Shown here: piece after piece, positions 1-64,000 of the stretch
Layout: each line of letters begins with the position of its first letter
Numbering within the stretch: the stretch's first letter is position 1
NCBI GenBank assembly: GCA_047495785.1
Contig: JBLDXI010000012.1
Coordinates: 682,001-746,000 of the forward strand
Reading direction: 5' to 3'
Source of the DNA: Lepidodermella squamata
Lineage: Eukaryota > Animalia > Gastrotricha
Length of the DNA: 64,000 nt
Notes under the pieces: model-generated
Databases searched by the model: none
The model's input: the letters and a program-made list of their open reading frames with translations, nothing else
Told to the model about the DNA's origin: nothing
Translations under genes and position numbers: made by a program

Positions 1-784
1 GCTGTCACCTACGAATCACACTATTAACTGAATGCACTGCTCTATAGGCTGTTGTGTGACAACTTGCAAGATCATTCTTCTTATGCTGTCTTCATCTTTT
101 TCTTGTTGTCACTCTGCTAGGCTACGAGTATTATTCTGCTCGGCTTTTTACTCGAATATTATCACCAACACTAATTATTTCGTTTATACTAACTACCTGC
201 CCTGGTCATATCGTCTCTCTATTCAGCCTTTTGGAATCGATCAAGTGTGATTTTTGTTCTTGTTTGTAATAAGTACTTTAGCACCACGTTTTAAGGTGGG
301 CTCGCACTTCGATGATGATGATTTGATTCGATTATTGTCTGATCTGCATGACTGACATTCATTTATCCACTACCCTACCCTGCTTTGTTTTCGTGAAAAC
401 TTGGCTGAGGTTTGAGGACGGTTTCCTGTTGCTCCGCGTGGTCCTGTTGGCGATTACTTATTTGAGTTTGATATAGCTCCGCCTCTTATTAGATGCTACA
501 TAAACCAATTATTGTATGATTGTGTCAGTATGTTATTCCACTCATATATGAACACCAATATATGATAAAATGAATACTATATAAAAAGAATATATACAAC
601 AACATCAACTGTTCGTTTTAGTATTTCTCGTGTCTTGTTCTATTTAGCGCCATGTAATAAAATTAAAAATTAATCCTCTTGCAACGCTTTTTTAATCCGT
701 TATATTTGCACCCAATGACAGAACGTGTTTTGCCTTTGCTATTTAGTACCCATACTAAAACAGTTGATCAAAGCATTAACACAA

Positions 785-1607
785 ATGGAGACCGATCAAT
801 ACCAGGTCGTGGTTCTTCGTGAAGGCTTCTCCTCGATGGATGAACGAGGTAAGTCTCTTGAAGAAATCGATCTGTCAAAATGCTTATGAAATTGTATTCA
901 GGCCGATGCAAAGCAAACGGCACAATGACGTTGATTCGAGGCAGAGGGCGCAACATAATCGTTGATACCGGCAGTCCTACTGATAGAGATATTCTTCTGC
1001 AAGGTTGGCTGCAATAATGCCGCAAATGAGGTTTCAAAATAACGTCATTTTTGTTAGCTTTGGCTAATCACAGCCTCACTCCGGACGATATTACCTACTG
1101 CATTACCACGCACGGCCATCCTGATCACTGTGGTAACATCAATCTGTTTACCAATGCGCAACATGTCTTTGGATATCACGTTTTTCGTGGAGAAATTTAC
1201 GTGGCTCATGATTTCATTGAGGTATTGCCCAAAAATGACATGAAATTAATTAAAGAAATGATAAATCAATCTGTTAGGGTATTCCCTATGAAATCGACAA
1301 TGACGACTTGTATGTGATTGCCACTCCGGGCCACTGCCTAGACGACGTCTCTGTCATTGTGAGGAACACACCCGATGGAACAGTCTGTGTCGCTGGCGAC
1401 CTTTTCGAACGTGAGGAAGATATTGTAGTGTCTCCCGAGCTGTGGCGTCGCAATTCGGGAAATGCTGAAATGCAAGCATTGAGCCGAGCTCGAATTCTTT
1501 CCCTTGCCGATGTGATCATTCCGGGCCATGGGCCGGCTTTTTATGTCAGAGACGAGCACCGAAAAATCGCCGAGTCTGACACTATTGCAGAAGAATGTTC
1601 GCCTTGA
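785..1607 (+). CDS. MBLAC1: Metallo-beta-lactamase domain-containing protein 1 (4 exons, approx. 785-848, 902-1003, 1058-1221, 1278-1607)
   Basis: Spliced product METDQYQVVVLREGFSS..KANGTMTLIRG..IIVDTG..THGHPDHCGNINLF..ATPGH..VAGDLFE..IIPGHG. Contains the HxHxDH metallo-beta-lactamase motif in an MBLAC1-type context; short GT-AG introns. Confidence 0.85.
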
Positions 1608-1946
1608 GTCAATCTAACAACAACTTCCAAAAAAAACTTGAAGACATAAAATTCAAAAATGTGCTGCAGCAACTTAAATAAGCGTTGTTAAAAAATTGCG
1701 TTATTTAAAAATTGCTGCTGACATGATTGTAGAGCGCCTGGTGACGGTGGTTTTACGGCTCAATTTGTCAACTTGAAACCATGTCAGCTCTAAGCTTTTT
1801 TCAATTTCTTTTCCTCATTTTCATCGCAGAGAACCGTTGGTGATATATGTAAAGTTGAGTTCTCTAGTCTCCAGGAACCCAAGATTAATAGATTTCATTT
1901 TTTGATCCTACGTATTTTTTTATTTGATTTAGAATTTATCAATAAA

Positions 1947-2552
1947 ATGACGGCCGAAGTTGTTGACAAAATCCGACTACCTTCAGATTCAAACGACGAG
2001 CCGCTACTCAACGGCCAGCCATGCCCGCGTGACCGCCTGTTATTTTCGTACTTGTCCCTTCTAAATGACATAGTATCGATTCGCGAAGACATGCGCCGCA
2101 CATTTGAAGAAGGTTTCATACAACTCGCCAAGTCGAAGACACTCATGGGTTCTGCATCACTAGGTAAGCATTCTCTCAGTGAATGTTGGCTAAATTTACC
2201 TATTTGTGTAATTTTAGAATTCGATCAATTACGAACTGAATCGCTTGAAAGTGCGATCACTTTCGAGGTTCGTTCCTCCGAGTCGATGTCTGACGTGGTC
2301 GGCGACTCGGTGAAGTCCGTAATTTTATCGCCTCAAGTCGACCAAACGGTGCTGCGGTCTGTTCTGGGCCGCGTCTGCGTTCTAGCTCCGTCTTCTCTGC
2401 GCACCGCACAAAATTGCTTCCGTCGAAACGCCGAGCTTCTCTCCGATCTCCACAATGCCTACGCCCGCCTGTCTTGCGTCTCCAATGCTTTCCAGGGCCA
2501 GCCTTGCAATTGTGATCACGAATTTTGTCAAAATTTGAAAGTTGAAAGCTAA
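1947..2552 (+). CDS. CCDC115: V-ATPase assembly factor CCDC115/Vma22-like (probable in-frame intron 2164-2217)
   Basis: DRLLFSYLSLL..EEGFIQLAKSKTLMG and ..VLAPSSLRTAQNCFRRNAELL resemble the two conserved blocks of the Vma22/CCDC115 family. A gtaag...ttttag 54-nt intron lies between them. Confidence 0.75.
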   Translation: MTAEVVDKIRLPSDSNDEPLLNGQPCPRDRLLFSYLSLLNDIVSIREDMRRTFEEGFIQLAKSKTLMGSASLGKHSLSECWLNLPICVILEFDQLRTESLESAITFEVRSSESMSDVVGDSVKSVILSPQVDQTVLRSVLGRVCVLAPSSLRTAQNCFRRNAELLSDLHNAYARLSCVSNAFQGQPCNCDHEFCQNLKVES

Positions 2553-2716
2553 TAATAGTATTACGAGTGCTTTAATCAACGTTCACTTTCGCTTCAAAGT
2601 GCAATTTCTATCGTTTATGTTGTTCATCTGTTAGATGTTAATTTCGACGAACGAAACAATCTTTTATCTAAATTTCTACGTTTATTTTTAGATTTTATAT
2701 AGATTGTTGTTTTACT

Positions 2717-4179
2717 ATGTCTCTCCTACGGTCGGCTACGGGGTCGACTCGTTCGTTGTTGAAGGGTATTTTCGGCTCGAAATGCACATGTGCTGAACCT
2801 CTAGCTGCTATGGCGACGATTTTGCAACAACGGCGTAACTTGATGATTCAAGAACACATGGCCATGCGTTTGCTCGAAGAGCATGACATCCCGATACCTC
2901 GTTTTCAACTCGCTCGAACGCCCGAGGAGGCCGAAGCCTCCGCGAGACAGCTTACCAGAGTAACGAAATCGACTGATACTGTGGTGAAAGCCCAAGTTTT
3001 GGCCGGCGGGCGTGGTAAGGGTCATTTCAGCAGTGGTCTCAAGGGCGGTGTAAAGGTGGTCTTCAGCCCGGAGGAGGCGAAGGCTTTAGCTTCGAAAATG
3101 ATCGGCCACCGTATTTTCACTAAGCAGACTGGCAAGGAGGGTCGGCCCTGCAACGACGTAATGATGCAGCAACGTCTATACTCTCGGCGTGAAACCTTTT
3201 TCGCCATCACTATGGACCGGGCTCTTCAAGGCCCGGTTATGATTGCCTGTGCTTCCGGTGGTGGGAATATTGAAGAATTGGCGATTGAAAATCCCGACAT
3301 GTTGCTGCGAGAGCCTATCGATATGGCGACTGGCATCAAGCAGGAACAGGCGAAGAAAGTGGCGCAGTTTCTCGGCTTCCCGGAGGCTGTGCACGAGCAG
3401 GTCGCTGCGATTGCCACGAAATTGTACGATATGTACATGAAGTACGACTGCACCCTGCTGGAAATTAACCCGTTGGCCGAGGATAATACTGGCAAGGTCT
3501 ACTGTATGGATTGCAAAATCAATTTCGACGATAACGCCAAATTCCGCCAGCGTCAGATTTTCGCCCTCCAAGATTGGAGCCAGGAGGACGACCGCGACTC
3601 TCGCGCCGCTCAGGCCGATTTGAATTACATCGGCCTCGACGGTTCTATCGGCTGCCTGGGTAAGGAATAATCGCTATTTTAAAAATTCCTCCTTAAAATT
3701 TGCAAAATTTTATAATAAAAAAATATATTTTTAAATTTTTTACAGTTAATGGTGCTGGTTTGGCTATGGCGACAATGGATATCATCAAGCTTCACAACGG
3801 CGAGCCTGCCAACTTCTTGGACGTAGGCGGCAGTGCGACGGAGGATCAAGTGACGGAAGCTTTCAAACTGATCACCTCCGACCGTCGCGTCAACGCGATT
3901 ATGGTCAACATTTTCGGCGGCATCATGCGTTGTGACGTCATCGCAAAGGGCATCGTGCACGCCGCGCGCATGCTCCACATCAACGTGCCAATCGTTGTGC
4001 GCCTCCAGGGCACCCGGGTCGAGGACGCGAAAGCCGTGATCGCCGACAGCGGTCTGCGCATCCTGTCGTGTGACGATCTGGACGACGCGGCTCGCTTGTG
4101 CGTGAAACTCGCCAACATCGTCGCCCTCGCCAAGGAAGCGTCGATCGACGTCAAATTCGAAATGCCGACGCACCTTTGA
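2717..4179 (+). CDS. SUCLA2: Succinyl-CoA ligase beta subunit, mitochondrial, probably ADP-forming (exons 2717-3659, 3746-4179)
   Basis: Arg/Ser-rich presequence ending QQRRNL; motifs [31 protein letters not shown]^[38 protein letters not shown]. Confidence 0.95.
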
Positions 4180-4679
4180 ACGCACGCGAATCTAGGTTAT
4201 ATTGGCACCAGTAGTTTTTTTTAGCAATCAACTCTCCTTGACCTAAACTTACAACTTCGACATAACACTGCGAGCGGTCGGAAATTCGGACCCGGAACGA
4301 CGCCTCATGCACGTTATCTTTGTTGCTTATTTTTTCGTTTTTATCGAGACTTTAAAAAAACGTACCAGTGAAGACCGTCCCAAAATACCCGCTTGAATTG
4401 TGAGGCATGTTTCTGTCTAATCAAACGATGAATGCATTTTGATTTTCTCCGTGATCGGAGAGCATGTTTGTATTATAAGATCGATAATAATATAATTTTA
4501 GTAGTGCCGTGTTCAAATTTTTCACCCAGTGTTACATCAATGCCTGCCTCTACTATATCATTCGTACATATATTTATTATACTATCTGATCGAAAGAAAT
4601 TATCCGTACGTTTTTCGTTCAAAAAATGTTGGAAATAAAAGGAGAAATATTGTTGAGCGGAAAAATCGCGTCTTTGTTT

Positions 4680-7611
4680 TCACTCGAGTTCGTAATTTTG
4701 ATGCTTCAGCTTTTCGTTGACGCTTCGACTCAGATTTGATCGGGTTGAATCCGATAGACAAACGCCGCTGGTAAACTGATCGATCACCGAAGAAATCAGA
4801 GCCGTAGCTCGTTGGCGATGGTTTTCAGAGCTATTTGGGCTCAGAGATTTCCGACTGAAACTTTTCTTGAAGAAAGACTTTTTCTCCTTTTTGGCCGGGG
4901 TGTTAGAGGGATGATCGAGTAGAAAAGGAAGCATCAGGTCGATGCAAAGCCGGCAGCTCTCGATTACTCGTTGCTCCTCGCCGTTCTGTTTCAATTTGGT
5001 CGTCGGAGTTAGAGATAACACATCAGCGAGAACCTCCATCGAATAGCCGGGTTCTTTGTAGATTTGAGGCTTAAATTCAAAATATTAAAACGCAATATCC
5101 GTTCAACGTAACGAACATACCTCCTGATCGCTGTAATAGGCCGCCAATTCAGCTGCATTGAAACGGCCGAGCCATGACAGCCAGAAATCCTCGTTCCACC
5201 AGGCTTCCAGTGATTTTAGACGATGATGCAGATATTGCGGTTTTTCCATTGGCGACGGGCGATATGATATGTTGGAAACGGCAGCTAGAAGCGCGAATGC
5301 AATGCCATTTTCATCCGACCGAGGCTCTTTCTCGGTTAATTTGCTGATCAGCCCGATCAGATACTCGAAGTTTGCTTGGTTAATGCGGCCGTTATTAGTC
5401 AGTGACCTGCGCGAAAGTTCAGCGCAAAAATCGCGACGAATCGTCGGCGAATCCAGCTTAAAAAAAAGTGAAATGTATTGCAAGAATTTATAGAAGATTT
5501 AAAACCTACCAGTATCGAGTCCAATAATCGCTTGTCATTGTTACTGATAGGATCACCCTTTTCGTTGAAAAGGCGGTCAAATTGAGTCGTAAGGAGCCTC
5601 ACAATAGGACTAGGGGCCTGCGACATCATTAAATCGACTATTCGGCAATTGCTACAAAAAGTTCAATGAGAGATTTAGTAGTCTTACCTGGTACTCGACG
5701 TTGAAGACCTCCGCCAACATCGACTCCGATAACAGCGTTGGTGTAGTCAACTTCTTGTTCTTGTTCGAGGAAATCGACAATTTCCAAGCAGTTCGGCTTG
5801 GGAAACTGGAGGAGGGCTGAAGCCGACGTTGACAACAGCGCTAGAAGCAGTTCGCGTTTGTCAGCCGAGTCGCTGTCTACATAGATAAAAGAATAAAATC
5901 GAATAATTTTCACAAATATAATCACCATCTAGACTGGAAACGGTATCCAAGACAAGTAATCGTTGAGAAATAACGCTCAGTGAATTCTCGGAGCCTTTAG
6001 CGACAAGTTCGTCGAACAAGTCTACCTCGCGAAAAGGATGCCATCTTTCCTATATTTCAAACGCATGTGGCTGGTTCCAGGGTTTACAATAAAATAGTAA
6101 CAAACGATGAAAAATTGATTGAAAAAGCTATCCAATAGCTTAATTGTCAGGCTTTTTTTATCGTTGATCTTCAAGCCGTGTTCGCCCAAAAAGTGGGAGA
6201 CATCGAAGTAGACTCGTGGTTGCGGGAAAAACCTGACTGCAATCATGGATCGCCGATAACGGCTGAACATCAACGCGTACAGTCGCAGAAAGCATGCTCG
6301 TAATCGCATCTCGATTCGCTTCGAACGCGAATCGATGCGAGATAGCCCCGTCCAGTCCGCGATGAATTCATCAGAAGTGAAAACCGAGTTCAAATCCTGC
6401 CAGAAAATTACAATAAATGGAACATAAATGATAGCGGGAACCTACACTGAGTAACTGTTCCCCCAGCATGCCGTCAAAATTAAGGTAGTCTTCGAGAGCT
6501 GAAGTTGAATAAATTCATAAAAAATGCATCGAGTTTCCTTCTATCGAAATCTGACCTGATTGCGGAATTTTTACACTTCGTTTTTCAAGATCCACCAGAA
6601 CGATACCGTTACGATCGAAAACTGAATCGGAACCAGCAGGGGCATCTGTTGGCAGGTAACTCGTACCTATGCAAAAAATCGTCGGGGCTTCCAGAAGATC
6701 ATCCAACACTCGACGGCCTACAGCTGGGGCGTAAACGTAATTGTAAGGGAACGGCCAGAGCAGTGCCATGAGCGACTCGCAGCACATCGTAACCAGCGCG
6801 AGGTCCAGGCCATAAATCACCACTTTCATTTCGTTGAGCAAGCAGCGCACGACTTCGACGACAAAATTCACGCCGAGCAGGTGAAACAGGCGATAGACGC
6901 CGAGATTCGTTCGAGGGAACGACATTGGTGCATGGGCTTGGATGGGTATCGAATGGCCGAAACCGAAATCAATCTGGCGATAACGGCCTGGCATCGGAAC
7001 TCGCATGTTGTTGACCAACAGTGCGATAGCTCGATTCAGATAGCTCACATTGGCTCGTTCAATCATGAATTTCGAATAGAAGAATTCTTACAAAATTTCA
7101 AATAAAAAAGATATTGATTAACTAACACAAAATTATCTTTCTTACCAAGACACTGTTTGAAGAAGTCAGATAAGTTCAGCTTCGACAAAAATACCAAAAA
7201 TTTCGGCACGAAAATGTGTGAATTGAAGCTGATACTTCGCTCGACTTGATGAGCCTCGTGGAACGTCAAAAATGAAACGTGAATCTTCCTGCCTTCAGGC
7301 ATCGTTGTTAGGGTAATCGCGTGGAATGAAGGTGGATCAGGAGCGTCACTTGCACGGTAACCATCACGTCTGCAAAATTCCATCTTAATCAAGCTAGTGA
7401 TTGCCTTAGTCAGCCTATTGGCCTCTGGATCGCTATCGTCATCAGGCGGCGGCGGTGGTGGGTATTGGAAGAGAACTTCGGGATCTACAAGCTCAGCGCC
7501 TGGGCCGAGTTTTTCGTCGCATTCTCTCGGGTTGAGCTTGTAATAATACCCAACGATAGCAAACGCATCAGCTACAAACGGCTCGGTTAGAATCGAGCTT
7601 TGAAGACTCAT
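4680..7611 (-). CDS. Divergent SBF1/SBF2 (MTMR5/13)-like protein A: uDENN-cDENN-dDENN plus SBF2 domain only; multi-exon
   Basis: VADAFAIVGY..FCRRDGY..PPSFHAITLT (uDENN); CCESLMALLWPFPYNYVYAP..LLEAPTIFCIG..VLVDLE (cDENN); RLRACFLRLYALMFSRYR..VRFFPQPRVYFDVSHFLGEHGL (SBF-type dDENN); SDENGIAFALL..WWNEDFW (SBF2 domain). Internal exon borders are approximate. Confidence 0.75.
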
Positions 7612-8478
7612 GTTCAATAGTTTCTTATAGCAAAAGCTATGAAAAAGCTGGCTGATAATTTGGATCTGCTAGTTTTAATCGCGTGTTCTTTCAGAGCTGC
7701 CACGCGTCCGGCTTTTGGCAAGACTTGGAAAATCAGCAATGAAACAGCGACGTTTTTGCTTGTAATAACAACATAAATAATGAACAGGGTGAAATTGCCT
7801 ACAATAAAACTAGGCGCCGACTAGGTCACCAGGCGTTATATGAGGTGTAATTACACTTCGTCACTCGTTTCTTGTTTTCACCTGTCGGCCTTTTTGATCA
7901 TCAATATTAATAATATTTTTTGCCGATTTTCCATTCATCATTTCAGGTCTTAATTTACCACGCGAACTATAGCCTCTGAGACAATAATATGGCTGGTAGG
8001 TATTGGATGTTGCTTGGTGCGGTGTCACTTTCTTTGTGTTGATACAAATGGCCTGCGAAAATATTATTACCTGAGAAATGAGTGACTAAATTTAGCTCGG
8101 AAAATAGTTGTGTGTGCTGTAGACCCCGTCGCCGCCGGATAATGATGCTATATTTAAGCGCCGCGCGTCATTGTAAATGGTTTGTGGCAACACAATATTC
8201 AAATTGTGTACGACGCATTTCGGCCGAGCCCGGTGATGAGCGTGCGATTGTTATTATAGGTAGCGGCATATAGGTAGCTCTAGCACGCTTTCTGCGATCG
8301 AGTCGCAAGCATGTCGGCCTTTGTTGTTGTTTTTGTTATGTGTTGAAATTTCGATATAACATTGTCGCTGGAAATATAAAGTGAACAGCGCTGCGCCATG
8401 TACGACATGCCTTCACATATTATATAAAATTGCCACTGCGAATTTTTATTTAAAAAGTTTTGCCTCAACTAGAAAATT

Positions 8479-11463
8479 ATGAGTTGTTTGAGTAGCTCAG
8501 GGCGCTTAGCCCGGGCTTTTGCGATTATTGGCTTCGAAGACGATAAATTGCGCTCTGCTTTGGAATTTAACATCGGCTCAGCTGATCGGGACGATTTGGC
8601 TAGCGTGGTCCATCCTAATGTTGTTTTTCTCTATCCAAACGAAGAGGCAGATGAAATGCAACCGGTACTTGACACTATCATTGAAACGCGATTCAGCCGG
8701 CCTTATGGCTATCAAGTGCTTGAGTCGCCGAAAAACCCCGATTTCCACACAATTCGTCTAACCGACCGAAAATGCCGGGTAACTTACGTTTCGATCTTCA
8801 CGTTTTACGAAGCTGCTTCAGATGGAAAGAGCTCGGCATATATTCCCAAATTTCTAGCAATAATTTCCGATGTGCAAATGTCAGATTTATTTCGAACTTG
8901 TTTGAGTACGTTATTTTTTAAAGTTAAAACTTGCGACCTTCAATAATTTACGTTTCAGGACTTATTTACGAAAAAATGGCGTTGGAACAAGCTGATATCG
9001 ATTTCCTTAACCACGCAATAGCCAACATTGTGCATTATAAACTTCCACCCGCTGGTTTTTCAAGCTCGCTCAGCCTCGGTTTTGGCGACCCGTTAACCGT
9101 TCATACCTCTAGCGCTAAATGCTTACCGAAAACGGGTCTTACTGTCAGTAATCTCGTCAGGGTCCTTGGCCCAGAAAACACGGCGAAGTCGTTCTTCTGC
9201 TTACTTCACCAACTGCAGATCACGATGTACTCGGCCGACGTCAGCTTCCTGACAGATTCCTGCGAAGCCCTGCTCGCGCTTTTATACCCCTTCGAATACT
9301 ATTTCATTTACGCCCCGGTTCAGACGAAACGTTGCTTGGAGCGGCATAAAATTCTCGAAAATCCGACTCCGTTTTTCGTCGGCATTTGCGAGCCTCCGGA
9401 AGAAGTTATTACTCCGGAAGTTGCCGAGCGGGTCGTGCTGATCGACCTTGATAAGCGGACTGTCCGCCTTCCCCCTACGTGTAAGACATTTTCAAATTGC
9501 GAAGTAGCATAAATTTATATCGTCTTTCTAGTTCCGGATGAGATAAAAGATATAGACACGAGGCTGTGCAATCAATTGGTAGACGACTTGCGAGCTGTGA
9601 TGCATTCGAGAGAATTTACGATGGCTCACCACGCCTTCGATACCAACTTGAAGTATTTGAACTTGATAGAGAAGCGGCTAAGGGCTTGTTTCTTGAAATT
9701 TCACGCCGCTCTGATCTGTGATTACCGGCAATCACTCTCGGCCGTTCGCTTCAATCCGAAGCCGAGAATATTCTTCGATAAAGCCCATTTCTTCGGACGA
9801 AGACGGCTACGTTATCAGCCGAATGGGACCTCGCAAAATAGCTTTTTGAGCAATTTTGTAGATATTTTTCTGGATCAGATTCTCAAGGTCAGTGAGCGTT
9901 TGCTCAGGATTTATTTTTAAAATATTTTTCGAACTTGTAGGATCGAAAACTACCTGTGCGAGAGGCTGATTTTTTCGACGAATTATGCGCGCTTTTATGC
10001 GGAATGACCGGCGAGAAAATCGACTCCATTCAACTTGTTGATGATATTGCTAAATATCTTATCGAAAATGACAAACTAGCAGGTTTGAAAGGCTTTAAAT
10101 TTTCTAACGTCATAATTTTGTTTTTATTATTAGTTTCGGAAAATAGTCCTCCGAACGTGGCCGAACGCTATTTAGCATGCCGGAAAACGCGCCCGTTTCC
10201 GTCTCCAAATCGAACCCGGATAGCGAAATTTTCTTACGAGATGAACTATCATATAAATAATCTAAGCTCCAGCTTCGTTCTTGTGTCACCCAATGCTTCG
10301 GGTGTTCACAATATCAGCACAGCTTCGAACAGCACGGTTACCCCGTCGCCTGCAGCGACCAGCCTACGACACGGCAGAATAATGGCTGGGACGAGGCCTC
10401 GGTTCAACGCCGAATCTCTGTCAAACAGCCAGATTGACGACCGAATGGCTATTTACGGTGCTTACATCGCATGCATTTTCGCTCGCGATCTTAAAAAGGC
10501 GAAATCGCTTATGACTGAAATCCCGCGAAAAATCGAGGCTGAAAGCGTTGAGGTTCGTCGACGAATCCCGCGGAAGCTTCATCAGTACTGCCGCAAGTTG
10601 ACGCAAGTGAACCACAAGCAGTTCTGGGCATTGGCTCAGCTGGTTCGGTGTTTGTTGATCCACGAATCGCCATGCGATGAAAACGGTATTGCAAGCTCGC
10701 TTATTCCTGTGCTTCAGAACATTCAAATGATCGAAAATCGGCGGTTCCTCTACACCACTGTTCAGGTAATATTCTTCAATAATTGGTTCCGTATATTATA
10801 ACAAGTTTCCCCTAGCGTCTTCCTGTATGGCGAAATGAGTATTTTTGGGTCGCTCTAGCTTGTCGTCACATTGCGGCTGACATCGCGGCTCGCTACGATA
10901 AGAGCAAGGAGATCAATCTTGACGACGAGCCGTGCCATTCAGTCGATGTTCTAGCCACATTTATGGAAAAAGAAGTGCCCAGCCGGCCTGATGATGAAGC
11001 TAGAGAAGAGGCTATAGCTGCAACATGGTGCAAACACTTTGCCGATGTCATGATCGCGTTTCTCATTGAATACGACACTTCTGATGAGAAACCGAACGCT
11101 AGCAATCGAGGCAAAGCTAACGATTCTGGCATTAGTATCGAAATGGAGGAGTACGCCTATGCCTTGAATGCTCGGCATCGCTCTGATGGCGTCTGCAGTC
11201 CTAGCGTTGAATATCACGTGAATTTCGCGGTCGAAGAGATGTGTAAAGAAGTCGACCTGCCCACTCCTTACCTGGAGGCTATGAAACTAGAAATTCCTGA
11301 CAAAATAACCGAGCAGCTACGCTATGTTAAAATGCTTCAGCGTGGCAGCAGCGAACCTCGTCAAACGCCATCATCAGGAGTTTGGCCTCAACAGGCTCTG
11401 CTGTCGGTGAAATCAAAGCGATCTCCCCTAATACTGAGCTGCAATAAACAAACCGGAAATTAA
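8479..11463 (+). CDS. Divergent SBF1/SBF2 (MTMR5/13)-like protein B: DENN module plus SBF2 domain only; multi-exon
   Basis: GRLARAFAIIGF (cf. the SBF N-terminus RLADYF), PDFHTIRLTD..FTFYE, SCEALLALLYPFEYYFIYAP, RLRACFLKFHA..VRFNPKPRIFFDKAHFFG, CDENGIASSLIP, VWRNEYFW, EEAIAATWCKHFADVMIAFL. Stop at 11463 followed by AATAAA near 11497. Confidence 0.78.
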
Positions 11464-11742
11464 TGAAAAAGAACTACCAATTTTGTACCTGAAAGTAATA
11501 AAATGATCGACAATTAAATAAATTTATTTGACAATTTACAAGAATCTTTCTTTGATGACCGATAAAGGAACCATGTTTCACTTTATTTAATAATCGAATA
11601 ATGATCAGCAAATATAAAATATAAACTTAAAAGCTTCGAATCAAAGCCCTCGTGAGTCATTAAAAGCCATGTTAAAATCGATGGAAATCAATCAATCAAA
11701 AAAATGAAATATTGAATAAAATAAGTAGTTCAAAAGTCAGGC

Positions 11743-12628
11743 CTAGTTCTTCTTTTCGTCCGCAGGTACTTCGAAAATGCCGCACATCAGATTGGCAGGA
11801 ACCGCTCGATCTAAAATGGCACAATTATTCGAATGTTAATAAAGTCAGTCAACTCTTACCGAATTGCTTCGGATACGGCAGGTTGAGGTTATTCATAATT
11901 TCAACGAACTGCTCTTTCGACTTGGTTAACCGGGGATTGAAGCGTTTCTCCTCGCGAACGCTCGTAACAGTACGACCCTTGTAGTCATGGGCCGGGTATA
12001 GCGAAGTATCGTCGGGTAAGCTGAGAATGTGGTCCCAAACGTTTTTGTACAGCATCTCCGGATGTCCTATTCGATCGAGCAATATATCATTTCAATAGTT
12101 TTCTAAATGGGTCCGAACCTTGTTGGAAATCTGTTCGACCACATCCTCTTATTAGCAAAGCATCCCCAGTGAAAGCCATTTTCGCTTCTTTCAGGTAATA
12201 GGTAACACAGCCGTCTGTATGGCCAGGCGTTTCACGAACCTCAAGACTCTAAAAACGATCAATTAGCCGCGAAAACTGAGCAGTTTGAGCAAACAAACAA
12301 ATTTTCCGAACGGAATTTTGTCATCGTGCGAGATTTGCCAATCGGCCTTTGCTTTAGCATTGGCGCTGATCACACTTTTACACGAAGGGTATCGCTGTTT
12401 CAATTTTCCAGTTCCAGTCACGTGGTCCGCGTGAAGGTGAGTATTCAAAGCATAAACCAGTTTCAATTCAAGCGAATCGATTTGCTCAGCATCACGCTCT
12501 TCCATCTCCATAACCGGATCAATGATAATTGCTTCGCGAGTGGTCATATCAGCGAGAAGGTAGGTGTAAGTTGACGACTCGCGCTCGAAAAGTTGACGAA
12601 ACAACAAATTTTCGCATGAAAGAGCCAT
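11743..12628 (-). CDS. ETHE1: Persulfide dioxygenase ETHE1 paralogue b, no N-terminal presequence (exons 12628-12299, 12248-12119, 12066-11860, 11810-11743)
   Basis: [78 protein letters not shown]. Confidence 0.93.
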
Positions 12629-12769
12629 TGAAGCAAGTAGAAAAAAATAAAATAAATTAAAACTTAAATCCTATCAATGAATTTAATAACGAATAAACGT
12701 TGAGCGAAAAAGAGGAAAATTCAACGGTTAATCATTCACCAACTGTCTGTAGATAAGTTACATTGACGT

Positions 12770-13657
12770 TCAATTTTCGGCAACCTCAAAAATTCCACAC
12801 ATCATATTGGCAGGGTGTGCTCGGTCGAGCTGCTTTGGGTAGGGTAAATTCAAATTGTCCATAATTTTGATGAATTCGCCCTTGGTTTTCGTAAGACGAG
12901 GGTTCAGTCGTTTCTCCTCGCAGACCGTAGTCACAGTTCTCCCCTTGTAGTCATGCGCCGGATACAACAGTGTTTCGTCTGGTAAGCTAAAAATGTGTTG
13001 CCAAACCGAGTCAAACAGCGTTGATGGGTTGCCATCCTATAAACTCAGATCTAATACATCTGAATAGCCTAAATAATTTGAAATTCACTTGAAAGTCCGT
13101 TCTACCACAGCCTCGAATTAGCAGGGCATCACCGGTGAATGCCATTTTGTGACTAGGCAGGTGAAATGTAACACATCCATTCGTATGGCCAGGTGTTTCC
13201 CTGACATCCAACTCCTGCAAATTTGCAATGAGTTAAACTAATTTCAAAGCTATTTTCATTCAATTTTTACAAATTTTCCGAATGAAATCTTGTCAGCGTG
13301 ATTGACGAGAATGTCAGCTTTCGCTGTCGAATTTTTGCCAATTACACTCTTGCAGCCATGGCTCGCGTATCTAGCCTTCAGTTTGCCTGTTCCGGTAACG
13401 TGGTCAGCATGACAGTGAGTGTTGATTGCATATCGAAGCTTCAGCCCAAGAGAGTCAATTTGCTCGGCATCTCGCTCTTCCGTCTCAAGAACCGGATCGA
13501 TTAAAATCGCCTCACGTGTCTCAGTGCAAGCCAACAAATAGGTGTAAGTGCTAGATTCACGCTCGAAAAGCTGCCGAAAAATCAATCCACCAGCATTATT
13601 TGCTACCATATTAGACAGCGCGCGACGAGGAACAGCGAGTAAATTCAACAGATTCAT
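12770..13657 (-). CDS. ETHE1: Persulfide dioxygenase ETHE1 paralogue a, with putative mitochondrial presequence (exons 13657-13271, 13214-13089, 13036-12770)
   Basis: Leader [16 protein letters not shown]; [51 protein letters not shown]. Confidence 0.93.
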
Positions 13658-14383
13658 ACAAAAATAAACTATACCTATCGACCAATTTACAAAAATTATT
13701 GGACATTTGAAAGTGAACTAAATTCGGTCAAAAAAACTTCAATGTGGTTTATATAAGTAGTACGAGAAAAAACGCTGCAGTATGGCAACACTCTTTTTAC
13801 TGTTGAAACGCTTTTCATAAGTAATCATGTAGTAGTAATAGTAGTAGTAGTAGCATAGTAGCGTGGTAGAAGAGGGCGCAGACTGTTCACGTTGATAGAG
13901 AAATAAATGTTTGTGCGGCGATTTTGCGGAGAAAATTATACATTTAGTCGCCATATCAAAGGACAAAAAGGCACAATAAATTGAAACAATTAATACTCGA
14001 TCTGTCTACCGTTATGCTACTGTTTCTGACAAATAAATTATCGTCATTTCACATATTTTGCTACATTTATTTAAGGTTGCTGAAAGTGGCAGATGGCTAG
14101 GTCAAGAGTGACAAGATCGTTCCAGCGGGATTTGTCGCGTATTCGTTTTCATACAACTTAACAGACCGGGTTGCAAATCCTTGCGCCTCAAAAATCATCA
14201 AGGTAAATGGGATGAAACAAAAATAGTTCAATTATTGACAGTGTGTAATCATGTAATTGAAACTCAAATTATTTTAGCATTTTCGTCATCGTCAATCATA
14301 AAACGACGTGGCAATTACAGGAAGACCTGTCAAGCGTTTGTTCAGTCTCTGTTAGCAGTCACTTTTGCATGGGTTGTTAGCAA

Positions 14384-15552
14384 TTAGCTTTGCCATTTAT
14401 ATTCAGGATGGTGTTCCAACATCGAAATCATGTCTTTCGGTTCCTTTTCCCGCTTGCAAATCTTGTGCACGGCTGTGAAGAGGGGGAACTCGTCAGTCAT
14501 CTTCCTGCCGTCTAAAATGACGAAAACTTCCTCCGCAGTGCCGGGGCCTGAAAATCGAAGGATTATATCACAAGAGAACAAAAAAACTTGCTACATACCT
14601 TGCAGCAGTTGTCCACCTAACATCTCTTTCTCGAGCTCCTCGAGGGTTTTCCCAGTTTCCGCAAAAGCGGCGGCCACCTTCCGGTTTCGACCACCGTAGC
14701 AAGTAGTCACGAGGTCGGCAACGCCGCAGCTCTGCAGGAAAGTTCGCATGTTGGTACCAGGATAGAAAAGTTCAACAAAACGGATCATTTCCATTAAACC
14801 CAGACGAATGATGGCGGCTTTTGTATTGTTACCGAACTTGAGGCCATCGCTGTTTCGAAATACGAAAATTAAATTAATTTTCATGAATATCGACAGTCAA
14901 CTCACCAAAAACCAGCTCCGCAGGCGACAATGTTTTTCAGGGCACCGCAAAGTTCAACACCGGCTACATCAGGCACGACCGTGATGCGGAAATAGTCGAT
15001 ATCGAACAATTTCTTGAACAGCTGGCCGTGCGAGAAATATTTCGAACCGACTGTCGCCTCGCAGAAGCTCTCCTGGGCAACTTCGTTCGCGATATTTGCA
15101 CCCATAAGAACAGACATCGGGATTCCGAGTGACTCAGTGATCATTTCAGAAATGAGTTCCAGTCGATCAGGTCTGGCGATGACACCCTTGATAAGACTGA
15201 TACCGAGCGCGCTCAGAGGGATTTTGCCCTTCAGAGTCGCGCAGGTCCTAGCAACGAACTGATGAGGGATAACGAAAACGAGGATAGTCGCGTCCTTCAC
15301 TGCATCGACGAGCTCGGGAACAGCATAAACGTTGGTAGGCAGTTTGATATCGGGGAGGTATTTGACATTCTCGTGTTCAGTATTGATAATCTCAGTCAGC
15401 TTTCTACCATTCACCATTTCTTCGAAAACCCACATATTTACGCGTTCATCGAATAAATCTGAATGGCGCCTGGTGTTCGCTCCAACAATTCGGCAGATGG
15501 CAGAACCCCAATTGCCAGAACCAATGATGCAAACTTTGTGACGAGTAGTCAT
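14384..15552 (-). CDS. GPD1: Glycerol-3-phosphate dehydrogenase [NAD+], cytosolic (exons 15552-14906, 14849-14599, 14547-14384)
   Basis: [44 protein letters not shown]^[38 protein letters not shown]1 versus GPD1L cannot be resolved. Confidence 0.95.
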
Positions 15553-15893
15553 TGTTCTTTAACAAAAATAAACAACTAAGGTTGGAAAAAAACGCATTTG
15601 AAGTAAATTTTAGTGTGCTAAGAACGTAAAAGAGATACAACGCCAGGCTGCATATATACGAGCATATGAATTTCTCACGTTTTTTCTCGGTTTCAAACCA
15701 GAATGTCACACAGAGCGCAACGAAGAACAGATTTTTTGTGTGATGGCTAAATATACCGTTCGAACATAACACAGTAATTATAAATGAGCAGCTCGGTTAT
15801 GTAGCAATTTGCAAATGACTCGATTAATATGGCTGGTTAGTTTTCTTAAAACATTTTTCGATCACAGATGCGTCACAGTCATTGTGGACATCC

Positions 15894-17400
<1,507 letters not shown>

Positions 17401-19106
17401 CTAGATTAGCAATGCTCTAAAAATTAATTAAAAATGATCATGAATAATTATTACTATCATTGCTTAATTCAAACAAAATTCAACATGGCGGAAGGTAGCG
17501 GTGTTGGTGCAATCACTGCTTAATGTAAGCTCAATTCTAGCCGTCAACCGCTCTCAAATGTTACCCACTCAACGTCAACACCAAAAATCTTTGAACAAAC
17601 GTTCCGCAATAAGAGTGCGGGCACCATTGGTCAAATTAGCCCGGTAAACCGCAGTGACCCGGACTACTGCGACGGCAGCGCGAAAACTACGAAGATCACC
17701 TCCAATGCGCTGCTAGTTGAGGAAAGTCTGATATTCCTCAAAAAATTAGGACGTCAATTTCAGAAACCCATTTTAAACTAATGTCCAAGGATTGGCAGAT
17801 TGCCTTTGATTACGGCTCTTTACATGCCCGATGATTGCAGATTGCATTTGCTTCCTGAGGTTCCCTAACGCAAAAAGGAGATTCCTTAGGTATGAGGGCA
17901 GGGATGGAGGTGGAGACTTGCGACTTACGACGTAGTCGGGAGACACATCTGCGAAATAATTTTGCCAAATCATACTAATATTGTCAAATTACACAGGATT
18001 AATCATCAATTTCAAATATTGATATATCTCAGAGTAAAGCCCCGTTCTCATTTTGTGTGCTGCTCTACAAAATACAAATGATGATATTAGGATATTCAGG
18101 ATAAATTAAGGATTTGAAGACCTTTGACTTGACCTGGCCTCGCAGCTTCGCGAGGCACACTTCAGAGCGGATATGCATAATTTTCACGTGGGCAATATGC
18201 ATTTTGATCGATAGTACAAAGGTCGAAGAAAGTCGTGAGAAGATCGCGCGTTTCGAATAGGCCTGAGACGTTTTTGCTGGGACTCCGCTGAACTCTCAAC
18301 CACAAAAGCGTCCCTGGAAACTTCCATTCGGTTTTGAGCAATATTTTTGTTAATTACTCTGAAAATTATATTTATTCTATTCCATTGAGTTGACATATTT
18401 TAAATTTTTCGAATGCATTTTTTGGCGCGCTTTTTGTAGACCTGAAGGGTTCGGCAAGTTCCGAGTCAAACCCCCCGGTCGAAAGTCGTAAGGCCCATGA
18501 GATGCGGAACCCATCTGACATCGCTTCCGCTTCTGGCCTATGTAGAGCGGCAGTAATGGTGTGTGGTGCATAGCTGTGCCGGGTTGCTTGTGTTTAGCTA
18601 CATAGGAACAGTGACCACAGGCCACGCGACGCCTCCGCAGTTTTTTCTGGGTGGCGACTTGTCAAACACTCTGCTGTTTTGTCCACTTCAACATCAAATA
18701 GCACATCCAAGCTTAGAACCTTCTACGGCTAGCTCCATTTGCTAAGTTTGTAGCTAATGAGCTAATGCTACCCTAAGTAAAGAATGAGCGACACTTAGCA
18801 GCCTCCATGTGCCTCCTACCTCCTACGCCACTAAATTGCTGAAAGTAAAGTTAATACGCTCAATAGAACCTTTTTATTGAACCTCTACGGCAGGCAAATT
18901 TTTCGCTGCGGAATCAAGTTTTCACAATTTGGGAGGAAATGATACATCCTGACTTGAATTCGCTTAATCTTGCGTCAGGCGAACATGTAATGAATTGGAT
19001 GGAAACTGTTTACCATAATCTGCCCAAAAACATGAGAGCAATGTTGCTTTTTTTTATTTGATTTAATCGTTAGTCTCTGGTCTCTAGATTCTTACCATAA
19101 ACTTGC

Positions 19107-19673
19107 ATGGAGTCGAGCAGTGTGGACGAGGCTTTTGACCCGAGTGAAAGAGAAGTACGGTTTTCGACCCTGATTGATCATGTTATTGGCGAAAAGCGGT
19201 ATCTGATCCCAATTGATCGACCGATTAAAAATCCCTCGCTGTTTTATATGCCTCTAACTGCAATGGACCCAACCATTAAAACCTTCATCCGAATTCAAGA
19301 AAGCTGCATTGGAAAGTCTGTTGTGAGTTGCGTCATGGGTGCTGTTGTAGGCCTCGGCTTTGGCTTATTCACAGCTAGTGTGGATCCGAACATCACTGGT
19401 ATGGAAACACCAACTTTCCGAAATACTGCTCGTGAAATGTATCGGCGAATGATTTCAATGTCAAAAAACTTCGCCTTCATTGGGTTTATATTTTCTGGAA
19501 CTGAATGCGCGGTTGATACGTATCGCGGACGCAGTGAATTGATGAATGGAACTCTTGCAGGTGGTATCACTGGTTATATGATCGGTTTCCGCGCAGGATT
19601 TGTCCCTGCTTTGTGGTCGGCAGGGGGATTTGCGTTATTTTCAACTCTAGTAGATTATTACTTCCGATACTAA
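19107..19673 (+). CDS. TIMM22: Mitochondrial inner membrane translocase subunit Tim22, single exon
   Basis: ESCIGKSVVSCVMG..GLFTASVDPN..SKNFAFIGFIFSGTEC..YRGRSE..NGTLAGGITG..GFRAG..GFALFSTLVDYY. Confidence 0.92.
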   Translation: MESSSVDEAFDPSEREVRFSTLIDHVIGEKRYLIPIDRPIKNPSLFYMPLTAMDPTIKTFIRIQESCIGKSVVSCVMGAVVGLGFGLFTASVDPNITGMETPTFRNTAREMYRRMISMSKNFAFIGFIFSGTECAVDTYRGRSELMNGTLAGGITGYMIGFRAGFVPALWSAGGFALFSTLVDYYFRY

Positions 19674-19762
19674 TTGTTGGCGCTTGAAGTATTTGTACTT
19701 TCAAAAGAGATATAATGCCATATTTATTTTTATTTGCTTAGTAGTGATTAAAATCTTGAAAT

Positions 19763-20172
19763 ATGGTCGTTCAACAACAAACTCTCGCAGCCCGCGTGAA
19801 TGCTGCTATGCTTGGTGGTAATCAGGGCAATCTCGTTTGCATCATGGGTACCGTTACAGAAGCGTCAAACAACCCGAAGCCCTCTCTGAAACTACGCAGT
19901 ACCGATGGCCAAGTAAGGAATTCAATATATACTCGGCATTCTATAGTTATTTCTTTTAGACGGTGCCGGTTTTTCTGCTGCAAGGTATTCCGTCCTCCAG
20001 TGATGTTGTCAACAAGACTGTATCCATCATTGGCCGTGTCATGGCCAACAACAGCATTCAAGCTACAAATCTGTTCGTTTTCCCCGATCAAACTACGCCG
20101 TTTGATGAGGCGTCCCACAACAAGGCGCTGGAGCTCATCAACACCTTCACGACCGATTATATCGGCGCTTAA
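19763..20172 (+). CDS. RPA3: Replication protein A 14 kDa subunit (exons 19763-19912, 19960-20172)
   Basis: ARVNAAML..GNLVCIMGTV..LRSTDGQ^TVPV..VSIIGRV..FDEASHNKALELI fits the RPA3 OB-fold pattern; 47-nt GT-AG intron; AATAAA near 20299. Confidence 0.8.
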
Positions 20173-20390
20173 TTGAAATGAAATGACTCTTTCGTGTTAC
20201 TACTGACGCTTACTGGTCTAAAATTGAAATCGTTCCCGATGATCTTTCCAACTTTTTCTCAAATCGTAATACAATTATAGCCTTGATGTTTCACTTTGAA
20301 TAAACATTCATGTTGGTACTTTATTACGTGTTGTATGCGCTCAAATTCGGAAAGAGAAATGCGGTATCTGTTGCCTAAAACTTGAAAGAC

Positions 20391-20640
20391 AATTGAGATA
20401 CTCGACCAGAAAACAGCCCAAATATTATTTTATTTATATTTTATTTATAATACCCGAAATTTAATTTGCTGGCTACTTTGATACTGTTAGCGCCAATAAG
20501 TTCAGAAAATACCCTCGATTATTTTATGAGATATTATCAAAAACCTATATTCGAAAAATCAATACTTTGTTTGCTTCCTGGTGGAAGTTCTCAAATAACA
20601 ATAAATATATGGGCTGTTTTCTAGCGGAGAGTCTCAAATT
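20391..20640. mobile_element. MITE-like element with imperfect terminal inverted repeats
   Basis: Left arm aattgagatactcgaccAGAAAACAGCCCAaatat versus right arm atataTGGGCTGTTTTCTagcggagagtctcaaatt (13-bp perfect core, extendable with mismatches); AT-rich non-coding interior. Confidence 0.5.
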
Positions 20641-23600
20641 GGCACATGATGAGAAAAACAGATTGAGGTAGACAAAGATATAGATGTTGCGAGTATCGCT
20701 TGAATGACAGCAATTATGTAAGCGCGAGGGTTTGCTTACAGAAAGGTGCCGCGTTTTTGCTTCATGCGATTAATTTACCGGTTCCCATCAACCGCCGTGG
20801 TGATCTTATAATCGGGTTAATACCGCTGCGGCTCCGCCGTGGTGTCTTTCAGGTGGATCCCAAGTGTACGTAAAGGCCAAAGATTATGACGATTATGGCT
20901 CTTGAATGAGTAATAACGACGATTGCAATGATTGTCGTAAAGTCTTGTACTTAAGGACCACTACCGCCGTGTGTTTTGCGATGAAGCAGCGGTCAGAAGG
21001 TCGGGTCTTGAGTGTTGCCGTAACCCCGTACGGTTTTTGTCCATTGGCTACGTGGCGGCGGCTTCACACTTGCGCAACCGCCAGGGCAATATAAAAACAC
21101 GGTCAGGCTGCGCGCAGCAATAACAGTGCAAATCTGTGTCGCGAGATGCGATGAGTCAGCGACATGCATGTTTCCGGCTTTGATCACCGCTCTGCTGTAT
21201 ACTTTTCTATTAATAGGTGCAATAATATATGCATAAGTATAACACCGACGGACGTGCATGCATAACCGTATACTCGGCATTATGCCGCTTTATTAGGGCC
21301 CCCATACAACAAGATGTTTATCTGCGGGGTGATGAGCACCCTGAAGCTCGAGCAAATAACAAATCTCGATTCGATGACCGACGGCAAAGTTGCACTTCCT
21401 CAAACACGCAGTTATAAAACAGGCGCCTATCTTGCTCAGAGCCAGCCGTTTCTCTGTCAATTAGCACATTATAGGAGTAAATCCTCTCGCCCCAGAATGC
21501 ACGACCTCGCGTTGCAATGGAATTTCTTTGTGCACGTGCCATATATCCGGTTTTAATGTTGTTTTTATCGTTCTTGGGCGCTGCAAACTGATAATTATGG
21601 TATTCATTTTGAAACCCCAACTATAGCCGCAGTTAGCTGTGATGTATGAGCTGATCCGTGGAAAATTTATACGCCGATTCCAGCTCGCATGAAATAATTA
21701 AAAGGCATCGGGCGGCGTAGGTGCGCGCTTATTATTTAGTATTTTCTATTGCTATTAAAATTCATTCAGGTTTTAATTGTCAGACATTTGATACGAGCAG
21801 TGCAGCTGTTCGCGAGCCGCGATGATGTGTTTATGTCTGCGGTCAAATCTTTGCCGACACAGGCGCTAATGCCGTTTAGTTTGGGCCTCGGCACGTCTTT
21901 GGCGACGCAAAGGCGTTTGACTTATACTGTCACGTTGCCAAAATATTGATATTGCTACACGTCGCCATCCGGTGACGTATTTCTGTTTTCATTAGCGTAA
22001 TTTTCGGCTCAGTCTTTTATCGCCGATAACCCTATTATTTAAATGCACCGCCGACAGGTCAACCGTCTCCTCTTAGCTGTCGGATTTTTACTGCTTTGTT
22101 GTTGTTTGCTCACTTTTTGTGCAGCCGTATACCGATTTTCGGATTTTTTACACCACTCATCCCATTTTCATAAACATCCATTAAGGTTTGACATGGCTAT
22201 ATTAGTATTTAACACGTGAGGGCAGTTGTTGATTTATTGACGACTAGGGGCTACCCTAAGACCCGCTTTGGTGCTTGCTTATAGCACCAAAATGCGCAAT
22301 AAACACCATATTATCTACGTGCCACCATAAATTGCATATAATGGCATCCGAGAGTGAGTAAAAAAGGCTCGGCGCCGCTAATACGTCTGCATCGGCGCTA
22401 CTGCCGCGCAGTTTTTTCAGCTCATTTTGAAGCTGCTACATTTTTCTTCGCAACTTGTGCGACGTGTGCGCGCGCGCCAGAAAAAGCTGGTTATTTTTAC
22501 CGCGCGCTCATTTTTGTCAAAGCAGTTTTCGCGCAGCACACAGTATTGACGTATTTATTTACCGCGTTGTTTATCGCCGTAAAACGAGCGCAACCGAGCC
22601 CACGCCTCGGTCACGTATACCTCAGCCCGCTTCACGATATTAAGGTAGTGCGCTTTGTCGCGTTTTTTCTTACCATTCTCGGGACAAAAAGATGATGCGC
22701 CAAAGTGTTCTCGCATTACTATTATATGTGCAGTCTATCCGAAAAGCCATAAACAACGCGTGTTCGTGCATGTTTACCGTGACCGTCCATTTCTCGTATA
22801 CAACATCACATCTTGCCTTTTATAGTAGAGTTATTAATAACTGGATGCACTTCAACCAATTTTTATCGAAGCTACCGATGAGATGACCGCGTGTTTATCA
22901 CCGAAAAAATTCAACCTGTATGTGTGACTCGCACGCGATACCAGTAAACATGCACCGTGATAAATTATTATAGCTTTCTACGCGTATCATCTCGCCATCA
23001 TCATCCTTTTTACCTGTAATTAGACAATATCGGTGTTGTTTTGCAACCATCTATACCTGTCAGCTTGAATAGATACGCACATCATGATTATTCTCAGCTT
23101 TCTAGCGTTGTGGCTCGAAAACCGTTAATGTATCGTGGCCTTTGATCGTTCATTTCGAAAATTCACGCCAATTATCGCGCCTGTCAAGCGTGATGTTCGG
23201 GTTTTGACTCTCGGCCGAGGCCGCTTGAATAACCGCACTCGCACCTCGATTGCGTGCGGAAATTTTATTATCCACATGACGAGGCATTAGGTCATCGCAC
23301 CTGCCATAGTCAATGCCTGACCACATCTGCCCACGTCGGCCCTGTCAGTTTTTGATGATCGGCGCTGTGGCCAAAAGCCGCGAACACACGCGAGCGCAAT
23401 ACTTCTGGCACACGTTAGCACTTCAGCTCGCCGCCTAATATGCTACTGCGGTTTATCAAATCGATGAATTTCGCTACTATTTTCTGCTCCTTGTTCGCCT
23501 AGATTGTTTATTTAAATTTATTTATTGTTATTAATGCATCTACTTTAATATCATTAAAATCCGTTATCGGCGAAACCTAATCGCGGCGCAAAAATATTTT

Positions 23601-26600
23601 CGATGTTTATTATCGTACTGAGCAAACACTGCGCCTTTGTTTTGGCGTCTCTTCGACGTGGCCAGACACTCACGGCGCGAATGAGATGAGACGCGTCCGA
23701 CGAATCTTCCGGGCGCTGCGGTTGCCGACAAACTGAATTACTTGATCGCGGCGGGCGACGTCAAGCTGCCCGCGGCTAATCGCGCCTACGCTAACTCGAT
23801 AGATAGGCGAGACAGGAGAATAAGTAGTCGCTGCTGATGCCTACCACCAGTAGGCTCTTGATATTGAGGCCACACGTGAAAATTCAAGTTACGGACACGC
23901 GACGGCCTTAAGATTTTGCTTCATAGCGTCAGAGTGAATAGTAATTAGTTTGTCGCTCACGCGCGTAATTGCCCGCCATATAGATTTTGGAGATTTATTC
24001 GATGGATTGCGTACGCGCCGATGCTTTTATGGTCTTGCGCTCGAGAAGGAGAGCGGCGTGACCCGTAAGCTCGGGGTCACTTCCCCCACCCGCGACGACG
24101 ATGGCAAAGCTGTACTATATACAGTTCGCTGTCGAAATCTGCTGCGGCTGCTGCTACTGGCTTCCCGTTTCACAGCCACTCAGTCACTCGACTGTTCACG
24201 ACTGCAATTAAATGAATGATACAGCTATTGTTGTTTTCGCTACTCTCTGACGATTACTACTTGCATGTGACGTTCATGCAAATGAGACGAGTGGCTATAT
24301 AGTGGCACCAGTTCAACAGCAGGCCTTCGCCTTCGCCTCGCCGACCGATTATATTCTTGATTCTGTACGACTTGTTTATTGTTATTATTATTCTTCTCAT
24401 TCCTGTTGCGCTTTCCTCCAACCTTCCCAAAAGCCCCTGGCAATTTGCAGACGAACATTCTTTATTGGATTTTCCGTTCTTGTTTCATCGTTTGAATCTT
24501 GTTTGCTAGACTACCAAGAGCTAAAAATAATGACAATAGTAGTGTAGTTTATTAATTTACGTTTTTGCCCTTTTCTCCTCATATCTCGAGACGCGTGTTT
24601 TATTGACGAACGATGAAGTTTTTTTTCTATATTTTATAATCAATTTGTAAAATATTTTCTTCGCCCGGCGTTAAATTGGCCGGCCCGCCGCAAGTAGTTG
24701 GCCGCAAAAAAGCCGCATCGTTTTTAGCGGGATGCGTTTTATCAAATTTAGAGCCCACTCTTTATTATTTTAAAAATTGCCGCATTATTATTTGTGTGTA
24801 CAGTTCCCTTCGATTTATCATCGTCAGTGATGAAGAAAACGGCGGCTAACTACTCTGAGCCGCTCTGGAGCGTCTTGGGCCCGAACGGCAGTGGCTGGTG
24901 CTTATTTAATATAATGCAATATATTGTATTCCTTCCATCTTTTCGTACTTGCATCCGGTACACTGGAAAAACCGACAGTTTTGTTAAGCTGCCGCGTAGG
25001 AAAAAAGTGCAGAAAATGTAAATTCTGATCACATGTTCGCTAGTTCCAAGCGCAAAACAATAAAAATGCGACTTCTTAATAACTCTCCACTCCGTTTCGT
25101 ACTACCCAATAGTAATAAACCTAAATTGTAGGCGTTTTTTTCCGTTGAAGATAATACGACGATGAATGACGGATCAACTGCCGACTGAATAATTATTTAT
25201 TGGCCCGTTTTTTTCTTGTTCTGTTTTATTACCGACGTCGTAGAGGTCATATAATTTGCTCGACTCGAGATATCGATTGTCGCGCATAAATTCTACACAC
25301 CTGCGGCACGCGTCCTAGCTAAGGAATGCCCAGTCCGCACCTGGCCGGTCAACTCGAATACAAAACAACACAAAATTTAGCCCTGCCTTACCTACTCGTT
25401 CGTTGTCGTAGTAATGATTTTTCTACATCTACATTTGAAATCGTACACGCGCGCGCAGGTCTTAATAATGAAGTGCGCGCACGCCGCACACGCGCGCGTC
25501 AACCGTTTTTTGATCGATCCGTTGTTTATTTGGCGCCGCGCCGTCAACACTTGCGCCTTCTTTTTCGCAGTCAAACAACATCGTGCGGTGACCACGCCCT
25601 CTGGCAATTATTTTCGGCATTTTGTCGATATACACGACTTCAAAAAGTTGACCGATTTCGGCCGGTGCTCAGCCGCAAATCGTCAAAACACGCTATGATC
25701 GAATCGCCCTGAAAATTAGTGCTACCCGCTGTGGGGCCACGCTACCGCTATTTTTTTCAGCAAGCAATAATTTGTTGTTGTTGTTTGTCGATGATTTTTC
25801 GATTGTTTCCAGTTATTATCGGCAAATCAGAATTTGCGTGCCGCGCGGATGCTGCTGCGCTTTTCAGAAACGTGTGAAATATGAAAGCATCACGCGCTCA
25901 GCTTTTTGTTATTATTGTTGCGCTTTTGGGTCTTATCATCAGGGCAATAACGTCGCCTCTTTTCGACACACGCACATTACACCAAATTGTAACACCTACT
26001 CGGCGGTCTGCTGGTCCCGGCTCTTTTGTTTGTCCAGCTTACGGATCGCCAATACTGGGCGAGCCCAACCCTCTTGGCACCAAAATACACCCCCATCAGC
26101 CGGATAAGTGGCCTACTTCACCACCTGCTTTCGTGTCACGTCTTTGCGCGCACCGTCTGTTTTTAGGGCCTTTATTAGCTATAACTTTGCCCGCGCTCTT
26201 CCGCTACATTGCGCGCCGTTATAGCAGCTATTATTGCCGGTAATAGTGTCTTATTTTCAAGATGTTTGTTGTAATAGGTAAGTATAAGCGTTGCGTACAG
26301 GTTTGCGTTATCTGTGTTCAAACTTGGTGCGATCCAACGAGCAAAACACGTTCTGCATCTCGCAGAAAATCGCGTTGATCACACGCGGCTGTTTACTTTA
26401 GCTCATCAAGCCACGTAATAACATTATTGATGCTTTTCTTATTACAATCCCAAATAGTATCTTTTTGTGCCGTTATCTGTTGGCTATTTTTCTCCGATAG
26501 TGGCTTGAGTCATTAATACCTATTACCTGGTTAAAGCTCGTTAGAATACGTTCAAGTGGGAATGAGATAGCGAGACGGCGGAAAAATCGTATAAGTAGCG

Positions 26601-28083
26601 CGCAGTCTTTTCGCACCATTTGATTGGGCCAATAATGACGCCAAATAATTTTTACGTGCGTTATATTACCGATTACCGCGCCAGACGCCTTAACAGCATC
26701 GCTCGCCTCCAATAACAAACAGCAGCCGCGCGTCTAATCGCTGGTTATTTCGCCAATAAATCGCGTCGCGAGTCGGCGCGTTTCTTTCGACGCGCTTTAG
26801 TGCACCTTCTCGACGCGGCGCCTAATAACAACAAATAATATCCTCTATTTACATTTTGGTGCAGCAATAATATTGTTAAACAATAATATATCATTCGAAA
26901 GATATCGCCAATGGCACTTTCATTCTTAATTGTAGGTACTTACTACCAACAATAAATAAAAATAACTGCCTTCTACACGTTAGGCGGGAAAAGTCGGCAC
27001 TCAGCCTATCGATTCCGCGGGATTTTTTCGTAAATTAGACGGCTGTTTTTTAGGACCTTAATTTTGTTTATGCATCTGTCGTTTTTTCTATTTTCACAAT
27101 AGTCTGGAAAATAATCGTTCGATGATGTTGGGAAAATATACTTCGATCTTTTTGTCATGTTTTGATGGAATATTTATATCATGCATCATTATTCATCCAT
27201 CAGTCGGATATCTATTTCGGATGCGCGATTTGAGATGATTATCTATAATGCACATCTCGGAGACCTATCTCTAAAAATGTGCGCGAAAACAAAACACGAG
27301 AAGCCAAGTTTAACATTTTTAATAAACAACAAAATAATCATGTCGCCACGAGCGAGCGCTTCGTGACGTTATTTTTGCCGCGGTTTTGCGACGCCAAAGA
27401 ACGAGATAAAATTTTTAAAACCAGCGTCACGGCCTGCCCCTTGTGTTTTGCGCGCAAAAGTTATCACTTCATCAACGCGTGTTTAGCCAGAATCTAAAAG
27501 CCTACTACAGTAGTACAACTGCAGCGACTGCTGCTGTTTGTTTTTATTTATTTATTTATTTGTTAATGCCTAAATGCCGCTTGTGGGCGTCAACGACTGG
27601 TCGACTCATTTCTTCTGCGTTGTTTTCGCGCGCAGGTATAGCGCGCGCGCATATGGCCCCTACTCTGCCGAAGTTTTTGTCTCTCATTGCCGCAGTTTTA
27701 TCGCGCCCTCTAGCGGGGGCGGCTGCCAGAACACGAAAAACGGTGAAAACGGCTGGCGAGCGGGCGCCTCAATGATTGTTATCACGCGCCCGTTTTCTTA
27801 TTAGAACGATGGAGCTTTCATCATTAGCCGAAACCTATATTTGTTTATTATTTTCTTGAATCTTGATAAGACAGAAAACAGCTTTTGAAAATTTCACCAC
27901 CTCATTCATCGTTCCATTTTAAGAGTATTATTAAGAGTATTTTGGCTGAGAGAGGGAGACCGTGAGAACTATTCGCTATTAGGGAACATTTTACCTTTTG
28001 TTGAAATATGCACTTCTAATAATTTTTCATTTTTTTTTTGCTGAATAGATGTTTAATATTTGAGGTGGACGTTAACTAGTAGA

Positions 28084-31000
28084 ATGCTCTGCGCGCCTCC
28101 ACCTGTTCCGACCATTGCTGCGGTCGTGAATTCAGGCGACTCGCCGACGAAGCCCAATTCGCTGGCCCTGTCGACCTCTTCATCAAACAGCAGCGTGATT
28201 GGAATCGATAACTTGTTGACTTGTCCGATTTGCATGGAGCGCTACTCGTCGCGTCTCGTTCCCAAGCTGCTGTCATGCCACCACTCGTTCTGCGTCGCAT
28301 GTTTGAACAGCCTATCTCCCGAGAAAGAGCAATACCAATGCCCAACCTGCCGCAAGGCGTTCGAACGGCCGTCAAGCGGCGACATGGCCGATTTGCAGAC
28401 AAATTTCTATCTAGTCGCTATCATGGACTCGCGGAGTAGCCCGAGCAGAAGCGACGCGCCTCCGCTCACTGGCGGCTCGTCCAACATAGGCGACGTCGCA
28501 AATGGAACTGGCTGTCGGCTTCACAGCAAGCCGCTGACTTTCTACTGCTCGACATGTTCGCTGTTCATCTGCAACCAATGCATCCTCGACCATAACAAGG
28601 CGAAAAATCACTCAATCGAAGATCTCGACCATTTCATCGACCATTGTAAAGACACGCTGGCGGACCGCGCGGCCGTAGCACAGGCTGCTCACGAAGCTCG
28701 TCAGCAGTACGTGAAAACTCTTCGAGGCGAATTGGAAACATCTGCAAGTCGCGATTCTGAACTTGCTGCCGGCATCGAGCAAATTTTCCGTGAAATCTTC
28801 GTTAAACTCGGCGAAATTCGGCGAAAAATCGACGATGAAGCGATTTCGAATTCTGCGAAAATTTCCGCTCGCCTTCTCAGCGAAATCTCGCGAATGGAAG
28901 CCGAGGCTGAGCGACTAGATACTGTTCGTCGATTGTGCGACGACGTTCGAGGCCGGAATGACCTGCGAACCTTATCGGCTGTATATTCTTCGCAGGACCT
29001 CCTCGACGTTGTCAACAATTTTTCTAACCCTATCCAAACTGTCCCTCGTGTCGTAGTAACCGCGAATGACAAGCCGCTGCGAGATATGTTGGATATGGTG
29101 CACACGTTCATCCAGGCTGATCAAGCATCATCGATTTTTTCGTGCAGCGAAGTCAAACGACCAGTTATCGTCTTGCCAAAGCCGGTCAGCGCAACGCTGA
29201 GCCCGAAAACCGAGCAGAACGAGTCGTTGTTGAGTGACGATTCGACCCGCGATTCCTTATCGCCAATTGCCGAGTCGCATTTCCACCAGAATGATCAAAC
29301 CGTTCCTGGAGTTATCGAAATCGACAATGTTCCAGTGCGGTTGCGCGAGAAGCCAGCTCGTCGCGTCGCTAGTACTCAGCACGTTGACGAATTTTTCAAA
29401 CATCGCAGTCAGTTGTTTGAAAGCACAACTGAAGAAAATTTGCAACTACAACAGAAAGATCAGTTGATCTACGCGAAAAACCGAGCGCATTACCGGCGCA
29501 GTCTGGTCGAATTGCGGCCTGGTCGCCAGCCGGGTAATGAAGATCCCGTGAAAAGCACGCCGTTGGCTCGTCACCAAGTAATTTCGTACCATCCTCAACA
29601 AACTACTGAGATAATCACCCAAACGAAATCGACGAGTTCTTACATGTTGACGAATCACGTTGGTGCAACGATTGCTTCGAACAGCAGCAGCGGCGCATCG
29701 TCAGCTGGAGATAACGGGTCTTCCGGCAGTTCGAAAATGTCGCCACCCCTGCAAGTTGTCGTCGATAGTAGTTTATCGAATAGCGGCAAAACTCCGTTCA
29801 TCTTCGAATTCGACGATGCTGACAGCGCTGATGGCAGTGACGAGGATTGCGGAGAAAGACGGCGCCATAATGACAACCGCCATCGACGAACTCAGTCCAC
29901 ATCGAAGCTTGCGAACAAAGCTCGGGCAGTTCCAAGCGTTGGCGCTTCCCCGCAAAAGGAGAAAGTTGGCAAGAAATTCAGCCTGGGTCGAGCTATTAGC
30001 GAACTTTTCGGCAAGAAAGCGGCTATGGATGGTCGTCGTGGCGAGGAGAAAGTAGCTGTCCGAGCGGTGCCGCTAGCTACAACCAACGGAAACGCAAGTA
30101 ATACCGTGACCTCGTCCGATAGCGGGGGTGACCATCATTCAGTGGCCTCTGGGCCGGATGGTCGCCTGTTAACCCCGGCTCAACTGCGATGTGTTAGTTT
30201 GGAGAGCATGGCGCAGTTGAAATCGATCAGCCCACCTACGCACCCTGCCCTCGTCGCTTCGCCGCCTCAAATGCGGGTCGGTATGAAAGTGTCTGAAATC
30301 ACCGGCAGTGCCGAAAATCGTCGGTTTTCCGGCGATTTTTCGAAGCGATCGAATCAACAGTTGCCATCGAAGAGTAAAGTCACCGGGAAGTCGTCGTCTG
30401 CCAATACTCGATCTTGTTATGTGCCAAGCCGGGAAGATGCCTTGCCGGTTGTTTTCCCTGCCCCGGCTCAATCGCAGCAACTAAGCAACCCGAACGTCGT
30501 AACTTCGAAACCGCCGGCTTTCCAAGTTGTGCCTAACAAGCCGTCGACACGAAACCCAACCATGGGCCAGGAGCAGGGTACTGAACTCGTTAATGCTCTC
30601 CTCGTAGCTTCGACAGCTTCATCGAGTCATATTCAATTCAACGCTACGCCGACTGCAATGAGTCGGTCGAATAACATCGTTGCGAATTGGAACGCTACTC
30701 CATCGTTTTGCCAAACGCCAACGTTGAAATTCGGCCGACAAGGCAGTGCCCCAGGTGCATTTGACTGGCCTGAGTCGATTGTTGTTACCCCGAGCGGCAA
30801 TGAGCTGTATGTTGGGGATTTCAAAAATCATCGAATTGAGGTAATGAAAGAGTTTTAATTTTTTATTGCGCAATTTCTAATTTTAATCCGTATGTTTCAG
30901 GCATTCACGACCAACGGCGATTTCTTGTACGAATTTTCAGTTCGGGACGGTCCGGTCGACTACTATCCAGGTCACATGGCTATTGATCCGAGGGGAGACC

Positions 31001-31744
31001 GCATCATCTTTCCATGGCTAGTAAAGGTAAACAACTAGTTCAGTTATGACTTGCTCAAGTCAGAGTTGAAACTAGCTTCTCTAGATATTTCATGCTTCGA
31101 AAAAACCTTATTCATATTTTTTTATTTTTCAGGAGGGAAGTGGCTATGTTGCCAACAGCCTAGTTGCTTACACCCGCGACGGTCGTTACCTGCAAAAGTA
31201 TGGCCATCGCGAATTCGGCTGCCCTCGTGCTGTGGCTATCAATAGTCGATCGGAAATGTTTGTTGCAGATCAACAGAAAGGCTGCATCTTTGTCTTCGAT
31301 CGTGACGGCCGTCGGCTGCGGACGATTGGAAAACGCGGTTCGAATGCAGCCGGAGAATTCAATCATCCGTGCCACGTCGCGTTAGGCCGTAATGGCGAAG
31401 TCATAGTCGCAGACCAAAACAACAACAGAATTCAAGTGTTCGACACCCGAGGCGGCATCTGCGAAGTCCTAACACACCGTTTCACTCGACCTTGTTACAC
31501 TGCTGTCGACAGTTACGGATCGCTAATGGTAGCTGACGGCTCAAATAAAATCAGCATCCTATCACTGAATTCGGCTGTTCCTTCAAGATCGCCAGTCATC
31601 GGCATCGTCGAATCTGCAGAAGATCGCCTTCGCGGGCCAAGGGGTTTGGCTGTCGACAACAGTGGCAACCTGTTCGTTTGCGACGTTGGAAACTTCTGTG
31701 TGAAGAAGTTTGACTACTCGGATCTTTTGCCGCAGCATCTATGA
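28084..31744 (+). CDS. TRIM-NHL protein: RING, B-box, coiled coil, long Ser-rich region, NHL repeats (exons 28084-30840, 30901-31026, 31133-31744)
   Basis: RING LTCPICMERY..PKLLSCHHSFCVACL..CPTCR; B-box CRLHSKPLTFYCSTCSLFICNQCILDH; NHL repeats FGRQGSAPGAFDWPESI, GEFNHPCHVAL..VADQNNNRIQVFD, LRGPRGLAVD. The reading frame is kept across both introns. Upstream exons are not excluded. Confidence 0.9.
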
Positions 31745-32370
31745 TTTGTTTGCCATGGCTTTCGATTTGGGCAATTATCGATATGTCGTCGTGTGCTAAG
31801 CACATAACGTGTATATTTATCGTGCGAAACCATGATTGTTATGATTTAGAGGCGTTAGCATTTACGATATTCGTGCCCTCATAAAGAGCAAGCTTAGTTT
31901 AGCTTGTCTTCGTCGATTCGTGTAACCTCTTAGTCAGATTTGTTTCTCTAGCTTTCTGACGTCTAGCTGAAGGCATATTTTCCACAAATCCTCCATTTTG
32001 TTAAGGATATACCGTCTCTTTCATGAAGTGGCATTTAGCACTTGGCTTGAAATCTTGGATGACTTATCCGATGTGGTCGCATTCATTTGAAGAGCAATTA
32101 TGAGTTGTTCTATACCTTCCGCCAAGTTCACCAAATTCAAAATTGTTGATTCGCTGGACTGGTGATTTTTGTAATGTTGACAGATTTATCGCAAACCAAG
32201 TTGCAACATTGTATTTATGAACATTTATTATGGTTTAAAGTTATCCTTCCTGTAAATTGATTTCATGCCCCAATTCGGCTGAGCTGGATTTGAATTCCGC
32301 GCTGAAAACATTCAATGCGGCATCCTTGTTTAAAAGAGCTGATCGAAATGCAAGAGTGGTTTACATTGAC

Positions 32371-32407
32371 AATAAAACTCTATTTTCTATCACGATATGG
32401 TTTTATT
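32371..32407. terminator. Opposing polyadenylation signals of the convergent TRIM-NHL (+, 32371-32376) and MIIP (-, 32402-32407) genes
   Basis: AATAAA on each strand, 25 nt apart and facing each other. Confidence 0.5.
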
Positions 32408-32496
32408 TTAATCGGTAATTAACAGCGATGCGGTAACAAACTTGGGTGAACAGTGAATCATATTGCCAGAGATAGCAGAATAAGAATTAGAAAATA

Positions 32497-33730
32497 TCAC
32501 GACAGTTTATGCGCATTCATCTTCGATGATGGAAACTTGGCAGCGTTCAAGGATTGATTGAAAGCTGCGCGCTTCCCGAGAGAAAGGGCTCTCTGCTCCG
32601 CGACCAACCTGTCCCTCTGGGCTATCTGTTGAAGGTCACGAGTGGTCTAAAAAAATAATTATGTGAACAATCGACCTTGATAAATTCATGAGCGATATTC
32701 TTACCACAGTTACATGACACTTTTTGTCAAAAGCAGACGACATCAAATCGACGTTTCCTTGAGAAGGAGCCAGAGAGCTAGCGAAATCTCTCTTTGGCGG
32801 CGCATATCCGGCTAAGCAATGCTGAAATTGAGCGATTTTAACAGAGAATCGAACACAACGCCTCAATAATACCTTCGATAGGGCGAATGAGTCACTAGGA
32901 TCGAAGCTTTTTTTTCTATGAGGCCGGACTCGAAGAGGAGACTTGATCACACCAGACGGTATACTTACTCTGTAAAAATGGAACTATCCATACAACATTA
33001 AATCACAAATGTCATATAATTACCTCACAAAATGAGGCGATCGCTCAGATGGATTCGAAGGCTCGGGATGTTGACAAATCGGACAAAGACTGCGCCCTTG
33101 TTCATCAGCAATTATCGGCTCAGCAAAAAGCCGATCGTTCAATCGATAATTATGGATGCAAGCATGCTGGCCAATACTAGAATCAGCTTGGTTTGGAGTA
33201 GTAGATCGCCTGCTACCAACTGGAGCTAAAGTCGCAGAAATGCGTCGTCGGAGTATGTTGGATTTCGACAGCGGAGAAACTTTTTTCGGCGGTTGTTTTC
33301 GTCTATGAATGACCAAATAAAAATGAGCACGTTAGAAAGTTTCAAATTTCAAAGAAATTACCTGTTATTACGGCTCACACAAAGCTCTTCGTTTTCTTTT
33401 CTAAATTTGATCAAATCGCTTAATATGTTCTCATTAGGAGTAGACTCCGGAGAAAGAGCGCGATTTCGAGGAGTGAGCGATATTCGTCGTCGAGGAGATG
33501 GACTCTTAGCAAAGCTGAATTGCACTGTAAAATTGCAAAATAAACTTATAAAAGCACGCAAAAACGAAATGTTACTGACGCTGTTTTTTAGATTTGGGCG
33601 TGATTTTCACATGTCGATCGACAATGGATCGTTTCTTGAGTATAGAGGCAGGTGTCTTGGAAATCAAAGATTTCCCGAATCGCAGCCGTGGACTGAAAGG
33701 AGATTTTGCGTGAGAATATTCAGAATTCAT
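32497..33730 (-). CDS. MIIP: MIIP (migration and invasion inhibitory protein) homologue, 6 exons
   Basis: The spliced product contains LSDLIKFRKENEELCV and HACIHNYRLNDRLF..CPICQ..HFVR^VSIP..RPHRKKSFDPSDSFALSK^HCLAGY, closely matching the remembered MIIP core ([43 protein letters not shown]). Confidence 0.8.
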
Positions 33731-34261
33731 GATGAATGCTAATTTTAAATTTTAATAACGAAATGGCGACTGAATATGACGAGATGCAAGCCAATCGACC
33801 TCGAAAAACGTAACCGCATAGGCTTTCCTGGCGTCGGTGGTAACGCAAGATTTAAAAATTCCCGCTCAAATTTTACAAAATCACAAATACATTTTACAAT
33901 TTATTTTAAAATATTCCTGTTGAAAATGTGTATTAAAATGTCTAGGTGAAATGCCAACACGCGCCATTCGAGCCGGGCTCAGAACTTTTTTTTCGATGAC
34001 CTTTGGTCGGTTCCTCTTCCCGCTACGTCATGCGTGCTGCTTGTGTGCCCTGTGCCCAGATTCGAATTGTGAATTCTGAAATAAGCTGAAACTATGTCGA
34101 ACGACCTTTTTGCCTTACAAGAAACCAGTTTTTTCGTAAGCATGCTTTTGGCTTGGTTTTCTTGCTCCTCGTTAGCGAGTTTTGTTTGACATCCGATGCT
34201 GTGACTCTTCATCATTCATCTTTCTTTTCAGATACTAACTTGGGTCTTAGTACATGTTTAT

Positions 34262-34357
34262 GGGCCTCAGCAGCTCAGTAGGTAGCTGTCTGCTGTCTGT
34301 TTTTCGTCGAGCGTCAGAGTTGATGGGCGTGAATTTGATCCCTGCCCGGGTCGACCA
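34262..34357 (+). pseudogene. Degenerate tRNA-like sequence (tRNA pseudogene or tRNA-derived SINE head)
   Basis: A-box-like CAGCTCAGTAGGTAG and degenerate B-box-like GAATTTGATCCCTG, followed by CCCGGGTCG-ACCA. No clean anticodon arm. Confidence 0.4.
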
Positions 34358-35830
34358 AGACTGATCAATAACACTCGACTTTCTACTCTCTAACCTGACG
34401 GTGGCAGACCGTTCCACCGTGTTGCATACAAGAGTGGTAGATTAAGAGTGTCATTGAAACTGCAATAATCGCTACTCAGCTGCCCAATTAAAGAGACCTC
34501 GCACGCGACACAAATAGCTGTCATCCGGAACCCTCGGCCTTGGCCCATCCATTCATTGAATACGACTGAGAACAATTTTTATCTTTAGTACGTTTTCGGT
34601 TTTCATTGTGATGTTTAATCTCCCTGGGTGCCTTATGAGACCAACGAACGCAGCGAGATAATAAGTAATAAGCTATGCACCACGAATTGAAATTCGAAAC
34701 GTCAGTGACGAGTAGATTTTGTCATAGTATTAGTGTTCATGTGTTTCAACATTTCACTGCATAGGAGGGGAAGGCCGCGAGCTCCACAACTCCCCTCCAA
34801 TGTTTGCAGTTTGCTTCCTTCAGACGAGTAATATCATTCTTCCTATCGATTCCAGTCGACAGTCCTGGTAGGCAATAAACTGGAGATATGCTGTAGGTAT
34901 GATCATTGTTCCAGCTGTCAGTCAGTTTCTTCATTTTCTTCAATTCTCCTGTCAGCATTTTCGGAAACGTGACGCGCGCTCTACCGAGATGTGCTTATTT
35001 AGTCCAGGCTTTACGTAATTGTTTATCGCTTGTAGTTCGGCATAATCCATGATCAAATTAATTCATTGATTAGGATGCTTTAGTCTTGAGCTGCTAGATC
35101 ATTCATTTTGGAATTAAATGAGTTCGTTCTACTTCATATTGCATTGAAATAATAACGCACGCTTCGGCTTTTTTGAACAATCGGTTTTAGTCGTGACTTT
35201 TCGGAATCATATCTCATCTTCCCGATTGAAACTTATGGAATGAGATGAATAACACTAATCGGCTTTCAAACATAATTCTGTCGACTTGAAGAATTGTATA
35301 CGTTAGCTGGCCTACCTGGTTGGCTTTTTTCGAAGTTGAAGCCACGAGTTACAAGTCATTCTAAGTTCCAAGCTGTAGCTCTCGGTCCGCTGAATGAAGT
35401 TTAGCAGCTGAATCTCACGGCTTTGACACCTCGAGATGGGGAACAACCATATCGCTGTTATTTACTAATGAGAAGCCGTAGCTGAAGTTTCGGGGATTTC
35501 GAATTTTCACGAAATATTATTAAATGCTCCCGGTGTGATCAAAATTGCCAAAGTAAGATACCGAAACGCATCCACTTGAGGGGTCTTCTGCTTAATACCT
35601 CGACTTCCGCTATGCCGAAGTCGCCAGATTTGGGTAATGTGTTATTTTAGCTAATTGTTTGTATGCTTTGTTGATGAGGAGATTGTTCCCAAAAGTTGGG
35701 ATTGCAAAGGGTAATGGAAAAAGGTTCAGTTTCAATAGCGATGGCCTTCAGTATTTTTTTTCGTTGCCTGCTATGGCCAGTATGTCATCATACCGTAATA
35801 ACACAAGAACGTTGTGATGCTGTGTGCAGC

Positions 35831-35896
35831 GAATAAGGGTTATTCATTTTCTCTACAGTTAAAGAATAAGGGTTATTTATTTTCTCTACAGTTAAA
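35831..35896. repeat. 33-bp tandem duplication (2 copies, 1 mismatch)
   Basis: gaataagggttatt(c/t)attttctctacagttaaa occurs twice in tandem. Confidence 0.9.
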
Positions 35897-36776
35897 GTTC
35901 AAACTTGACTGCACACTGGGTCCAACCAATGAGACGGGTTGACATTTGGCATACTGGGTCTCTCAAGTTTGATAGCCTTGCTTATCGATAGAATGTTTTA
36001 TTTAAAAGTAACCCATCCTTGAGCATTTTCCCACATATTGAGTGATGGCAACCACCCGACTCTTCTTGAAATTGCAGCAATGAACAGCTCCAGACAGAAT
36101 TTCGCGTTGTGGGCTCGGCCAAATCTTAGGCTTTGTTTAAAGTTCAAACAGTCTCACACCAGGTGACCAAATTGCTGGCAGCAGAAACACTGAGTCACAT
36201 CGGGAGGCTTGATTATAAATGGTCGAAATCTTAGCATGAATTGTTTCGAAACCACCCTTGAGGCATCGATCAGCTTACTCGAAGTCTCGTTGTTCGAGAA
36301 GCAGTTGTTTGCCACGTAGTTCGTTTCCTTTTATCAGTTCTTACTCAAATGCTGTTTTCAGTTGTTTTTCGGAGTCACTTTCAAATCACTTTCGACGTTC
36401 TTCATAACAATTCGGTGTTTCGGCTTATTCGGTTCGAGGAATTATTCGAACATGCAAACTTTCCGTATAATATTTTTGAAGGCCTGAGATCGCGTTCAAA
36501 GGATAGCTGATCCGAGTGATACCGATAAGCTATTCAAATTGGCATAAAACTGCAGCCGGTTTTCAATCAGGGGTCTCGCAGAAATCTTGTTACACAAAAA
36601 TCTTGTCAAACATAATTAAACAAATTAAACAAAAATAATTAATATGATTAAACAAATAATGGTGTATTTAACCATTGTATTTAACTCTTGATTCTTTAGA
36701 GAGAAATAACTAAACTTTCGAATTCTTAATTAATCAAGTTTTTGAATTTTATGTTGATTCTAGAAGTGTCTAAAAG

Positions 36777-38046
36777 ATGTTAGAAAAAGTTTTCTCATCT
36801 CTATACTCGGCGGAGTGTGCCCGAAAATTTCTCGTGGAATTCGACCTGCTGTATGGTGAGCAGATTATTTTTGAATAATTGCAATTTTAAGCTTTTGATA
36901 CCTCAGTGCCATGCATCAGCCTATTTTTGAACAAGTCAGTGGGCTATGGTATTATCGTCGGTTCTTCTATGGTCAAATTCCCGCAGATCTTGAAGATTTG
37001 GTTCGCCCGAAGTGCTCAAGGAATTAGCTTTTCTAGTGTCTTGTTGGAATTATTGGCTATCTCGTTCGGCGTGTCTTACGGTTATGGAAAGCAGTTTCCA
37101 TTCAGGTGAGTTATCTGACTAGGCATTTAGAATTTGTCTAATGCGTCATAATAATTGCTGCACATTACGCACATATAATCTTACACGTGTGCAGCGAGGG
37201 GGATGAGAGGACACGAGGCTTCTTTACGGAAACTTGCGCGCTCGAGAGGAAATTGATTTCAAGCTGAATACTGATAGTCGGGCGCGTTATCGATTGCTGC
37301 GCATAGCTTTGATTACAATCTTCAATCTGATTGCAAATTCGTCCTAAGCTGTTCATTTTAATAACCAAACTTATTATACAGTCATCACACGTTTTCGACA
37401 TGACATGTATTTGCGCGCGTCTCTTCAGTCCATCGGGATCGCATATCTCACATTTTTTTAGGAAAAAGGGAAGTGCCTTTGTAAGGGGTATCGCGAGTTG
37501 ATGGAGGAAGCTGTCAAATATTTTAATTATTTTTCGTATCGAACAGTTCTTATGGCGAAGGTGTCTTTCTCGCTATCCAGACGTTTCTTGTCGCGTTTTT
37601 TGTCCTGTGGTACCAAGGTCTTGCTGCTCGAGCTCTCCTCTTTTTCGTTATGTACTGCTCGATGATGGTCTTTCTCTGTTCCAAATTGGCGCCACTTGCT
37701 CTTCTCACGACTTTGCAGTCGCTGAACATACCGATTGTGGTTATTGCAAAGGTTGGATTTATTTTTGTCATCTTTTCTAGCTGTTTTCTATTAATGTAAT
37801 TTATAGGGCATTCAAGTTTACATAAACTATAAAAACAAGAGTACTGGGCAACTATCGGTGCTTACCCTGTTACTTCTGTTTGCCGGCTCTGTTGCCCGCA
37901 TTTTCACATCGATTTACGAAACCGGTGATCAGCTGATTATTTGGACTTACATCCTCGCTACCTTAATGAATGGAATTTTATTATTCCAAACGGGATACCT
38001 CTACCAGCCGGCATCTGCGCCTTCCACACCAAAGAAAACGAATTAA
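36777..38046 (+). CDS. MPDU1: Mannose-P-dolichol utilization defect 1 (PQ-loop protein; exons 36777-36855, 36907-37105, 37547-37751, 37807-38046)
   Basis: KSVGYGIIVGSSMVKFPQILKI, FPFS^SYGE, NYKNKSTGQLS, GSVARIFTSIYETGD; C-terminal KKTN ER-retrieval-type motif. Confidence 0.93.
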
Positions 38047-38764
38047 ATCGCCGAATCAAGCCAATGGAAGCGCAATCAACTTCATTTATTGTCTATCAAA
38101 TAGTACCAAACCATCTGTTTCCTAGGATGATTAATTAGCGCGGGAGAAGTCTAAAAAATCCTCTTTCAACCGTTATTTTTAACTGGGCGTTATCACGGTT
38201 CGAGCTTTGCTGATGCTTCTTATCTACTTCTAACGGAAAGTTCAACACATGTATTATCTAAAATCATTCCCATATTGCTGAATGGAATTATTATTATTAT
38301 TATTATTATTGCAAGTCCTCTTCACCACGGCTGGTCGGTTAAAGATAATTTCTGGTGGTTTAAAGGTTCTAGCCGCCGTTAAAAATCGGAGAAAGCTGAA
38401 TGTCTTCACATTAATATTGATATATGCATCTTGCGTTATGCTCTGTGTACCGGGGTGCGCAGCTATGGATTTTTTAAACTGGAGGAAAATTTTAAAAATT
38501 TTTGTCTGTTTTTATTTTAATCATTCTCATTAGGTAAGAGATTGATTATATTTAACGAAAAAAGAATCCTTGTTGGCAGTGGCGCGTGCTGAGATATTTA
38601 GCGCGCGGCTGGAGACGTCGCTCAATCAAAATTTGCTACTACAATCAATGCCAAATGACCTAATCGTCATACCTGAGTGACTCGCCTTTCGCGTAAACAC
38701 TCAATTACAGCTCGTCGACTAACGCTAGAGCCACTGTTGCCTTGATCTAATTGATTTAATCAAT

Positions 38765-41700
38765 ATGGAGCTGACTCAATATGGATCTACGCACGAGTTG
38801 AAGCAACAGAGGAATCGGCGCCAGAGTCAAGAATCACCTTCGGTAATTCAAACTTAAGCCGTTTTCATGAAAAATGTCACTATACTTCGCTAATCATTAC
38901 AGACGTTGCTCATAAAATCCGGGCATATGAAATTGAGATCTTCCGCATTGAAGGTACTTCAGTGAAATTCTTAGTTTTTATTTTCTATTTACCTGATTCT
39001 ACGGAAATTACAGCCGCTAAGAGACTTATTCATGGAAGTCTACCCGCAACGACTGCAGCTGCATTTTGATTACGATACGGTTAGCTAGCGTGGTTCCTCT
39101 CTGCCAAGTTTATTTTATTTTTGCTTCGAACTCGTTATGTAGGAAGGAGATTTCGAGACAGTAGCGCTCAGAAATTGTTGGACTGCTGCTTCATCTAGCG
39201 TTCAAGGATCTGCTGCTTTTGAGGTAGCTTCGTATATTTTCTACATGGTAATTTTCATACATTTCGTTCTATAGCTGTCTGTGTCTCGAAAAGTGTACCA
39301 TTTTGTGGTGGCAAATTATTTCGAGGTGGATTCATGGATTTCTGCTATTAAGCAAGCTCTTACAATTACGGATTGCGGCGCATCTCCTCGGACTAGCAAG
39401 GTAATGAAATTAACATGGAAAATCATGTACATCTACTCGCAAATTTACGCGCTGAGCATTTTTTAATTCGCCCCGACTTTATCGCACCAACGTGCTACTG
39501 CTTTAATACGTCTGTAATGAACTTATCGCTGCCCGGGATCACGCGAGCGACACATGTGGCGGCTGCCACGAAAGCGTGCTCGCCAGCCGAATGCCTGTTT
39601 CTGATTGAAACAGATTTTGTGATTATTAATTGAACATATTGCTTTCAAGCTCGATATCACCCCAGTCAACTATTTTTTGTATTTGGTGATTTACTGCTAT
39701 TCATTTACAAGCGGCGACCTCAATAGCCTTTGTGCACCCTGCTATATTTAGGATTTTTGGGTTATTTCGTGACGTTTTATGAATGATAAGTATCAGTTTA
39801 AATTGAAGCGGTGCATGACGAATTAGTGGGCGTCACGCCCGTTTACATTGAATTTTAACCGACTAGAGTTGATTAAATAGACTACTAGACTCGACATGAA
39901 TCGCTAGTTCTTTGTAATCGTCGGTCCCACATAAATAGAGGTCTTTTATCCCCCTCAATAATGTCCGACGTGACTGCGTTGTGCACTTCCATGTTCATTC
40001 AATTACAGAATCCCTAGAGCCATTTAAACTCCCCCATTTTTAATTCATTTTACTTGACCGAATCGATTATTTTTGCTACATATATAGCTGTGTTTCAACT
40101 TCATAATTTTATGTTTGTGATTAGGATATGCCCGAGTCTCGAGGTGACGATGAAATCGAGGAGCAGCCGGCTAGCTCAATCAGCCACTCGGCTTTTGTTA
40201 TGCAACCAGCTGATCAGCATTCTTGGTTCGTCAAAGCCTTCACAAAACCGACGTACTGCAATGTCTGCCGACAATCCTTACCCGCCTTCCAGCGAACGTC
40301 ACTGTGCTGTCAGAGTAAGTCATAGGAATGTCAATTTACGCTTAGTAACCCGCCCACGCAAAGTTCTCTGATTTCAAGTTATGCGTTGTTGAAATCGCGA
40401 TTTTTCTCTGTTTCAGTATGTAAGGTGAAGATCCATAAAAGATGCGCTGAGGATTGCCGCATCGGCTGTAAATGGACATCCTTACAAAGTTGCGGGGATA
40501 GTGCCGTATCCGAAAACAACGTTTGTCATTTAATCTCTTATAGTAACGCATTGCTAAAAATAATCCTAAATGATAGGAAATGAAAATGTACCATCAATGG
40601 GTTGAAGGCAATTTGCCGTTCGGTTTACGATGCTCGGTGTGCACCAAAAAATGCGGTTCGTTGCTGCGGTTGCAAGATTTCCGGTGTCTTTGGTGCCGCG
40701 TTGTTGTTCATTCTTCCTGCAAGGCCAATTTGCCGAATAAATTTTGCAATTTCGATCAAAGTCGACTGTCCATCCTACCGCCGACAGCTGTGCGGCGAAG
40801 GGAGGGATGTCTAGCCGGCGGTTACCAGGCTGTGAAACCAGTCGTGACCTCGCCCTTGATAGTTTTCATCAATTTGAAGTCCGGCAGCCAAGAGGGCGCT
40901 CATTTCATGCGACGTTTCCGTCAACTGCTGAATCCTATCCAAGTTAATAGTTTAACTCTAGAAGGAGCAGCGCCAGGGCTGCTACTTTGTTCCAGCCTGG
41001 ATTCATTTCGGGTGCTCATCTGTGGCGGAGACGGTTCAATTAGCTGGGTTTTGTCTGAGATAGATAAACTAGGCCTGGTGCATAAATGCCACGTCGGCGT
41101 TTTACCCCTCGGAACCGGCAACGACCTGTCCCGAGTTCTCGGTTGGGGCTCGACAGTTTCCGTTAAGCTGGACGTTAGTGAGGTGATCACGCAAATGGAG
41201 CAAGCCCAGATTAAAATGCTCGATCGTTGGAGTATTTTGACCTACGCTTTCCCGACTAGTAGCGAGCGTGATGTGGAAGCGTTGACCAAAGGGGTGAATC
41301 GGGGCGGCATTGCCCCAAGATCCCGCCGTTCGCCTTTCGCGTTTATATTACGGCTAGAGGATCAAATTGCGTCGCAACTATCTGATTTGAACCGCCTTTG
41401 CGCCAACTTTGCGGTCAACTCAACTTCCACTACGATAACGTGCACCATGTCGGATGCAAGCGCCGCTCCTGCAGCCGCGAGTCCGGCTGAATTGCTGGAA
41501 GAAGTTAGAAAAAGAATTAGGTAATTTGTCAAATTCTAGATCTGGAAATTAGGTTTTAATTCGGTATTTTTCAGTATTTTACCTGATTTAGTGCATTCTT
41601 ACGTGACTTCCATTATGTCGATCGGCATTAGCCAGCGATGCAGTCAGGCCCTGTCGGCTGAGGTGACAACTGCGTGTGATGCGGTTGAGGGTCGTGTTCA

Positions 41701-43982
41701 AGACCTCGTTCGCTGCTGGGCGTTGATTCAAAGCCGAACACTGCAAACTACGCTAACGAGTGATACCGCGGCACCTGGTACAAGCCAACAGGCTCATCAA
41801 TTAGCTTCCAATCACCAGCTTAGTAACCCAATCTCACAATCGGTTTACAAGCAGTTTTTGCGGCCGCCGCCTCTATGCCCTACGCCTGATTTCGATTCAG
41901 GTTGCAGTTCGGACTTGGAGATTGCCGATGATATCCAAGCCTTTAAATGTAAGTTTAACTGCAGTTGTCGCCTCAAGTATCCTATGATGATTTTTTCCCG
42001 GCCTTAGTGGAGACAATATCCCGGTTCTCCTCCAACACATCGGCCCTAGTTCGAACAATGTCTTCCGTCTCAACACCAATCAATCCCGTTGCAGTTTTGA
42101 CATCGATTATCCGTCACCTCCAGCTTCTGATTCCTCAGCTTTCCAGGCTTTTGATAGCCAGTGCCGATTCCCCAAACTCTGCAGCTGGTCATGCGAAATT
42201 CCGAAACCGGTGTTCCAGCGCTGAAAGAACCGTCGAACCTGAAGGAGCTCACAAGCAGGAAGGCCGTCCCACAAAATGGTCTGAAGGCGATGATGGGCGC
42301 AAATTGTCAGCGCCCAACAATTTAGTGAGCATGAAAGCCCAGTCTTGTGGAGCGATTGCCAACTTGGAAGACTCGGCAACTGTCATTGACAGTGGGTGCA
42401 GTGTTGGCGCTGATGAAACCTTTGCGACCAGCACCCCGGCCTGTCGAACCCCATCATCCGCCACCCAACGTGATTCATCGTCGTCTAGCAATCGAACCTC
42501 CGAACCATCCCGGCCTGTGCTATTTGAAAAGCAATCCGGCAAACCTAGATCAGCCTATCGGAAACACGGTTTCTTCTCGTGGACGAGACCGGCCGTCGGA
42601 GCGGCTTCATCATGCAGCCACCTAGCTCCACCCCCTCTTTCTCCGAGGAGTGTGAAAAAAGAGTTGTCCTCATCTTCATCCTCGTCTTCCGCCCGAGTTT
42701 TGCGAGCCCACTCGCCCATCACTAGCTCAGCTGGTCAAAGTGACAGTGGGTTCATCAGACAAGTTCTCTATTCGTCGGCTCGAACCCTGTCGAGCGTCTG
42801 CCGGCAAATGATGATGCCTGAACCTTCAACTTTGGTTCACGTGACCCCGTCATGTGCTCCCTTTGAAGAGCGCTGCGTTATGAACAACTATTTCGGCATC
42901 GGACTCGACGCTAGAATCGCGCTTGATTTTCACATTCGTCGAGAGGAAGCGCCTGAATCGTACAAAAGTCGAGCGAAGAACATGGCTTGGTTCGGAATGC
43001 TAGGCACGAAACAGTTTGTCCAACAGACGTATCGAAACCTGGAGCAAAGGGTCCAGCTGGAGTGCGATGGCGAGCGGCTGGTTTTGCCGAGCCTGCAAGG
43101 CATCGTCATTTTGAACATACCATCCTATATGGGTGGCGTGAATTTCTGGGGCTCGACGCGGGCCTCTCATGGCTACAACGCTCCTTCATTTGACGATCAT
43201 CAGTTGGAAGTGGTGGCTATCTTTGGCTCGGCTCAAATGGCGGCTTCTAGAGTCATCAAACTTCATCGTCATAGAATTGCCCAGTGTAGATCGGTGAGTG
43301 AAGATTTTTCATCAATTATTTTTCCTTCTTAAATTTTGTATTAGTCAATTATTAACATTTTGCGGTAAATTTATCGTTGATAAGATCTGGTAAGGCCTAG
43401 GCGACTTATTAGCGGTCTAGACCAGGTTATCTATGCGGTCAGAGATTTTGATCTTTGATAGTCAAATAGGGCAGGGCTTTTTGAAAATTCGTCTATATAT
43501 GCAACGTAAATTGTCCTTAGATTCGAATAACGATATTGGATGCTCCGCTGCCGGTTCAAGTTGACGGTGAGGCGTGGCTGCATCCTCCCGGCGTTATCGT
43601 GATCCAGCATAAAAATCGAGCGCAAATGCTGGCGAGAGATCTGGACTTCGTCGAAGTACTCCAAGCTTGGCACCGCAGTTCTTCGAACACTAATTGCGTT
43701 CAAGACCAGCGGACGGTGAGTCGGCATAACCGGCAACATCGAGCTCAGCGACGGGCTGCGAAAGAACAGGCGAAAAATACTCTGCTGGCGCGATCCGGTG
43801 GGTTTTTCAGCCGAATAACAAGCCCGGCAGTTACCGCGAAATCGGCTAACATGCACCGGGCGACGAAACACCGATCTAGTAACGAGAGGGAATTGAGCGG
43901 AGGTCGGGAAAGCCCGATGTCTCGATCATCTTCAGATCTGAACTACGCTTATAATAGCCAAGGAAACTCGTCTTGTGAATAA
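38765..43982 (+). CDS. Type II diacylglycerol kinase (delta/eta-like): divergent PH, two C1 domains, split DAGKc/DAGKa; about 11 exons
   Basis: PH-type C-terminal helix [12 protein letters not shown]; C1a [13 protein letters not shown]; C1b [24 protein letters not shown]; [36 protein letters not shown]; [36 protein letters not shown]. The 5' PH exons are less certain. Confidence 0.9.
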
Positions 43983-46900
43983 CTGAGTGATTTTATCCAA
44001 AAAGGATCAATATTTTTAAATACCGAGTGCTCGCTTCTGCATATTATACGAGTTGTTTAACATTGTGTTGTGCTTGTGAAACGAATCTGACAAAATTTAT
44101 TGTTATATATAACGATCTCGCGTGGAACAATATATACAACTGTTATTTTACGAACGGCTAAGATCTAGTCGTTTTGGCTTCAATTGTTTTATTCTTCCCG
44201 GGGCTGGTCCCCTCTTCGAACGAGTGTTAACGCTGATGCTAGTTACATCGATATTTCATGTTTCGTGGGCTTTTCCCTCACTCGTCCTGTACACATTTGT
44301 TAATCATTTTTCAATCTAGTATAACTAATATTTATTTTTGCGGTTGATCTTTATCTACTATGGTGCCAAATAACATCGACCAATTGATTATTGATCAATA
44401 TTTTACTTTTACGACCCTCCCGGCGCTCTCGGAATTTCTCTCAGATTCATACGACCATCCGGCTTTTTTACTCTGGAAACCCGTGCCAAGAACCTATCTC
44501 TCTCCGTGCCAAATAAGCAATTGATTTAGGTTTACAATTTATGTTTATTCGATCACATAAGGCTTCTTCTGAGCTTTCAGGCACGTTTTAATTGCGCCTA
44601 TTCATTGATCCGTCGCGCATCGTAGTTCTCAGGAATTCGTCCCTTCAATTTAATATGTAGTATAGTAGTTACATTCTTCAATTCCATGTATGCTAGCCGA
44701 GTTTATCATCATCAGGTTTAGCCGCGGATTATAGTAATTTGATACCTTGAAAAAACCGACTGCTTTGAATTCGTATAATTAATTGATAATTATACATCGA
44801 GATATTTTAATAAAAAACTATATTATCTGAATTGCGGGTTGCTTTGTTTGAATAATGTTCGCGGTGGAGCGTGCTCTTCCCGTGCGGGATCGTTTCCCGT
44901 GACGGCCGGATTTGGTTTTCTCGCCTTTTTCCGTTCTCACCCAGTTGACACATACGCAAGTGGCACTTGACAGGAGTGCGGTTTCATTGAAGCTTGAAGT
45001 GAGAAAAGAAGCCGCTAGGATAATGTTTCTTTTTTACACGGCATCGTTTTCAGAAGCCGTCGCAGAGAGGTCGAGAGATGCTTCGAGTTCGGCGTGCAAA
45101 ACTTACACTCGCATTTGCACCTGGACCAGCGCTGGAAGTTCTGCCTACCTACACATCTTGAGCCGCCTTTGCCGCCGTGGTTAATATTGCTTCATTTTCT
45201 CACGATTCGCCGCCTTTAATTTACACGGAGGGCACGCTTTCGGACCGGCGTATTAGCAGCTAGCTACTACTACAACTACAACTACTGCACAAAGTGTCAG
45301 CAGCTACGTGTAGTCGCCGTTTTTATAAACAAAATTTGAAGCTTATCATAGCCAAATGATATACGCGATATCGCGCTAAGCATAACAAAACTGGATACAC
45401 CACGCATTTCAACAAACATATGCAGCGCGTTTTTGGCCGTGGCTCGCGCCAAAATTCAGCCGCCGTACGTCGATGACGCAGCTCACAGACCAAGAAAGTT
45501 TTGACAGAAAAGTATAAACATTTCGGCACACTCAGCGGCTATCAACACACTTGCCGCGCAATTACCGTAATTTTGTGCGAGGACGCCAACTGACTCAACG
45601 TTTCGTTTCGTGTTCATGATACAATATAATTATTTGAGTATATTATTTGAGCCTAACTCGTGTAACGATGTGTGCACCCGCTCGAGTGTACTCGTGTTTT
45701 TCCAAGGTGCTCGTGTCCAGCTGAAACAGCACAGAGGAGCTTTGTACGCAATAAGTAATCACTGATTTGAGATGGCAATTAACTTTACTGCGTGTTTGTT
45801 TTTTGCGGCCTAAACATTTTTTTTCGTCATCAGAGTTTCGGAAGTTCAAAGGCACCGCCGCTGCTGATCTACACTTCAGGTGCATCGGGTGATCTTCTGG
45901 CATTTCCGCTATAGAGCGGATGATGAGGACACGAGTACACAGTGATGAGTCACATGTTTCTACTGTATACCTTCCTTCCCGTGCCGTATTATAAAATAAA
46001 TATGCCATTTGTACATGCTCTGGCTTTTACAAGGCGCATCATCATCGCCAGCAGCATCAGTGGTAGTAGTAGTCGAACAGGACCATTTGCGGGCCAAGAA
46101 GTGCCGTGTTTGTTGTCGCAGTCATACTTGTTGTATTTGAAAATTACTATCCCTGCGCAGCTCAAGAGTGCGCTTCTCGTCGTGTCTTGCCGCGATCATG
46201 CGCGCCGTATTTTTGCCCACTTGCGCCGCCGTACGACTATTATAGATAGTAATATTGTCATCTTCCCGTTCATCTCTCGGTGGGGTGGGCGCTGTGTTTG
46301 CTCTCAGCCTGCCGATGAACTGCTGATGGCTTTATTGCCCGCGCGCTCGGTAAGACTGGCCAGAAGCGCACACACGAGCGGCTCAGCAGCAGCAACGGTG
46401 CAGAACGGCTGGGGCGACTCATCTTCCTGCTTAAATAACACACAACGTATATCGCGAGAGACGACGGCCGTGTTTATAGATAACAAGGCGCGCTCGCTGT
46501 GTGTGTATCGCGCGCGCTCCGTGTCGGCGTCTTCTGCCTACTACGACGACTACTACTACCTGAGCGATGCGGCCAAAAAGACACCGGGGCGATGCGTGGT
46601 TGGCAACACCGCCGCCGCCGCCGCCGCGCAGTTCGCGCATAGCCAAGCGCCGGCCGGGGACGCGCTGAGGGCGCGCATCCTCATCGTCAAATATCAGCAG
46701 CGCGGCTCATCTCACCGCTCGTTTGCTGCGTCGAGGAGCCACTAATCGCCGTTGCAAGATTGACAGCAAACAGGTTGCTGCTCGAAAGAAGGCCCAACAA
46801 TTTATTACCGTCATCATTACTGCTGCTGTTTGCGATGAGCCGCTGTTCGAGCGCCAGCAACACGCCGCCGCGTTGTTTATGCGCGGCGTTCAAGACAGCG

Positions 46901-48721
46901 CCAGAACGGCGATGGCTCAAGTCAAAATAAATTGCCGTGCGCATCATCTTGGCGACGCCGTTGCTGGCTTGCTCGCTCGCGGTAGCTTGCAAGAATGCTG
47001 CAAAAATTGTCGAGCGAGAAAACAAAGAATGTTAACAAAGGTAACAAGTAACTGCGAGCAGCTCGTGGCAGCAACCCGGCTGAACCGGGAATTTAGCACG
47101 GGGGCCACGCATCGGCCTGACCGCGTTATGTTCGGGTTGGCGTCACCGCCACCGCACGACCGGCGCAGCGTGAACGCGGTTGAGGGCATCTTGCGCGCGC
47201 TAAATTCGCGTCGAGTTCTCTCGAGTTCGCTTGCATCGGATTGCTCCTGCCGCCAGCACGACTGCCACTGCCGCAGCAGCTACGACTACTGGTTAGCTTC
47301 ATCTTCGTCTTCAGGCGACCGTGGCATTAAAATTTATACAGGGCATCGTTGTCGCTGTCGTCTTATGAATGAATGCATGAGAGTTGCTTATACGCATGAT
47401 GATAAATATTATAAGCTACGACGATGGCCGAGCGTTGGTGGATTCTCCTGGTTGCGTTCCTTCGACGCTAATATATAAGCATACCACGTTGTGTGAAATG
47501 AACGAAAAATAACTAAAATACTAAACACCAGCAAAGCCTGCTGTAACACGGATAACTCAGATAACATCACTGGGTTAAAAAAAAACGAGTGAAAAATGAA
47601 TCCGTTCCAATTTTATTTTTTTCTGGTTTTTCATCGTATTTCGCACTTCGTTTTGTCAAAGTTGCAACGTTTGTAAGAGAAGAAAGTATACTTTTCATGT
47701 TGTTTGTAACTGACAATTAAATTTTAATAATATAATATAATAATATAATTTTAAACTTATCTCAATTAAAACCGTCGAAATTCAACGATGCAAGGGTGCG
47801 GTATTGAATATGTGGCGAAAAAAATTTACAATTGATTTTTTTCTCATCATCCATCAACTCGCTATTTATAATATCTTTAGGAATACAAAAACGAGGCGCC
47901 TTGCGGTCAATAAAGAACAAAAAACATGTACAAATCGCGCTTCTCGTATCGCTGAGAAGTGAGACAAAATGATTATTTTAAACAATTCAGAATAAAATTT
48001 CCGGAAAATCGGATCATCAACCATCAAGAATAAGAGTGTCAAATGCATGCAAAAGAGAGTGAAACCATTTCTATACATGATTAAAAATAGCTACTACACA
48101 AAATAGTTCGGTGCGTAACCTTCCGACGAGATGCTGCTTGTCCAAGTAAGCTTTTCGTTTCAAATCTTTTCAAAAGACAGTCGAAAGGGATAGAGCGCCT
48201 CCGAAGTGATTGTGATCACGCGTGATTTCTGATGAAGTGATGATGATGACCACGATATAAATTAGGGCTAAAAGTCTATAGGTGCGTAGTCGGGCGCGCT
48301 ACTTGAGTCGAGAAGAGAGAGATTGTTTTTTCTTTAGCATTCAAATGTCATCAGTTTTTTTAAAATGAGTTATTTACACGAATATCACACGAAGTTTCTT
48401 CAAAATAATAATAACGTTAACGATGGAGTCGAAGTTGGAGAGATTGCTTATATCGGCTTTGTCGACAAGAACGAAATAGACAACTGTATAATATATAATT
48501 TGTAATCGAAGCAGATTCGTCGCTTTTTGTCATGTCAGCTTGGATCGTCGTTAACGTACGTACGGCTTACAAACAGGCAATGAGAGCACACGAGTCGATA
48601 AAAGGGAAGATGCGTAGAGCAACAATTCTTGGAGTATAATTATTACTTGTTATGGAGGCGAATAGGATTTTTTTAACTGGATATTTCATTCATTCACGAC
48701 GACGAGAGGGAGACGAGAAAA

Positions 48722-50535
48722 TCAGGCCATGTGAGTTAGGGGAGGAAGAGCTTGTTGGCCGGCACTTAGCGGCGAGTGTTGCTGCGCCTGCCCTGTTTGG
48801 TCGACGGCGCTGCTGTTCGACGAGGCGTAGGTGATTGTTGTACGGCTGCCCTGTTGCGCCGATGACTGCATGCCGGCGATGTTGACGGGCTGCGGCTGGT
48901 TCGGCGGCGCTTGTTCGCCGTCGGGCGCCGCAGCTTGAAGGTACAACGAAATCATGTCGCGAACGTCGTTGGCCTGCGAGGTTGGCGCCGCACCGCCGAG
49001 ACGCGTCGAGCCGGGCGTACTCCGTCCGCCCGCCGCCGCCAACACCGGTTCAGGTTTTATCACAGAAGACGAGCCGGAAGCGCTGTTTAACTGTTGGTGT
49101 TGCTGTTGTTGGTGTTGTTGCTGCTGCAGCGACAGTTGAAAGCCCGGCATTTGTGTAAAACCCATCGCGTAGTGCGGCATCGCATACGCGCCTGGGCCCT
49201 GATACGCCGGAGTCATCGACATTGACGGAAGGTGCGTCGGCATAGGCTGAGCAATGCCGTAGCCAGAGTACTGCATTTGGAAGTCTAAATCGAAAAAAAA
49301 TTAATTCAAGCTCTAGATTCAATGAGGAGCAACTCACAAGGGTTATTTGGGTCATTGATAGGAATCATCGGGTAGCCATATCCGCCACTTTGCATTGGGT
49401 TCATGGCGTAAATATCTTGACGGCCTGCATTCGAAGGCGCCATCAAATTTGTGGTGGTCGGCGTCGCCTGCGACGAGCCAGAAGCGCCATGTTGCTGCTG
49501 TTGCGCCTGTTGCGCATGTGAGGACATGTGCTGTTGCGCCGAAGACGCACCGTGATGCTGGCCTTGCGCCGACGATTGCTGACCACCGTACGCCGACATC
49601 GAAACGCCCGGACCGCCAACCATCGGCTTTTTTGCCGGAGGGGCCCCCGGAATCGGTTTATTGCTGTGACGCCGGCGAGGTCGATATTTATAATCTACAA
49701 AAAATTGAATATGAGAAAAGGTTGAAGAACAATTTATTCACGACTTACCAGGATGTTCCTTCATGTGCTGAGCACGTAACCTCTTCGCTTCGTCGATGTA
49801 CGGTCTTTTGTCGACTTCGGTAAGGGTTTTCCAGGTTAGGCCGAGCCGTTTGCTGATTTCGCTGTTGTGCATTTTCGGGTTTTCCTGGGCTAGCTTGCGC
49901 CTCTCGCCCCGTGACCAGACCATGAACGCGTTCATCGGACGCTTAACGCGAGATTCTGACTTCTTGCCAACAACCGGGCCACCGTGCATCAAAGAGCTGG
50001 GTTGAGCGCCGCCGCCGGGTGTCATCGCCGACCCGCTTAAGGAGCCGTCGGGCGACCCGGACGAAGACGACTGCATCGAGACGGGGGTGGAGGCGCCGCC
50101 TAGCATCGATGGCTGATGCGTGACGACGTGCATCTGCGGCATTTGCTGCTGATGCATCATGCTGTAGGCCGAAGCCATGCTCGGCATTTGCTGGTGTTGT
50201 TGATGACTGGAGCCAGCCATCGATAAATGATGGGATTGAGCTTGAGAGGACGACGACGCCGATCCTGGCGGCGTTAGCAGCCCACCGGGAGCCACTGAAA
50301 CAACATTTGGTTGAACTTTCAACGGGCCTAGTCGTCCTGTATTAATAAAAGAGCGAAAAACGGAACAATTAGTCGACGATCAACGAGAAATCTATAGGGG
50401 TTTTCATAGGGCTACTGAAAAAAGGCAGGCGGCTTTTGAATTTGGAACACGAAATTCATTCTTCGCAGCGAAAGGCTTTTGAAAATTTTATCAACGAAAG
50501 TTTTTACCTATATCGGACTGTCCAATGAGCTCCAT
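48722..50535 (-). CDS. SoxB1-group HMG-box transcription factor (exons 50535-50508, 50336-49749, 49694-49338, 49284-48722)
   Basis: HMG box [48 protein letters not shown]^DYKYRPRR. C-terminal [10 protein letters not shown] and PPLTHM match the SoxB1 (Sox1/2/3-type) motifs DLRDMISMYL and PLxHM. The first 28-nt exon is inferred from phase fit. Confidence 0.92.
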
Positions 50536-50939
50536 TCTCGGCGATGATGCGTCTGCTTCTTCAATTCAGAATATTGAATCGATGGTATTGACGCGCAGCG
50601 GTTGTAAATGGAAACAACAAAACTAGAGAGGGACGGGCAATGAATGCGTTTAAAATCTGCGGCAATCATGAAGGTGTGTCATTGTCAATGTCTTAATAAT
50701 TATTATTAGCTATGGTGTCGTCGTTCAACAATAACAATCGTTACACTAAGCGGTGTATAGTAACGCCGATGATGATAACAATATAAAATACGTGAAAGTT
50801 GTCTGAATGGCGATGCATGGATGGCTGAATAATGGGGGAGGGTCTTATTTCTAGCTTTATTGCCTCTGCGACACTGCGCCACAATTGTGACAACAACAAA
50901 AGAAAAGAATAAAAGAGTAAGGGCGAATTGGCACCACAA

Positions 50940-51130
50940 CGTATTAAATGTATAAAGAGCAAGACTTTTCTATAGTGCACGTATACCTGAGGCCGTGCGA
51001 CGGCGGTGCGAGGCGACGCCGCGTCGCTATAGGCCAGGTATCCGACCAATGAGCGCGCGCGCACCGCTGCACGTGACCTCAAGCGTCTATAGCGACTGCG
51101 AGCAGGACGATGACTCACGCGCGCGGGTAA
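50940..51130 (-). promoter_or_regulatory. Candidate SoxB1 core promoter region
   Basis: TATA-like elements on both strands (approx. 50951 on +, approx. 50970 on -), a CCAAT box near 51046 and (CG)n tracts, about 400-600 nt upstream of the inferred ATG. Confidence 0.35.
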
Positions 51131-54100
51131 ACATCACGCGAAAACAAGCACGGGCCATATACCACCTTATGGCAGGTATAATTTCTTCAATGGTTTCGCC
51201 CGCTCAACGGCTGAATAGCCGGGAATCTATGGGCGCGCCATTGACGATATTGATGACACCGATCAAAACATGAGATGAATGGCGTCTTTTCAAGTTTGGT
51301 GGCTCGTTAAAGTTTAGAGAATAGGGACGCGCCTGCCATTTTTCAGCAAGGCCTGTAATCAAAAGCAATCATAGAAAAGAGCTGAACGCCCTGGCTGTTT
51401 TCAACGCAGAAATAAATCAAAGCGGGGCGAATGGCCGCGGCTGAATGAGAGAGGCGCCTGCTTTCACAAGGTCACAAAGGGGACAGCTCTCGGCGTTGGA
51501 AGATTGAGGTAGGCAAGCAGGCAGGCTATACCCGCGTTACTACTCTCTGTGCCGTCGTCGACGCAGCCGTGTGAGCGTACGAGCGCGCGAGGGCAACTCG
51601 AAAAGCCGTGTCGCCGTTGCGCATCTTCGCATCTTCTTCGCATCTTGTGTCATGCGTGTGGGCGCCCTCGCCGCCAAGACGCCGTCATTTAAGGCCCGTG
51701 CTAGCTTGCTGTGTTCAGATTTTATTTTGCGTCCGCTCGCTATATTACCGCTACTTGATGTAATATGATTGTATTAACGCGCGACTGGCACGGGGAGAGG
51801 GGATGAGGAATTGCCGAAAAACGAAGCTCGGAAAACGAGTAATAAAATCAACTCATCGCCGCTATACGCCACCTAACCCCGGGAATTTCGACGGTCGCTC
51901 ATGTATCGGCACCAAATAATCACATAAAACATCATCTCCTCATCGCAGTAAATCAGCACTAACAGCGAGACAAGAGGACACCAGCAGCTGAGCCGGGTCC
52001 GCCCACGACTATCTATTAAGAGTGATTTGCGCTAATCTCATTGCCGAACTTTTCGATCAATCAATCGCGCGCCGTCGTCGCACTGCAATTTCGTCTTCCT
52101 TATATATTTTTCGTCAATAATTCAGACAAGCCCATTTCCGTATTTAGGACGTGCAGTAGCAATTGACTCATTTTGTGTCTCAGTACTTAGATTTGATGAT
52201 GAAAAGTGTAGACAAAAAAATATTGCGTCACCCTGGTCACGAGATGCGCGTTTTCCCACGGCGCCAACGTGGTAACGGTTTCAGATAGCATCTGGTGAGC
52301 CGAATCCGTACTTTCATGTCAAGCCTCGAGGTGTGAAGATGCGCTCGCTAGATACAGCTTCGGTTTGCGTTTCCAGGTGGCGGGGCCCTGGACAAAATAG
52401 AGCGAGCGCGCGCGCGCACGGAATCGCTAGAGCGCGACGACGACTAGCGCACCTGTTGGCGCGAAACCACCAGCAGCCAGCGGCGTGCAATATTGCGCTT
52501 CGCTTTGCGGCGCACGTTCACTTCGGGGCGCGGCTCTTCAACGCTGGCTGCTGGACGTGACGCCGACTGGGGCCTCGACGAGGTAATCCGCCTTTCATCT
52601 GAACATACTATCTCTCGATGTGCCCCTCGCGCAGGTAAGCAGGGCTTCAAGTCGAAAAGCTCTTGAAAACGCAAACAAAACTAGGCTAGCGAGCACTCGA
52701 CAAGTCACCAATCTGTGTAACATCACAGACGGACGCCGCGCAATGGGGCGTCGGGTTAAACACGCGCGGCACAGCGAGCAATAAAGCGGAAAAGGCGCTA
52801 AACTTGCAATTTAAGTCAAATTAAATCGGCTTACCTTGGCGATTTTACAGCTCTTCGGTTCATGGTCTTCTGCTGCTGATGATGTCGCTGACTAGCAGGC
52901 TGATGAAATATCCTCCAAATAACAGCTATAGACGAAAATAACATATAATAGCAAATGTGAAGAAAAAGATCTTGGTCCAAGAACAATCGGGGTGAAAGAA
53001 TGGCTGTGAAAGGGTCTCTATTCTTCTTTTTTTTTCTAGCGGTTTTTTGCGTGCGATGTCCATTCATGGGCGCTCGGGTCGGTGTGTCGCCGTGCGCGTG
53101 TTTCTGGCCGCTTTTCTTTGTGCTTCCACCGCGCGCTGGTGCCAGGCTGACTGCCTGTTCAGCCGGGCGGGGAACACGCGCGCGCGCACAAAAAGCGAAT
53201 AATCGCGTTTGATTATTATTTTTTGCGCGCTTCTTTGTCGTCTTTGTCGTCGACGATGGGATGACGACGGCGGCAAAAAGCGGCGCTACGGCTATTCTTC
53301 GACATACAATGGCAGCTGCTATTATTTTAATCCCGCTTTTTGTATGTTTTCACTCATTCAATTCATTCAACACTAGGTAGTCGTCGTCGTTTTTCGATTC
53401 GATTCGGCATTGTGTTCGAAATGCGCAGAAATAACACACGCCGAATACATCAGGCACGCTTTCAATAGCCTTTGAAAATTTTAACGATTTTTTCCCCACC
53501 ACCGCCCCGAGCAGCGACCGCAGTACAACATGCATGCCCCGATATTTTGTTTAATATTATAAATTACGAATCGTGCGACGCATATCCGATCACCTTGTGT
53601 AGACACTTGCTAGCGCGGCGTGGCTAAATGCCTGAAAATAAATTTGCGCCAACCGCTGGTGGCTGAAAAATCGAACGCTCTTGGCGGCGGTGCGGCCGAG
53701 TACGCGTATATAGCTGCTAACTTATTCATAAGAACTGCTCGTGCACACGTGTTTGATGTGTACAACCAACTACTAGTACTACTACTACCTCGGAAATACC
53801 TGGCTTCTTTCTTCACGCCGGCGTAATGGCAATCCGCGGTGAAGCTTATTCGATCAAAAAGCTCGATCACTGGGTAAATGCCCCGCGGCTCGAGCTTTGC
53901 ATCGCTAAAAAGTGTGTACTATCGGCGGCGGTTGGTAACGTCGTAAATGTGTAATGAGCAGGCGCCATCATCTTCATCGTCTCCTGCGCAGCTCCGCCTT
54001 AATAAAAATTTATCAACACCCCCTCGTGCATCGGGTAATCACATTATATGCTCAGGCCACTCGATCTCGTTAATAATGATAATCATATTTTTCTTTTCCT

Positions 54101-55940
54101 TCTCGTCTTCGAATAATTGATGACATCTCAAACCAAGGTGGATCAATTTGGTTTGAAAGAAAAACAATGGAAGAAAAAAAATCCGCCGTGCACGCTGTTA
54201 TTGCTGATAATAATAATGATGATGATGGATGAAAAATGTTGGGAAATTTTCAAGTTCAATTTATTTCCGGCCGCTGACGTGGCTGAGGAAAGGCCGGAAG
54301 CGCGTTGGCGAAAACTGTTCGATTTCGATTTCCTCCCGTGTTCGCCTCGCCTATCACCTGTAGGGTCAACGCCGCGACAGCTGGCCCTGCAGTCGCGTCA
54401 CCGCTTTGCACTTCGGACTGCCGCCGCCGCCGTCGTCGTCGCGGATCGAATCGAAAGCTACACTGCGATTTGCACCTCGCGCACATCGTTTTGGCGCGCG
54501 CTAGGAAGTCGCGCCGTGGACGAGGCATCACATCATATGATTGACGCGCCTGTGCGCTCTCTATCACACGCGCGCAGCCGCCGGGCAGGCACAGCGCTTG
54601 CGATTTGCTCAGCCCAAGGCGGAACTGACGACGTTATAGAAAAATAATGATTGAGGAAATACTAATCAGAAATCTCTTCCTCCAGCTCAGTATATTCGCT
54701 AGGGTTCGCATCGAGTGGACTCGCGCGTATATGGTTATTGCTGCTAATAAAGCTTAGCGCTCGTCTTAATAGCCGAAGCGTCCAGCCTGGTTTGGCGCCA
54801 CACCAGCACGTGCGGCGCCAACGATCGCCTGTTGTGCGTTGCTTGAAGCGTTAAAGCATCAGCACACCTGCCCTGTGCCCTGTGGTTCCCGGTAATCGCA
54901 TAACAATAAAACTTGGTCGCGGAAGGCCTCACGCGAGCGTGGTTAGCCACCCGAAAGATCGGCGACCGCGCCAATCACACTTAAGTAATTAAGATTCAAT
55001 TTACCTGCTGCTATCGTCCTCGTCCGCGACTGCCCCGCCGAAAGTTAAGTTGACTGATAATACGCATGACTATCGTGATATTGTATTGAAAAGACGAAAA
55101 GTTTGCTTTGTTAAAACCTATATACCTGGGATATAATGGCAGCAGCTTTTCTCCGGCGAAGCCTGGGCGCATTTTTTTACGGCGGCACAGATAGATGCGA
55201 ATTTGTATTCATCAAAAGCAGCAGCCTCTTTGATGATGCTGTGCATGTTGAAGAAGAACAATACCACCACGGCTTTTTAAACAATATGACAGGGTATAAT
55301 TGCTTTTTTGGCTCCTTTTTTGAATGAAACTATATTCAGCAAACAGTGATGACAAAAAGGAGTGCGTTTATTTATTTTTTGGATTTATTTTTTAGGCAAA
55401 ACAAAAGGGAAAGTAAAAATTCACGGGCACTAAACCTATAACAATCGTCATCATTCTCATCTGTGAATGGCCGAAGCAAGGGCCTATTGACGGCACAAAA
55501 CAATGAAAGAACAGAGGCTATTCATTGGAACACAAAAAAGCCGATCCACATCCGCCTTGTGTTCAATAATTCTGCATTATATGATTTGCGGTAAAAGTCA
55601 ATTACAAAAACAAAGATTTTTTCCAGGTGTGAGAGAAAAAGCAACAGACTCATAATTATCCATTCATAACCTGGCAAGCCCTATTTCAACATTTATAAGC
55701 TGGAAATACTATTAAACACCTGCTATGGTTCATTCATGCGAATTTACATCACGAATTTGAAAGAAAAACAACGTACGAGAACTCAAGGCATTAAACTGCT
55801 CACATAAGAGATTCGCGACAGCCTTGACTTTTGCAACATGTTTCACTTGGACAGCACGTGCGATGTTTAGTGTATTGTTTTTTGGGTTCAATTCACATCA
55901 ATTCAGTTTCATCATTTTACTTTTAGTTTTATTTTGAAAT

Positions 55941-57794
55941 ATGTTGAGCTATTCGCTAGTCATTTTAGCAGGATTTTCCGTGGCAACGGCTCTAAAATAC
56001 AGCTACATCCAAGGTCGTCTCGGCGATTCGGTTTACTATGAAAATGCAGCAAGTGATGACTTACCTAGTGCTTATGTTGGACTTGATCTCGAGACGAATA
56101 AGTATTTTTACGATTCGAAGCCTGTTCAAGGCCGAACCTACTCAGCCATGGCAGTTTTACACGAAGATACTAACACAACAGGCTGGGCTTACCTGGAAGT
56201 GACGAACAACATGAGCAAAATATTTCAAGACTTCGATGACGACCATTCGAAGTTCAACGATACGGTTCGAGCTTACACAGCTGGAATTGCAGAAGGAATT
56301 CTAACGAAACATTTGATCAATCTGCATTATTTGAACACCCTGGCGGGCTATTGCGATGATGATCCGCCCTATTGCAAGCGGCTGAACAAGTACATCGATG
56401 CAAACATCAACTGGATTGGATCGTAAACTTAGTTCCTTAATTAAAATAAATGTATAAGAGATTTTTATAGAATGGTCATGAGCAAGCGCAAGTCGTCGTC
56501 ATTTTGGCACCAAACTGGTCTTTGGCTGGAGCAACTGGCAGGAATCGCCGATGGCACAACCCAGGATTTCTTAGGACCGAGGCTGAACCTTTACAAGGCT
56601 GAACTCCTTTACTTGATGAATCTCAGCGGTGATCTTGGCGATATCGAAGCTGCTTTAAACATGACCGAAAAATTCCGGCAACGTCGCGGTGGATGTTCGG
56701 CGTTTGTGAAAATCACTCCTGATGGCGATTTACAGGCCAGCCATAACACATGGACTTCGTACCAGAACATGTTACGAGTCATCAAGTTGTACGACCTGAA
56801 GCTCGGCAAAGTTCACCACCATAGCAACATGAAGACTTCTGACAAATCCGAAAAAATAGCAGTTGTGAAAATGACCTCGTATCCGGGCTACATAACATCG
56901 GTCGACGATTTTTACATCACATCGAAAAAACTTGCCGTTTACGAGACTACAATTGGCAACTTCAATTCGACCCTTTGGAAGTTCGTGCAGCCTATTGGCA
57001 CAGTGCCAATGGCGATCCGAGGAGTTGTCGCAACTCGCCTCGCTCATTCAGGTGAAGATTGGGCGAAAATTGCTGCCATGTTCAACAGTGGTACTTACAA
57101 CAACGAGTGGATTGTTGTCGACTACAAAGCTTGGCAGAAGAAATCGAAGACAGGCGTTCTAACGGTTAGCGATCATATGCCGGGCACTGTGACGACTAAA
57201 GATTACACGTCTAACCTTATGGCTAAAACTTATTTTGCGTCCTACAACATTCCGTCAATGCCTGAAGTTTTCGAACTTTCGAACACATCGGGGCAGGTTA
57301 AGACGTACGGTTACTATTATAACTACAGCAGCTGTCCTCGCGGGCAGATTTTTGCGCGTGACCACTCGAAGGTGAAGGATCTGGCTGGCGTGGTTATGCT
57401 GATGCGATACAATGATTTCAAACACGATCCTTTGTCCCGATGCGAAGGCTGCAATCCACCTTACTCTGGCGAACTTGCGATCGCAGCAAGGTACTAATAT
57501 ATTTTTTAATTAACTAAATAAAAAAGACTGTATATTTGTTTTCATAGGAGCGATTTGAACCTAAAAAATGGAACCTATCCGCTGGATATGCTCAAATGGC
57601 GATCACATGGCGCGATTGATGTCAAAATGACAAATATCGGTTTTATCGAACGTCTGGAATTTCTCGGCTGGTCTGGACCAACCGATATTCAGCAACCACC
57701 TTTGATTTGGTCTAGATCCGGCATGTTGATGAACGATACGCCGCATTATGGGCAGCCTGATATTTACAGCTTTGATGGCGCCGTCTATGGATAA
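55941..57794 (+). CDS. PLBD2: Phospholipase B-like 2 paralogue A (exons 55941-56422, 56471-57490, 57548-57794)
   Basis: Signal peptide; TTGWAYLEV, AYTAGIAEG, Ntn-hydrolase site GG-CSAFVK, SHNTW, SYPG..SVDDFY, NSGTYNNEW, MRYNDF, AIAAR^SDLN, HGAIDVK. Confidence 0.88.
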
Positions 57795-57938
57795 TTCCTG
57801 ATATTCATTTAGGGGTGATACAAATAAAACTTGAGATAATCAATAGATATCAACGTCTCTGTTATTTTAATTACTATACCTTACAGCCAACGATTCGTGA
57901 AATCGAAGCAATTGCTGTTTATTAAGAGTTTTCTATTA

Positions 57939-58118
57939 CTGTATTTGTTCCAATAGTAGCCCATCCACTAATAATCGCCCATCCCTAATAGTAGCCCAGG
58001 GTTGAGGGGTCAAGTCGGTTCGAAAACATCAAAAATGAATGATTCACTAACAATTGAAATTTTCAAAATTTCGAGGTTGAAATTTTAGTAGTCCCGGCTG
58101 CTATAGGAACAAATACGG
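57939..58118. mobile_element. Tc1/mariner-superfamily (Tc2/pogo-like) MITE, 180 bp, TA target duplication
   Basis: TA-CTGTATTTGTTCCAATAGTAGCC ... GGCTGCTATAGGAACAAATACGG-TA: 23-bp TIR with 3 mismatches. Three subterminal copies of an approximately 17-bp taatagtagcccatcc motif. Confidence 0.8.
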
Positions 58119-58427
58119 TATCTTGGAAAAATTCTCTTTCCTATCAGCTATAGCTAGTGCGTAGTGGCTGAAAGGAGGCGATTTGCGAGGGTTCGCTGGC
58201 TAGAGAGTCGAGCCGGGAACAAACCTCGTGACTTTTTGCCTTCAAACGTTTCGAGAAAAAAACATTCGCTATTATAATTCATAATGTCCAACTTTATTTG
58301 GAGTCAGTTTAGCTCGTTCAATAGTGAAAAAAGTTATGAACTTGGGTAAACAATTGTACTCTGTCGAGGAACTTTGACGAGGACTGAAAGGTTCAAGTTT
58401 GCATCAAAGCACCCGAAAATTCAACAA

Positions 58428-59091
58428 TCAGCGTATAAGTTTTGATTTCTTTCTTTTGGGAATAGCCAGGTAATCCGCCGGTTCGATTCTCACCCGCGAC
58501 TGGAATGGCAGACACGTTCTCCATAAATGAGTTCTTCCGATTGACGCTGACGCATTGAATAGCTGGAAACTCGGCATATCAAACCAGAGCGTCAAGAACG
58601 ACTTGAGATCAGTAGCAACGCACGATTTGTTAAAGCCGAAACATGCGAATTCCCTTCTAATTTTGCCATAGCTCAGCTGGCTTGGAATTCCCAGAAAGGT
58701 TACGGCGCGGAGTTGTTTGGGTGGAGGGGGCTGACGTCTTGGCGGGGGCATCGCTTCAGTGTTCTCAAGTTTACCTGCTACATCCGAACTTTGACCAGCA
58801 TTTTCATCGGGTGATGAAAGTAAAGATGTGTCTAAAGTAGAATTTATAGCATTGGCATCACCACTAGACACTCTAATGGCCTATGGCTGCCTACCTTCTG
58901 ACGGCTGCACATAGTCTATTCTCATCTGCGCTTCTAGTTCACCTTGTGTGATTCGTCTGATTTCAACAGCTTGCTCGACCATCTGAAAATCTGAAAACAC
59001 CAAGAGCAATTAGCAATTTTAACAGCGTGGAAATCAGAAATGTCCCACCTCGCGTTGCTTGCACATCCCTCGGTGTTGAAAAAGCATCCAT
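58428..59091 (-). CDS. Orphan 180-aa protein with a possible degenerate RRM-like C-terminal domain (exons 59091-59049, 58990-58895, 58831-58428)
   Basis: Two canonical introns (58 and 63 nt) give an open frame MDAFSTPRDVQATRDFQMVEQ..PPPRRQPPPPKQLRAVTFLGIPSQLSYGKIRREFACFG..PKRKKSKLIR. Two CCAAT boxes upstream (approx. 59171, 59206). Confidence 0.55.
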
Positions 59092-60003
59092 TTTACACTA
59101 GTCTCAATAATGAAAGTAATCCAAATTCCATACAGATGAACGAAAACCTCGTCAATCTTCTTGAAATGAGCCAATTCGGCTTTTCCTTTGAGTCACTGAC
59201 GCGAGCCAATCAGAATTCGACAAATTTGATGAAAACAATATTAAGACGCATTTTTTTCTTTCATTTTATTCATTACTATATACAACCGGACATTTTTACC
59301 GCACATCACATGAAAACCGCGGTGGTAACGGCGGAACCGACGAAGTGATCACTGAAAGCTCGATGAGTGCATACAGTTAAAATTTTCATTATTTTTCTTG
59401 CAATTTTTGTATTTCCGACGCTTTAAGTAAAAAAGGTACGAGAAAATTAAATAAAGTTTCGATGTTATTAGCTGAGTCCGAAGCTTTGTTAAAGGTCATA
59501 GCTGTGAAAAAAAAACAGTAGATCTGTTCAGTTATGCTTCATTTTTTATTCGCCAACAAATCATAATAAATTGGGGGTCATGGCTGCTTTTGAGAACTCT
59601 TCAGCTTTCCGGAAAAACCATGTCGAAGCATTATCTCAAACAGGTGAGAAAGTTGAAAGTGCGCGAAGGTTGCGAGCCGTGCGCATAGCATTAGACCTGT
59701 CCTACTTTTTAATCGCTTCGTAACGAAAATAATTTTATCATTCTGTTTATAGGGCATGTTTTTTCGTGCTGCTTTTATCACAGATTTTATCTGCAGCAAC
59801 CTTGGCATTGTACTCGTAATGCTGATACATACGATTAATAATTCGTCGGCAACAGCCAAACCCCAACAACTTTGACCTCCTCGACAGCGGAAATGCTATA
59901 TGGCTAAGCAATTCACAAATAACAAATAAGCAAATAGGTCAAATAAAATGAAAAAAACTGATTCTTCATATTCAATCTAAATTAAACCATTGCATTTAGA
60001 AGA

Positions 60004-61974
60004 ATGAAAATATTTCTAGTACTTACCGTTGTGGCGAGCTGCGCTCTTGCCTCGGCCGTTAAAGTCAGGCGCATTCGAGGCGGATGGAATGGAGGATGGA
60101 ATGTAGGAGCTCTTGGCCCTATGGTGTTCGTTGGGCTGGATGCCACTACTAATAAGTACTTTTACGACAACTTTCCCGTGGCCGGACGACCATATGCCGC
60201 AGTCGGTGCGTTGAGTGAAGATACAAACACGACAGGATGGGCATACTTTCGAGTCACAAACAACATAAGTTTGGCTATTCCTGGAGCTCAGATGCCCATG
60301 GTTAATGACTCCGTTCGAGCTTACACCGCCGGAATTGCAGAAGGCTATTTGACTAAGCGCATGATCAATCTTCATTACCTTAACACCTTGAACGGATATT
60401 GTGAAAAGGTTAGCAAAAAAAGGATAAAAGCAAACATATAATGAAATACTATTTCATTCGATATAGGACCCAGCTTATTGCCAGCGTCTCAAGAAATTTA
60501 TTTCAGACAACATCGCATGGATAAATAAGTTTGTGTTGAATTTAAGGAATTTCTGTTTGATACGTATAAATTGCACCATGTAGAATGGTTTCTTCTGAGA
60601 GGAAATCGTCTTCTATCTGGCACCACACTGGACTTTGGCTAGAGCAACTTGCAGGAATAGCTGATGGAGCTTCGCAGAACTTCTTCGGACCCAGAGCAAA
60701 CATCTACGAAGCAGAAATGCTGTACATGATGAACTTGGACGGTGACCTTAGCGATTTGGAAAGCGTTCTCAACATGACTGAGCAGTACAGGGTGCGACGT
60801 GGTGGCTGCTCGGCTCTCGTGAAAGTAAAGAAATTGTTAATTATTAGACATCAGGAGCCATAGTACCTATTTTGTAGATTGCCGAAAATGGCGAGCTCAT
60901 TGCATCGCACGACACATGGGCTCGTTATCAAGGCATGCTACGTGTCATCAAATTGCACGATCTGAAGTTCGGCAGCACACACCAGGATGTTGGAAATAAA
61001 CTGCCAGCATTCGTTACGGCTACCGTCAAGTTTTCGTCCTATCCCGGCTATATCACCTCGCTTGACGACTTCTACATCAGCAGCCATAAGTTGGCTGTAT
61101 TTGAGACAACGATTGAAAATTACAACACTACCCTTTGGAAATTCGTGCAACCAACTACAGTAGCAACTCCTATTCGATGCGTTGTAGCCACACGACTTGC
61201 GAACTCAGGCCAGGAATGGGCTCAAATCGCATCGACTTACAACAGCGGTACGTATAACAATGAGTGGATGGTTGTCGACTACAAAGCTTGGCAGAATAAG
61301 GCAAAAACAGGCGTTCTGACTGTCAGTGATTTTATGCCTGGCTCAGTTACTACAGTAGACAATACGCAGAGACTGCTCTCAAAGACGTACTTCGCGTCTT
61401 ACAACATCCCATCCATACCTGCCGTTGTCTTGCTGTCAAACACCACCGGGCAGATGCAAATTTGGGGATCTTACTTCAGCTACGATAATTGCTCGAGAGG
61501 ACTCATATTTGCTAGAAATCAATCGATGGTGAAGGACTACATGTCGGCATTATCGCTGATGCGATACAACAACTTTCAGCATGACCCACTTTCCCTATGC
61601 GCTGGCTGCAATCCTCCATATTCGGCTGAGTTAGCGATTGCAGCTAGGTATGAAGCTTTTCTTCCCTTCTATTCTTCCAATTGCTTGAAATCACAATCTC
61701 GTTTCATCTCAATTACGTTTTCTTCAGGTCAGATTTGAATTCGCCAAACGGAGTGTATCCAATGTCCATGCTGACGTGGAGAATGCATGGTGCGATCGAC
61801 ACGAAGTTGACGACGGCGTATTTTATGGAACGCTTTGAATTCCTGGCGGTATCTGGGCCGACCAGCGACCAACAGAAGCCTTTCGCGTGGAGCTCATCAG
61901 GCACTTCGATGACAGATTATCCGCATTACGGTCAACCGGATACCTTCAACTTTGGCCCGGTTGTTTACGTGTAG
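60004..61974 (+). CDS. PLBD2: Phospholipase B-like 2 paralogue B (exons 60004-60408, 60467-60528, 60584-60824, 60878-61647, 61728-61974)
   Basis: Signal peptide; TTGWAYFRV, GG-CSALVK, SHDTW, SSYPGYITSLDDFY, NSGTYNNEW, HGAIDTK; AATAAA immediately after the stop. Confidence 0.88.
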
Positions 61975-64000
61975 AAGAATAAATGGCTGATTGATAATGG
62001 TAGAGCAGCTAAAACATGGCTACAAAAATATGGCTAATGATATGAATTTTCAAACTTCAAGATTTTATTTTGCTTCCGAATAATAAATTAAAACAAAAAA
62101 CCTAACAAATCCTTTTCTGAAGGTATGCGAACCCAACCATGCGAATCCTGTTTAGAAGAACGTCTTGCCGTGTATCGAGTATTCATAGAAAGAGGCGTGT
62201 TAGATGCTAAAGCAATTAGGTTATTTAAGCGTCCCATTTCGTTCATTATTGTTCATTATTTTAAATGCAAAATTTCAGGATTTACCGATTATGAAAGACA
62301 CAGCTGTGAGCTGCGGATGAGATCTGAGATAATGCACTAATGTTTTCCAGGCGTCAGCGGCATAATCAAGCTCGCTTGAGTTTTCTGCAATTCGCATAAA
62401 TCTCATAATGTCTCATAACCAGAATATCCAGATAATAGCCGTATCGTGTAGTAGTTTACCTTTAATGCTGCTGTGATTTGATATGGGCAGGTCCCGGGTT
62501 ACCGGGGACTGCTGTTAGTCGGCAGACCCCCTCCCCGTTTTTCTCTGTTTGTCCTTGACGCCCGCGGCAAATGCCGTTCGTTTCATTTACATTCTTCAAA
62601 ATTTGTTAAACGTTAGTTGAGTAATATAAAAATTGAATAAAAATTTAAAGTGACCTTGACAATTTTATTTTCAATTTTTTGGCGCGTGACTTCAGGTTTC
62701 CCGTCAGGCTATACCGACCTGTCGAATTAATGCGTGAAAATTTGTCAGGATTCAGTTGACGATTCAGGATTAGTGAATATCGAAAAACTAGCATGATATT
62801 GCATTCAGAAATGGAACAGTTACATTAATAAGTTGATACTATTTTGCTTTGCGGAGCAACCCAGCTGCGTACAAATGTCTGCCTAATTTCGGAAGTGCGC
62901 CAAAATATCGGTATCGGTGTAGTGCGCGCACTTGCGCGATAATTAGCAGACCATCAGACGCACACGCAGAATGGTCGTAATGATCGTGTGGCAAATGGAA
63001 GTGCGTAAGTAAGAAGTGTGTAGGATTGATTGATGGACAATTTTAGTCAGACGTTATTCTTCGCTGCCAATGACCGCAACATTGGGTGAACAGAATTATT
63101 CCGCAACCATAAGCTTGACACCTCGCTGGAAAAATCAGTCAGATGTTGCCTTCCAATTGGAGAGTTCAAATATTAGCAGAAAATCGATTAACATTGGTAC
63201 ATTGATTGAAACATTGGTTGTTGATGGTTTATAGTCATGTTTAAGAAAAACACATTTGCTTTACGCGCACTTGCTTCGCAGTGCGACGTAATGGGCAGGT
63301 CCCAATTATTTTCCCTTCTGGTATCTGGGATCCTGAACTGGTGATCATTTGAACCTATGGTGATCATTTGAACAGTGGGACTGTTTACATGCTCGCTTTC
63401 GCTCGCATATGTAAACAGTCCCAAAGCTTCTCCATATGATGAACATTTATCAGTCTTATTTTCTGTCATTTTTACCATCCACTTTCCCCCTCGCATTAGC
63501 AGTGTCGCCTATAATCTTCATAGTCGTTTATCGTTTATCGTATGATCGTTTCCATCTTTTATATCCCCTGTTTTCCTAACAAAAGTAATAATGATAGTTT
63601 TTCAAGAGTTAAAGAAAATCGGCTTAGCCACAGCCGAGTCGAGATACCTCAGAATAACGCAAAATTCCTTACCAACCGTAGATATAAACGATGGCCATAT
63701 CCCATATCGTGCCTTTACTATTTTTTGCTCTTCATTTTGTTTTAAAATAATATGCGACGATATACAAACGTTTACATGGGCAGTAAGTCATTTGAAAGGG
63801 CATGATAACCGCGCTCGTATAGCTCCGCTATTCCCGCATAGACATAATTTAAGATAGACTGACTACCCCTTTCATTCCCTTCATACACCAATGTAAATCC
63901 CATGTACAGATTGCAATGCTTCTTACCGACTCGTTTGAACGAATCTGCATGAAGAATGAAAATAACAAAATTTTCTTAATCTTCGCGTTATATTAGCATT

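Follow-up and report, generated by a model that had tools for sequence, protein, structure and literature searches.

Two genes lying head to head in the window, a 64,000-nt stretch of a Lepidodermella squamata contig, encode shortened relatives of the SBF (MTMR5/13-type) proteins. We interpret them, with moderate confidence, as SBF-derived, selected, truncated duplicates that most likely act as stand-alone DENN-type Rab exchange factors. The evidence given below shows that the 5′ half of the lineage's own SBF gene was duplicated at the DNA level, that the duplicate was truncated at the border preceding the PH-GRAM domain, and that the truncated gene was duplicated again before the split from a related organism. 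Each product keeps the tripartite DENN module together with the entire all-helical SBF2 domain, and would most likely serve as an exchange factor for a Rab21/Rab28/Rab35-like GTPase. Rab regulation by these proteins would have no link to the myotubularin PI3P-phosphatase complex or to the lipid-binding domains of SBF.

Spliced contigs from sequencing run X1, combined with reading-frame analysis, defined a minus-strand gene of 9 exons (7611 to 4680, 835 aa) and a plus-strand gene of 6 exons (8479 to 11463, 908 aa), with introns of 49–59 nt in both. Both start codons given in the original prediction, 7611 (−) and 8479 (+), were upheld by these gene models, as were its stop positions, 4680 and 11463; its description of a divergently transcribed, multi-exon pair was likewise borne out, as GT..AG introns were skipped on the right strand for each gene. 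The features of the locus are listed below.

7146..7611, minus strand: exon 1 of the minus gene, start codon ATG at 7611 and uDENN region; the X1 contig extends to 7636
6556..7086, minus strand: exon 2, core DENN domain; flanking introns 7087-7145 and 6499-6555 seen in X1
6446-6498 and 6106-6396, minus strand: exons 3 and 4, counterpart of dDENN, bearing the SBF-type RLRACFL...VRF motif; aligns with canonical SBF
5926-6049, 5688-5876 and 5510-5637, minus strand: exons 5 to 7, linker joining dDENN to SBF2
5121..5456, minus strand: exon 8, SBF2 domain with DENGIA and W.NE.FW motifs
4680..5069, minus strand: exon 9, C-terminal SBF2 helices, polybasic KKSFFKKSFSRKS stretch (~4842-4892), stop at 4680
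7612..8478, no strand: 867-bp region between the two ATGs, a candidate shared promoter
8479..8905, plus strand: exon 1 of the plus gene, start codon and uDENN region; intron 8906-8958 seen in X1
8959..9480, plus strand: exon 2, core DENN domain
9532-9887 and 9941-10082, plus strand: exons 3 and 4, counterpart of dDENN and beginning of the linker
10134..10765, plus strand: exon 5, disordered linker rich in S/T/P/N, followed by the first half of SBF2
10816..11463, plus strand: exon 6, remaining half of the helical SBF2 domain, tail helices, double stop

Run X1 behaves as RNA, in that its contigs omit GT..AG introns whose orientation agrees with the strand of the respective gene, and run X2 behaves as DNA, with reads that continue through the introns. 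The depth of X1 was near zero over 7650-8450 and zero over 11450-11640. All five introns of the plus gene were seen in X1 (8906-8958, 9481-9531, 9888-9940, 10083-10133 and 10766-10815, the last supported by loose contig ends), as were six of the eight in the minus gene (7087-7145, 6499-6555, 6397-6445, 6050-6105, 5877-5925 and 5638-5687). Reads were compared with the first two thirds of the minus gene, and its two remaining introns, 5457-5509 and 5070-5120, are predictions based on reading frame, size and GT..AG ends. A 22-nt loose end in X1 before position 8537 was considered as a candidate spliced leader and rejected; since there is no AG acceptor at that position and no copy of the 22 nt in the window, it is probably a chimeric contig end.

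Pfam scans were run exon by exon. The DENN domain was matched at 80.6 bits in the minus gene and 85.6 bits in the plus gene, and SBF2 (PF12335), located after dDENN, at 25.5 and 29.5 bits, respectively (cut-off 22.1). The uDENN scores of 17.7 (minus) and 13.9 bits (plus) fell below the cut-off of 22.3, and dDENN gave no Pfam match in either gene; its region could nevertheless be aligned collinearly with canonical SBFs, as could the uDENN and DENN parts of both genes. Exon 1 of the minus gene runs collinear with the N-terminal end of this genome's canonical SBF (27% identity, E 5e-9), and exon 1 of the plus gene is collinear with the same protein (E 2e-8). At the other end, exon 9 of the minus gene aligned with the canonical segment directly preceding PH-GRAM, and exon 6 of the plus gene as far as the KPKI..P.LL motif with which PH-GRAM begins, such that both proteins terminate at this boundary or slightly ahead of it. 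Both genes lack the PH-GRAM domain, the myotubularin-like pseudophosphatase domain, the coiled coil and the C-terminal PH domain; the last exons end in stops, and neither PF06602 (Myotub-related) nor PF02893 (GRAM) was matched anywhere on this contig. Hence the predicted architecture, DENN plus SBF2 stopping right after the SBF2 domain without GRAM, pseudophosphatase or PH, was confirmed. In sequence searches of solved structures, DENND1B (3tw8) was closest to the DENN exon of the plus gene (E 3.6e-6) and was the only such structure recovered; none was found with the SBF2 regions.

A complete canonical SBF with a myotubularin-type domain is present on another contig (C15) of the same genome. 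Among matches within the genome it ranked third (E 1e-36), other DENN loci being at 1e-9 or weaker. A maximum-likelihood tree, in which four other DENN families served as outgroups, also included an ortholog of the plus gene from a related organism, represented by metagenome contigs from an environmental sample. The tree resolved (minus,(plus,ortholog)) with support of 100/100 and placed this truncated clade as sister to the pair formed by the lineage's own SBF and that of the relative (100/99); the combined group lies inside SBF relative to the four other families. In an AU test, monophyly of the canonical SBFs was rejected (p=0.004). The tree, the AU test and the own-genome ranking together reject membership of another DENN family and uphold the prediction that the genes are SBF derivatives. 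Three intron positions are common to the truncated and canonical genes, one of them being that after FLDQILK in the plus gene. A retrocopy origin is rejected by these shared positions, which, together with the AU result, point to duplication at the DNA level followed by truncation. The original prediction had asked for a check of fission versus duplication; because the full-length SBF is still intact in the genome, gene fission is rejected in favor of duplication. The stem branch after the duplication measured 1.08 substitutions per site, and the tree path between the plus gene and its ortholog was 0.91, against 0.47 for the canonical pair (about twofold). The copies had been described as "old or fast-evolving" and proved to be both, since the split between the plus and minus genes predates the species split and the plus path is about twice the canonical one.

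The ortholog ends at the same place as the plus gene: its last exon closes with a stop, and no GRAM or myotubularin domains lie downstream. It is found in a different orientation with no minus partner adjoining, which means that the head-to-head arrangement has not been conserved. For the pair formed by the plus gene and the ortholog, dN was 0.42 and dS was saturated, so that only dN is usable. When the SBF2 exon of the ortholog was modelled with AlphaFold, it showed a confident helical domain in which residues ~118-428 are well modelled, 164 residues have a pLDDT of at least 90 and the tail helices form part of the domain; the linker equivalent to plus exon 5 had a pLDDT below 50. Among 40 strain differences listed for the two genes, 36 are synonymous and four non-synonymous, and the indels at 11109 and 11112 total 3 nt. 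Both genes are under purifying selection over their whole length, including the SBF2 domain.

Wider searches recovered no other close relative among 1.84 billion proteins. A word-based protein search started from the SBF2 exon of the ortholog matched only that exon itself; the same kind of search with the canonical SBF2 region, for 344-1094-aa architectures and KIAA0513, scored none, which is a weak test given its word and length limits. A JGI metagenome scan with a DENN alignment gave 93 pattern matches, of which none was confirmed. Foldseek returned no match in the PDB at E ≤ 0.001; a wide VIA structure search reached at best a Z of 8.3, against generic helical repeats, a value at the background for helical models; and an ESM Atlas feature search with the last plus exon scored at most 0.85 and was uninformative. 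The proposal of a lineage-specific family of stand-alone SBF-DENN proteins is supported: the truncated genes are a lineage-restricted family of SBF derivatives, otherwise known only in one related organism.

The two proteins share 29% identity over 801 aligned columns (E 2e-89), and their identity to any SBF is 23-35%. Against the canonical SBF on C15 they are collinear, with 35% identity in DENN, a figure that for the minus gene covers the DENN and dDENN regions, and 24-27% in SBF2. Of 59 positions in the DENN module with at least 90% conservation among canonical SBFs, the plus protein kept 41 and the minus protein 38. About one third of the near-invariant SBF sites are thus replaced, including L264-P265 and H286 (plus numbering), E160 and S236, and six substitutions are common to the minus, plus and ortholog proteins. 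These replacements mean that exchange activity may be altered or lost, and they count against the explanation that we favor, as do the missing dDENN match, the uDENN scores below cut-off, and the loss of PH-GRAM and PH, domains by which the proteins might have reached membranes. On the other hand, MTMR5/13 DENN domains act as Rab GEFs (PMC2958468), and residues 1-508 of Drosophila Sbf alone are sufficient for Rab21 binding and exchange catalysis (PMC3395661). Judged from sequence, the divergence of the two genes from SBF and from each other suggests a changed Rab specificity or regulation.

The same replacements, several of them found in all three proteins, and the long stem branch would also fit Rab-binding decoys or regulators without exchange activity, in which the DENN fold binds GDP-Rab or an SBF partner and antagonizes or buffers canonical SBF. 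We regard this as rather unlikely, as the proteins retain the SBF-type dDENN motif and two out of three conserved DENN sites, and purifying selection covers the whole length, the SBF2 domain included. A decoy for the active myotubularin partner is impossible, since these proteins have neither the pseudophosphatase domain nor the coiled coil. That the proteins have become neofunctionalized scaffolds whose role is no longer Rab-related is still less probable; the very low SBF identity, the private polybasic Phe/Ser stretch of the minus protein and the long disordered linker of the plus protein speak for it, whereas the domain order and the conserved DENN and SBF2 cores have been retained for longer than the species have been separate. 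Despite the truncated architecture and strong divergence, we reject as highly improbable that the genes are pseudogenes in decay, or relics of a partial duplication that are still transcribed, because the open frames of 835 and 908 codons are intact, precisely spliced and expressed, with a synonymous excess among strain differences and an intact ortholog in the relative. Equally improbable are 5′ parts of longer genes with GRAM/myotubularin exons elsewhere, or an assembly artefact: although the 3′ end of the minus gene lies outside the read-covered stretch, onward splicing is rejected by the in-frame stops in the last exons, the zero X1 depth after 11450 and the contig's want of such domains, the ortholog stops likewise, the neighboring genes, which according to the original prediction leave no room for more exons, lie 390-500 bp away on the opposite strand, and an X2 DNA contig (7454-9874), independent of X1, bridges the head-to-head junction.

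Stand-alone exchange factors of the kind we favor can be set beside three known systems. SBF1/SBF2 (MTMR5/MTMR13) and Drosophila Sbf are alike by descent, as the truncated genes nest inside SBF, and in the uDENN-DENN-dDENN module, SBF2, the helical segment that reaches the PH-GRAM border, and the placement of three introns. They differ in length (~1700-2000 aa versus ~840-910 aa), and SBF1/SBF2 possess the PH-GRAM, pseudophosphatase, coiled coil and PH that the truncated genes lack. SBF1 and SBF2 are Charcot-Marie-Tooth 4B genes, and domain loss after duplication is common. The DENND1-type stand-alone Rab GEFs (DENND1B-Rab35, 3tw8) offer the closest functional analogy, a DENN module without a phosphatase-like half, but belong to a different DENN family (other DENN families are outgroups in our tree) and lack the SBF2 helical domain. 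Vertebrate KIAA0513, compared by description only, also has the SBF2 helical domain apart from the myotubularin half, but is ~400 aa long and lacks a complete DENN module (bioRxiv 10.1101/2020.06.18.158949). The present genes fall outside the KIAA0513-like class (SBF2 without DENN) since both carry the full DENN module, and no KIAA0513-type locus was found in this genome, where two of the three SBF2-domain loci in total are the genes described here.

This case is limited to one obscure lineage. In two paralogs and two species, DENN and the complete SBF2 domain have been kept under selection without the other half, which suggests that the SBF2 domain, for which no function or solved structure is known, works for the DENN module rather than for the phosphatase-like part. 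We tentatively raise the possibility that DENN plus the SBF2 helical domain is an autonomous SBF unit, released in this lineage as two specialized stand-alone Rab regulators that acquired new Rab specificities or act as decoys versus canonical SBF, the minus protein having gained a MARCKS-like polybasic membrane anchor that would replace the lost PH-type domains. The truncated genes are compact natural constructs for biochemical tests, and they bear on how the Rab-GEF half and the myotubularin-scaffold half of SBF depend on each other; if the autonomous-unit reading is true, they would represent a natural separation-of-function experiment for the halves of MTMR5/13.

Six-frame ORF analysis of window positions 4000-12500 revealed two divergent series of exon-like frames, corresponding to a head-to-head pair of truncated SBF-type DENN genes. 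The locus is contained in two public sequencing runs, X1 and X2. Over positions 5650-11640, the X1 contigs behave as RNA: in the right-hand gene they skip short GT..AG intervals of the plus strand, and in the left-hand gene the skipped intervals are CT..AC, matching introns on the minus strand. X1 depth is near zero at 7650-8450 and zero at 11450-11640. The X2 contigs behave as DNA over the same region and read through the introns; a single one of them covers 7454-9874, including the head-to-head junction. The X1 joints were combined with GT..AG and frame checks to produce the gene models below, which showed that the starts and stops originally predicted for both genes were correct.

8479-8905, 8959-9480, 9532-9887, 9941-10082, 10134-10765, 10816-11463 (+): plus gene, six exons, 908 aa, all 5 of its 5 introns seen in X1
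7611-7146, 7086-6556, 6498-6446, 6396-6106, 6049-5926, 5876-5688, 5637-5510, 5456-5121, 5069-4680 (-): minus gene, nine exons, 835 aa, six introns seen in X1 and two (5457-5509 and 5070-5120) predicted only

Introns measure 49-59 nt in both genes, and the six-frame ORFs placed the genes flanking the pair on the opposite strand, 390-500 bp away. In one X1 contig, 22 foreign letters precede 8537, within plus exon 1. A spliced leader is not favoured, since the site has no AG acceptor and the letters have no copy within the window; the contig is probably chimeric. In addition, a low-depth X2 contig links 7112 to 8443 via 19 other letters (a GCGGGAAATT-containing motif), with similar loose ends at 7091 and 8462, and this junction may represent a repeat or structural variant in the intergenic region.

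Pfam scans run exon by exon identified DENN (80.6 bits in the minus gene and 85.6 in the plus gene; cut-off 23.4) and SBF2 (PF12335; 25.5 and 29.5 bits; cut-off 22.1) above cut-off in both genes, as the original prediction had proposed, together with uDENN below cut-off (17.7 and 13.9 bits; cut-off 22.3); these scans gave no other match. The GRAM/myotubularin half was indeed absent, as neither GRAM nor Myotub-related was matched by Pfam search on the whole window contig. Only three SBF2-domain loci occur in the genome (121 Mb, 151 contigs): the minus gene, the plus gene and, on contig C15, the full-length canonical SBF that had been sought, with uDENN, DENN, SBF2, a weak GRAM match and Myotub-related. 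No further copy of the truncated genes was found in this genome. The minus and plus proteins are 29% identical across 801 aligned columns, and both are collinear with the C15 SBF (identity 35% across the DENN module and 24-27% across the SBF2 region).

Aligned with 15 canonical SBFs (alignment A3), the truncated proteins span the entire helical region beyond the Pfam SBF2 model. The plus protein has its C-terminus at the KPKI..P.LL motif, the opening of PH-GRAM, and the minus protein stops about 45 residues before this point, within the last helix. Minus exon 9, the last, also contains the code for a polybasic stretch rich in Phe and Ser (4842-4892, minus strand; KKEKKSFFKKSFSRKS) that resembles the MARCKS effector region. 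Canonical SBFs have an acidic or Ser-rich loop at this place, and the stretch may anchor the minus protein to membranes in place of the lost PH-type domains.

A profile built from the DENN exons of both genes was run against 1.84 billion representative proteins. The only match under E 1e-30 was P0001 (231 bits), an exon-level ORF from metagenome contigs L024 and L025 of a related organism, followed by P0002 at 107 bits; the remaining matches belonged to canonical SBFs or to other DENN families. The L024/L025 locus is the plus-gene ortholog (57%, 59% and 47% identity over three exons), with its stop codon at the same place and no GRAM or myotubularin domain downstream on the relative's contigs. 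Its neighbours TIP49, GPDH and ETHE1 correspond to window 11847-17361, relative to which the DENN gene is inverted between the two organisms. A minus-gene ortholog is absent within 7 kb of it, and the head-to-head layout, with its putative shared promoter, is not conserved in the relative. Because the window's two ETHE1 copies (11847-13550) both match the single region L024:4652-5290, their tandem duplication looks private to the window's species.

P0002 is the first exon of the relative's canonical SBF (DENN; SBF2 + Myotub-related; C1 + PH), and one of the contigs carrying it derives from the sample that also gave L025. This protein is 61-68% identical to the C15 SBF except in the N-terminal (uDENN) region (44%). 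It carries a C1 domain ahead of the C-terminal PH domain (L026-L028), and its gene is without the first intron that the C15 gene and both truncated genes have. All other matches aligning into the SBF2 region are canonical, as at least 314 residues remain beyond it. Word-based protein and metagenome scans gave no further truncated relatives.

The literature search found no paper on separate genes of DENN + SBF2 architecture; for the SBF2 domain itself, KIAA0513 is a known case of its occurring alone. One Atlas cluster, made up of chordate entries of 710 aa named 'SET binding factor 2', has DENN plus SBF2 only, so that short DENN-SBF2 products may exist elsewhere; these entries may be isoforms or fragments. 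The lineage-specific status of the truncated genes is relative to current sampling.

The maximum likelihood tree (IQ-TREE, LG+C20 PMSF; 26 rows, 860 columns), with four other DENN families as outgroup, resolved the DENN phylogeny called for originally by placing the truncated genes inside SBF. The topology (minus,(plus, ortholog)) received 100/100 support, and this clade is sister to the C15 and relative's SBFs (100/99). Long-branch attraction would not give this placement, since the truncated genes join short branches and not the outgroup. Enforcing a single clade of all canonical SBFs, a group named after the tree was seen, was 17.9 log-likelihood units worse (AU p=0.004). Both truncated genes have three intron positions in common with the canonical gene: one follows FKSCL/FRTCL/FKQCL, one follows FFPQFLQ/FLDQILK/FFNQFFI, and one is in the linker. 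This rules out a retrocopy and points to DNA-level duplication. Six substitutions at near-invariant canonical SBF sites are common to all three truncated proteins and, with the common end point, favour a single truncation, after which the plus and minus genes arose by duplication. The truncation and the duplication are both older than the split from the relative; the tree path between plus gene and ortholog is 0.91, about twice the 0.47 of the canonical pair.

Folding of P0151 (the ortholog's last exon product, 434 aa, equivalent to window 10134-11463) with A3 produced a disordered linker at residues 22-116 (pLDDT under 50) and a confident all-helical domain at residues about 118-428, 164 residues having pLDDT >=90. 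As the modelled domain is complete, including tail helices past the Pfam SBF2 boundary, the truncation respects a domain border and leaves the helical domain whole. No solved structure was related to the SBF2 region by sequence, and comparison of the P0151 fold gave helical-repeat similarities at background level only. In an Atlas fold search, the helices after DENN in an 873-aa arthropod DENN cluster superposed on the SBF2 model (P0151 93-405, TM 0.44), and a feature search returned clusters mixing Pfam SBF2 with Death_MADD; together these leads hint at SBF2-like helical domains after DENN in other families as well.

Reading frames are intact and transcripts precisely spliced in both genes. 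Comparison of the window with the X1/X2 contigs listed 40 exonic differences, 36 synonymous and 4 non-synonymous, which shows that purifying selection is strong in both genes and across all domains; indels at 11109 and 11112 total three bases.

In Drosophila Sbf, the DENN region by itself (residues 1-508) binds Rab21 and promotes exchange in vitro, and both halves of Sbf are required in vivo (PMC3395661). MTMR5/13 DENN domains act on Rab28 (PMC2958468), and Rab35 is another Sbf partner (PMC6829657). Of 59 DENN-module sites with 90% or higher conservation among canonical SBFs, the plus protein keeps 41 and the minus protein 38; an L-P pair (plus residues 264-265) and a histidine (286) are among the losses. 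The main rival reading is that the truncated proteins are Rab-binding decoys. The favoured reading is a pair of stand-alone Rab regulators, most likely exchange factors of altered specificity, which would act independently of the myotubularin complex and of membrane targeting through PH-type domains. Since constraint on SBF2 persists without the myotubularin half, our data suggest that this domain serves the DENN module.

Follow-up and report, generated by a model that had tools for sequence, protein, structure and literature searches.

Head-to-tail ETHE1 persulfide dioxygenase genes, one with and one without an N-terminal leader, in the gastrotrich Lepidodermella squamata

Gene structures at the locus

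A 64,000-nucleotide stretch of the Lepidodermella squamata genome (contig JBLDXI010000012.1, positions 682,001 to 746,000; hereafter the window) holds, at window positions 11743-13657 on the minus strand, two complete, intron-bearing ETHE1 (persulfide dioxygenase) genes arranged head to tail. Copy a has introns of 56 and 52 nt and copy b introns of 50, 52 and 49 nt, each bounded by GT and AG. A first-pass annotation of this DNA had proposed that ETHE1 is duplicated in tandem here, with a presequence on one copy and none on the other; the duplication is real. The coordinates, N-termini and motifs given there are correct, as is the distance of 141 nt between the copies, which is exact from the stop codon of a to the ATG of b; the introns had gone unmentioned. 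The genes and their parts are as follows.

Copy a gene: exons 13657-13271, 13214-13089, 13036-12770, minus strand; 3 exons, 259 aa
Copy a exon 1: 13271..13657, minus strand; 129 codons, the leader and the HxHxDH portion of the metallo-beta-lactamase domain
Copy a N-terminal leader: 13586..13657, minus strand; 24 codons ahead of the LIFRQLF strand
Copy a exon 2: 13089..13214, minus strand; preceded by the 56-nt GT..AG intron; Pfam Lactamase_B, E 5e-8
Copy a exon 3 and stop: 12770..13036, minus strand; YPAHDY and PANMMCG; solved persulfide dioxygenases, E 1e-28 to 1.5e-26
Copy b gene: exons 12628-12299, 12248-12119, 12066-11860, 11810-11743, minus strand; 4 exons, 244 aa
Copy b exon 1: 12299..12628, minus strand; 110 codons, MALSCEN then LLFRQLF, HLHADH motif
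Copy b exon 2: 12119..12248, minus strand; split Gly codon at its end; 4CHL, E 2.2e-17
Copy b exon 3: 11860..12066, minus strand; YPAHDY, split Asp codon at its end; persulfide dioxygenase structures, E 3.7e-20 to 1.4e-18
Copy b exon 4 and stop: 11743..11810, minus strand; carries the charged tail PADEKKN
NAD-dependent glycerol-3-phosphate dehydrogenase (GPDH): 14384..15552, minus strand; Pfam NAD_Gly3P_dh_N and _C; 726 nt upstream of copy a, a synteny anchor

Identity as persulfide dioxygenases

ETHE1 converts glutathione persulfide and O2 to sulfite. Database matches were made with single exons, and the joined proteins, spliced by script from the coordinates, were used for alignments, trees and substitution counts. 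In both copies, exons 1 and 2 match Pfam Lactamase_B above the cut-off (exon 1 E 3.2e-10 for a, 8.9e-10 for b), and each exon tested matches solved structures of ETHE1 or persulfide dioxygenases (4CHL, 2GCU, bacterial PDOs) with E 1e-17 to 1e-32. Exon 1 matches human ETHE1 4CHL with E 4.6e-32 (a) and 3.6e-30 (b), and matches human glyoxalase II 1QH3 more weakly (E 2.8e-5 and 1.1e-5); for exon 1 of copy b, the match to Arabidopsis ETHE1 2GCU has E 9.6e-31. When aligned to 4CHL, the metal site reads HCHADH in a and HLHADH in b, and both copies keep the PGHT (His) and FTGDAL (Asp) iron-ligand motifs as well as the C-terminal PAN..CG segment with its active-site-proximal Cys (PANMMCG in a, PANLMCG in b). 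Both proteins are thus predicted to be iron-dependent persulfide dioxygenases of the ETHE1 type. Searched in all six frames, the 121-Mb assembly has no ETHE1 genes other than copies a and b.

Conservation of the pair in a distant relative

A word search of the protein collection with copy a exon 1 (the query was a 153-codon open frame that includes 20 non-coding upstream codons, long enough to let full-length ETHE1s through the length filter, with only residues 21-149 scored) returned no transcript-derived protein of this species. The best database relative, 64% identical, is encoded by a 13-kb scaffold (L005) of an ENA metagenome, from a distant relative, and the gene order on this scaffold is that of the window: GPDH, a long ETHE1, a 160-nt gap, a short ETHE1 and DENN/SBF2 genes. 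The long gene, a2, encodes 246 aa and starts MLRNLFSFVRPLESN-LIFR, and the short gene, b2, encodes 250 aa and starts MAPK-LIFRQ, with only four residues ahead of the catalytic domain; its first residues are mildly basic. A metagenome scan with copy b exon 1 found no closer relative and no additional tandem pair.

Protein identity among a, b, a2 and b2 is 66-74%. Every pair combines saturated synonymous sites (pS 0.75-0.85) with a pN of only 0.19-0.25, which shows that all four genes have long been under purifying selection and that the window copies are old. In a tree of 51 ETHE1s (LG+C20), the four form one clade (100/84), within which a groups with a2 (97/83) and b and b2 have no firm placement. 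Furthermore, a 2-residue insertion before CKSVI is common to a and a2. Other measures are more equivocal: eight signature columns favour a+a2 and b+b2 and six favour grouping by species, support for a+a2 is lower in a smaller LG+G4 analysis (85/76), and an AU test on that smaller set does not reject a clade of a and b within species (p 0.25). The case for orthology of a and a2 is therefore built on the larger tree, on the indel that they share and on gene layout. Since gene order, leader and indel are shared, the most economical reading is one duplication that predates the divergence of the two species, with some gene conversion, or a parallel duplication, possible in the history of the four genes.

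The position of the last intron of copy b (KQ/D) is also occupied in both ETHE1 genes of the relative, and this intron has been lost in copy a alone. A 52-nt intron in the RTDFQ region is found in both window copies (13037-13088 and 12067-12118), offset by 4 nt and in phase 0 versus phase 1, and is found in neither gene of the relative (L005 4300-4330, 5290-5320); intron 2 of a and that of b have no significant sequence similarity. Charged C-terminal tails are present in b (PADEKKN, 11743-11765) and b2 (EEQQHHHGHKEEEKK with a His-rich run, L005 5600-5673) and absent from the long copies. A TAC-rich trinucleotide run lies ~150-190 nt upstream of copy a (window 13845-13880) and a GTA-rich run, in the opposite orientation, upstream of a2 (L005 3540-3575); this may be either a promoter-region feature that the two genes have in common or coincidence.

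The leader of copy a and the leaderless start of copy b

Copy b is, by prediction, the same enzyme as copy a, shortened by the first ~10-17 residues. Counted as 25 residues (the 24-residue leader plus the following L), the segment ahead of the catalytic domain of copy a contains two Arg and no acidic residue, for a net charge of +2 by a crude feature count, and its RAL/S sequence fits, by eye, an R-3 cleavage motif. In a2 a homologous but shorter leader is present (15 residues, one Glu). Copy b has eight residues in the same place, with one Glu (position 6), no basic residue and a net charge of -1. By eye, the start of b lines up with RPLESN-LIFR of a2 and RALSN of a, and copy b therefore begins at about the point where a processed copy a would start.

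It had also been claimed that copy b starts directly at the catalytic domain, and the DNA ahead of it bears this out. The 141-nt spacer is without coding potential, its two ATGs each meet a stop immediately, and the frame upstream of the b ATG contains stops at -45, -48 and -57; the ATG of b2 has an in-frame TGA 9 nt upstream, so that an N-terminal extension of b2 is ruled out. For these reasons the leaderless start of b, as judged from the genomic sequence, is genuine and conserved in the relative and not an accident of annotation. Copy b might still be extended by an upstream exon spliced to an acceptor at -42, or by an AUG supplied by a spliced leader, given that the 42 nt ahead of its ATG are open in frame and that GATAG/G at -42 resembles an acceptor. 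Such an exon would, however, sit beyond the entire gene a, the spacer offers no usable ORF or donor, the added residues would be an F/L-rich stretch read from a T-rich tract that does not resemble a presequence, and the TGA at -9 excludes the same arrangement for b2. An extension of this kind is very improbable.

Even less credible is the idea that copy b, as a duplicate, is decaying or goes unexpressed. The protein collection yielded no transcript-derived protein of this species, but copy a likewise lacks a transcript match, so that the blank is uninformative; an exact look-up for a transcript-derived protein of a neighbouring 444-aa ORF also gave no match. Against decay, the frame of b is intact through all four exons, whose splice sites are canonical, no catalytic motif has been lost, and pN is 0.23 against a pS of 0.85 in the comparison with its counterpart in the relative.

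A candidate spliced-leader operon

Besides lacking coding potential, the spacer carries signals that bear on how copy b might be expressed.

Spacer between a and b: 12629..12769, minus strand; 141 nt, 72% A+T, no coding potential
ATTAAA, likely poly(A) signal of copy a by sequence: 12682..12687, minus strand; 83 nt past the stop of a, 53 nt before the ATG of b
Candidate spliced-leader acceptors: 12663..12672, minus strand; GATAG/G at -42 and TTTAAG/T at -34, followed by a T-rich run and the ATG of b

The acceptor-like AGs fall 9 and 17 nt past the ATTAAA, and in the relative a strong acceptor, TTTTTTTTAATATAG, stands at -37 from the ATG of the short copy. In sequence terms this is the layout of a spliced-leader operon, with genes on the same strand, a spacer of ~100-200 nt and a poly(A) signal just ahead of an acceptor. 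Only ~35-45 nt separate the probable poly(A) site of a from the ATG of b, a distance into which a conventional promoter would not fit, and b is therefore probably co-transcribed with a. The b message would then be freed by spliced-leader trans-splicing, so that the a-b unit is probably an operon resolved by a spliced leader.

Long and short ETHE1s among animals

Across the 51 ETHE1s, the N-terminus changes between leaderless and long at least 12 times, at least seven of these changes being forced by well-supported branches. Long/short pairs have independent, lineage-specific origins in the flatworm Macrostomum and in teleosts, and probably in echinoderms; the long Macrostomum ETHE1 has no second ETHE1 in tandem. 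Other groups, namely tunicates, rotifers, amphioxus and Saccoglossus, have only short forms in the sample.

A pair with the same polarity as that of the window is present in the fish Poecilia formosa (KI519669.1, L063:3348-14195), where a leaderless copy of 235 aa directly follows, on the same strand, a 294-aa ETHE1 whose leader is long and basic. The short protein starts MAKPEAPIFRQ, and the long one has a similar internal stretch, ...SRMAKTEGLLFRQ. The pair matches the published poeciliid tandem duplicates ethe1a/ethe1b (PMC13721252). In the passages of that paper matched by term search the missing leader goes unmentioned. A literature search found no paper on a leaderless or cytosolic ETHE1 paralogue.

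The earlier assertion that ETHE1 is normally single thus does not hold generally, given the long/short pairs of the flatworm, teleosts and, probably, echinoderms, and the poeciliid tandem. The gastrotrich locus is a well-conserved, selected example of a recurrent duplication pattern and is not very unusual.

Where the two enzymes may act

The N-termini suggest a division of labour between compartments. The short, basic and acid-free leader of copy a would direct its import into the mitochondrial matrix, where the enzyme would act after sulfide:quinone oxidoreductase (SQOR), as in other animals. Copy b, having no classical presequence, would stay in the cytosol or nucleus and oxidise persulfides outside the matrix; its location outside mitochondria is predicted from the absent presequence only. 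That the paralogues differ in precisely the segment that resembles a targeting signal, and that this difference has been kept across two distant species, is consistent with this division. It is about an even call, on sequence grounds, whether copy a is indeed mitochondrial and copy b outside the matrix.

The main alternative, which is less likely than not, is that both copies reside in the matrix and differ instead in expression level, timing, tissue or kinetics; b would then enter by way of an N-terminal signal that stays uncleaved, or of an internal one. Some matrix proteins do have uncleaved or internal import signals. Short ETHE1s are the only form seen in the sampled Ciona, Phallusia, Clavelina, Styela, Rotaria, Branchiostoma and Saccoglossus, and a short N-terminus may therefore still permit mitochondrial import. 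The known ETHE1 substrate originates in mitochondria, and the N-terminus of b2, as noted, is mildly basic. The isoelectric point of the catalytic core, which had been considered as a proxy for compartment and was dropped, does not differ between long and short forms (p 0.74). Similarly, the two Poecilia copies respond alike to sulfide, both being induced 13-16-fold in sulfide springs (PMC13721252). Against a shared location, copy b carries an acidic residue (Glu, position 6) and no basic one ahead of the first strand of the fold, the paralogues differ in exactly the targeting-like segment, a difference kept in both species, and the fish have lost the same segment independently.

When the operon and the two compartments are taken together, the locus would be a conserved spliced-leader operon whose one transcript yields two persulfide dioxygenases, one mitochondrial and the other truly cytosolic, a tentative proposal that is, as a whole, rather unlikely. 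The sulfide detoxification of animals is described as purely mitochondrial. If the proposal is true, the repeated and independent leaderless ETHE1s of gastrotrichs, poeciliid fish, a flatworm and echinoderms would point to an unrecognised extramitochondrial persulfide oxidation in animals. If the leaderless copies are cytosolic, they would be the first dedicated animal enzymes that remove glutathione or protein persulfides outside mitochondria, and the gastrotrich and fish pairs would be natural test cases. The a-b locus is also a possible operon in a gastrotrich.

Sulfide pathway genes elsewhere in the genome

Other components of sulfide metabolism were searched for in the assembly. A sulfite-oxidase-type molybdoenzyme domain has three genome matches (C18:167127-178825 and C54:4026219-4026755); the two on C18 are only 11 kb apart, and one has an internal TGA. 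Rhodanese domains have 32 genome matches, among them single-domain genes in tandem clusters and two genes with two domains each (TST/MPST-like), a set that may be a lineage-specific expansion. Rhodanese loci among these are as follows.

Rhodanese locus: C9:5119299-5135018
Rhodanese locus: C19:260748-262974
Rhodanese locus: C45:30171-30938
Rhodanese locus: C18:120678-121433

SQOR was not among the 10 of 62 Pyr_redox_2 candidates that were scored, the matches checked being FMO, an NDH-2-like protein, AIF and thioredoxin reductase. An ORF at C15:4424235-4424480 (L059:1694-2524) has its best match in the yeast Ndi1-type alternative NADH:ubiquinone oxidoreductase (E 4e-16), an enzyme type that is present in only some animal groups. 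The suggestion that the pair suits an animal of sulfidic sediments or one with sulfur-oxidising symbionts finds no support; nothing points in that direction, and Lepidodermella squamata is a freshwater gastrotrich.

Comparison with known systems

The ETHE1s of human, Arabidopsis and Urechis are mitochondrial-matrix forms. The gastrotrich proteins share with human ETHE1 (4CHL) and Arabidopsis ETHE1 (2GCU) the same fold, the HxHxDH and His/His/Asp iron-site motifs, RGCGRTDF, YPAHDY and the C-terminal Cys, and the leader of human ETHE1 is about as long as that of copy a. They differ in that two genes are present instead of one, that b is leaderless and that a and a2 carry the 2-residue insertion before CKSVI. 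The Urechis enzyme SDO is likewise a long, mitochondrial form (PMC3846777), and extramitochondrial roles have been proposed for human ETHE1 (PMC4819959).

Bacterial cytoplasmic persulfide dioxygenases (PDB 4YSB, 9RHQ) resemble copy b in length (~233-235 aa), in their lack of a targeting peptide and in their catalytic core, and exon 3 of both gastrotrich copies has its best match in the bacterial 4YSB. Unlike these enzymes, copy b is of animal ETHE1 descent, is related to a in the tree and contains spliceosomal introns. Copy b was not acquired from bacteria.

The spliced-leader operons of nematodes, tunicates and flatworms are similar to the a-b unit in their same-strand genes and a spacer of ~100-160 nt, and in having acceptor-like AGs and a T-rich tract within ~10-20 nt after the poly(A) signal. 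Unlike the leaders of those operons, that on b is putative.

The closest parallel to the leader-bearing and leaderless pair is that of the poeciliid fish, with same-strand neighbours, the long copy upstream and the leaderless copy downstream. It nevertheless stems from a separate duplication: the teleost copies cluster together in the tree, and the fish duplication is therefore independent and its layout convergent. The fish genes, unlike the compact gastrotrich pair, have long introns and lie ~2 kb apart, without operon-like spacing.
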